From Octopus vulgaris (taxonomy: Eukaryota), in the NCBI GenBank assembly GCA_951406725.2, contig OX597815.1, positions 147,374,001 through 147,438,000 of the forward strand: a stretch of DNA of 64,000 bases, in the 5' to 3' direction. Below, piece after piece: positions 1 to 64,000 of this stretch; position 1 is the stretch's first letter; every line of letters begins with the position of its first letter. A program made the translations under genes and the position numbers. The notes beneath the pieces were generated by a model. That model saw nothing but the letters and a program-made list of their open reading frames with translations. It was not told the DNA's origin and ran no database searches.

Positions 1-54
1 ACCAAAGCCTTGTGAGTGGATTTGGTAGGCGGAAACTGAAAGAAGCCCGTCGTA

Positions 55-98
<44 letters not shown>

Positions 99-823
99 TA
101 AATGAAATAAAACATATGCATATATATAAACATATATGTACGTACCTACCTCTACATGTACATATACACGCATATATGGGTACAGGACACCAAAGGGACG
201 TCGAACACAAAGAGAAACGAAAACATAGACACAAACCAAAGGAACTGGACATTTTTTTAAAAACAACAACAAATGGAGTACAGGACAATTAACACAAAGT
301 AAAAACCCCTTCTTCAGTCGCTATGGTTTCATCTACTCTACGTTTCGAAGGATAAAAGCGAGGCGTATCTTCGACAAGAAACTTTCCTTCCTGCGAAAAG
401 CAAATCAATAAAAATTCTGAGATCTTTTCGCAGAGGGGTAAAAAAACAGGACAGTAACGACAGTACAAAAATATAAACAGTAAAAGACAGGACAGTGAAA
501 AACAAGATAAGAAGGGCTGTTGACGCCGAACGAAAAAAGTATTGCAAACGCAGAATTTTTTGTGAACGACAGGGGAGCAGTAAGAATGTCGTCCAGTTAC
601 CTTGAAAGGCCAGGCCAGAAAGACAGTCAGAGCGGAAGTATCGTCGCGGGTGGACGACGGGAAGGGGGGAGGACGAGCAAGAGGAAGGGAGAGAAGAAGG
701 GGAATGGCTGCGAGGAAACCATGAAGAATGGTGAGGGGGAGAGAGAGAGGAAGAGACAAGTTAAGTAGAGGAAAAAGAAAATCAAAGAATAGGGATGGGA
801 CAGAAAGGTGAAGAGTGCGCGTC

Positions 824-865
<42 letters not shown>

Positions 866-1073
866 TTGTGTGTCCGTGTTTGTTCCCCTAGAATTGCTTG
901 ACAACCGATGCTGGTGTGTTTATGACCCCGTCACTTAGCGTTTCGGCAAAAGAGACCGATAGAATAAGTACTGGACTTACAAAGAATAAGTCCCGGGGTC
1001 GAGTTGCTCGATTAAAGGTGGTGTTCCAGCATGGCCGCAGTCAAATGACTGAAACAAGTAACAGAGTAAAAGA
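1..1073 (+). mobile_element. tRNA/CORE-like SINE family A (octopus OR-type), split at its internal (TA)n by a ~725-bp insert; halves at 1-52 and ~846-1073
   Basis: ACCAAAGCCTTGTGAGTGGATTTGGTAG..GAAGCCCGTCG followed by GCTTGACAACCGATGCTGG..CATGGCCGCAGTCAAATGACTGAAAC. Both halves match the uninterrupted copy at 31178-31556 (-). Confidence 0.85.
96..823. mobile_element. Unclassified non-coding insertion in a (TA)n tract
   Basis: Flanked by (TA)n on both sides and separates the two SINE halves. Contains the hairpin CTGCGAAAAG..CTTTTCGCAG (401-433) and a purine-rich segment. Confidence 0.55.
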
Positions 1074-1088
1074 GTATATATATATATA

Positions 1089-1124
<36 letters not shown>

Positions 1125-2028
1125 TGTGTGTGTATGTGTGTGCGTGTGTGTGTACAAGTATGTATATATATATATACTAATTCCTATCATTAGAGCATAA
1201 ATATCACATGTATGCATGTTTGCATGCGTTTGTGCGTATATATGTATGTATATATGTTTACATATGTGTTCTACTGCATATGGGAATCTTGAATATATAC
1301 AACTCAATGTTTTGTATGTTCTTGTTTATATCGCTCTCATATACCCAGACACTTAATTTCCTACATACAGACATGAACTATTAAATACTAACATGGAAAT
1401 ATACATATTAAATTACTTCAACCTCTGCTTCTTTATGTTCAGCTATGAGTCTATGAAAAAATATTTTCTCCATGAATGGGGGTAAATAATTTCATTATTC
1501 TGTCTTTTTCAAATGGAACGTTTGAAGAATTATCAAAGATTACTATTATAATATGTTATCAAAGAGCTTTAGAATCTGTATCTCTACAAAGTTATCTTTT
1601 CATATATTAACAATCAGCGCAAATTCGCTGATCATTTAACTTCTAATCAACAATATTGAATTTAATTCTCAGCTTTTCATGTTTTAGATGTTTGATGGAA
1701 AACTAAACAATAGAGCAAAACAAGTTTCTTTGATCAGAATATTGCCATATTCTGGTATATGTTTAATATTCTTAGTAAGCATTACGTCCTTTTTCAGACT
1801 TTAACATATCGTTTTGAGGTGCCATTTCATGGTCTAAAAGTTTCGGTGTATACTTGGTTTCCGAGTTTAAAGTTGTTAGTTTTCTTATCAAATATTTTGT
1901 CGTATTACATTCTATCATTTTATATTTCGAGTTCAAAATTTGTCTCTAGATTTCATTGTGATTCTGCAAGAATATATTCATGCATATATGCGCAAATATG
2001 CACACACACACCACGTTCGCACACAAAT

Positions 2029-2115
<87 letters not shown>

Positions 2116-2118
<3 letters not shown>

Positions 2119-2215
2119 AACACCCCACGGATTTTTATGGATAACACCATACAAAGTTCTGGTGCATCTAAATTAAGTACCATATTCATTTGAATCTAAA
2201 TTTTTGCTGAATTTA
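2116..2215. repeat. Fragment of a dispersed repeat, reverse complement of ~32126-32222
   Basis: TCTGGTGC..TTAAGTACCATATTCATTTGAATCTAAATTTTTG matches the reverse complement of the 32.1-kb copy; flanked by (TA)n. Confidence 0.7.
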
Positions 2216-4973
2216 TATATATCTATATATCTATATATCTATCTATATATATATGTGTATGTAAGTATGTATGTATGTATGTATGTATATGTGTATGTAT
2301 GTATGTATGTATGTATGCATGTATGTATAATATATTTACATAGACTCTATTAATATATTAATGTTGTCTCTTTTAGTGTGTATCAATTCAATCTGTATGT
2401 GACTTTACCGGAATTTGTATGATACTGGTTAAAAGATCTAACCACCATATAGCGACTGTCAGTTCCATGTTTCCAAAATCCAAGTGTAAGTCCGAAATGC
2501 TTTCTCTCAAAGATTTTGCTTTTAAAAACATTCAAATTCTAGACTACCTTTTAGCAGATATTTCATTCTTTGATATCCATATAAGCAAATTGTTTTTTCT
2601 GCATTCTTCCTTTCTGCCTTTAGCGCAGATATAGACAGGGCAGAAAATGTTCATCAACTTTACAGAATAAACCATTGACGTCTCGAGGATCCCAATGATA
2701 GAATTGCCTCAGATATCGACATAGTCATTGATATTTTCAACTAATATTCAATTATTGCGATTTTATTAGGCAAAAGAAAATTACGCTTTACACCATTTTT
2801 TGAAAGAAATCAACATCAAATTCAGTACATGCGCAAGTCTTTCCTCTTTTCTGGAAATGTTACCTATATATCAACGAGAATTTACTGACGGTATGTGACT
2901 CAATTCACGCTTAAACGGCTGGTGATACAAAAGAAGATAATATTATAAGATTTCATTGTTGAAATGCTATAGTAGAAATGTTGGAAAAAATATTAAATGC
3001 ATTCTAGTATTTAGTTTCACTCCCTTCCCACCTGTTTCAAAATGCCACATAATAAGGATTCGCTGTCTTTCGGTGTGCCAAAGAAACAATACATGAATGA
3101 AAAATTTGAAAAATGCAAAATTCCATGCATCGTTAATTGAAATGTAAATCTACATAAAAACTTGTTAAGCGAGTATGCAACACAACACAATGGATATTTG
3201 AAAAATATGTGATAACAAGTGGACAAATCCACAGTTTACCGTTTACTATTTATATATTTCACAGTAAAAATCTAGTTTCAAAGAGACAATTTGTTGAATT
3301 TGTCATGTAGTTATATTTTCGTTGCTGCTTAAATATGATGGTTAACTGATATTAAGCGTATGGTGAGTCGAGCAACTAGCTCCTATCACGCTTGTAAGAA
3401 AAAATGGTTTTTAAACAATTCAGATAAACATTATTTAACATTTCGAGATATGGAAGTGGCCAACATATAATGAAATGGCTTCAGTCGATCATCCCATGGA
3501 GTTTCTCATTTTGCGTGTGTAACAAAATAAACATTGCGATAATTTGAAGAAATATTTGTTTAAGATATACGACAGTCAAGTTATAAATCTTATGCTAACT
3601 ACTTCAGTATTACAGCAAATTCCACAAATACTTTTAAAACATATCATTATTCATTCTAAGTTATGATTATACGTATGATCATGAATTTCCTCATTGGAAC
3701 ATTACGCTTACAGAAAAGAAATGTTACTATGGAATTTATATTTGCACGTCATAGTTTGAAGAAGGTATATCGAAGAATAATTTCAGAGAGGAATTTTAAA
3801 ACAATGTATTTTTACAATGAAACTTTGTAGATAAAGAAAATATAAAGTGTGATATACAATGAGTTTGATAATGGCAGCCTATATGCTGTTATTATTAAGA
3901 TAAAAAGAAAAGTATCTTGAGAAAAGATCGCAACAGTACCAAGTTAAATTCTGACTTATTTCACAATCAGTCATAATATTGAAACTTGCAATGTTTGAAA
4001 GAATAATTTCTCTGAGGTCATTATTGATGAGAATGTACGTAGCTTGCCTCCACAAACGTGCAGTATTTCCTTCACTTTTCTTCCTTGCCATTTATATTGT
4101 TATCTCTTGAACCACAGATGAATCAAGTGTCATAATTTAATAACAACAAACAATGAAAATTATCTTGAGAATTAACCTAGCAATCAATTGATTGTTAGTT
4201 TTCAATCATAAATATTCATTAATCTTCTTTATTACATGTGTCTTCAATTTTCATTCTTTTTGTATTGTTCATTGTTTCAGTACTGGCTGTTGTTATTCTT
4301 TATCGTTTTCAACTGTGAAATTGCAGAAAACTCTGCTGGTGGCAGTAGTAGTAAAGGTAGTAGCATCAGCAATATTAGTAGTGATCATAGTAGCTGTGAT
4401 AGTGGTAGTAGTAGTAGAAGTAGTTGTAGTAGTAGCTATTGCTGATGTGTTTGCTGTTGTTCATTTTGCTGCTGTTTGGCAATATTTGTCTTCCAGTTTT
4501 ACTATTGTTAAGATTTTCTCTCATGTCAGTTATCGTTTTGAATATACCACCTTATTTTATAAACGGTTTCTCAAGAGCCAGCAAGATTTCTATTCACAAA
4601 ACTTCAAATACAGTCAGTTCTTGAGTAGAATGTTCACTGAGTGACATCTATTTACTCGTTAATCAACAAAGAAGCAGGAAAATTACCACGAACAGAACAA
4701 TAAAGAATATAATACCATTCAAAAATCACTAGTTTATTGAAAAGACTAAAATCATTCCTTCTTTATCTGTAGTACTTATTAAGACTTAGTCTCAATCTCT
4801 GTCTGTTACCCTGCCTCTCTGCATCCTCTTACCCTGACGCTTCGTCACTTTATATATAGATACATCAACACACAGGCACGTATATACAACACACACACAT
4901 ATACGCTGATATATACTGAAGGAAATAGAGATATAGAAGGACAGAAGGAAATGATGTGTATATATCATATGTG

Positions 4974-5023
<50 letters not shown>

Positions 5024-6346
5024 TATATGTACATATATGAATGTGTGTGTGTTCGTGTTTTCCTCTCTCTCTCTCTCTCTGTATGTTTATTCATGTGTGT
5101 GATCATGTACGTGTGTCTAAGTATAAAACTGACTGAAAGCTATAGTTATTCAGTTCATTACAGAGAATTTGTATTTGCAAATTGACAGGTAAGTACTTAT
5201 AGAATAATTAGTCAGTTTGCTTTGTCGATTAGATGTTTGCAACGTGTGAAGCCGCTACAACGTTAGGCATGGAATCTTGTAACTTAGTCACCACGCAAGG
5301 GAACATTTTGGGAGAGTTTGGGAATAAATCATCGTGGGTCAATATTTAATTTTCTAGGTAGATATATAGGTCGCAAGTTAAGCAATTCGGTCGCGATTAA
5401 ACATTCCAAGCTTTTAAATACGCAAATTTCCTGAATAGTATTTACTAGATAAAACGAACTTGACACACAATGTTAGATTGTGATGGCTGTTCCTAGAAAT
5501 CATCGCGAATTATTTCCTGAAGGATATTTGCAATCATTACAAGACACGGATCTCGTCTGACAGGTAAATACTACAACGGCAGGCCACAGAGTGTGAAGAG
5601 CCTTTAACAATACGTCATATTGTAACAAGTAGTTATGTTCGACGTTACTAATCATACGTATGATATAACATTCTGAAGTTGTTTGTTCACCGAAAGATTT
5701 TCAAATGTTAGTCGTACCGTCATTTGAAGTTGTTTGTATAAAAAAGTTTAACATTTCTGGGAATAGAGTCTTCTGTTAATATTGTTCTATGTACCACCAT
5801 CTTGTAATGACAAAAGCTCCTCAGTATGTGTGTGTGCGTGTCATAATGTCAGTAATTGTAGGTGTTGCTGGGATAGGGGCTCATCAATTGTATATTTTTA
5901 GCAGGGGTGTGTGAAGTTGGAAGTAATTTTAGCTCTTTAATAATAGCTAAGAAAACTGGCTGTGAGGTATCAGAATGTTGAGTTCCTCAAGAAATAGGAC
6001 GTTTCTACATATATAGGCGCAGGAGTGGTTTTATGGTAAGAAGTTTGTTTTCCATCCACATGGTTCCAGATTCAGTCCCACTGCGTAGCATCTTGGGCAA
6101 GTGTCTTCTAGTATAGTCTCGGGCCGACCAAAGCCTTCTGAGGAGATTTGGTAGACGGAAACTGTAAGAGGCCCGTTGTATATACATACATATATCCCCC
6201 ACCATCCCTTAGCACCGATGTTGGTGTGTTTACGTCCTCCTAACTTAGCGGTTCGGCAAAACAGACCGATAGAATAGGTTATAGGCTTACAAATAATAAA
6301 CATTATTTAGAATTGACGGATATTTATCCTCATCTTGTTGGTTGTT

Positions 6347-6392
6347 GACACAATGTTTCGGCTGATGTACTATCCAGCCTTCATCAGGTGTC
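6347..6392 (-). ncRNA. Minimal type-I hammerhead ribozyme motif
   Basis: Minus strand reads GACAC-CUGAUGA-A-GGCUG(gauaguacau)CAGCC-GAAAC-AUU-GUGUC. Stems I and II pair perfectly; one G>A change in the ACGU palindrome. Confidence 0.8.
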
Positions 6393-6431
6393 TTGGGGAA
6401 ATTTTGAATTTCCTAAGGTATTTTTCGATGC

Positions 6432-6513
<82 letters not shown>

Positions 6514-6616
6514 TGATCCGAATAATGATAACAACAACTACAACCAATATAATAATAACAATAACAACATCGAAAAATACCTTAGGAATAAGAACCCAGG
6601 TTCGAAACTTCTCCAA

Positions 6617-6662
6617 GATACCTGATGAAGGCTGGGGGGTTTATCAGCTGAAACGTTGTGTC
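6617..6662 (+). ncRNA. Minimal type-I hammerhead ribozyme motif
   Basis: GAUAC-CUGAUGA-A-GGCUG(..)CAGCU-GAAAC-GUU-GUGUC. Intact core, with a palindromic AACGUU in place of helix III. Confidence 0.85.
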
Positions 6663-6853
6663 AGCAAGTAACAAGATGAGGACAAATATCCGTCAAATGT
6701 GAATGATATAAATAATATAAAAAATGTGCATAATTCCACATCTTTTGAATATAGAACATTATTACAAAGAATACGTCGTGTTGTCGATTTCTTAGACTAA
6801 AGGCGGACCTCGAGCATGGCCGCTATCAAATGATTGAAACATATAAAAGAAAA

Positions 6854-6948
<95 letters not shown>

Positions 6949-8843
6949 TGTGCTTGTGTGTGTATTTGTATGTATTTGTATGTATGTGTGTGTATGTGTG
7001 CGCGTGTGTGTATTGCAACATATAAGCTAGCTGCTGTGGGGTGATTAATCCATAATGCTTTCAACTTTTGGTATGTTTAGGTTTCATCGGCGGTTGTGGA
7101 TGCGGATTGAGAATAGGTTCTTTGTGAAAAGATAATTTCCGAGAAGCTAGCTTGTAATGTTTAGCGACATTTCTGATGAACATTAATCTCTTGAATGATA
7201 AATTGGAAAATCTCCCTCTTATAACTACTTTAGAGGCTGCTAATCAGCAAGAAAGTTTTTGTTTTCTTATAGATGTGTATCATCATATTTCACAACATGT
7301 AAGGTTGACACTGAACTATATTGGAATCAAATGTAATATGTAGGAAATTAGATTTAGGTTAGATTGGAGGAAGAGGAAGATGGGAGAGAAAGAGAGAGAG
7401 AGGGAGAGAGATTGAAATTATTTCACTTGAGGTCATTTGTATTAATGTCCGATCGTATTGTACGATGCAGCTCAATCGATATAAATTAGAACATCATATA
7501 CATCATAAACATCGTATATGTTGTGTAGAGGAACATTAACGAAAACATTTAAGAACGGGTCCTTAAAATATGTTTCGTATGTAAAGATATGATAATGGAT
7601 ACAAGACTGTAGAATCAATGAAATAAAGTAAGGAATAATCATACCGAGAAGAAAATGTACAAAAATTTATAAATGTGAAAGACACAATGATTCAATAAAC
7701 AACAGAAAATGAAAGCAGCAACAAATGCAGAACACAGGCTTAGAGTAAAGTTTGAAACAAAATACAATTTGTATTTTCGTTTGACTTGAGCAATGTAGGA
7801 ATAGGAGAAATGATGAGATGAAAAGCGTAAAGTGGAAAAAAAGATCCATTTTCCATGTAATGTTTTTGAAATTACCGCAGAGGAAATGGGTGGTTAGTTA
7901 GAAGACACAAGATAATATAAATTAGATAGAAGCTACTGGATAATGAAAATAGAGGAGGGATGAGAGGCGTTAAACTATAGTGAGGTCAAGTGAAGTGAAT
8001 AACGAATGTTTTAATGCATGGAATAGAACGAGATTTCATAGAATTATCGACGAAACAAAACTAACTCTCTCTCCACATAAAACATGAAAATTTTATATTT
8101 TCAAAGAAAGGTGGAGAAGGTTAAGATGTGATGCTCTTCTATATGAAACAGAAGAAAAGGGATTAAAATTATATGGCAAGTAATATTTCTTGTAGCACGT
8201 TCGTTAGCTTATGAACCACGTTCGGGAAATATATAATTTTTTACCCGCTTCTTTATTGAAATTCACGAGAGAGAACGTTAATGTTGGCAACAAAATATAT
8301 TATTGTTCTCTTGATGAATTTAAAATATTCAACACATATAAAGTAACATTAAAAATGGAGTTCATCATTAATGATAGTCATTCGTTGTCATGTTGTTTAT
8401 ACATTGGGTAAATATCAATGTCATTAAGAGGGACTTCTTCTGACATGGAAGAAAAAGTCTATAACTTAGAACTGCGTTACTCGCGCAGTTGTAGACGATT
8501 GTTGCGCATTTCTAATAAACTAGGAAATATTTAATGTATTCATGTGTGGCTGAAGTACTGTGTCATTCAGTGTCAAAATTGTTTTTCAAATTTTTAATGC
8601 TATAATTCTTTAGATGCCAGACATATTTAGAAAATGTGCTTGTAGTACATTTTAAATCTTGGAGTAGGCCCTGTGAGAAATAATGAGTACTGTAGACGTA
8701 GGCGTGTTTTGAGGCTGTGTTGAGAAAGAGAGTGTCAGAGAGAAAAGGACATGAAACAGCGTTAAGGGGTTCACTTGATTTCCTTTGTTAGATAAACAGA
8801 AGATCTTGGTCATCAAAAAACTTTACGTAATTTTGTAGAAGCT

Positions 8844-8878
<35 letters not shown>

Positions 8879-10847
8879 TTGCCTTGTGAGTGAATTTGAC
8901 AGGCGGAAATAGTGTGGAAGTCTCTCTGTATTAAAGACTTTGAAACAAATACTAAATGCTTTGTAGGTGTTGAGCTTTCTATTGTTCAGATGCGCTCCTG
9001 TGATTTCAATGCCAGCAAAACGACGTCAGTTATTTTCTTTATATTTTAGTCACCTTTGCGGACATGATTTTGGCAGGAAGTTTGGGGTCGCATTCAGTAG
9101 CTGCAGTTTACTATTTTCAGTGACTGAACATGATATACCCAGCAGTATTGGGTACAACACGTAGTGGGGTGGACAACATGAATCATCGCCTATGTGTAGG
9201 TCCACCCTCACTCTCTTCAATGACATCACAAGACTCTACATGGGCATAACAGCCAATAACTAACGGAGCCACACATTACAACAGAGTATATTATACCTAG
9301 TGCCTCTTTAGGCTACAGCTCACTCGCACTAGTGACCCCTGTGAAATGACTACCGTCCGTATGATGTTCAGGTGATACGGGAATGCTCATGGGTACTATG
9401 CCATATGTGGCATAGTACGCCACAGTATAAGGAACTCTTCTTGTTGAATATACTGTGCTGCCTACCTTTTGAGTGGCGTCAGCATACTGGGAACAACATG
9501 TCCACAACCACATAACTATAAAAATAAGCAGTGTCGTGTTGTCCCCGTTGACAAAATATCAATTACATAAAGCAATTCCAAATGAGATTTATTATCAAAT
9601 ATACCATGATTTTAGTGTGAACTTCCTAATATACCACTATGGCTGTCTTTGATATGGTTTCACTTGTGTATATATATATGCAGGCCACATTCGTTATTTC
9701 CAACTCATTTCCCTACTGAGAAATGCCTGTGTTTTAGTTGCAAATTACTTCATAAGAAGGATCAGGTCTCATCTGGAATTGTGTTCTGATTTTATTAAAA
9801 TTTTACTATTTTTGTGGACTGTCAACATCACACATCTGAGTCGAATGTTTTTTAATATTTTTCTGACGCTGATTTATATTGATTTGCATTCTACTTTATA
9901 CACAAAACTAAAATACGAAAGAAAAATAAACCAAATTAGAAAACATGTATAATATATGGAAAAATTTAATTTCGTTTTTTCTTAACATACAACATATATT
10001 TCTTAATAGAAAAATTTCGAAAGACCTTCGTTCGTCACATAGTGTTTGTTAATCTTCTCTAGTCCAGAGATTTTTGATGTAACACAATACTATCAAATCA
10101 TCTACTTTTACCTATGAAAAAGAAGAGGAGATGATCCTGTAGGCATTGGAAAACGAATACTTCTGTCATATCTAATATTTAAAATTTATTATTCTCATAA
10201 TGATTTCAAAATACTTCCATCTGTCACACAGCTTCGCTAACCGTCACGAGTTCAGAGATAATACTTATACAAAACTATCAATATAAGAAAATAGAAAATG
10301 ATAAGTAAACATAGAGAAATACGAAGTCTATGCTGTGCGGTGAATTTAATGACCTGAGTGGCGTGTAATACCCTACCAATCAAAACAAATTAAACGTCTA
10401 CATTTTAGACATTCCTACATAATTTAGATAATAAATAGGTATTAAATTTATGGCGTAAATATTTCCCCATTCTTATGACAAGGTGATTTCGAAAATTCAT
10501 CAAACTTTCAGTCGACTGCAAAGACAAGTTATCTTATATAGAACTTACATAAATGTTTTAATTACTCATACCAGTTCATTGAAGGTAGACGTGTAGTCGT
10601 GTGTGGTAACCCCCGTTGGCAATCAATCTTTTTCTCTGTCATGTCTGTTTAGTTGTTATCTTATATATACTTTTACCGACATAATTACAATTACACATAC
10701 TCAACCTACCAAACGTACACATGTACATATACATATATACATACATACACACGCACTTATGCATACATGCATACGTACATACAAACATACATATACGCAC
10801 TTATGGAGGGACATATCAATGTACACATGTAAGTATCTATCTATCTA

Positions 10848-10932
<85 letters not shown>

Positions 10933-10968
10933 TGTTAATTGTTATCGCTATATTAATATGTAGATAAT

Positions 10969-10988
10969 ATTTAAACTGTATATGTATG

Positions 10989-11047
<59 letters not shown>

Positions 11048-11125
11048 AAAGAAATTACATTCCACCAATGCTGTGTTGAGCACCAATTTTCATCTTTTAT
11101 AGAGACTTAGTAATTTTAATATTTC

Positions 11126-11171
<46 letters not shown>

Positions 11172-11191
11172 TACTATTTAAACTGTATATG

Positions 11192-11245
<54 letters not shown>

Positions 11246-11302
11246 GCATAAACAAAGAAATTACGTTCTACCAATGCTGTGTTGAGCACCAATTTTCATC
11301 CT
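10969..11302. repeat. Local duplication, ~210-bp period, containing (TA)n
   Basis: TTTAAACTGTATATGTATG..(TA)n..AAACAAAGAAATTAC.TTC.ACCAATGCTGTGTTGAGCACCAATTTTCATC occurs twice. Confidence 0.8.
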
Positions 11303-12019
11303 TTCGTATGTATGTATTTATGTATGTATATCTATAAACATGTATATATACGAATATATATGTATATATGTACGCATGCATACACATATTCATACACGTG
11401 GGAAAATGAAGGAGAAACAGATCGCTAGATTGATAACTATATGCGTGTACGTGTGTGTAGTTCTCCTGGCATGTTCATTGACATGAATAACTTATGGCTC
11501 ATCAGATATCAGTCGATTTAGGTAGTTGATAGCTAAGCAAAAAAAAATATTATTTCGAAGATGTCACTGAATCGCAGGCACAGGCAGCCGCCCATTGTCT
11601 CACTCTCAGACACCCACAACACCAACAGCTACGCACACAACAGGCATACGTATGTGCAAATATATGAGCGTTTTATTATTCGTATAATAATAAACACAAG
11701 GTGACTGGGAATATAAGGAAGGAATATACAATATAATGGTCATAGGGAATTACAACAATAGATTTGTAATTATAGATATTTTTGTTTGTTTTGCTTCGCA
11801 GAACGCTTGGTCTTGTTTGCTCTGGGTGATTCTGTGAGAGTGGACAGCAGCCTGTTGTCAAAGGTCTCAAAGGATCTTTTTCCGCAAATTATAATCTTTG
11901 ACAGTTGGTGGTTAATTATCGTCCAATTTTCAGACCTTCAGTCTGTTGTCAGCATCCTCTGAGTGGGGGATTACGTATGCCGTGGATATGATTAGCGTTT
12001 CGGTCTCAAGATTCAGATC

Positions 12020-12096
12020 TTATTGTTGTTGTTGTTGTTGTTCTTCTTCTTCTTCTTCTTCTTCTTCTTCTTCTTCTTCTTCTTCTTCTTCTTCTC

Positions 12097-12167
<71 letters not shown>

Positions 12168-12187
12168 TATTATTATTATTATTATTG
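12020..12187. repeat. Compound (TTG)n(TTC)n(TTA)n microsatellite
   Basis: Direct reading. Confidence 0.95.
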
Positions 12188-12559
12188 AGTGAGAGAGGGC
12201 AGTGCATACTATCAAAGTGACACTCGAATACGATATACGAAACTCACTATACCCATCATGACTGCCCGTTCGATCAGGGTATACCAGGCACATGCATCAC
12301 GACCATGTATTCGCGAGAAGGTGATCTCATATCAAGATTATTTTTCGAGCACAATCCGGAGTATTGGAGCAGTTCCAAGATGAGCTGTTTTCTGCAAGTA
12401 TTCTACCCTTATTGCAACTCCTATTTCTTCCATGTGCTTCTCCATACTTTTACTCACTGTGCCTAGGGCTCCGACAATTATTGGTATTACTACCACCATT
12501 CTAATCGATCACAACTGATTAACCTCCCAAGCTAAACTGTCATATCTATCGACTTTTCA
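12188..12559 (-). mobile_element. 3' fragment of an R4/Dong-type RLE non-LTR retrotransposon
   Basis: Minus-strand translation VVVIPIIVGALGTVSKSMEKHMEEIG..EYLQKTAHLGTAPILR is the typical RLE C-terminus. Bounded by (ATT)n on both sides. Confidence 0.8.
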
Positions 12560-12624
<65 letters not shown>

Positions 12625-12625
<1 letters not shown>

Positions 12626-14705
12626 GCGTTTGACTTTTACTTTGTATTTGTAAAACTTAGCTCCAAGTCTCACCCAGAGTCCTCAAGAGACAACAAGTCA
12701 GAAGTTCATGCTAGGGGTCATATATGCGGTTTTATACATAGTATTGTTCTAGGTAATTTTTAAGAAACCATAAGAAAATGATAACTTTGTTTTGAAATTT
12801 GAGATTACATAGTGTTTTACGTACGATATGGGCAGTTCCTATCACCACTATCTTTTGAATATCTGCCGTGTTTGGGGTTACCTGTTATTTGAGCTAGATA
12901 GCAATCAGCCCATTTTGGAATTATTCCTACGGCACTTATGAAAACAGGTATTGTTTAGGACTTGAGGTTCCACAATTTGCCAATTTCTATTTCAAGATCT
13001 TTATATTTACTCAGTTTTTGGTAAGTCTTGACTCGTTTATATCGATTTTGACAATCATATCAATGAGGAGGCATGATTTTTGCCTGAAGTCTTTCAATAT
13101 AATGCCTACCCTATTTGCACCTATCTTTCTGTCAGTTTGAACGGTGAAGTTCCAGAGGAGTGAGATGAGCTCATTTCCAAACATTCGATGTGGTTTGTGT
13201 TCCCACAATTTTTTATCATGTGGCAGGTCCATGTTTTTGCAAATTACCCAGTGAATATATAGTACTACTCTATCAAGCATGTTGTGATACTATATAGGCG
13301 CAAGAAGGCTGCACATGCAGACAACATGATCAATGGTTTTTTTGTTGTTGTTTACATACACGACAAGTGGGGCTACTGCCATTATTTAATATGTTGGTCT
13401 GGTAGTTTCTTTGTAGGTAGGTAGGCATTGATATTGGGCTGCTATGTTTAAACCCTTTTGTTTCATATTTTACTCCACAAGACACTCACAATTGATGGGT
13501 AAGTGCTTTGCCAACAACGGCACCATTAGCTCTCATTCGGAGTTTGCCTTTCAGATGTTTTTCTTGTATTCAGTTAGAATATTTAAGGCAGCAACTTTAG
13601 CACGGGTTTTCATACGGTTGGCTTTTTATCTGCTTGTTTCTAGTACGTCTAATTGTGGAATTTGTTGTATTTCGAATTCACTTAGATATTCCTTTGCTTG
13701 TTTTGTTACTAAGTCTGATGCTTTCTCTTTTCCATGCTTTGAGACAAGTTTTAAGATCCAATTATCAGAGATTTTCAGGTAGGTGTCTAGGCCATTTGTC
13801 ACAATCTTCATTGTTAATTACAGTTGTAAAATTCTACGGCCACCCTCTTTTCTTGGCAGGTAAAGTCGTTCTACATCTACGTTAGTGTGATGCACTGTAA
13901 AGAATTATCGTATTTTTCTGTCAAAATTACAAATTTCATTAAATGACCAGTTAATGATATTGAAACTGTAAGTCACGACCCGTGTGGCTAAAGTATTGAT
14001 CGCTTCGATCCTGTTTCTTGCATTCAGCTCTGTCTCACCCTGTGATAACATTCTCTTCGGATCCTTTCCCACATCACTGAATCTTTGATTCCGTCCCCTT
14101 CAAATACCTCTTGATATTTGTAGCTCTCTTCTGGTTCTAACGCCTTTATGGCATTCTGTTGGTCAAGATTAACGTTGGATGTTTCTGTCCTTTTTCCATT
14201 GATAAAGGTAGCTTTCACACATTTAGCGAGGCCAGATTGTATCTTGATGACTTCACTGAATTGTTTAACAATCGCTAGTAAACCCTGTCGTTGTTGGTAA
14301 TTTTTTGCAAAGAGCTTTAAATTACCCATCTAAATGGGATGAATTATATTTTTATAAAAAATGTTGTAGCCGTATTGTACATCATCGACCAATTTCGAGA
14401 GAGACATTAAGGCTAGAACAATGAGGAGTGGTGATAGAGTCACCCTGGAAAATTTAACATGATGTAAATCTTACATCACCAGCATTAAGAGATTCATTGT
14501 CATTGTTCAAAGTCAGTGTTGTTCTCCATGATATCATACTTACAGACAAGAAGTTTCGCAGAGTAGGTGCTATTTGATACGTTTCCAGACACTTCACATT
14601 CCAGCTATGTGGTTGACGATCAAAAGCTTTTTTATAGTCTAACCAGGCTATAGACAAGTTTTTTGTGTCGTTTGTGACAATCTTCTAAGATCATCTTATT
14701 AATAA
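12625..14705 (-). mobile_element. 5'-truncated, decayed R4/Dong-type non-LTR retrotransposon (RT + CCHC + RLE endonuclease)
   Basis: RT motifs SIAWLDYKKAFD..PHSW and MGNLKLFAK (YMDD-site decayed), zinc knuckle CRVC..TIDHVV..C, RLE region WEHKP..LLWNFTVQTDRKIGANR..CLLID. The 3' end abuts (ATT)n; many stops and frameshifts. Confidence 0.9.
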
Positions 14706-14877
14706 GATTATTATGAATTATCATCCGTATATTATTAATATACACTCAGTAGATTAGACCGTTTGAAAAGAAAAGAATCCTGATATCGGGCTACAGCAAG
14801 TAGCCTTAGATGTCCAGAATCCTTGTATTGGGATACATCAAGTAATCTTAGATTCCAAGAATCCTCCTAGCTGTCTC
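14706..14877 (+). mobile_element. Probable short 3' end of another (TAA)n-tailed retroelement
   Basis: Unique segment ending directly in (TAA)n, placed head-to-head with the minus-strand element. No coding motif recognised. Confidence 0.35.
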
Positions 14878-14947
<70 letters not shown>

Positions 14948-14977
14948 TATTATTATTATTATTATTATTACTACTAC
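14878..14977. repeat. (TAA)n directly followed by (TTA)n (self-complementary microsatellite junction)
   Basis: Polarity switches at ~14947. Confidence 0.95.
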
Positions 14978-15804
<827 letters not shown>

Positions 15805-15829
15805 GTTAATATCATTGCATTATTCCGAT

Positions 15830-15990
15830 GCAGCGATCGAGCGAAATCGTTCGCACCCCAGGCGAAGTGGTCTGCGGCATTTCGTCCGTCTTTACAGACT
15901 GTGTTCAAATTTCCCCGAAATCACTGGGATTAATGTAGTCGACTTAACCCTCTCTCGAAAATGCTGGCCTTGTGCCAAAATTAGAAAGCA
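15830..15990 (+). mobile_element. Decayed SINE family B
   Basis: GCATTTCGTCCGTCTTTAC..GTTCAAAT..GGCCTTGTGCCAAAATTAGAAA, with an internal deletion. Confidence 0.7.
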
Positions 15991-16627
15991 TTATCGCATC
16001 CTGATTTTCATTCTCTTCTTAAATTTTTTCTAACGAATTAATTTCCGTATTGCACTCCTTACCTAATTTACCTACAGATAGGGGTTGTATTTTAAAATCT
16101 AAAAGGAGAAAATCAAACAGAAATTGCAATTTAATCATTGCAATGAATGTTTGTCTGCATTTCCTTTGACATCTAATATGCATATATTCTTTCTTTAAGA
16201 GAGTTTATGGTTTTCAAAAAAACATTTTGTCGATAAACGTTTTGTAATTTTAATTCCTTTCAAGTTCTAAAGCAATTAAAATATAAATTCTTACTTTAAT
16301 ATATTTTCCTTTTAAAATTAAGTGGTATACCATTAATAACTTTTAGTATTCCAATTCTATTGACAGTTTGGAACTGTTCTGTTTGAATATGTTTAGAATT
16401 TCTATACATAATTCAATATCTTTTATTATATTTAATTATAATATAATATGTTTTTCTCGCTTTCAGTATATTTTCATTACGTTTCAATTCCTGAAGTCTG
16501 TACCGATTCGAAGGGGAGCAATTATGCATAGGCAGATGAGGGTAAAGACTGAAGTTAATCCAACAATAGCGGTGAATAATATTGCTTCATGATTGTTATA
16601 GTTTTGATAATATTGGTCACAAATTAT

Positions 16628-17025
16628 GGCGGCCGACTGGCAGAATCTTTAGCACGCCGGGCGAAATGTTTAGCGGTATTTCGTCTGCCGCTACGTCCTG
16701 AGTTCAAATTCCGCCGAGGTCGACTTTGCCTTTCATCCTTTCGGGGTCGATTAAATAAGTACCAGTTACGCACTGGGGTCGATGTAATCGACTTAATCCG
16801 TCTGTCTGTCCTTGTTTGTCCCCTCATTGTGTTTAGCCCCTTGTGGGTAGTAAAAAAATAGGCATTTCGTCTGTCTTTACGTTCTGAGTTCAAATTCTAC
16901 CGAAGTCGACTTGCCTTTCATCCTTTCGGGGTCAATGAATTAAGTACCAGTTACGTACTGGGATCGATCTAATTGAATGGCTCCTCCCCAAATATTTTGG
17001 GCCTTGTGCCTAGAGTAAAAAAGAA
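16628..17025 (+). mobile_element. SINE family B (tRNA head + Meta-like domain), two units in tandem (16628-16860 and 16861-17025)
   Basis: A-box-like TGGCAGAATC.TTAG, B-box GAGTTCAAATTCC, and GTCGACTTTGCCTTTCATCCTTTCGGGGTCGATTAAATAAGTACCAG, which resembles the MetaSINE central domain. Confidence 0.9.
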
Positions 17026-17029
17026 TATT

Positions 17030-17230
17030 GGACACAAATTTAAACACAAGGTAATCTACTTTGGGGCAAGATTTAAGTCGATTATATCGACGCCAGTGTT
17101 CAACAGGTTATCGACACCGAAAAACGACAAGCAAAATTGACCTTTCCAGAATTTGAACTCAAAACACAAAGATGGACGAAGTGCTTTGTATTTTCCGGGG
17201 TCAGTGTCGACTCTGGCGTCTTGCAGCCTT
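17030..17230 (-). mobile_element. Decayed SINE family B, inverted relative to the neighbouring dimer
   Basis: CACAAGG..GTCGATTATATCGAC.CCAGTG..GAATTTGAACTCA is the reverse complement of family B. Confidence 0.7.
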
Positions 17231-17963
17231 TATAGATATTTTTGATGATACCAATAATCACCCGTTTTCGACCTTTTCACAAACTTTTATATTCATTTCT
17301 CTCTTTCCTCTTGTTCATTGATTTGGTACTCTTCGCGTATGATATTTTTGTAAATTATCAATTTCCTGTATTTCCCCCTATTTTCATAAAATTGTAATTG
17401 TATAATTATCCCTAATAGAGCGGTTCAATATTTATTAATGAATGGCAAGAATGGTTCTTGCAATATTATTCATCACTCACTGAATAAGTGCCCATTGTTT
17501 GATATATTTAATAATCTATTTGCAGTTATTAATTAATTAATTTCTATATTTCTTCTCTCCACAACCAACGTCTATTAATAAACTGACAGAATCGTTAAAG
17601 CAGCAGGGAAGATGTTTAACCTTATTTGTTCAATATCTTTACATACTTAATTCAAATAAATGTATTTACATATTCAATTAGCATACTTAATGCTCAACTT
17701 GATTTTATCCTTTCGAAATCGATGAAGAAGACTATTGGAGGAGTACTTGATTCGGGAGTAGAAACTGATACGCCACATCAGCAAAAATGCTTGCCTTCTG
17801 ACTAAATCAGAAACCTTTTATGATCTGTGTTCCTCTCTTTGCTCTTTCTGTTGTAATTGGTTCGACAAATTATTTTCACCTCGAAAATCTGCAACACCAA
17901 AATAATGCAAGGGAATTTCGGGCGAATCACAGCCATCTTGGGTTGTATATATATATATATATA

Positions 17964-18032
<69 letters not shown>

Positions 18033-18035
18033 CTG

Positions 18036-21000
18036 TGATCCAGGGGTTCCTCAGGAAAATGGATCACCTACCCCGGTGAATGACCAAGTAGTGAAGGATA
18101 GCGGAGCCAAGGGATCAGAAACCGGAAGCCCCCCTGTACCAGTGGTCCTACGAAAAAATGAAAAATTAGAAAAATTAGAAAAACAGAAGAAAAAAGGAAG
18201 AACCGAAAACAAAAATAAGGAGGGAAAAGGAGGAAAAGGCAAGACAACCAAAGCTGAAACCCCAACACACCACACAAACACCAGAGAACCCAATGGAGGA
18301 TCCAATGCCACCCAGTACACTTCAGGAAAGAAGAAATCTGGAAGGCACCGAAGAACCTGTAAGATCTACCTGCGGGCCAAATGTTGGCATGGTTAGGACG
18401 ACAAAGACTGCCGGTTTGCCCACCCGACACACCGCCAGAACTTCAGGGGACTCAAAGAGAAAAAACTTTACCTAGAGAACACAAGAAATGTCTCCAAGGA
18501 AAACTTTCAAAAACGAAGTGCGCTCCTCAGATGTTCTGCGCAACGCAGCGGCTGAGCAAGAGTCTTTTTTATGCATGGCGGAAAGAATTGTCCTGCAGTT
18601 AACCTGGCTACACCAAGCACACAGAAGGAACCCTGCCCACCACTATGCAAGACCACCACAGTCAACAGACACGAGATGGCCTCCCCTAACGCCTGCATAG
18701 CCGTCACCCCAATACTTTTACTAAATATTGGGGGCCTGTTGCATCAAAATAGAAACAAAATTTCTTTCCTGGGAGATCTTATTGCACGCAATCAAGCCCT
18801 ATGCATAGCACTTCTAAAAACTCACCTCAACCCTGATATAGAGGACGCAGAAGTACACATACCAAACTATGCCATACTGCGAATAGACAGAAGGGAAATG
18901 AGCCATGGTGGAGTTGCTGTATACATCCGAGATGACCTCACATCCCAGGTCTTGATGACATACTCAAATTCGGTATGTGACACCTTAATTGTATACATAA
19001 GACGACATAATATAGTCATATGCAATACATATTACCCACCGGAGGCCCCAAGTCACATAGGCAAGTTTGAAGATTGCCTCACAAGAATTAAAGAAATCCT
19101 CATGAATCTGGAACACCATGTGACCATATTTATTATGGGTGATTTCAACTTCCCCAACGTCAAATGGCCGAAGGTCACTTACTCTCAGGAATGAATCATT
19201 GCAAGCAAGTACAGGTGGAGTCCCTGCTCAACCTCACCAATGCCTTATTCATGGAGCAAGTTGTACTCAAGCCAACTAGGGCGAATAACATTCTGGATCT
19301 CTGCTTCACGAACAATATGGACATCATTCATGATGTGAAAGTGACACCGACATCAGTTTCGGATCACAACATAATAGAGCTGTCTATGTTTGGACCGAAA
19401 GTAACCAGAGACATACACCCTAAAAGAAGCACCCGAAATCTCTCCAATCTGAACTTCCACAAAGCAGATTGGAAATCGATCCAAAAAGAGATCCTCAGAG
19501 AAGACTGGCCGGAATGTCTCTCCACACCAGAGATTGACATGAAACTAGAATGTTTCATGTCTTCTGTGCAAGCCGTATGCCAGAAATATGTCCCAGAGCA
19601 CAAGGCCAAAACAAATAGGAGCAAGATTCCAAGAGACAGGAAGATCCTCATGACACGACGGACGAAGGTTGCAAATCGTCTCAACCAACATCCCAAAAGT
19701 AGCGAAACGTCCCGCCTAAAAACAACACTGGTGGAGATCGAAAAATGGCTGCAACAATCCTATGTAAAGGAGAAAGCAGACGAAGAAGCCTGGGTTATAA
19801 AACACATTAAATCAAACCCAACTGCCTTCTTTCATTACGCGAAAGAAACAGTCTCAGCGCACTACAAGATAGGACCCCTCCTCCAAAAGGATGGCTCCCT
19901 CACAGACAGTCCAACTATGATCAGTGAGATGCTGAATGACCAGTTCGAAAGTGTCTTTACCACCCCGTTGGAACACAGACAAGTGAACGAACCAGTGGAC
20001 TTCCTTGCCGCCTCACCTATAACCATCGAGTCGGTTACTATAGAATGTATTGACATTAGCGAAAAATATGTCCTATTAGCCATAGATGAAGTGGACAGAA
20101 ACTCAGCTGCTGGTCCAGACGGTTTCCCAGCCATCAAAGCGTGTAAGCATGCCCTGGCAAAACCCCTCAAGATTCTCTTCCAGAGCTTTCTTGCGAATGG
20201 CAAACTGCCAAGCAAGCTGAAGGAGGGAATAATATGCCCAATACATAAAGGGGGAAGTAGAGCAGATGCCAAAAACTATAGGCCTATCTCTCTGACTTCA
20301 CACATCAGCAAAGTCATGGAACGGATAGTCAGAAAGAAACTAATCGCATTCCTTGAGGAAAATAACTTGCTGAGTAATACCCAGCATGGTTTTCGACCAG
20401 GTAGGAGCTGCCTGATCCAGCTCTTACAGCATTATGACTGGGTGTTGAGGCAGTTACTCAACAAATCAAATGTGGACGTAATCTACCTTGATTTTGCAAA
20501 AGCTTTTGACAAGGTGGATATGCCACAAACTACGTGACCTCGGCATAGCTGGAAAACTTGGAGTGTGGTTGCATTACTTCCTGAAAGATAGGAGTCAGGC
20601 AGTAGTGGTTAATGGAGCCACCTCTATGAACACACAAATAGTGAGCGGTGTTCCACAGGGCACTGTGTTGGGACCACTGCTTTTTATATTGGCCCTCTCA
20701 GATATGCCCTCAAATGCCCGGATAGCCACTCTGGCCAGCTATGCAGACGATACGAAAGTCTCGCAGAAAATACAGAACCCCAGCGATGTTGCACACCTGC
20801 AGCAGGAGTTGGACTCAATCTACAGATGGGCTGAGAAAAATTTCAGGCCCTGCGCTACCAGCATCCAAAACTGAATATTAAACTTACTGGATACACCGGT
20901 CCACAGGGAATTTCAATCCCAGAGCCAAAGTCTGTGAGGGACCTGGGTATCGACATGAGTGATGATACCTCTTTCCAAGTGCACATTACCAGGATGGCGA

Positions 21001-21697
21001 CAAAGTGCAGACGACTGGCTGGGTGGATCCTAAGAACATTCAGAACCAGAGATAAGGAAACTATGATGGTCCTCTGGCGGACATTCGTCCTCAGTCGCCT
21101 GGATTACTGCTCAGAGCAATGGTCACCCACCAGTGTAAAATTAACAGCGGACCTTGAAGCAATCCAGAGAAGATTCACAAAGAAGATCGTCTCTTTGCAA
21201 CAGCTCAGCTACTGGGAAAGGTTGAAACAGCTAAGACTCTACTCCCTGGAGAGAAGACTGGAGAGGTATGCAGTGATATATGTCTGGAAGATCCTGGAAG
21301 GAATTGTGCCAAATTTTGGCATTGTAAGCTACACCAATACTAGAACGGGACGACACAGCATAGTGCCAAAATCCCAGCAATGCTATCACGCTTCAGGACC
21401 AGCTTCTGCAACAGCCTGGGTTTCAAGGGCCCACAGCTTTTTAATATTCTCCCAAAGAGTCTGAGGAACTTGCACAAAGTAGATGTAGCGGTTTTTAAAT
21501 CAAAGCTGGACATCTTCCTGTCAAGAGTCCCAGATGAACCTACCTCACGGCAAGAGGTGCAAATGAGAGTAGCTGTATAAAACTCCATTCTTCACCAAGT
21601 GCCACATATTAGACGAGGTTCGTCGCAATAACAGTGTAGCCCAAAACGGCGGTGTTACAGCATGGTCGCAGCTCTGAGCTGAAACTAGAAAAAAAAA
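18036..21697 (+). mobile_element. CR1-group (CR1/Zenon/Crack-like) LINE, ~3.66 kb, disrupted by frameshifts
   Basis: Cys/His finger region, APE and RT domains, C-terminal SYWERLKQLRLYSLERR, a 3' stem-loop and an A-tail. (TA)n on both flanks. Confidence 0.92.
18571..21630 (+). pseudogene. LINE APE endonuclease-reverse transcriptase ORF, broken across the 18571, 19164, 20488, 20934 and 21380 frames
   Basis: APE motifs LNIGGL, GGVAVYI, MGDFNFP, PTRANNILDL, SDHNII. RT motifs NYRPISLTS, QHGFRPGRSC, YLDFAKAFDKV, SGVPQGTVLGPLLF, YADDTK. Confidence 0.92.
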
Positions 21698-21899
21698 TTT
21701 ATATATATATATTGTAGTTCATATTTTGTTAAATTATCTTTAAATATCAAGCTCGGTTTAACTCCTAAATATTTCTAATCTACCTTAGCAAAAATTATAT
21801 CACAAATGCAAATATTCCGTTTTACTTCATATAATGTAATACAACATTTCTACATATAATGAAATTATCTCCAGTTTACTTATCTATTTAGTTAATATT

Positions 21900-22288
21900 T
21901 ATATATATAAAGCTGAAGTTGTCTGTGTATAGCAGGTTTGGTAGCCTTCAACTAACACTATCTCCTCCGAGACCCTCTGGCGCAAGTTGACCAAAATTGG
22001 GAGTATGATAGAACAAGGCTTGCTCTTCCTTCCGTAGAAGAAAAAATTCAAATCGGACCTTGTTAATACCAAAAATTATTTACATCAAAAAGGTGCTTTT
22101 TTTCTATGAAAATCCCTACTTTTTTCGATTTTTTTACTGCTGTGTCGCCATTTTTCGGTGTATTTCAACCAGAAAATCGTTCACTTAAAGAGAATAACAA
22201 TCTACATAATGCAAAATTTTTACTTTTCAAAAATTCCAATTCTAAAGGGTCGATACAAACTCGAGCAACGCCGAGCAATACTGCTAGT
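21900..22288 (+). mobile_element. Non-autonomous Helitron-like element
   Basis: Begins TATATATAAAGCTGAAG. Ends with the GC-rich hairpin CTCGAGCAACGCCGAG followed ~8 nt later by CTAG|T. Confidence 0.6.
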
Positions 22289-22506
22289 CATTAATAATTA
22301 TAGACATATTACGCTACATTATAACAAATACTGAATATACGCACCCATATATTCTACTACATTTTATTTCTTATTTTTATTTCTTTATTCGCTCGTTCAA
22401 CATTTATTTTTATTTGACCTGATTAATTTTAGGTATTAAACTTCCCATAACAAAACAATAACAACGTAACATTTCTGAGAATAAATAAATGAAAAAAAAT
22501 TTTATC

Positions 22507-22935
22507 TTTTCGGTTTGAACGAAAGTTTTAACATAAGTTCTAGGTAACTAAAAAATTTTAAATTTCGTATACTTGTAGAACGTGTTTATAAAAAATCTTT
22601 TTCTCTTGGCTTTAATGAGAATATTCTATAGTTTGTAAGATATTTGTTGTTTTTTTTCTTCAAGTTCTGCAATTTCAACCAATCACTGACCTCTATTGAG
22701 GTAAAAAAACATTCTGTGCCGTGTGAATATGTCCCTCGTTTAAGAAACAGATTGGGTTTATTTACATTTGTGAAGAAAAGAAGATACCCTTCCCTCCACA
22801 CCTAACCCTAATCCTAACCCTAACTAATCCTGACCCTAAAACAGATTGAAATGCAATAGATTGATACTAGGGTCATAATTATGGGTGACAATTTCATATG
22901 ATACCGCTAGGAAAAACTGCCGTTCAAACCGAAAA
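22507..22935. mobile_element. MITE with ~24-bp TIRs, 4-bp TSD and internal telomere-like repeats
   Basis: TTTTCGGTTTGAACG..CGTTCAAACCGAAAA, with TATC immediately on both sides. (CCTAAC/CCTAAT)n at 22801-22838. Confidence 0.85.
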
Positions 22936-23054
22936 TATCCAAAAATTTAACAAATATATATGTTTAAGTGTGAGTGTTTTTATATATATATAAATATATG
23001 TTTTGTCTGAACATATGTACATGAGTGTATGTGTAAATACGTATGCATATATAT

Positions 23055-23490
23055 TCTTTCCTACTCTAGGCACAAGCCCCGGAATTTTGGAGGAGCGGGC
23101 AAGTCGATTAGATTGATCACAGTACACAACTGGTACTTCTTATTTAATCGACTCCGAAAGGATGAAAAGCAAAGTCGACATCAGCGGAATTTGAACTCAG
23201 AATGTAATGACAGACGAAATACAGCTAAGCATTCTGCCCAGCGTGCTAACATTGCTTATTTCTTTACTGCCCACAAGGGGCTAAACGTATAGGGGACAAA
23301 AGATGACAGACAAAGGGATTAAGTCGATTACATCTACGGCAGTCCGTAACTGGTATTTAATTTATCGACCGCGAAAAGATGAAAGGCAAAGTCGACCTCA
23401 GCGGAATTTGAACTCAGAACGTAACGGCAGACGAAATATCACTAAGCATTTCGCCGGCGTGCTAAGGTTTCTGCCAGCTCGCCGCCTTCG
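23055..23490 (-). mobile_element. SINE family B, two units in tandem (23253-23490 and 23055-23250)
   Basis: Reverse complement of the 16628 arrangement, with the same two tail types. Confidence 0.9.
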
Positions 23491-23515
23491 TATGCATATG
23501 TATTGAAGTATAAAT

Positions 23516-23559
<44 letters not shown>

Positions 23560-23589
23560 GCACACACAGAAGCACACACACATATATAA

Positions 23590-23760
23590 GAAAACTCAGC
23601 CTTCTCACACTCTATGTCACGCTGAATCTCCCCGAGGACTACGTTACGCGTACATGTATCTGTAGAGTGCTCAACCACTTGCACGTTAATTTTACGAGCA
23701 GGCTGTTCCGTTGATCGGATTAAGTGGGACCTTCGTCGGCGTAGTCGACGGAGTGTCGGG
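23590..23760 (+). mobile_element. SINE-like family C, 3' part
   Basis: CCACTTGCACGTTAATTT.ACGAGCAG..GACGGAGTG is shared with 41660-41900. Confidence 0.7.
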
Positions 23761-23874
23761 TATATGTCTGCACCTGTTCATTTGTCCAGCCTAATTAGAG
23801 ATTCACAGAATCAAAAGATATATATTAATTTTTTATTAATGCATTCATTATTAAATAGGCATTATAATCGTAAA

Positions 23875-24080
23875 ACTGGCAGATTCATTAGCACTCCGCG
23901 GAAAATTCTTACCAATTCTTCGCCTGACTTTTGCGTTCTGAGTTCAGATTCTGTCGGCATTGCCCTTCATGTTTCCGGGTTCGATGAAATAATTGCCAGT
24001 TGAGCACTGGGGGCCAATGTAATTCACAACCCTCTACCACCAAAATTCCAGGCCCTATGTCTATCGTATAAAAGACTATT
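23875..24080 (+). mobile_element. Decayed SINE family B
   Basis: CTGGCAGATTCATTAGCAC..GTTCTGAGTTCAGATTC..CCAGTTGAGCACTGGGG. Confidence 0.75.
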
Positions 24081-24483
24081 ATGTAGTGCTATGAAATGTT
24101 CCATCCTCTATTTTGTTTGCCAACACTTACTTAATAAAAAAAATGTATTATTACTTTTTATCATAAACATTGTTGTCGTTGTTATTTAGCATACTAATAT
24201 AATTGTTACTATTCTTTTTTTTTAACGGTAATCAGTCTCCTAGTGATTGGAGAACAATAGTAGGATAAGTGCAAATGGCTTTGATATTGAGGTGTTGTGA
24301 ACGGTTTTATTTCTTTGAATAGATTTCATTTGACGTTCATGGGCGTCAGGAGAACCGCATCATCCCATCCATGTATTGACATGTTTTGTATTTTATAGGT
24401 ATGTCTTATTTCTCACGCCAACCTTGTTTTTCTTACAGGTTTTTATGTAAACACCCACGCACATCATAACATCTCATTGCAAT

Positions 24484-24578
24484 ACCGACCACTTTTGTTG
24501 ACATCGCTGTGGTAAATAAGATAACGTTATCCTCATCATCTTCATTACTCTTTCCTCCGCTTCCTCCTCCTGTACCTG

Positions 24579-24626
<48 letters not shown>

Positions 24627-25215
24627 TTCATCAACGCCGTCCACTTTTGACATTGCTGTGGCAAATAAGATAACATTATCATCATCAACTTCGTTGCCCT
24701 CCTCTTTCTCCACATCATCATCATCATCATCATCATCTTCATCTTCATCAACGCCGTCTACTTTCGACATCGCTGTGGCAAACGAGAATTCATTATCCCC
24801 ATCATCTGCCTCCTCCACCTCCATATCATCATCTACGACATCTTGATCATCAGCTTGCCCTCCTCCTCCTAATAATCATCATCATCAACGCTGTCCACTT
24901 TTGACGTCTCTATGGCAAATAAGATATCATCATCCTGATCCTCATGACCCACATTATCACCATTGTCTTCCTCATTACCTGCCTCCCCTTCCCCTTCTCC
25001 TTCTCCTGCTCCTCGTCATCATATTCCGCATCATCCCCTTCCCCTCCTTCTCCTCTCCTCCCCATCATCAATGCCGTCCACTTTTGACATCGCTGGGGCA
25101 AATAAAATATCATCCTCAACATCATCCTCATCACCATCCATGTCTTCCATCCCTGCTTCTCCTCCCCCCTCTCATCATAATCATCCAAACCTCTGCCATC
25201 ATTATTCTTCTTCAT
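24484..25215. repeat. Five-unit minisatellite: ~50-bp conserved core separated by variable (CAT)/(CCT) tracts
   Basis: TCAACGCCGTCCACTTTTGACATCGCTGTGGCAAATAAGATA recurs at ~24488, 24631, 24747, 24885 and 25068. Confidence 0.85.
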
Positions 25216-25635
25216 TTATAATATACATCTATATATAGATAGCTAGATAGATTGATAGTTAGGTCGGTAGAATGGTTGAAATACATCCTGGTTTAAATAA
25301 TGTGGTTATTAAAAGAAGTATCTACGCTTACAGTTACTTTGTCTCTCACACAAATGCAATGGAAGTGCACTTGAAAATCTTATGTGTATTGATGGTCTCG
25401 AGTTGTGTGTTGCCGATGATAAACAAGTGAGATATTGTCACAGACAGTGCGCGGATTCTCTCGAGGAAATGATATGAAAATTCGGTATATAAATACACGC
25501 CAAAGCAAGTTTCAGAAGAGACAAATTAATGAAGAGCTAACAAAACATAGAAAATAAAACACTTACTAATATAATAAAAAGAGATAAGAGAATTAAAACA
25601 AACATTTAGTTGCAAATATGTGTGATGTAGACAGT

Positions 25636-25671
<36 letters not shown>

Positions 25672-25957
25672 ACACACACACACACAATCACACACATACA
25701 TACAGCAAGTAAATGAAATATTAGTTTGTGAAGTAATATTATAGACGCGTTAGATTAATACTTAATATAGTGTTAGGTAAATGTACACACTAGAATTATA
25801 GACATCAAATGTATAGGTGTTTCAGCACCACAGTATATACGTACATACTTATACATACATGTATATGTGTATATATATGTGTATATATATATATACATAC
25901 ATACAAATGTATATATGTATATATATATATGTATATCTATCTATCTATCTATATATA

Positions 25958-26034
<77 letters not shown>

Positions 26035-28243
26035 AAGAAAGTCAGCCACAAACACGTATTTCGATATATAAATATAACTGGACGCTAAGTTACTTAGCAA
26101 GATAAGACAAGGAAAAAATGACGAAAGCAATGACGCCATTTAGAATACACAAATTAGAGTTCGATATAGAAATATTTTATTTATCAGAAAAACAGGGAAT
26201 TACAAGTCTTCTGCAAATATAAGTTTATCATCAAACATCTATTGTAGAACTGCTATGCTATTTAGTAATAAATAAAAGTAAACTAATTCATATAGGTAGA
26301 GGATATAAAGAAAACGAATCGAAAAACTGTTTTCTATCTTCTTTAATCGACTGAAAGAAAGAGCGAAACAAAAATATTACTGAGAAAGAAGAGAAAGCGG
26401 TGAAATTAGAGATATGAGCTTGTGATATGGGTATAAAATGTTATGGTATATTGGAATGCAGGATAATTGTATTCCATAGATAAGGTATTACAAGATTAGT
26501 TATTAGGTGGAATGGAACAGTGACTATTGGGTAAGAAGAACTGGATGCACAACTTGCTCATCAATATTATTTCAATTGCAGGTGAAATTTAAAAGTTACA
26601 CCTTCCAAATTTCAAAATGCATTTCAAAATGCATCCAGTTTAGCTAAACGGAAAAGTTGAAGTGTAGTAGCGATATTGAGGGGATCAGAAAATACGCTGA
26701 TGCATATACGCACACACATGCACACGCACACATATTAAGCATATGCACACACAGAAAACAAAACAAAAACAGATGTAGTATACTGGTCACGCTGCCTGTT
26801 TCATGATTCCACAGTCGTGCGTTTAATTCCAAGTCAGGCAGCTCGTCTTGAACAATGCATTTCTTTTCACGTTGTTCTAAGGTATTCAGGATAATTGAAG
26901 AAATCCTCTCCAGTCGTACTCAAAATTTTCCACTGGAATATTGTGGGAACAGAAAAGCCATCTATATCCGCTCCTTTCATATCGTTGTTGCTTCAGTTTA
27001 AGAATGTGAGACCAAGTTTTTGAACGGAGTGTGAATACACAAACTTAGTCTACACTCAGAATATATTAGTTCGTAATCAGTTTTGTGTTCTATACTTTCG
27101 GCGTAAAACAAGAAGTTGAAAAGTTAAGAATCCACTTAAATGTCATAATGGCGATGAGTTCATTGCACCCACCTCCCTTTATGTTATTATTTTGCTTATG
27201 CTACAAATCAATATTTTACAGAACGAATGACAGTGGACTACAGATTTAGTTAAACGCAGACATTTAGTTACATTTGTATACGTTCAGAGGTAGAAATGAT
27301 GAGGCACAATGCGATTTCCTTAAGTCTTCGATCGATAAATAAGTACTGTGATCAGCGGGAATTGTATCTTCTATGCTCACAATGGCCCTGATATGGGGAC
27401 TCAGCGAAAACAACTAATTTAAACATCAAATTTCAACAAATAATTCTATGCGATAACTCTATAATTTTCTCTAATCAACTTAAATTAAATATCAAGGAAA
27501 GCTTTTTAATTTTTTTTTCCCAAATCGAAGCTGAAGATTTTCTTACCATGTTACTTAATATATTTTGACAAATACAAATCAAGTAATTCGTAGTTAGGCA
27601 ACATACCGTGTTAAAACGAAAACAAGTACAATACTTATGTCTCCAGCAGTAATTTTTTTTTTAAACAACCTTTCAATTATACATCTCCGAAGATGCTACT
27701 CCGTGAATTCAATTCAGCAATGCACCATAGGATTCAAACAGCTCATATAAGCATATCTTGTATAAATTGCATAATTTCAATGAATTTTAAGAATATGAGA
27801 TGGATTTGAAAGGGAATCCCATTAGAAAAAAACTGATAGGTGAAATATATCTATAGACGATCGAGTTATTTAAAAGAGCTGCCTGTAGGAGTAATATTAT
27901 CTGTTCTATGTGGCAGTTACATTATATATCATAGTAATAGAGGAAACGTGTTATTGTGATATATCAATGGAAATTTTCATTATAACCCTTTTCAAAAATC
28001 TGAGTATGAATGTGTGCAAATGTACGACAATATATACTTGCACGCGCGCGCGCACACACACACTCAGACACACACACAGACACACACACAGACACACAGA
28101 CACAAACACACATACATACAAGTATTGTTGCACACATTTTATATACAATAATATGAATTTTCACCAATGGAATAAAAAATATGCGCCAAGGATATTATAA
28201 TGGAAAATTGCACACACACACACATATATATATATATACATAT

Positions 28244-28302
<59 letters not shown>

Positions 28303-28345
28303 AACACAAATATGTATATATGTGTGTATATATATATATATATCT

Positions 28346-28428
<83 letters not shown>

Positions 28429-28976
28429 CATGCATGCATACATCTAATATGGAATATATTTCCATTATCATTTCCTCGTATATTTGATACGATGGTGAGA
28501 ACTGGTGCTACTGGAGTACATACGGAATATACAGACATACGCACATAATCACATACACGCGTAGATTCGTACATATTCACATCATACTCGCCTAAGTACA
28601 TACATAATTTCCTACCTACGCACAAACATTTATATGCTTACATATGTGTGTGTATGAATATATCAATGTGTTAAACAGAAGCGTCTTTTAAAAATATAAA
28701 AAAAAATAATAGATATTTACTGATATTAACCGATAAATTAATAATGATTGAAATAGTGTATGTTAAATATTTACTTCATTTTTGCGTTGTGACTTTAAAT
28801 TTCTGTTATTGCTAGCTTAGAATCATCCAATTTGAATAAGCACTGATGTCCTAAATATCGAGTTATTCTCACTAGATTAACATAGAACAATAGTAGCGCT
28901 TTGACCTTATCTACAAGTTGTCTTAGTTCTTTTTCCCGTTGATACACACACACACACACACACAAAGTCAAACGCA

Positions 28977-29028
<52 letters not shown>

Positions 29029-29032
<4 letters not shown>

Positions 29033-29187
29033 ATCTGAACTATGACTTAACTATCCTCTCACACCGTCTCCGATGAAGGGATATTATTAATAAATATCCT
29101 AGAAACGGCTGTAAGAGCTTCAATCTATAAATGCTCTAATATCTACACAGCCTTGGTATTTTTTATCTTATTACGAAAAAAATTCTT

Positions 29188-29188
<1 letters not shown>
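29029..29188 (+). mobile_element. Solo arm of the 55.1-56.1-kb hammerhead element family
   Basis: Matches 55945-56101; lies between (TA)n tracts. Confidence 0.8.
29066..29117 (+). ncRNA. Hammerhead-like motif, CCGAUGA core variant
   Basis: GUCU-CCGAUGA-AGGGAUAUU..AAUAUCCU-A-GAAAC-ggcu-GUA-AGA. Confidence 0.65.
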
Positions 29189-29268
<80 letters not shown>

Positions 29269-29769
29269 GAGTGTGTGTGTGTGTACATATTGAATCCGTT
29301 TTTGTTGCTATTGTTTTTGGCACTAGTAGTAGTAGCAGTAATAGTATTATTGCTGCTGTGCAATACTTCTCCAACTCATATCGTTTATGTCAACTTCTCC
29401 AGCTTATATCGTTTATGTCAACTTTTCCCGCTCTCGTCACGGTTTTGCGGTCTCTTCGTTCACTTCATTACTTCCTGATATGTTTTGCATGTCAACGTCA
29501 AAAGGAGTCACCCACATCGAGGAGAAAGGGAGATAGAGTGGCTGGGTATAAGAATCAAACACCAAAATTCACAGACCGACTATGATCATTAGAACCTGAA
29601 AGTCTTCCATATATACAGGAGAAAATTATAGATATCTCCTTGAAGCCTAAATATGCTGATATTGTCCTCATATCAAACCAGCTGACGAGGAAGCGTTAGC
29701 GTGACAAGGACACAGATGGTGCAAAGTAAACGCTGCCATCGAATAAGAAGCATTTAAGTAAAATTAACA

Positions 29770-30912
<1,143 letters not shown>

Positions 30913-31177
30913 ATAATTGTTTTGTGTCTTTTTTTTATCGATATCTATCTTCTGTGCTGTATTTGTATGTGCATGTACATTTACATCACCACGCACACAC
31001 TCACATATATGCACACACACACATTTGTATTTATGAGGAAGTAAAATCATTTTAAAATATGTATTGAAGTCTTAATTATGTTCTAAATTAATATTTCTAT
31101 ATAATTCTTCTCATATCATTCATTCATGCAGAGTTCTTGTTGCGCCATACTCTCTGCTCTCTCTCTCTCTCTCTCTC

Positions 31178-31556
31178 TTTTTACTCTTTTACTTGTTTCA
31201 ATCATTTGAATGCGACCATAATGGAGCACCGCCTTTGGTTGAGCAAATCGACTCCAGGACTTATTCTTTGTAAGCCTAGTACTTATGCTATCAGTCTCTT
31301 TTGTTGAACCGCTAAGTTGCCGGGACGTAAAATCTCCAGCATCGGTTGTCAAGGGATGTTAAAGGGGACAAAACAGGCACACAAACACACATATACAAAT
31401 ATACGACGGGCTTCTTAGAGTTTCCGTCTGCCAAATCCACTCACAAGGCTATGGTCGATCCGAGGCTATAGTAGAAGACACTTGCCCATAGTGGGACAGA
31501 ACCCGGAACCATGTGGTTGGTAAGCAAGTTACTTACCACACAGCCACTCCTGCGCC
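31178..31556 (-). mobile_element. Near-full-length SINE family A
   Basis: Head GGCGCAGGAGTGGCTGTGTGGTAAG with B-box-like GGTTCCGGGTTC, body, and the tail ..GAAACAAGTAAAAGAGTAAAA. Confidence 0.9.
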
Positions 31557-32125
31557 ATTTTACTTTAAAAATAGGTGTATTTATTAGGAAGGCACCTCAG
31601 CGTTTATACTATCATGTACTTGTTGGAGCATCTGTTTGAATAAGCTTACACATGTTGTATAGACAAATGTGATATAGAGACCGTACTTATGATGTAGTAC
31701 TCGTACCTAGTGAAATACTAACATGACTGTGATGTCAGCCGATACTATATTTCTGTCTCCGTGTGAGTGAGTAAATGTATAAATGCGTACATACAATTAT
31801 TCATTCAAGCATACATGCATACAAACACACACACATATATATATATACACAAGTACATGCATATATGCAGAGATAGATTTATGTGGTATGTGTTGGTATG
31901 AATTTATGTATCTGTGTGTTGGTGTTTGTAACTCTTGCATGTAATAAAACGCTTTCACACAAACACAAATAATGTACTTCTCTTACATACACACAAATCA
32001 TACAAACTAGTTCATAATTCTCATTCTCTTATATATATATACAAGGTGTGGTGAATAAACTATATTACGAAAAATTGAAAATAACGCTAACATCTCATTT
32101 TAACAGGTATATATATATATATATA

Positions 32126-32327
32126 TAAGTTCAACAAAAATTTAGATTCAGATGAATATGGTACTTAAGTTAAAGGCACCAGAATTTGATATGTTATTAT
32201 CCATATAAATCAAATGGGGTGATTATAATCAAAATAAGCAACAAGGATATCCAAAGGTAGTGTAGTACAATCGTTTCATGCTACTTCATTTAATTAAACA
32301 ATGTAATTATTACATCAATTTTAAAAT
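32126..32327 (-). repeat. Dispersed repeat related to 60640-60850; keeps only the GAAAC-nnnn-GUA half of a hammerhead
   Basis: Colinear with the 60.6-kb copy (AGATTC.G.TGAA..GGTACTTA.GTT.AAG..GTAC....GTTTCA..TGTAAT.ATTACAT). Confidence 0.6.
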
Positions 32328-34940
32328 AGAGAGAGGGGGAGAGAGAGGCATAGGCAGAGACAGATTCATAGTGAGACATGAAGTCTAATCAAGTACTGCG
32401 TTAGATGATTATTGATTGCTTCTCAGATTAAATAGCAGACATATTGAGAGACTTCTAAATACATGAATTAGCAAGTGGTCATTATTTTGTACATTAACGG
32501 CACTTTGTTTTGTACTGTTTAAGGCCGTGTTGTATATTAAAATAACAAACGCTTGACGACTTCCTTATTTGAATAAAAAATTGAAATTCTTTAAAAATAT
32601 CACTAACTTATAATAATTTATTTCCCCCTTAATAATTTACGTAAGTATACCATTTTATTGAAATTTGAAATAGTTGATGTCATTTTAAGAGAACGCCACA
32701 AATTCAGATTTTGTAATTCTTATTGTATGCATTTTTAGCCAACTTTAGATAGTAAATGCCCCTTCACCGTTATGAAGTGGCTTTCATTCATACCTCCAGT
32801 AAAGGTCCAAACTTTTCAGATGACTCATTAGTAAGTTTATTCATTCTTTCATCAAAATGAAACTATGGGCTTTTGAAACCGCTTAAGGTTTTTTGTGTTT
32901 CACAGTAACCTGAATGATTGCTCTTTATGTTCTATTTTCGTATTTTCCCCACATTCTGCTATGATAGTGGTGATATGATTTTGTGCTTCCCTATGCTAAT
33001 TATCTATTAAAACTAACTCGGCATTTTACGATGAATAATACGACACAGAAATCATGGGCGTACACTCTCGCTCATCAGACAAATAAGGACGTCAAACATT
33101 TCTTCCTATAATACCTACCTTCTCGAACCCACCCTCTGCAAGAAAAAAAACCTGACACACAAAACAAACTTAAGTTGGGCAATACAGGGTCATCGAAAAT
33201 TCAAGAAGCCCAATGACATATGTGGGCAGATCTGGCAAATTCTGGTGTTTGCACTGATAGCACTTTGATGAAGTGATAATATGTTGTCCACTTAATGTGA
33301 CAGTCCCATGAAAGAATGCTACTGTTATTCAACCTTAGAAAACACCGTTTTCTGTTGGACTTGACACATTTCCTGTGTCCTTAGACTCTCAAACTGAAGA
33401 TGAGCACTTCTACCCAGCAAAACCAGCATTCATAGACTAGTTTCAGAATCATTGCTCATGAGCAGGTTGGAGTAGCATGGCTTACTAGCTATCGATGCCT
33501 ATCTGCCATTGAAAACATATATTTCAAGTGAAGTACATTCACTGATTTTTGAAAATAGAAATAATGCCTAATCCTAGGGCTAAATAACAGTAACATTCTT
33601 CCCTTTCATGGGACTGCCACATTAAGTTGACAGCATACTATCACTTTATCGTACTGCTACTGCATAAATCTCTCTGAGAGATTTAGAAATATATTATATT
33701 TGAGTCACCCTGTATAATCCTAGACGATGCATAACTATACGAGAGGCGATGTGCATGGTCAAAATACTTTGGAAAATGCGTTTCAATGATCAATTTCAGT
33801 TTAGCGCTAGACAGAGAATTCTCGAGGGAACAGTCGCTATGCTTTATTGATCGATCTTCAATTAAGTATATAATTCTGTTGTATAGCCACTGCGGGTTTA
33901 TATTTCCCTATCTTCTTTGTACTTCTAGATCTATTTTTATATTTTCATACAAAAATGCCATTTCCGTTCACCGATTACTTGATATATTTTGGGGTCATGC
34001 AGTAAATATTCATGTATAACTTTCTCGTCAACCATCCTCTACCTCACTATATTTATGACAAACATAATTGCGTGCGGCGCACTTTCGGTAATATATTCAA
34101 AGTGCAGCCATTATTTTCTCACTTTTCTATTTAGTTGTAATAATTCACCAAGCTTTCAGGTTAGTTTATATTATTACATATTACTGAGACAACTTGAGTA
34201 CTAATACCTAATAACATTTTCCATGTTAACTGATCTGTTTTAAGTAGTACTATAATATACAATGTCTGCGTCATGTTCCTTCATAATGTTTCCTTTCATC
34301 TGTGACAATATCACTGTGTCTAGTTCATTAATTTCCATGTACTTGTATGCTTGTGTTCATTCTAATTATGTGGTCTCCCTTACACAATTTCGCGAAAATT
34401 ATAGCATTGTTTTGATATGGTTTGCATGTTAGGCGTCCTCAGAGCATTTCAGTAAACCTAATATCCAAAGCGAATACATGACTTGTAACGTTGTATTTAG
34501 TAATCTATCATCATCATCACCATCATCATCATCAACACTGCCACTGATGATGCCATCGTCGTCGTTATGGTCATTTCTGTAATTTCAGTGAATCATTCAA
34601 TCCTCATTTTAAAATAATCCTCTTTGATAAATCGAAAAATACGTTTGTCATCACATTCTCGTTGCTTGCTAACATCCAGTTGCAAATTTCATTATTTCCA
34701 TTGCTATCTTTGGTTTTCTTTATAATCTTCCTTCTATTTTTCCCTCTTTATTTTTTACCCACCATCGATCATATACTTCTAATTCCTCTGGTTTGTTGTT
34801 CAAACCCTCTCCCAGAAACTCTCTTTCTCTCCTTGTTTACACTGCACTTAATTACGTTTTGCTTTGGTACAATGATACATGTACATTATTTTAGGTAGGT
34901 TCTTGAGCTTCTTAACAATACCTGTTTTGGAACATTTTCG

Positions 34941-35172
34941 AAAGCAATACGACAATTAAGGCTTCTTTAATTTCATATAAAAAATGTTCCTTTTTATTGT
35001 ATTCCCATAGTACTTGTGTAACAGCAATACGACGATTAAGGCTTCTTTAAATTTCATATACAAATTGTTCCTTCTTATTGTATTTCCATAGTACTTGTGT
35101 AAAAGCAATACGACGATTAAGGCTTCTTTAATTTCATATACAAATTGTTGCTTCTTATTGTATTTCCATAGT
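34941..35172. repeat. Tandem repeat, ~79-80 bp x 3
   Basis: AGCAATACGAC.ATTAAGGCTTCTTTAA.TTTCATATA..TTATTGTATT.CCATAGTA occurs three times. Confidence 0.95.
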
Positions 35173-36158
35173 AATAATAATTTTCTTTGTGTTACGTGAT
35201 GTTCTTTCTCGATATAATTACACATTAAAATGCATCTTTTCATACACTTTTCAATGCTATTTATCATCGATATCGTGGGACTTGATATTTCTAAACGAGA
35301 AATATATTGTGAGAACCCAATTAGATTTAGGACTGCTAAGACGATCCTAGGGAATAATATGTTTAACCTCATTATAATAGCGTAGTGTTTGCTCACGGTC
35401 TACTTACATTGATTTATGGCCGAATCAGCTTTATCATCATCTCTTCTGAGCTAATGAAACAAAAATAAAACAGAATAGCCAACGATTTAACAAAATCATT
35501 ACAGCTGAAATCCGGAATCCTCTTGTATAGCCTAGCAGTTAATAAAACAAGTGTTCACAGAGAGAAGTTCCTTTAATACATTGTCATTTTGTGCAATGGT
35601 AGAATGCCTGCTATGTCTACAGAAAATGTACTTTCAATTCCCACGGGTAGTCTTCCACATTACAAAGGAGTTTATTCTCAACTCAACTTTTATGTATTTG
35701 TAACTTTATATGTATTCCGGGAACCAATTACAGAAGAAGAATTATTCCATCCTTTCTCGAAATTTTATGAATTCTTATGACATCAACCCTATATAACGTC
35801 AGTGATGTACCAACGGGAATCCCGACCCACACAGTACCAAGGTACGGTATTATACGTGTATATAAATCTACGATGTAGTTATACAATGCAAACACAGTAA
35901 ATTTAAATATTTTTCTGCAGAATGAAAAGATGATGAACAGAATAATTTTTTCGACGTTCATCGCACGATAAATCCTTGATGCACACATACATATTAACAT
36001 ATACAAACACGTATATATACATGTGCTTACATATACATATTTGGATGCATATATATTTGCGTACATATATACATGTAAACATAAATATAATTATAAATTT
36101 ACACGCGAGCATAGACACACATACATATACACACGCAGAAGCACGCACACTCACGCAC

Positions 36159-36238
<80 letters not shown>

Positions 36239-36373
36239 GCATGTCTCCACATATACCCGTACATTATTATACTTGTATATAATATATACATACACAACTA
36301 TGCAAAACTTATATGCAAATACACACACTCATGCACACGCTTCTATATAGAGACATATTCCTGGATATATGTT

Positions 36374-36421
<48 letters not shown>

Positions 36422-37419
36422 TACAAATATATACATGGACACATAGAAACCAAAATTAATTTGTTGATAATATCTGTATCAATAATGAGGAAGCGTCTCT
36501 GTGATCAGTCGACCTGCTAGACAAAGCAGACTATTACCAGCCTATTCATAAATATTTTCTTATAGACATATACACTACATCTAAAAATACATGCCGTGGT
36601 CGATTAGAATTGCATTGATGAAAAATCTGCTTCTCCATCAAGTCTGGCTCGCAGCTAAGCAGCAACAACAAAAACAAGCGGAGAAATCGTAAAATAAATT
36701 GTTCAATATTTATCCCTTCTTATATTTCAGTTCATAATATATTGTACACAGATAATTATTTGTTCAATAAAACTACTTACATCTATCCCACATCTTTGTG
36801 TCTGTTGCTACTATCGCTGGTTCGATATTTATATCGTTGCTATGATGTATTGGGCAGAAAAATCGACAATACTTACTGCCTAACATATTTATTGCCGTGT
36901 GTCAATGTACGAAATTCATTATATTTCTATTTATTGCGTTCCGCTCCTAATATTAGAGAAAGCCAACATTGACTAGTAATAGATTAAGACACACACACAC
37001 AAACACACACACGCGCGCACAGACAGACCCACGCACGCACACTTAAACGCGGACACATCAAAACACAAAGAGAAACACACATACACATGTAAGCGCATAT
37101 GCAGGCGCATGTATATAATTATATAAATATACGCTACAGTAAGTCACTATAAATAAATATGCAACGATTATGTGCTTTCACTTCTGTGCGTATAATGAAA
37201 TGTAGACATGATTATATTTTTATGCAGGGATGTTTCTTTATGTACGCGCACACACACACACATATGTACGTAGGATTCTTGATATATAAGTATATAAGTG
37301 TATATATATATATATATATACAGACAGACAGACAGACACACACACACACATACACACTCATAAATATATACACATAGACATATGCATGGACACATACACT
37401 TATAATATAAGATTATCTA

Positions 37420-37619
37420 TTTCTTCATTGCCCACAGAGCGCTACGCACAGAAGGGACAAACATCGACCCCAGTGCGTAACTGGTATTTATTTAATTGAG
37501 CCCAAGAGGATGAAAAACAAAGTCGACTTCTGCGGAATTTGAATTCAGGATGTAGCGGCAGATGAAACACAACTAAGCATTTCGCTCGGCGTGCAAACGA
37601 TTCTGCCAGCTCGCCGCCC
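37420..37619 (-). mobile_element. SINE family B
   Basis: Reverse complement reads GGCGGCGAGCTGGCAGAATCGTTTGCACGCC..GTCGACTTTG. Confidence 0.85.
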
Positions 37620-37891
37620 TGCAGTATATGAATATTGATGTGTAAATGATAAATCAAATGATGCCTGGTTTGTTACATTATTATGGAGCTACATTGAGAG
37701 ACGGAGAAATGCAAATCTGAGTGTTTACGTACATATCCTTACACGGAAACAATGTGCACTGCAAAAACACATACACTGACACCTATCTATCTTTCTGTCT
37801 GTCTATATCTGTCTGTGTCTCTCTGTCTTTCAGTATGTAACAAACACAAACACACACACACATATATATATATATATATGATTATATGGAC

Positions 37892-38007
<116 letters not shown>

Positions 38008-38235
38008 ACATACACACATATATATATATGTATATAAATATACATATACATATAGATAAATATACATACACACACATGTATAAATATAAAATTTATACGA
38101 AATGTATAAATAGATGATGAGTAAAGCACCTGTTCTTCTCCGTAGATTTATTCCAGGAACGTTACAGTGGCAGTTGGGTTAATAGTATTAATAAAATAGA
38201 AGACGGAATGTGCATTAGGATTTTATTAAGTGCAG

Positions 38236-38272
38236 CACATGTTTCGACCCGTCGTTCCGGGTCTCTTCAGGT
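38236..38272 (-). ncRNA. Hammerhead-like core (probably inactive)
   Basis: CUGAAGA-GACCCG(gaacga)CGGGUC-GAAAC-AU-GUG. Perfect stem II and ACAUGU palindrome, but a GUG triplet and weak stem I. Confidence 0.5.
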
Positions 38273-38804
38273 ATATCAATAAAAAAAAGTCCAACTAGAG
38301 ATTTATGTCTCGGCATACTTACCGATATATATCCATTAAATTCGAGAATGGATAAAAGCAAAGAAAAGTTATTGAAACCCCGAAAATTCAAATATGAACC
38401 TGAAAAGTATACATTACAGATTAGATAAAATGCTGTAATCAGCCTTCGCTATTGTAACTTTTAAGAGAAAGAAAAATGAATGCAGACGGTTGAAAGAAGA
38501 TAATACTTAGACGAAAATAAAAATTTTGTGACGCCTACATTGACATACATACACTAACAAACACACATATATATATATCGTCACTCACACACGCACATGC
38601 AAGTATATGCGCATATACATACATCTAGGTACACGCGCATATGCACATATTGATGTACATGCTTAGGAAATCATATACGCAGGTATATATGCGCATATAT
38701 ACATAGATATACATACATAACATATATAAATAAGATTTGAACATGTGTTGTCCTTAATAAACAACGAATACACACACAGACATACACACACACACACATA
38801 TACG

Positions 38805-39010
38805 TCCGCGTGTGTACCGTTGGCGATTTTTTTTCCTCCGTATTCCTTTCTCTGGATCTTTCCTTTTCCTATGTTTCTGACGAAGAGCTCCGCTCGAAAC
38901 GTAAAACCCCCCTTCTTCCCTTCCTTCCTGAACGTCCAATAATACTATATTTGTTCCACGTTATCGTGTTGATGTATTTTCTCTTGGTGTTTTCATGTTT
39001 GGATTAACTA
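38805..39010 (+). mobile_element. ~200-bp pyrimidine-rich hammerhead-bearing repeat; relatives at ~39880-40010 (-) and ~47330-47500 (-)
   Basis: Shared layout TTTCTCTGGAT..TTCTGACGAAGAG..CTCGAAACGT..TGA.CGTC.AA.AATAC. Confidence 0.7.
38873..38907 (+). ncRNA. Minimal type-I hammerhead ribozyme motif (35 nt)
   Basis: GUUU-CUGACGA-A-GAGC(ucc)GCUC-GAAAC-GUA-AAAC. All core nucleotides present, stems I and II perfect. Confidence 0.85.
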
Positions 39011-39953
39011 GATATGTATATCTCCATTTCCTGTCTGTTCGGGGCAGATTAGAACCCGTAAGAAAGCCATTCACTGTATTTGCTATGGAGAAAATTTCTC
39101 CTTGTACAAAACACACGCAATAAAAAGATTATATACATGTGTGTGTGTTTATGTGTGTGTGCATGTGTGTAGATAGGTATAAAAGATTTCTATTTAATGA
39201 TTGAGCCATGTCAAACTATATTCGTACTTATTAAATTTAGGAAAATAAATAAGCACCGTTTGCATTATTCTATCCATATAAACTTATTCTCACAAGCACA
39301 CTACACATTAGAATTTAATACGGCGTTTCTCTAATGAATTGTATCTGCGACTTACTTCAAAGCATTGATAGCGTCAGTTTAAAATTTGACGACGCTCACT
39401 GTGATAATGATCTCTGGGTGGAGTTTGTAGATTTAAATGTAATAGACATATTATGCCATTCAACTTCTCTCCATTTTCTTTTTACCCTTTGTTCTAATAA
39501 ATTATATATTTTTCTCCCACCAGTTGTCCGACTTCACACTTTCAATTTAGATATGTCTTTCTCGGACAGCCTAACTGAAATATCTACAATTCCGATTGCA
39601 CTTCCATATTGAAATCTTGTTCCTGCCTTGAAACTTCATATGTTGTTGGACTTCCTAATATGACAGCATGTCGATGATTGATCTACATATCGTTTACCTG
39701 AGCAAGTGGGTGACTATTGAAATATATATTGCATATTATTATAGATGTTGCGCGTCTCGCATAACTGCATGTACGATGCTACGTTACAAGATAATCCATT
39801 AATGATTTTTGTGGGGCACCAAATAATTCATTCGTCTGGGTTTATTAATTGTATATATGATTCATAAATGCAGAAAAACTAACAATGGAAACAAACAGGT
39901 GAGGGAACAAAAACAAAGTATATTTGTTTGACGCTCATGAAGAAAGGGAAGTA

Positions 39954-39987
39954 TTTGACGTTTCGAGCCTACACTCTTCTGCAGAAA
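39954..39987 (-). ncRNA. Decayed minimal hammerhead of the same family
   Basis: UUU-CUGCAGA-A-GAGU(guag)GCUC-GAAAC-GUC-AAA; A6 is mutated. Confidence 0.55.
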
Positions 39988-41639
39988 GGAATGAAAAGAG
40001 AAAACGGATTGAAATGGGGGTAAAAACAGGGGGGAAGGTATGTAGCAAAGTTAGTATCATATAAAGTATTCAAGGAGTTCAAAAAGTTTGGCTATCTAGA
40101 GAACACTCACTCCTACGTCCAAATGTTTCAGTAAGTATAGAAAAGAATTTAAATATTCCAATAATAAAAATACATACATCGTAATTTATCTCCATATAAG
40201 CTAATACTCATAATTTGTCTAATTTTTTTGGCATATATCAAAACTAAGTAACTAAATGTTGTGACGTTGAATTTTTATGTTTATTTTTCCTTCGTTTGTT
40301 ATCTACCGACGACATCGTAAGTTTAAATTCTAAACTGAAGTTTCTTAGAATATTACATTCCCTCTTAACGTTCTTTTTGTATGCGTCCATAGATTATAGA
40401 TGTTATTTCAGTTCGCTTCGAACTTAAGCTGTTTTGCGTTAAATTGACGATATCGTGTTACTATAAATTTTCGGATATATTGATTTCATTGGTATCCTTG
40501 TTTTCTATATTTCAGCATACTGGCACAATGGAAACGGTCTCAATCCAGTATGGTGTGATCCTTAACTGAAGATGTAATATTCTACATTTTGTTCACGTCG
40601 GTATATATATATATATATATATAGTATACAATTTCGTTATATGTAAGATCAACAAAAATGTATTCTATCTAGTGAGAAATAAATATCATTTAATATACAC
40701 ACTTTAAAAAGGAACAGCCATTAATATTTCCATGTTGCAGATATATAATAATTGAGCAGATTTAGTTAACTATTTAAAAACCTGGACGCTTGTTTGTGAG
40801 AAGAACATGAGAAAAAGCGGGAAGAGAAACGTGAAGGTTCATGCAAAATGTGGAACGAAAATAAAGGAAAGATAAGTAAGAAAACCGAGAACCTCAAATT
40901 TATCTTTTGATGACATAAGTTGAGTTATATCTAAGTTAAGTTATATCTCTCTCTTTCTCTTCTTTATTCTACTGCGTTTGTCTATTACATTTAGAGGGCA
41001 TTTTTGCAGTTTTTGAAATCGTTTCAATATAGCATAATTTTGGCCTACCCCTATTTGCACATATGTATTTCATTGCACTTATGCCTCTTGACGTGAATTA
41101 TGGGATTTTTCGATTCATTTATAATGGATGACAGAAGGAAAAATTTCAATATACATGTTTGTGCGTTCGTTTATAGAATACGTCAAATGTGATTTTTGCC
41201 TCATAATTTCTCGAGTACATAAAAAAGATAATTGTATTGGTTTCCATTGTGAATCTCATTGTGAATCTCATGTACGGACGGTAGGTTTTGAAGTTGTGAT
41301 ATATTACATGCAATTCATCTTCATTATAATATATGTTCCTAAAATATAAAATAATACTCTAATATCTGTTCCTGCATATTTTATCTGTTCTTAAAATTAT
41401 TACCGAAAATATTTCGACATCTGAAAGAAAAGCTCTTAAAGGTCTGGCTGAATTTGATTTCTATTTATTGAGATTCTCTGTGTCGAATCCCCTGTGTATG
41501 AGTTGATGTACCGTTTGTACACAAACTTGCTCTTCTAATCTATAGTTCTTTGAGCAAATTTAAAAGTAATCCTTCCAAAATTCATAAAGGTGTTTTGATG
41601 AGATATTTCTTGAAGCGTTGTGAAGATGCTTGACTAAGA

Positions 41640-41900
41640 GGTTAGGTTATTTAAAATAAAGTATCCTCAGCAAGTCATTTTACTTCGTGTGTCTTCAGTT
41701 CATTGAACTGGCAAAAATGAGTAATACCATTATTTCAAAGAGTCAGCATTGGCACATTCGTTGTTACCCTGAGTTTCCACGAAAACTACGTTAAGGCTAC
41801 GCGTGTCTGTGGAACGCTCAGCCACTTGCACGTTAATTTCACGAGCAGTGTCTTCTGTCGATCTTATGAAGTGGAATTTGTCGTGACCGACGGAGTGCTT
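41640..41900 (+). mobile_element. SINE-like family C
   Basis: CORE-like CCTCAGCAAGTCA and a 3' part matching 23590-23760. Confidence 0.65.
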
Positions 41901-42525
41901 GTTCATTATATCGCTATTTCTTCTAGCGACTATTTGATTATTGTCTAGTCTTAGGTATGCCATCTTTGGTGTAAAGTCTAATTTCAAACAATCTGTTATA
42001 ATGTGGGTTTTTGAGGCTGTCGGTTGGAATTTGCGAGTATATCAGGAAATCCATGTCCTCCTCCACACGGCTTGAACTACATCATTCAAATTAAAGGACC
42101 TCATGCGTAAAGTGATTTCGATGTTGTATCGGGGTGTGCCGCACCTCCGCTATTGTTCTCATCTTGCGTTTACTAACAACGAATTTCATGAACTTTACTC
42201 AACTGTGAATAACGATCATTCGGCTCGCCACTACTTTTCTTAAAGTTCACCACAAACTCTTACACTCGCTCCCGTTTTGTCTCGTGTAGAGTTTCATCTC
42301 CGTTCAGGATACAGTCAGATTCAAAAGTTTGAAATTTATCCTGGCAGAGAAACGGAAACAGCGCCCGCTTTCACTAAGGATGGAGTGATATATGATGGAA
42401 ATTTCAGTTATTGGCTGGGTTAATTCCAGCCAACAGGCAGCATACTTGTCTTTCAACATGAGTATCTTGAAGAAATATTGTGATTCCTACAACTGTGTGT
42501 CAAGTTGAGCGTTTTCTAGTTACAC

Positions 42526-42772
42526 CAGTGGCTCTCAACCATCTCTTGCATATAGAGCCCTCTCATAACTATTTTACTCTAATTGGACCTCCATAGCCAC
42601 TCGATGAATAAAAGAAAATCGTACAATAATTTGTTAATGAAATATTATTTGGAATTATATAAAAAAATATTTCGTGTATTGTAGAAGTATTAACAATTTA
42701 TAGCACGGAATTTAACAACAAAACCTTATATGAACTACCAGGGACCATATGAACTCTGGCTGAGAACCACAG
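42526..42772. mobile_element. hAT (Charlie-type) MITE
   Basis: TIRs CAGTGGCTCTCAACC / GGCTGAGAACCACAG; 8-bp TSD AGTTACAC / ATTTACAC (7 of 8 match). Confidence 0.85.
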
Positions 42773-43727
42773 ATTTACACAGACACCCACTATGCATTTA
42801 TATCTATATACTCATTCACGCACACACATACACACATGTATAATACTATTGATAGTTCATGCGTTTCATCTGTGGAAGTTTATGAGAACCGATTAACTTT
42901 GAGTAAGCCATCAACAAAATTTGGACGTAATTATCAACCGAACTTCAATAAATATTATAGGTGTTTATGCAATTGTATGGGTAAATGTAGTTAATGAAAT
43001 ATTATCTCAATTGACGAATTAAATACCGGTTTTGTTTGATGTGATTCTGGGACATTATCGCAGCAGATATGACTTAATGGCTATTATATATAATACAGTG
43101 TACTATCTGAAATAGTTGTATATTTCTCAGAAGTGTGTATATCAAAGAATGTCTCGCTATATCTAAATATGATTCACCTTCAAATGCTGCAACTCCCATA
43201 ATCAGAGTAGCTGCTACCACCGGAAGATACATAACATCCGTGTGTTGGAAATATTTATTTTATCTACGTCGCGAGAGTAGATTATTTATATACCAGCGTA
43301 TTATTTATATTCTAGAATATGTCGGGCTACTTCGGAAGAAAAATTTTGCCATCATGAACTATATCATCAGGAAATATGGCTATAGTTATGCTTTAACTTT
43401 TATCAATTATTTTACTGCTGATAAAAAATGATGAAAGGAATAAATATTGTCAGGAAGAATTATCATAGAATGAAATTAAATAAAACAAACTTGTTATTTG
43501 TTTAATTCCTCCCATAAGTACTTTGTCATTTATTTTCTCTCCTTTCCTGTCATTGTGATTCTTTCTCTCTTACTAATTGTGTATCGTGTAATTTAACTCA
43601 TTACCTGTCACGAAACCTAGCATGTGCAGTTACCTTGTACCTCTTCTGTTAACTCTATTTGTAGGTCTCTTCTAGTGCTCCCCTCTTCCCTGACTCTATA
43701 AGATGCAAAGCATGAATGGATACATTA

Positions 43728-43902
43728 ACAACCAGCCAACCAACAAACCAACCAAACAACCAGTCAACCTAACAACCAACCAGACAACCAGCCAACCAAC
43801 CTACCAACCAATCAACCAACCAAACAAACAAACAAACAACCAGTCAACCTACCAACCAACCAACCAAACAACCAACCAACCAAACAAACAAACAAACAAA
43901 CA
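43728..43902. repeat. Degenerate (CAAC/CAAA)n tetranucleotide repeat
   Basis: Direct reading. Confidence 0.9.
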
Positions 43903-44587
43903 ATATTTATATATGCTATATGGTCTCATATAATAGATCGTTATAAGAGCCATATTACTTACTGTTATTTCATTTATAGTTTTGTCGGTCTTGTACGTTA
44001 TAATTATAAGAACAAAGTATTTATATATATATTGCCTTGGACAGGATTATTTAACTCAATTTGACGCTGACAATATCAGTCTTGGGAACTGCACATACAC
44101 ACACTCACACACATACACAAACTTGCAATTGTGAAAGAATTTGTTCTCCGATAATCAGATGAAAACTGTGAACAAATGTTGGAGCGATAGATACAGTATA
44201 GCTTAGAGTGAACAGTTAATAGGGCGTTAACGAGTCAGAACATTCAGTATCTACTAAGACACACAGCACTCTGGAAATAACTTTTCAACTTTCCCAAGTC
44301 CTGTCGAGACGTCTTATGAAAACACTTATTTGGCAATGTGATGTATGGAATATATCAACAGATATGGTATGGCTTCTACAGCATCGCATTTGAATTTACG
44401 TCTGGTGGTTCTCATGTGACCTGTGGGATAAACAAGGAAAACCTCAACGATTACCCTATGTTCTCATTTTTACGGGGACGAAATGATAAAATATTCAAAC
44501 AAATGAATTATTCTCATTAATTCAGTATTTTTGAATAAGATTTTAGAATATTCTTTTAATATTTTATTATTTTTCGCTATTAGATTC

Positions 44588-44927
44588 TGGCCAAGCTGGA
44601 GCACCGCCTTGAAGCCTTTTAGTGGAAAGAATCGCCCCCAATATTTTTTTGAAAGCCTGATATATATTTTACCAATCTTTTAAACTGAACAACTAAGTTA
44701 CGGGGACGCAAACACACAACACCGGTTGTCAAATTTTGGTGGCAAACACAAACACACACACACACACACACATCTATGTAGGACGGGTTTCTTTCAGTTG
44801 CCGTCTACTAATTCCGTTCAAAAGGTTTTGGTCGGCTCGAGACTATTGAAGAAAGCATCTGCCGAAGGTGGCTAATAGTGCGGCTGAACCCAGGATAATG
44901 TGGTTTGGAAGCAAACGTGTTACCACT
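44588..44927 (-). mobile_element. Decayed SINE family A
   Basis: GCTGGAGCACCGCCTT..ACACCGGTTGTCAA..GACGGGTTTCTTTCAG. Confidence 0.8.
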
Positions 44928-45069
44928 TGATGTTGTGGGGAATATTACAACATTAAGGAAAAACATGATACCAAAGTGGAATTCATATTCAAATAAATGT
45001 AAATATAAATGTGAATCATATCAGTCATATCTCAAAATCGCAAGTATTTTGAATGTCATCATACCTATT

Positions 45070-45420
45070 ACGTGTTACAATCACTTGACTGCGGCCATGC
45101 CGGGTCACCGTCTTGAAGGTTTAGCCGAACAATTCAACCCCAGCACTAACTTCTAAAGTTTGTACTTATTCTATCGATCTCTTTACCAAACCGCTGCGTT
45201 GCAGATACGTAACCTAACCAAGAATGATTTTCATATGGAAGAGTGGAATCAAACACCTCGACATACACATAAATGCACGCACATACATGTACGATGTAAT
45301 ACCACGATGTTTCTATCTACCAAATTCCCCTACAAAGCATTAGTCATCCCGGATCTAAAGTAGAAGGCTCATATCGAGGGTGCTACGCAGTGGTATACAA
45401 CCGATTCGACGTGGCTGCAA
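45070..45420 (-). mobile_element. Strongly decayed SINE family A
   Basis: GACTGCGGCCATGC..TACTTATTCTATCG..TCTACCAAATTC..GTGCTACGCAGTGG. Confidence 0.7.
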
Positions 45421-46069
45421 TGACAAACTTTTGAACAAAACTTTTGGAATTCGTTGCTGTGTTCAAATATTTACACTCCAAAGTGTTGTACATATTTCTT
45501 GATTACAGTTAATCATTTAAAATGGTGTTTATCCACTTCAGCAGTAATCTAGAATTCATTATAATTATTTGACTTTGATTCAAAATTCAATTGTATTGTA
45601 ATGCAATTAAAATTGTGCTTTAATTTATTGTGTGTCCTTATAATGGAGGTAACATGCTAAACAACCAGCAACGCTTAATTTCTCAAAACTTCCTACATCA
45701 TGTTTGTCCTACTTTTACATTTGTAATGGTGACTCTAATGTCTCATTTCATTTGAGCTTTTGTCCCATATTCTTACTGTCTAAATGGCTTAATCTGTAGG
45801 GACGGGACTAGTATTCATTTTGTTTGCAAGGGCCTGTCTATTGGTGGTGAAATCAAGAGTAAAGTATCATGAATAATGAATAAACTATATTGCAGTATGT
45901 CCAGTTACCTTTAGAATGGACATATGGTACAGAAGGGTGCATCCTACTCTACTCCCTTCAATACTCTTCGTTTAGGTTTGGAGATTATACTGGTTCACGA
46001 GTGATTTCTGCCTTCCAAAATTGCGAGAACTGTAATGACAATTCTATTGTATTTATCTACGTTGAGAAA

Positions 46070-46145
46070 AGAAGACATTTTGTGAAGCTGTTGAAGAGCA
46101 CTGGACCCCTCAAACCCAAGCTGTTGCAGTATCTGGTCCTAATTT
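46070..46145 (-). mobile_element. Tiny CR1-group LINE C-terminal fragment
   Basis: Minus-strand translation IRTRYCNSLGLRGPVLFNSF aligns with FRTSFCNSLGFKGPQLFNIL of the 18-21-kb LINE. Confidence 0.7.
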
Positions 46146-46517
46146 AACAGCACGCTGAAAAAGTACTCAGTAAGTTTTAATAGAATACAAATGTATTAAA
46201 AAATGAAGAGCCGAAACTTTGAAGTCACAACTAATCTGTTCCTTGCATAATTTAATGAATAACAGAGACAGCAATGCGCCAGCCCTTATGCCAGATGGCA
46301 TAGATTTACGTCATCGTTCACTTTCTGAACAGAAACCCTACTAATATTAAGGTAAACTGTTGTCTCTCATCTCTCCATGGTTCGGCAATAAAAGTCCCAG
46401 TTACGTTTTATAAACCAGCTTCAACTAACAGACCATTGCCTCAATACTTTTGGCCTTATGCCAGTACTAGAAATCAAAATCAATATCCAGAAATCTATAT
46501 TAAATACAGTATAGAAT

Positions 46518-46570
<53 letters not shown>

Positions 46571-46608
46571 GGTGGTGGTGGTGGTGGTGGTGGTGGTGGT
46601 AGTAGTAA

Positions 46609-46685
<77 letters not shown>

Positions 46686-46686
46686 A
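46518..46686. repeat. (TAG)n/(TGG)n microsatellite
   Basis: Direct reading. Confidence 0.95.
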
Positions 46687-47243
46687 CACACAGAGACAGT
46701 CAAACGCGCGCGCACACGCACACACATATATTTCAAGTAGTATACAGTCTGTGAGTAATAAAACAGTGTTGTTTATAGCAGAATTATTCTCTTAATGTCA
46801 TTCCGATGTAGTCTTTTATGACATGCCAGTCATAATAGCATTCAATAAAATATTCGAAATTTAACAGTTTTATTACATAGAAACGCATCAGTTGCTGAAC
46901 ACAGCTACAGACCATCGAAACATTATGAGGGGTGTTTATATTATTTAGCGTATTGAGTGTGTGATACATTCTAATACGTATTCACAGCTAAGAGGACTAC
47001 CGAAAGGAAATTTAAAATATGACATTGGTCACATTGATGTTTATTAACAACAATAGATGTTCAAAGTTTAAAATGAAATTGTATTTAGGAAAGCAATTTT
47101 ATACGACGCCGATTGTGTTTGATTATATTTCGGGGAGAATTGTAATTGTAAAGTATAATTTGAAATGATTTAAATAAATAGCGTTATCATTTATTTCAAA
47201 TTGTCTACTGGCCAATAAGATAACACCTACGAAATAAAATTGT

Positions 47244-47286
<43 letters not shown>

Positions 47287-47806
47287 GTGAAATCGAAGGT
47301 TAAAAGTTCAACATTTACAATCGAATATAAAAATTAATGACAAAATTGGGACATATATATGGAATGTATTATCTTGACGCTTCGTTAAGGTGGAAAAAGA
47401 GTGGGTTTTTAACGCTCTGCGCTTAGATCTTCGTCAGAACTAGAAGGAAACAAATCCAGAGAAAGAAAAATTTCAGGAGGAGCAAGTCCGTGCCGCAAGT
47501 GGACAGAAGAGAAACGGTGTTTATTGATATAGAAGAGTGCGAAGATTGCCACTGTGAGTGTGTGGTAGTATCTCTATACGTGAGTGTTTGTGCTTACGTG
47601 AGTGATTTAAGGGTGTCAGTCGGCGAATAGGTTAGTGGCCGGCATTCAATTCGATGGTGATATCCGAGAGACGAGGGGAGGAGAGCGTCAGTGCATGGTT
47701 GATGGTGTGTGCGTATGTGTGAGGTGTTTACATTGATGCATATACGCATGAGTGCGTGCGGCAGTGTATGTATGTGTATGATTGCGTGAATGTGTGTATG
47801 TGTGTG

Positions 47807-47841
<35 letters not shown>

Positions 47842-47924
47842 GCATGTGCGAATTTGTGTGTACGAGTTTGTGTGTATTATGTGTGAGTGTGTATTACGTG
47901 GAAGTAGAAACTTATATATATCTA

Positions 47925-48535
47925 CCTTGTTCCCGTCATTTGAATGCGGCCATGCTGGGGCTCCACCTTGAAATGTTTTAGTCGAACGAATCGACACTAG
48001 GATTTATTATGATTGTAAAGCCTGGTGTTTCTATAGGTGTATTCTGCCGAACCACCAAGTTCCTGAGACGCAAACACACCAACACCGGTTGACAAGCGGT
48101 GGTGGTGTTGGTGGTGAACACACACACACAAATACACAGGCTCTCATACGCACACACACACACACACACACACATATATCATCATCATCATCATCATCGT
48201 TTAGCGTCCGTTTTCCATGCTAGCATGGGTTGGACGGTTCAACTGGGGTCTGTGAAGCCAGAAGGCTTCATCAGGCCCAGTCAGATCTGGCAGTGTTTCT
48301 ACGGCTGGATGCCCTTCCTAACGCCAACCACTCCGTGAGTGTAGAGGGTGCTTTTTACGTGCCACCCGCACAGGTGCCAGACAGAGCTGGCAAACGGCCA
48401 CGAACGGATGGTGCTTTTTATGTGCCACCGGCACGAGGCCAGTCGGGGCGGCGCTGGCAACGGTCGCGAACGGATGGTTCTCTTACATGCCACCGGCACT
48501 GGTAACACATCTGCAATTTCCATTGATCGATTTCG

Positions 48536-48578
<43 letters not shown>

Positions 48579-48650
48579 TTCTTTCAGTTTCATTCTCCCA
48601 AATCTACTCACAAGGCTTTGGTCAGCCCGAGGCTATAGAAGAAGTCACTT
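47925..48650 (-). mobile_element. SINE family A split by the 48178-48537 insert
   Basis: 3' half at 47925-48120; TTCTTTCAG..CTCACAAGGCTTTGGTC.GCCCGAGGCTATAG at 48578-48650. Confidence 0.75.
48178..48537 (-). mobile_element. RTE-tailed non-autonomous element/SINE with a (GAT)n tail and ~60-bp internal tandem units
   Basis: ACGGCTGGATGCCCTTCCTAACGCCAACC is a motif common in RTE-related SINEs. GGTGCTTTT.A.GTGCCACC.GCAC occurs three times; (CAT)n end. Confidence 0.7.
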
Positions 48651-48669
48651 GTGTGTGTGTGTGTGTAGA

Positions 48670-48828
48670 CGCAGGTGTGGCAGTGTAGTAAAAAATTGCT
48701 TCCCAATCACATGCTTCCGGGTTCAGTTCCACTGCGTAGCTTCTTGGGCAAGTGACTTATTCTATAGCATCGGGTGACCGAAGCCTTGTGAGTAGATATG
48801 GGAGGATGAAACTGAAAGAAGCCCATCG
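48670..48828 (+). mobile_element. SINE family A, 5' half
   Basis: GCAGGTGTGGCAGTG..CCGGGTTCAG..CTTGGGCAAGTG..GAAAGAAGCCCATCG(TA)n. Confidence 0.85.
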
Positions 48829-48961
48829 TATATATATATATATATATATTAGTAAAAGGAATTCCAACTTTGTCTGATTTTCACGTTTTATTTACAATCT
48901 TATAATGATATAATTTAATAAAATAAAATAAAATAATAGAATGTTAAATTTTCATGCTGAT

Positions 48962-49006
48962 TGAACTAGTACTTTCATGCATTAAATTCTGCAATCTTCA
49001 GGTTCA
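48962..49006 (-). ncRNA. Type-I minimal hammerhead ribozyme of the Penelope element
   Basis: UGAAC-CUGAAGA-U-UGCA(gaauuuaa)UGCA-U-GAAA-GUAC-UA-GUUCA. Perfect stem I and a palindromic AGUACU helix III. Confidence 0.88.
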
Positions 49007-49415
49007 TGTAGTAGTGGTGACAGTCATGCTTCACAATTTTTGACTGTAGCGAGATGATTAAATCTGTGCATTAAATACAGCTGTGTAGACTCCAGATTGC
49101 TAGGTTTTGCAAACTGTGTTCTGACCAATCAGTGTGTAGTATCACTCAATTACTTAAGCTGATTGGTTGGTTGTGCTGATTGGTTTAGGCGTCACGCTTT
49201 GTTGAACATGTCAAGGGTCTTGTATCTTAACCCTGGCAGCAATTGTTGGGCTATTTTTAGAAATGTTGTAAATAGCCTTTGTCAGGGATTTTTATATTTC
49301 AATTGTCCTCATCATCATTGTCAGAACCTTAATTATTGTTACTAGTGGTGATGGTGGTGGCAATAGGACTTTTAACCCTAAATAAGATCATTTTCCTGCT
49401 ATCTAAGAATTATTA

Positions 49416-50120
49416 TTATTGCTTATTTAGCTTGGGGTCGAATTTATCAATAAAATTCTTTTCTTTGATTTTCCTCTCGATTTCACTTGGGCTGTGTAAT
49501 TTGTAGAAGGGAAATATTATATATATTTTCCGACCACATGTTGCTAGGTGGTTACTCAAAGGTATCTGACGGACCTCTGGGTCTCTACTCTGTTGTCGAT
49601 GTACACGTGAGCGTTCTGATAGTGCATTTCCCGTCTGACCTACATATATTTTTTCACAATTTGGGCATTTGATGCAGTAAATTAAATTTTTGCAGTTCAT
49701 ATTCGCGTTTGTGAATATTTTCCCGGTTTTTGTGTTTATATATTGGCCGGTATGTATGAATTGGCATGTGCCACATCGGCTATCATTGCATTTAGATACA
49801 GTGAATGTTTGGTCTTTGTTGCTAAGGTCAAATTTTGCCTTTGTTAGTAATTTTTTCAAGTTTTTAGGCTGTCTTTTACTAAGAACCATAGCTCGATCCG
49901 TGATTATGTCTTTTAGTTTATTACTTTGAGCAATGATTGGTAGGTTTGCTTTGGCAGTGTTGCAGATATTCTGGTGACATGGGTTGTGTGTCACTATGAA
50001 TGGTATGACTTGTTCTTGTTTTCCTCTTCCTTGGGTTGTCCTAAGTTGTTGTATGGGTATTTTTATAGCCCGCTGTATGCCATTTTCTATAAGTAGCGAT
50101 GGGTATTTTTGTTTGAGCAA
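49416..50120 (-). CDS. Penelope-like RT-thumb/linker + GIY-YIG endonuclease (C-terminal fragment, open frame)
   Basis: LKQKYP, IPFIVTHNP, KRQPKNLKKLL, Cys linker CNDSRCGTC, NLIYCIKCPNCEKIYVGQTG..RSRVHR, ERKIKEKNFIDKFDPKLN. Confidence 0.9.
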   Translation of the reverse strand: MLKQKYPSLLIENGIQRAIKIPIQQLRTTQGRGKQEQVIPFIVTHNPCHQNICNTAKANLPIIAQSNKLKDIITDRAMVLSKRQPKNLKKLLTKAKFDLSNKDQTFTVSKCNDSRCGTCQFIHTGQYINTKTGKIFTNANMNCKNLIYCIKCPNCEKIYVGQTGNALSERSRVHRQQSRDPEVRQIPLSNHLATCGRKIYIIFPFYKLHSPSEIERKIKEKNFIDKFDPKLNKQ

Positions 50121-50165
50121 AAATTCTCTTAGTTCTGTTAGGCGTTGTTCTAATGGGATACTTAG

Positions 50166-50718
50166 ATTGAATCACCCCAGAGAGCACTCACTAAACGAAT
50201 TGAAGGCATGGCTGCTCTCGATTATTGGGATCGCCTTAAAGCCTTGAAACTCTACACTCTCCAGCGTCGCCGTGAGCGGTACATCATTTGTACGATGTGG
50301 AGAATATACCGCCAACTTTTCCCAAACGACCTGAACATTAGCTTCAAGGTTCATCCAAGACTGGGACCACGGGCCATACGTCCCCTGCCCAATTCAAGAT
50401 CACAGCATACATGTACACTACAACATAATTTCTTTTCGTCAACAGCCCTGCCCTATTTAACATTGTCCCGAAAGAGATCAAAGAGGAACATGATCCCATC
50501 AACTTTAAACGGAGTCTGGATAGATTCCTTCGAGGAATACCAGACAAGCCACCCATAATTGGATACAACTCACCCAACAAAAACTCACTACTTGAATGGA
50601 CCATAAACAAAACTTGACTTAAACAAGATTCAAATAATCCTATCAGGTGGTGCTATTAAGTTAGACATGGCCTGGACCAATCTTTGGTCGAAACATATCT
50701 AAGTTTTTTATCTAAGTT
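50166..50718 (+). mobile_element. 3' fragment of a second CR1-group LINE family
   Basis: IESPQRALTKRIEGMAALDYWDRLKALKLYTLQRRRERY..IPDKP; 3' hairpin GACCAA-TCT-TTGGTC-GAAAC; (TA)n follows. Confidence 0.88.
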
Positions 50719-50745
50719 TATATAGATATATATATGTATGCATAC

Positions 50746-50776
<31 letters not shown>

Positions 50777-50796
50777 GATATATATGTATATATATA

Positions 50797-50831
<35 letters not shown>

Positions 50832-50836
50832 AATAT

Positions 50837-50892
<56 letters not shown>

Positions 50893-51075
50893 TTATTATA
50901 CATATTTACTACTATCCAAAACGGTCTTAATATCCAATGCTACTATCAATAATATTGGTACTTGATTTTCATCTTGAAAATACACTCAGCGGGAAAATCA
51001 TTACTAGAGTCATATTAACAGTGCTGGTAACTTTATCATTAACAGGATGTTTGTGAAACAGAGAAATAAAAGAGG

Positions 51076-51118
51076 GTGTTAACTGTTTCAGACCTATTTA
51101 GGTTCTTCATCGAATCAC
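51076..51118 (-). ncRNA. Decayed hammerhead-like motif
   Basis: GUGAU-UCGAUGA-AGA-ACCUA(aa)UAGGU-CU-GAAAC-a-GUU-AACAC. The core deviates at two positions. Confidence 0.35.
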
Positions 51119-51786
51119 ACAGAAAAAACCTAATTTAGTACATTAAAGAAAACTATCTGTATTACGTGTATAGTTTATAAAGTCAATACTAATATCGAGA
51201 GATGGTGTGGAACTGTTTCGCGAGTGCCGAGAGAAAATGAACTGGTCTGCATTGGAAGCACACAACACACCTGCAGATAGTTAAGATTGCTAGTGGAATA
51301 TTCCAGTAAAAGAAAATGAATACGAACAAAGAGAAAGAGAGTGAGTAGAAGCCAGATACCGTTGTAGAGAAGAGCTGCAAAGCCAAGTTAATTGTCTCGT
51401 AAATTATTGGGAAAAGAATAACATTCATGGAAAACTCATAAAAAACTGGTTCCTTTTATGTTCCGGTTTTTGATTTATGCTTGACCCTATTACTTTAAGT
51501 TCATTGGGGTATATAACAACAAATTTGTACACATACCTCGAAAGAAGGCTTCTAACAAAATATCAAATTCAAACTGAAGCACACCCTCTAAATGCAAATT
51601 ATCGGTGATAAACTGAAAATTTTAAAATATGCAAATGATTCTCAACCGGAGGTTTCTATAGCCTGACAGAGGCAAACCATCATATACACGAATGTCATAC
51701 ATATATACAATACAATACTATATATACAATGCATACAATACAGGCAAAAAAATAGCGGACACATATGTATGTATATATATATATAT

Positions 51787-51827
51787 ACTAGCTTTATGAC
51801 CTGTCTTTGCCGGGTCATAGTGCTAGT
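51787..51827. repeat. Hairpin bounded by CTAG on both sides, Helitron-terminus-like
   Basis: ACTAGC..TATGACC.G..C.GGTCATA..GCTAGT next to (TA)n. Confidence 0.4.
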
Positions 51828-52115
51828 GCATGTATAGAAAAATAGAAATTCTTATAAAATTGCATCAAGGATTTGAACTTGAATAAGTGGTTTCACATGA
51901 ATGGGAATAAATTAAAAATATAATTAGCGTGCAGAAATGGAATAGTCCTATAATTCCAGTCTGTTATATATTTTCAGTATTGTTATCACTAGCGATATCA
52001 AGATATAACTTTGTATTTTGTATGTTACGTGTAGATGTATATATATAGACGTACTTGTAATATGTACACATATATATAAATAAATAAATATATATGTACA
52101 CACATATATATATAA

Positions 52116-52166
<51 letters not shown>

Positions 52167-52829
52167 AGCATATGCGTTTGTGCATAAGTAAAGAGGTGTT
52201 TATACTTATTCAAAACATACATCTATTCTAAACACCGGAACGTGACGGGTAATCGCTGTCGGATATTTTTTCAATGAAGCGTTTAAGGTTCCGGTATACA
52301 GAAGCGTGTTACATGAACAATGTAATGAATATACATATATATGTATGTATGTGTGTGTGTGCGTGTGTGTGTGTCTGTCCGTCTGTGTGTGTGTACAATA
52401 ATAATAATAATAATAATAATTGATGAAGGAAACGGAAGGTAGATTTGGCACTAGACGTTATTCAGTACAATGAACGTTTCCAGTCGTCCTGAAACTGTCC
52501 CATGTGGGTAGGATTGTGAGCATCTAATTGTTTTGCAGTAATCTGTGCAGTTTGTGTCACATCAGGTACATGTATAACGAAGTGTATGACGTCCTAGATA
52601 TAACGAGATGTCCTATGTGTTATTTGTGCCAGCTCTATCTTGGTTATGACTCGCTAACAGCTGTCCATGGGTTTATAACGTAAAATTTAATATACCCCAA
52701 CCGTGGATGGCACCAGATTGTCCAAACTGTAGTCGTATTTTACTCAACACACTGATTGACATATACCCATTAGTTCTCCTCATAAAAAGATATTCATACA
52801 TGTATATAATGGGCTCACATAATTCCAGG

Positions 52830-53205
52830 TCATTCATTCAATTAACAAATCCATCATCCATAAACAGTTTCCTGATATCTGGAGCGTTAAACAATCCTGC
52901 TTTGAGTTTTTCGGTGCTAAGTCCTGGAAACGATTTACATATATACTCAAAGCATTTACTTTCTTTGTCGAGTGATTTTACATACTGTTTCAATAATCCC
53001 AATTTGATATGTAAGGGAGCGAAGATGATTCTTTTAAGGAACTAGCACTGCACTGATAACGTTCTTTTCACTGACCTTCAACTCTCATGGTGGCCGATCT
53101 TTCCCTTTCCAGCGCCCCTCTTTTGTTCTACTGTCCCACATACACCAAAACAAAAATTGGAATTTCATATAGCCACTTTGTTGACAAAGCAGGAAATTTA
53201 CCATT
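52830..53205 (-). pseudogene. DNA transposase remnant, probably Chapaev3 (CMC) type; not shown in the ORF track
   Basis: Minus-strand manual translation gives VNFLLCQQSGY..CMWDSR and IIFAPLHIKLGLLKQYVKSLDKESKCFEYICKSFPGLSTEKLKAGLFNAPDIRKLF. The family assignment is from recalled motifs. Confidence 0.7.
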
Positions 53206-53243
53206 TGAAATATAGGTACAACAGAAACAGGAAGAAAGCTTGA

Positions 53244-53549
53244 GAGAAAGTTATGGTAAAAGAATAGAGCAGGTTATATCATGTATACATGTACATATTA
53301 GAACAAAAACATATTCATAAAGTTATATGCTGATAACTGTACACCCGAACAACAAGCTTCCTTCCCAAGTATATGGATCTGGATTCAGTCACAAATTATG
53401 AGAAAGTTATGGTAAAAGAATAGAGCAGGTTATATCATGTATACATGTACATATTAGAACATAAACATATTCATAAAGTTATATGCTGATAACTGTACAC
53501 CCGAACAACAAGCTTCCTTCCCAAGTATATGGATCTGGATTCAGTCACA
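53244..53549. repeat. Recent tandem duplication, ~150 bp x 2 (period 156)
   Basis: The copies differ at one position that I can see and are separated by a short AT filler. Confidence 0.95.
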
Positions 53550-54864
53550 CTGTAAACAGAGTACAATTCTCTGTTAAAATTTTCTGATTGTCCTTTGAAG
53601 GAATACTCGAGACATATTCCTGGCAGCACGGTCTTTGAATTACCGTGTGTGTATTGATGTAGTCTGCGCTTGTTTTGTGTGTGTGCGTGGGATGGGTGGG
53701 TGAGAGTATGTGTGTGTTTTGTGTTATTACATGTGTGTGCTAACTATATTCCTATTATTACTGTTAATTAGATTTCAGTAATATTACAGATATCAATACA
53801 CTTGATTTTAATAACTGATATATGTTTCTTTTTCGCTTTTCTCGTATTTATTGACGCTTTGCTAAATCCTTTACATATTTCCAGTAATAGAAACACCTTT
53901 AAGTAGCACTCTGATAGGCTAATCACCGCTGTAGAGCTGTTTCAGAGCTATAATTGGTATATTTAATTATTTACGGAAGAATATATAATCTGCGATTATA
54001 TGAAGAAATATAATGAGTATGTGTGATATTCCAGTGCTAAATTAGTCTAAATTTACAATGCTTCCACACTTTAAGTATTATAATTAAACTCATGATTTAA
54101 CTGGCAGTGTATTAAGCTAACTGAGCGCTTAATTTACCGTGTGCATTTTTGTCCGTTGTCGCTGCCTTTAATTATATGTTTACGTGATCACACTTCTCAA
54201 AGTGAAACAAAATATTTTCTCTTTAGAAGACATTTTGTACAAATGATGTTGAATTATTATCCTAAAGAGAAACCAGCAAGATATTTGCGAAATTTCATAG
54301 TAAACTACTTCCGTTTTATTGAGCATATGTTAGAAAAGACGGTAGGGACGGCAACATAACAGTCGGTATCACAATCATTCTCGCTTGGAAGCGCTAAGTT
54401 TCTAATGAAGAAGGTAAACTGAAAAGATAATTTCTGCACTGCTTCATCTGACATGTCAATGGCAGACCTTGGCAACGTTGTCTATCAGTCGATGAATTGG
54501 AACCTTACAATTTACAAGTTACTCTGGGACATGTTTGCAACAGAACCCCTCGTATATATTTTGAAGCATCATGGACTTTGAAATTAAATTTCAGCTCAGT
54601 GAGGTCGAAATAGAGATATGTGCTAAAGTGACCCAATCAAGGTGAAATAGCTTTTCAGTGCATCTCATATTCCTTGACATTCTTAACTGCCTGGCCAATT
54701 TGTTTGCGAGAATAAATAGCATTTAATGGATTTACTGTGACATAAAAACTATCTATAGATGTAATTCTATGTGTGAGGCTTTGTAATGGAAGACACGAAA
54801 AACTGAACTCCTGAGCGACCAAAAATAAACGTTTGAAAATATTTCCAGTAGTGAAATATATCTT

Positions 54865-55075
54865 TAATCTTTTACATGTTTGAGACATCAGGCTGAGGCC
54901 ATGCTCGAGCACCACCTTGAAGAATTTTCGTCGAACAAATCAACCTCAGTATTTATTTTCAAAAAGCCTGGAACTTTTTCAATCGGTATCTTTTGCCGAA
55001 ACACTAAGACACGAGGTCGAAAACGCGCCAACACCGGCTTTTTGTGGTAGGATGGGGGATAAACACAGACATAAT
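54865..55075 (-). mobile_element. SINE family A, 3' half
   Basis: GGCCATGCTCGAGCACCACCTTGAAG..TCTTTTGCCGAA..CCAACACCGG. Confidence 0.8.
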
Positions 55076-55200
55076 GACGCGCATGCACAAAAACACACAC
55101 ATATATACATATATACACACTCACACACATATATATATATATATTTTTAGAATGTGATATAAAACCAAGGCTGTGAAGATTTTAGAACATTTATAGATAG

Positions 55201-55250
55201 GTCTTACAGCTGTTCCTCCAGGATCTTTATTATATCCCTTCATCGGAGAC
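55201..55250 (-). ncRNA. Hammerhead-like motif (CCGAUGA variant; GAAA decayed to GGAA)
   Basis: GUCU-CCGAUGA-AGGGAU..AUCCU-gga-GGAAC-agcu-GUA-AGAC. Confidence 0.55.
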
Positions 55251-55986
55251 GGTGTGAGAAAATGGTTCAGCAGTAGTTAATTTAGATAAGATACGAAATA
55301 GAGAGTGAAGTCGAGGAATGAAAATCGATGTGAGATATGCAGGGATATTGTATTTGTAAATCCATTATTTAGACAGGATGGTAGTACTCTCTCTCTCTCT
55401 CTCTCCCTCTCTCTCTGCCCCATCACTTAGACTCTATCACTACATACCTGACACTCCTTTAATTTTTATACGTCTATCTCTCTATTACCCCCAATTCCTT
55501 GTATATGTATATACATTTCTCTCTCTTACACCTTCATCTCCCTATTCCTACTTTCAAATTATCTTGACTGACCACTAACTGGTACAACTCTTATTATTTA
55601 TGTCCTTACTTTTCTTTTTTCTTTCTTTTTCTTTATTCTTCTCCTCCTGTTTTCTTCTTTTTTCTTTTCCTTTCCTTTTCTTTTTTCTTTACTCTTCTCT
55701 TCCTGTTTTCGATTTAACCTTACAAATACATTCCCTACTTTTAGGTCATTTTAAATAAAACCCTTGATTCAATAGCACTGTGTAGATACTCTATACTTGG
55801 AATGACCACTTTTAGATACTATTGGATTTTACTCACAAGGTATTGGAATGTTACATGAATACCATCCTGCATAAATAATTGATCTACAATATCGCTGCAT
55901 ATCTCACATCTATTTTCATTCCTCCACTCCACTCTCTAGTTCTTATCTTATCTAAATGAACTATTGTTTAACCATTTTCACACACC

Positions 55987-56034
55987 GTCTCCGAAGAAGG
56001 GTTATAATAAATATCCTGGAAACATATGTAAGAC
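55987..56034 (+). ncRNA. Hammerhead-like motif (CCGAAGA variant)
   Basis: GUCU-CCGAAGA-AGGGU..AUCCU-G-GAAAC-auau-GUA-AGAC. Stem I perfect; palindromic ACAUAUGU. Confidence 0.68.
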
Positions 56035-56644
56035 CTATTTATAAATGTTCTAAAATCTTCATAGCCCTGTTTTTTTTTATCTCGTTCTGAAAAAAATTAT
56101 ATATGCACTCGCTGATATATGACTTACGTTGCACTCTTTATTCGCATAATCACCGAACCTGGTTTATGTCATAAGATGCACGGGCTTCCACGAAAACTAC
56201 ATAGGATCCACGGGATTATCGCTCAGACGCAGATGCACTCTGCATCGACAGCTGATTGTATTCCCAGAATACAGAATGATACCCTTTAGTGAACATATTC
56301 AGAAATGAGCAAAGCAACTCCTACCGCAATTTATAATCTTTCCATTCTATCAATGTGCCATTGGAACACCAACACAAGTTAGATAAAAGAAGGAAATCTT
56401 CTTCATTGAAAAATATGAGCCAAAACTTAACCATTTCTAACATTTTTAAACAGGGAAATTTAACTTATGGAAAAATATATATAAAGAAAAACCTAACCAC
56501 TTCTAACAACATTCTATTCCTTCTTAACCAAATCATGTTAAATTACTGCTACTATTAATATTGCTGCTGCTGTTACTGCTGCTGCTACTACTGCTACTAC
56601 TGCCACTACTACTCCTAATAATAAACATAATAATAATAATAATA

Positions 56645-56993
56645 GACCTACTCATTGAAATTGAGAAAATGTGGCATCTCAAGGCGGTTACAATACCAGT
56701 GATCGTAGGAGCACTAGGAATGATCAAGAAGGGAACCGAAAATTATATGAGAATGATCCCTGGCTTACCACCCCTGCAAGAAGTGCAAAAGATTGAGAAG
56801 AGCATTGTCGATGTGAGAACTGTTGCTGCTCATGTATTTTAATTTAACTTAAAAAAAAAAAATCTTTTTAAATGAACGAACTACTGAGTTTGGTTTAATG
56901 GCCTACCAATATACACTATGAGTTTCTTTGCCCTAGGAGTCGGGAAGATACTCGGCAAGAAATGGAAGAAAATTTGAAAGAAGAAAAAAAAAA

Positions 56994-56994
<1 letters not shown>
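56645..56994 (+). mobile_element. 3' fragment of an R4/Dong-type retrotransposon
   Basis: DLLIEIEKMWHLKAVTIPVIVGALGMIKKG..LQEVQK followed by a 3' UTR; (TAA)n on both sides. Confidence 0.88.
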
Positions 56995-57045
<51 letters not shown>

Positions 57046-57282
57046 GGGAACTGAGAAGTATATTAAGCAATACCCTGGTAATTCTAATCTCTGTAAACTA
57101 CAAAAGATAACCTTGAAATGCTACAGCCCATATACTACAAAAAAACACTCTCCATCTAAAATGAATGGAATAAATGTGGTGATAATTTTAGCATGCACAG
57201 CAAAAGTGCCCTTGCTACACCTAGCCTCCAGAGGTAGCTCGGTAATAAGGTAGCTGAAATAAAATTATAGTGAAAGGAAACC
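57046..57282 (+). mobile_element. Another R4/Dong-type 3' fragment (different 3' UTR)
   Basis: GTEKYIKQ.PG..LCKLQKITL..TAHIL..TLSI-stop (frameshifted); lies between (TAA)n tracts. Confidence 0.7.
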
Positions 57283-57296
57283 ATAATAATAACAAT

Positions 57297-57487
57297 CTTT
57301 TCTACTATTGGCACAAGGCGGAGAGTCCATATCATCGACCTCAGTGTTTCACTGGTACTTCATTTATGGACCCCGGATGAAAGGCAAAGTCGATCTCGGC
57401 AGAATATAAACTCAGAACTTAGCGGCAGACGAAATGCCGTTAAGCATTTCACTTGGCGTGCTAACGATTCTGACAGCTCGCCGCCTT
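57297..57487 (-). mobile_element. SINE family B
   Basis: GGATGAAAGGCAAAGTCGA..CGTGCTAACGATTCTG.CAGCTCGCCGCC. Confidence 0.85.
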
Positions 57488-58430
57488 TAACAACAACAAC
57501 AACAACAACAAAAATAATAATATTAATAACAATAATAACAATAATTGATAGCAATCATAATACAGGAAATTCATGGACATCACTTCGAATCTGTTACAGC
57601 GAATAAAGCCAAGCACTAAATTACAGCAAAAAATTATGTTATTAAAAAATGGAGTTGATTTAATGGAAGGATATTTCTGCCTCCAATGTAACACGGACTG
57701 TTGCCTGGTTTTGTTGGTTTAAATAACACATTTAAAGCTAACATTAAGCTAATACATTAATAGTATTGTATTCATAAGCTACAATACGTTCCGACAATAT
57801 GGTGGGTATTAAAAACCCATTAGTTGAAAAAAAAAATTTTTATTAATTATAACAAACAGCTTCGAGTCAATTTGCAAAGACTGTTTTACGTAAAGGTATT
57901 ATTATCATATATACATTTTGCTCCTCTTTGCTTCACTATGTTTGTCTATGTCTTGCATCAATTTTACTGTTTTTCTCATCATTTTACAAATAATTTCCGA
58001 ATATGTAATTGCAAAACTTTTCATTCTGTTATAATCTCTTTAGGTTTTCTTCTTTATGTGTTTCGAATGTATCGCTCTTTGGTGTTATTTTAAGCAGCTT
58101 TGAAAGAAAGTGAGGAAATAAATATATAAATAAAATGTTTGTGAACATAGTTGTGTAAATACACAGAGAGAGACTTTCTAATGAGTTTGAATGTATGTTT
58201 AAATTGTATAATATCTACATAGTTACCTTGACAGAGCAATACGTGTGACTGATGCATACGCACATACATACATATATGTGTCTATGTGTGAGTGTGTTTG
58301 TGTGTGTGTGTGTGTATGTAAGGAAATGTAGATACAATGATAGATATATATACAAACGCACATGCACGTACGCACACATTCACATGCACAAACGTATACA
58401 CGCACACATATACACACACATAGAGAGGAG

Positions 58431-58463
<33 letters not shown>

Positions 58464-58483
58464 GCACACATACATACATATAC

Positions 58484-58536
<53 letters not shown>

Positions 58537-58571
58537 TCAATATATATTATATATATACAGATACGTATATA

Positions 58572-58862
<291 letters not shown>

Positions 58863-59270
58863 CTGTGTATACTTATACATAGCAGAGTATATAAGTTTAC
58901 GCGCATCTTCTTTTATAAATTGCAAATTTACCGCTGAGACGACGCAGTCTCGACTCCTCGCAACGAATGGAGAGATTCAAATATTCAACAAAAATTTTAA
59001 GTATTCATATACACAACTTTTAATATAATTTTTGATTTCCTCGACAATGCCTTTGATTATTAAGATGAAATTTGTTTCGGTAGATAGATTTCCATCCTCT
59101 GAAGTGAATAAAAGGCGTAGGAAATAATAATAAGGTTCTCCATATTGTTTGCTAACACATTTGGCGTCATCGTTCTTGTTGCTTGTTCACAAATTTCATA
59201 GTATGGCCATTATCTCTCCTTCCGTTTCTTGCTTCACTCTTCTACGAAATTTGTCCTAAAACATATAGAT

Positions 59271-59335
<65 letters not shown>

Positions 59336-59611
59336 GCATGTATATATATATATATGTGGGGGCTGTAATACATACATATATATTATATATACATATATAT
59401 ATATCTATATACATATACGTACATATATGTGTGTGTATATAGGTATACGTATATATATATATATATAATTATATGTATGTATCAATATATATACATATAT
59501 ATATATATATGTGTATCTCTCGATGTATTATCTATGCGTTTGTCTAATTATCTATGTATCTATATGTCTGTCTGTCTCTCCATCCATATATCTATCTATC
59601 TATCTATATCT

Positions 59612-59666
<55 letters not shown>

Positions 59667-60760
59667 TACACTCTGACTGAGTATAGCGTTCATGCTGGGT
59701 CGTTTTCACAATCGTATGAGTTGTCACACCAACATAACCTCACGCGCATTTAAATTGAATTTTCTCTTCATTTGGACAGGGATTCTTCAAAATCTTTCCA
59801 CTAAATTCTTGCAAATAACGGAGGGAAGCTTATTAATAAAAAAACACATCTTTTCAAGTTTTATGAATTTGCCTCCCACTTTCGGATCTGTTTTGTACTA
59901 TTCACTTATAAACAATGGGGTGAGGTGGCGGCTGTTGGGTAAAAAACAAAACAAAATGGTTTATATAATTTATGAATTTTCACAAATCCCTTTCCCCCAC
60001 TCAGTACCGATTTGGGCAAAATTTTGGCTTTCATTTTGCACTGTTCGCTTAATACACAATGGAAGAAACTTTGTAGATTTCCCAAAAAACTATTTTTGCA
60101 AATGGCAATCACCATCACAATCCCCACCTATCTTATTTTCAAAGAGAAAACGCTACGAAATTTAAAAGCAATAATGAAGTCTTATAATTTTTTCATTAAC
60201 CTCGGTCTTCTCTAAATCCAGAAGTTTCAACTTTTTTCCCCAATTTATAATTTAATTATACTTTTAAAATCCAGGAAATCCAAATATTCACTTGCTTTCT
60301 GTTTATAACTTCAAAATAATTTTCAGGCGAAATCGTGTGTGATTTAACAGCTAACATCCTGAAAATTAGGGCAGAACCTTTCTTAGCTTACTTCCACAAA
60401 CAACTGTTCAAACTGCGAATTTCAATCATGGATCCTTGTTGAGCTCATCAACAAAGTAGCCAGAATGAAGTATTATATTATATTTAATATATAACAATAA
60501 CATTTATATATATATTCTTATATGTATACATACACATATATATAGATACATATAGAGATATATACATGCATACATATATATATATACACACACACTCTCT
60601 CTCTCTCTATTTCTCTCTCACACACACACATATATATATATAACTCAGATTCGGTTGAACTAGGTACTTATGTTGAAGCAACAAATCAGTGCAGTATTTT
60701 CCGTAAAACTCAATGTAAAGTGAATAAAATCAAAATAATCAACAGGATAACAAGAGGTGA

Positions 60761-60847
60761 TGCAGTACGGCCGTTTCAACTGGCTCTATTTAATTGAACA
60801 GTGTAATCATTACATTAATTTTAATTGCAGGACCATCCTCCACTGCA
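60761..60847 (-). ncRNA. Decayed hammerhead-like motif with a long stem II, within repeat 60640-60850
   Basis: UGCAG-UGGAGGA-(~60 nt including a UGUAAU-g-AUUACA hairpin)-GAAAC-ggcc-GUA-CUGCA. Stem I perfect, palindromic ACGGCCGU, 5' core mutated. Confidence 0.5.
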
Positions 60848-61944
60848 TAAATAAATAGATATTTTTTAATCAGTAGGTGACATTAATATAATTTTACTCA
60901 AATGCTCTGATAGAGAGAAAAGCAAACACGCCATGTTACATTTCATCTTGAGCGAAAAGCAGTCTGTCTCATAACATGGTGCGTCTTTAGAGAGTATGGA
61001 GATGACAATTGCCTTTCCACTCTAATCTCTCACAGAAAGACTTCAATACTATATGTAAATGAATTGAAGAAAGACCACGTCCAATAGAATACATGAAAAT
61101 TTCAAGACCTCGCTTCTAGCCATCTTGCATTAACACGCTCCAAGAATGATGATTCGGACCAAAGGAAGCGGCAATCCCGAGGTCAAACGAATTGAGAATG
61201 ATCTGCAGATTTAAATGCCCAACGAAGCAATCTTCCACCGTCTTCCAGCGACATCATGGCTGCCAAGCCTCCCAGTTTCCAGGTATCCGTGCTTATTCTC
61301 GATGGTGGACACACGTTCGCCAGATATAACAGCGTTCAACTCCAGTTCACAATACATAGAAAGCTAAGTTACCTACCACTGATCTTGCAACAAGCAAAGT
61401 AACTAGTTAGAAAGTTCCTATAAGAGATGAAAGTACTCATTATATTGACAAGGGATGTTTATCGCCACTTCCTGACGGGTGGTCTGTTGGAACTGATGTT
61501 ACGGCCATTTTTGACTCCTCCAACTGTCTATCAATGCAATCAGTAGCTGCTATTAGATGCAAAAATGTGAGCAAATCCCTACCATCTTCCTGCGAAGACG
61601 AGACCACCAAACCGTCAGGCTACCTGCCATTTGTACTCATCCATACTGGTGAATACCCGTCCGTTAGAAATGACAGTGAAAAAACAAATAACTGATCTTG
61701 CAACCAGTAAAGTATGTATTCTTAAAATCTCTAGAAGAGACAGAAATATTAACTATCCAGGGAAGTAATATTTTTCGCCACTCCAATATGGCCGTTCCAT
61801 AGGAATCTCAAGATGACGCCTTCTCCTCGGGTGCAGATTGCATCGATAACCAGTTGGTTGCAAAATCAGTGACTGGATGTCACTTATTTGTCTATATACT
61901 ACGAGCTGAGGCGAACTACTGCTATCTCTAGAGGACGAGTATAC

Positions 61945-61989
61945 ACTACTGAGGATGAGCATAAATATCTCGAAACATGACGGTATAGT
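61945..61989 (+). ncRNA. Type-I hammerhead ribozyme motif
   Basis: ACUA-CUGAGGA-U-GAG(cauaaauau)CUC-GAAAC-augacg-GUA-UAGU. Intact core; lies between ~30-bp direct repeats at ~61828 and ~62047. Confidence 0.75.
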
Positions 61990-62239
61990 TGTGTCATCGT
62001 TGATTAAAGTTTAGTAGGGGGTTGTTCCCCTACTTGCAAGATATATCGAGTGCAGATTGCATCGATAACTAGCTGGGGGAGGCTTCCCCCTGGGGTTAAA
62101 AATTGTAGTATCGTCACTTCCTACAGAATAACCATGTTGAAGTAGCGATAAACATCACTTCTGAATAGTTTCTACTTTCAATATTTATATACATTTTCTA
62201 GCTAGATATTTGCATGCTTTACAGTATATGCATTTTTAA

Positions 62240-63085
62240 AATTCTTTTATTCCTGTTTCAGCCTTGAGGCTGTGATCATGCTGGAGCAATGCCAGTGTAA
62301 TCACCTTTTAGTTGGCTATTTCTATAGGATTGGATTTTGCTGGAGAGATTCCGATACGGCTGCCTTCTTTTGAAATTTCTGATATTGGTTCATCTGGGAT
62401 CTTTGATAGCAAGAGGTCAAATTGTTTCTTGAAAACATCTATCCCAACTCCATGGAGATTAGATGCTTTGATAAGGCGTTAAATAGCTATGGGCCCTTGA
62501 ATCCCAAGCTATTGCAGTACATGGCCCTCACCTTAGATGATTCAGCTTGGACTTTTGGAACAGTGTGACGTGCAGTTCAAGGCCTGGTGTAATTCTCAAT
62601 TTAGAAGTTTGGTGCCAGTCATTCCAGTATCTTCCACTCATATATCACTGCACACCTATCCCGACTTCACTCCAGGAAGTAGAGTCGTAGCTCTTGCAGT
62701 CTCTCCCACTAGCTCAGCTGTTCCATTGATGCAATTCTTCTTCGTGTATTATCGCTGAACCACCTCAAGTTCTGTTATTAATCCTACACTGAAAGGTGAC
62801 TACAGTTGAGAGCAGCAGTCCAGACGGCTGGTTCTATAGAACCAGCATAGATTCCTAGGCCTTTGCGCTGAGTGTTCTCAGAATCCATCTGGCCATTCGC
62901 CTGCACACTGCTACCACCTTGGTGATATGCATGTGGAACGAGGCATCGTTGCTCATATCAACTCCAAAATCACGCACCGTATGTGATTCTAGGATTGCTG
63001 CTGGTTTGGTCCTAAGTATCGTTGTTGTGATTTCTCAGCAACAATTAGCTGGTAGCAGAGGACTTGAAATTTACCTGCATTAAAC
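62240..63085 (-). mobile_element. Decayed 3' part of a CR1-group LINE
   Basis: Minus-strand VRDFGVDMSNDASFHMHITKVVAVCRRMARWILR and YCNSLGFKGP; 3' end GCTCCAGCATGATCACAGCCTCAAGGCTGAAAC. Confidence 0.85.
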
Positions 63086-63366
63086 ATATATCATTTATAG
63101 CTAATACTTTCATATCTTACCGAGATTTTGTAACTTGATATTTTGCTTGTTGCATGATCTGTGATCGATTTTCACAAATTCTATTTATATATTGTGACCT
63201 GGATCGAACAACGGGTATTTGTAGCGGACGGGTATCCACAACTGCAGATGAGCACAAATGGAAGGAAAACGGGCGGCCTGGTGGTCACGTTGTAGCTTGC
63301 AGATGGTCTCGTCGCCCGTTCCACATGCAATACTCCAGGAGCTCCAACAAAACCTGTGATAAAGAG

Positions 63367-63693
<327 letters not shown>

Positions 63694-63695
<2 letters not shown>

Positions 63696-64000
63696 CCCTG
63701 ATGCAGTACCAGGCAGTGGCTCTCATGGCTTCTGATCTTAACTGATTGGAAGTGTTATCATGTACATTGTTTTGTCTTGGTATAAAAGATGGGCTACAGC
63801 AAATATTCTGCTCAATACCACAGATTTGCTTGTCAGTTGTTTGACCTTAACCAGTTGAGCATGTCCCTTAGTGGCTGACGATATGTGCATCTCTGATCAC
63901 GAGCAGAAGTAGTGGGGGAGCATCATAGCCATGTGTTGAGAGGGATTCTTTTGGGGTTTGAATAGTTCACCTCTGGAAACATGGGTGGTTCTTTCAACAT
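63694..64000. repeat. Probable (TAA)n-associated interspersed repeat running off the window end
   Basis: Abrupt switch from (TAA)n to higher-GC sequence; no diagnostic motif recognised. Confidence 0.35.

Follow-up and report, generated by a model that had tools for sequence, protein, structure and literature searches.

Within the window analysed here, the whole 64,000-nucleotide stretch of Octopus vulgaris DNA, two inverted arms with hammerhead-like motifs enclose a pyrimidine-rich spacer. The arrangement raises the question of whether such a locus is a closed mobile unit, a DNA transposon with long inverted ends or the trace of a retrotransposon. We consider it probable that the locus goes back to a single ancient, now inactive insertion of a Penelope-like retrotransposon (PLE) with an endonuclease, in which an inverted, 5'-truncated copy likely abuts a direct pseudo-LTR that continues into a decayed GIY-YIG endonuclease fragment. 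The element is larger than the arms and is not a closed arm-spacer-arm unit. Directly observed are the arms, a spacer continuous with the right arm, a continuation to about 56162 and a GIY-YIG fragment in the same orientation (Table 1).

Table 1 Coordinates, strands and assignments of the features at the locus and of the related solo copy in the window.
Feature	Position	Strand	Description
Left arm	55133..55383	-	probable inverted, 5'-truncated copy of the family 3' end (pseudo-LTR)
Hammerhead remnant, left arm	55201..55250	-	C4, GAGGAAC, helix III ACAGCUGU
Spacer	55384..55859	+	pyrimidine-rich; high-copy (by depth and bridging contigs, from 55420 onward only)
Right arm	55860..56104	+	probable distal part of the direct (upstream) pseudo-LTR
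Small type I hammerhead, right arm	55987..56034	+	descriptor match; predicted cut after GUA at 56030
Family continuation past the common arm end	56105..56162	+	tail or start of the next unit
Decayed C-terminal GIY-YIG endonuclease of PLE ORF	56156..56431	+	two in-frame stops
Start of 3' UTR behind endonuclease	56432..56545	+	high-copy; ends in (CTG)/(CTA)/(AAT) microsatellite
Solo arm, same family, 5'-truncated	29036..29184	+	flanked by (TA)n tracts
Solo-arm hammerhead	29066-29117	+	C4

The inverted arms, originally predicted at about 240 bp, were recovered by two alignments. Self-BLAST of the window matched left to right arm at 83.8% over 253 columns (E 8e-72), and pairwise alignment gave 215 identical columns out of 254. 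Mismatches were counted at 27 of 242 aligned positions, 19 of them transversions. Both arms begin at the identical inner base, and the outer end of the left arm merges into (TA)n/(CA)n. The spacer, predicted at about 475 bp, measures 476 bp, begins with a (CT)n tract and is 72% pyrimidine, and the solo arm was likewise found, with 77.9% identity to the right arm by self-BLAST. The window overall is rich in AT and microsatellites. The flanks of the arm pair have only TATATAT in common, and no target-site duplication (TSD) was discernible in its TA-rich flank. A head-to-tail direct repeat of the arm, a trait of retrozymes, was not found at the locus.

The window holds further inverted pairs. The original prediction had stated that the arms share no obvious sequence with a 6.3-kb element, which we took to be the inverted pair at 6302-6707 (6.3 kb being a position, not a length), and this was borne out by a best local score of 18, equalled in 85 of 200 shuffles. 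In the pair itself, a (TTA)n/(ATA)n centre is flanked by canonical CUGA hammerheads at 6387 (-) and 6622 (+). Another inverted pair (61391-61677 and 61918-62216), the third in the window and an old one, is 64% alike, keeps its hammerhead in the right copy only (61949, +) and has related pieces at 63105-63307. Separately, a near-perfect 150-bp direct duplication (99.3%) lies at 53244-53549.

Each arm had been proposed to contain an outward-facing hammerhead of the form GUCU-CCGAnGA, stem II, GAAAC, GUA-AGAC. The outward orientation and the GUCU-CCGAnGA segment are present, the latter in all three copies including the solo arm, and the full form applies to the right arm only. In the left arm, a 2-nt insertion produces GAGGAAC, so that the GAAA box is lost and the core is broken, and the solo copy ends in GUA-AGAG, with AGAG in helix I. 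Position 4 of the core is C in 3/3 copies, as predicted, and the sequences thus deviate from the core CUGAnGA/GAAA/UH at U4 in every copy and, in the left arm, also by the missing GAAA; in the right arm and the solo copy every core letter except U4 is in place. The right-arm motif combines a 4-bp helix I, CCGAAGA with C4 at 55992, GAAAC and the palindrome ACAUAUGU. Helix I pairs over 4, 4 and 3 bp across the three copies. Stem II pairs over 5-8 bp, albeit with a purine-purine closure (A/G in either arm, A/A in the solo copy) that differs from the canonical G10.1-C11.1 in all three. A palindromic helix III is present in the left (ACAGCUGU) and right arm, whereas ACGGCUGU of the solo copy self-pairs only via G-U wobbles; the helix III self-duplexes of the three copies were calculated at -9.0, -11.7 and -11.7 kcal/mol.

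A relaxed type I descriptor yielded five matches in the window, the right arm and the solo copy among them; each of 200 block-shuffled windows gave no match. It missed the left arm because the GAGGAAC insertion breaks the core. An Rfam scan of the window returned no hammerhead at E<=1 among 124 matches, nearly all of which were microsatellite look-alikes of miRNA models, and monomer folds were not better than those of shuffled sequences (z +0.87 to -1.71, 6 folds). The Rfam miss and the poor monomer folding are expected, as the motifs are of the dimer type. They would represent the usual small type I hammerhead of PLEs with a palindromic helix III, predicted to be active only as a dimer. CpG decay was considered as a source of the stem II and C4 letters, set beside the prevalence of transversions among the arm differences. 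Judged by its letters, a hammerhead that has C4 and two opposed purines closing stem II would likely be slow, protein-assisted or vestigial. Isolated CUGA hammerhead-like motifs also occur at 38270 (-) and 38877 (+), the latter minimal and without loop 3.

The boundaries of the original prediction turned out to be wrong on the right side, where family sequence does not stop at 56104 but extends to about 56162, with the PLE endonuclease fragment coming next. A search for Penelope ORFs linked to the arm had been suggested; it was successful insofar as the GIY-YIG fragment lies about 50 bp outside the predicted coordinates, but no N-terminal ORF matched the arm. With the PLE ORF remnant at 49419-50171, the fragment shares 40.9% identity across 93 aa (E 2e-16). 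It is 76% identical to protein P0001 (E 9e-43), the sole match among 8 candidates, and shares 59/92 residues (64%) with P0002, whose domains are RVT_1 (E 1e-7) and GIY-YIG (E 6e-4, under the curated cut-off). Pfam gave a weak match (E 0.008) for a 50-aa piece of the fragment. Altogether, 88 of 90 retrieved proteins match 56150-56434, and none of the 90 matches the arms or spacer at E<1e-3.

Among 1848 candidates, 89 longer proteins were found to be relatives of P0001, nearly all with a reverse transcriptase (RT) and/or a GIY-YIG domain; bivalve entries among them show 42-47% identity. Ahead of its endonuclease, P0001 carries a CX4CX2C linker that is invariant in 16/16 aligned relatives. A linker of the CX2-5CxxC type is a mark of Neptune/Nematis elements and has been proposed to bias insertion to microsatellites (PMC8557442). 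The clade is thus probably of Neptune/Nematis type, as judged from the linker motif of the relatives, the linker being deleted at the locus itself. Unlike in P0002, the reverse transcriptase domain is absent at the locus, and the copy is deleted and not autonomous. No downstream pseudo-LTR or third arm was found in the window past 56545.

Other PLE remains were noted in the window. A 5'-truncated PLE at 48830-50171 (-) comprises the linker and GIY-YIG end of the ORF (Pfam E 7e-6) and a UTR of about 590 bp and ends in (TA)n; its hammerhead-like motif at 49001 has a stem II closed by U opposite U, as is also seen in L002, one of the loci described below. A very decayed PLE RT/thumb fragment lies at 40978-41325 (-; tblastn E 1.5e-5). 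Retroelement pieces are embedded within (TAA)n at 56648-57043 and 14925-15494. The former occupies the place expected for the downstream end of the PLE; its short ORF (56648-56830) has no Pfam match and presumably resembles the end of a Dong/R4-type LINE. SINE-like repeat copies, which resemble octopus tRNA-derived SINEs, are located at 16628-17028, 23051-23486, 37461-37647 and 57324-57487; two of these copies form an inverted pair on either side of a decayed APE-RT LINE (18556-21464).

The adjoining endonuclease fragment is in line with the original view that the element is retrotransposed and linked to Penelope. A MITE or foldback DNA transposon with TIRs of about 245 bp and an incidental likeness to hammerheads would account for the long inverted arms, the TA-rich flanks, the lack of an intact ORF, the Rfam result and the unremarkable monomer folds, and we agree that a MITE finder could mislabel the element. 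We nevertheless regard this explanation as exceedingly improbable. The descriptor found nothing in 200 shuffles, the solo arm is truncated on its inner side, and the locus holds no transposase-like ORF. In place of TIR ends with a fixed TSD and no tie to PLEs, an undefined TSD and an asymmetric run into a PLE endonuclease were found. A MITE or TIR transposon is largely ruled out by the passage of family sequence through the right arm into the PLE ORF remnant.

Parts of the stretch are contained in 20 of 24 listed public sequencing runs, under 6 organism labels. Contigs from four of the 24 runs, X2, X5, X6 and X12 (organism labels A, A, B and E), were aligned at 80% likeness to 55420-56540, a range with the left arm outside, and 3664, 616, 4425 and 3191 contigs matched, respectively. 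Depth was present in 28 of 30 bins in 4/4 runs, the two empty bins being repeat skipped by the tool. In the DNA runs, the summed depth came to about 1,000-23,000 where the spacer begins and 12,000-129,000 further into it. It reached 60,000-414,000 over most of the right arm and 18,000-438,000 at 56104-56445, followed by 1,000-9,600 beyond 56445; single listed contigs there had depths of 25-85. Spacer and right flank are therefore repeated DNA, contig depth not being equal to copy number. Run X5 is RNA only by guess and so gives no information on expression.

Contigs bridge the spacer and the right arm (X5 record 17, 55707-55926; X12 record 2, 55780-55965), and we infer that the spacer is 3' UTR or the upstream part of the direct pseudo-LTR. 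Many contigs loosen just past 56076, and the consensus stops at an A-run near 56100, where 31 contigs in X2 and 32 in X6 have loose ends with an agreement of about 0.7. The left arm and the solo copy likewise end at this A-run. A further 36, 44 and 36 contigs of the DNA runs match up to 56162 and then share a different sequence. The junction of arm and endonuclease is spanned by X6 record 26 (56027-56222, 2 differences), the only near-identical contig listed; the junction is therefore not an assembly slip, and the contig probably stems from the same locus. None of the listed contigs unites the endonuclease fragment and the hammerhead arm in a single family.

These data bear on the possibility that the locus is a dedicated, non-autonomous, PLE-dependent arm-spacer-arm unit that moves as a whole, with the endonuclease fragment as a separate PLE insertion. 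The shared inner base of the arms, the missing pseudo-LTR downstream of the endonuclease and a junction that is not the usual continuation of the family would all fit such a unit. Yet only on one of its sides does the spacer form continuous family sequence, the right arm goes 58 bp further than the end of the left arm, and a solo truncated arm exists. Furthermore, among the 15 joints listed out of 53, only two join opposite strands (55887/56017 and 56035/56090, each from a single contig), and these lie elsewhere and not at a fixed position, with the left arm lying outside the aligned range. On balance, we judge a dedicated unit unlikely.

Ten listed arm positions set the right arm apart from the family majority, and at nine of them the left arm agrees with that majority. 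At 55866, however, both arms carry C, compared to T in 97-100% of the family depth. This common minority letter speaks against a chance neighbourhood of two copies of one family that inserted independently, facing opposite ways at a distance of 476 bp. The same holds for the fact that the inverted copy directly adjoins the beginning of the direct one, in an arrangement that is a common PLE product. The 27 arm mismatches and the great abundance of a family that prefers microsatellites, with the solo copy 26 kb off, could be explained by separate events, but we give this scenario a very small probability.

The same contigs inform on the hammerhead letters of the family. Helix III has the family form ACAGCUGU, with G at 56025 and C at 56026 in 97.5-99.8% of depth in 4/4 runs, and ACAUAUGU, as read from these letters, is a rare or locus-specific form. 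Covariation of the palindrome, for which a test had been suggested, was rejected on these frequencies. In a DNA palindrome, a symmetric double change can come from templated correction; the double change is explicable in this way and is therefore no evidence of selection. For the core, 44-114 contigs per run span 55995, and T at 55992 does not appear among the 40 best-supported differences. C4 is thus very likely the majority letter of the family, and some U4 minority is possible among the 226 differences beyond these 40. Of the proposed fixation of U4C, the majority part is upheld, whereas fixation itself is not proven by the 40 best-supported differences. In X6, 21 contigs with loose ends have C at 56017 (agreement 0.71), which would render stem II all G-C while the extra G before GAAAC stays; this counts against the ancestral stem II having been abnormal.

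Under the preferred reading as a single PLE insertion, PLE biology suggests that the PLE protein would have nicked an AT-rich/(TA)n target. Target-primed reverse transcription may then have started inside the RNA near 56100, as the left arm, the solo copy and many contigs end there. The inverted arm would have been copied in the same event and off the same template, given the C at 55866 in both arms, a single site that could instead mark a subfamily. A deletion, or a jump between templates, at about 56155-56163 would have removed the greater part of the ORF; the downstream pseudo-LTR may later have been lost or displaced. Counting against a single insertion, the UTR ends at about 56545 without a third arm, and a fresh retro-insertion should retain its 3' end; the GIY-YIG fragment could also stem from another PLE, inserted into the tail.

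The architecture as such is ordinary and corresponds to a textbook PLE insertion. In typical PLEs, an inverted 5'-truncated copy lies beside the upstream pseudo-LTR, with a tail of 30-40 bp, and a microsatellite bias hides TSDs (PMC8557442, Craig et al. 2021). An internally deleted PLE derivative with inverted pseudo-LTRs has been described in Adineta (PMC3846280, Arkhipova et al. 2013). An inverted truncated copy is thus a standard product of PLE insertion (PMC8557442, PMC3846280), and every PLE family makes such arms, so that the original suggestion that the design has arisen repeatedly is not supported. The recurring inverted arms in the window are one known mechanism acting on several families. 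With endonuclease-bearing PLEs of the Neptune/Nematis type, the locus has in common the inverted copy, the extension past the common end, the C-terminal GIY-YIG domain and the microsatellite targets; the CX4CX2C linker is shared by its nearest relatives, and internally deleted derivatives are also known in that group. The hammerhead in the pseudo-LTR, another trait of these elements, is a variant in the right arm and the solo copy and broken in the left arm. The locus differs in that the RT is gone, the window contains no downstream pseudo-LTR and the extension is about 58 bp compared to 30-40 bp.

Hammerhead pairs on opposite strands have been published for PLEs at distances of 100-700 bp (PMC4209133, Cervera and de la Pena 2014), compared to about 740 bp here. 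Minimal PLE hammerheads have a short helix I, a long helix II, a palindromic loop 3 and low activity (PMC4209133). Those of metazoans resemble the motifs at the locus in the 4-bp helix I, the long helix II, the nucleotide after A9, the palindromic 15.2-16.2/loop 3 and the dimer-type architecture. In contrast, the locus has C4 instead of U4 and A opposite G instead of G10.1-C11.1, neither of which is mentioned in the main text examined (PMC4209133). U4C is a natural viroid variant with considerably lower activity in vitro and retained infectivity; U-U mismatches at 10.1/11.1 occur as well, and palindromic stems III are common (PMC3088659, Perreault et al. 2011). The core change is the same, but in viroids it is a variant, whereas here it is the apparent majority form of a high-copy animal family. 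Single changes in the CUGA turn lead to low activity (PMC9901934, Roberts et al. 2023). Animal non-LTR retrozymes are alike in their type I hammerhead, PLE kinship and non-coding arm (PMC7229834; bioRxiv 10.64898/2026.07.22.740005); they are head-to-tail tandem repeats, in contrast to the inverted pair and ORF remnant seen here.

An internal start of reverse transcription and AT-rich targets have been described for PLEs, and hammerhead mutants of an anole PLE left insertion unaffected, with cleavage requiring protein (PMC11167929, Frangieh et al. 2024). As cleavage was not needed for insertion in this one PLE tested in vitro, a slow hammerhead might be tolerable to the present family. The literature searched contained no report of U4C in PLEs, which earlier work on PLE hammerhead variants may cover; the available parts of the review PMC3376415 yielded no U4C passages, and those of the octopus repeat annotation PMC13282606 do not mention hammerheads.

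Searches of other sequence sets were also performed. Exact arm motifs had no matches in metagenome contigs or in viral contigs, and protein-led locus searches returned 70 and 12 stretches from these sets, respectively, none of which was confirmed. Nine loci (L001-L009) with PLE-type ORFs, 28-44% identical, came from assemblies labelled as prokaryotic and are probably host contamination. In five of the nine (L006 and L007 share a contig), a hammerhead-like motif was found; it has U4 and never C4, and in no case does it resemble the arm. Within this set, L006/L007 contains tandem units of 3083 bp that carry canonical hammerheads, and in L009 the ORF is preceded by a palindrome of 441 bp.

Taken for the family as a whole, it is conceivable, and we put it forward only tentatively, that a PLE family at very high copy in several related species has a fixed U4C together with a purine-purine closure of stem II. 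Such a combination is a modest curiosity, U4C itself being a known variant. In annotation, loci of this kind are readily mistaken for MITEs, and the hammerhead of the family escapes both Rfam and standard CUGAnGA descriptors. If true, the combination would make this the first animal retroelement whose hammerhead carries U4C throughout the family, and nature would thereby provide a test of whether the protein of the element rescues PLE hammerheads or whether these are dispensable relics. Should C4 truly be fixed, the family would put a natural variant at hand for addressing the function of PLE hammerheads.
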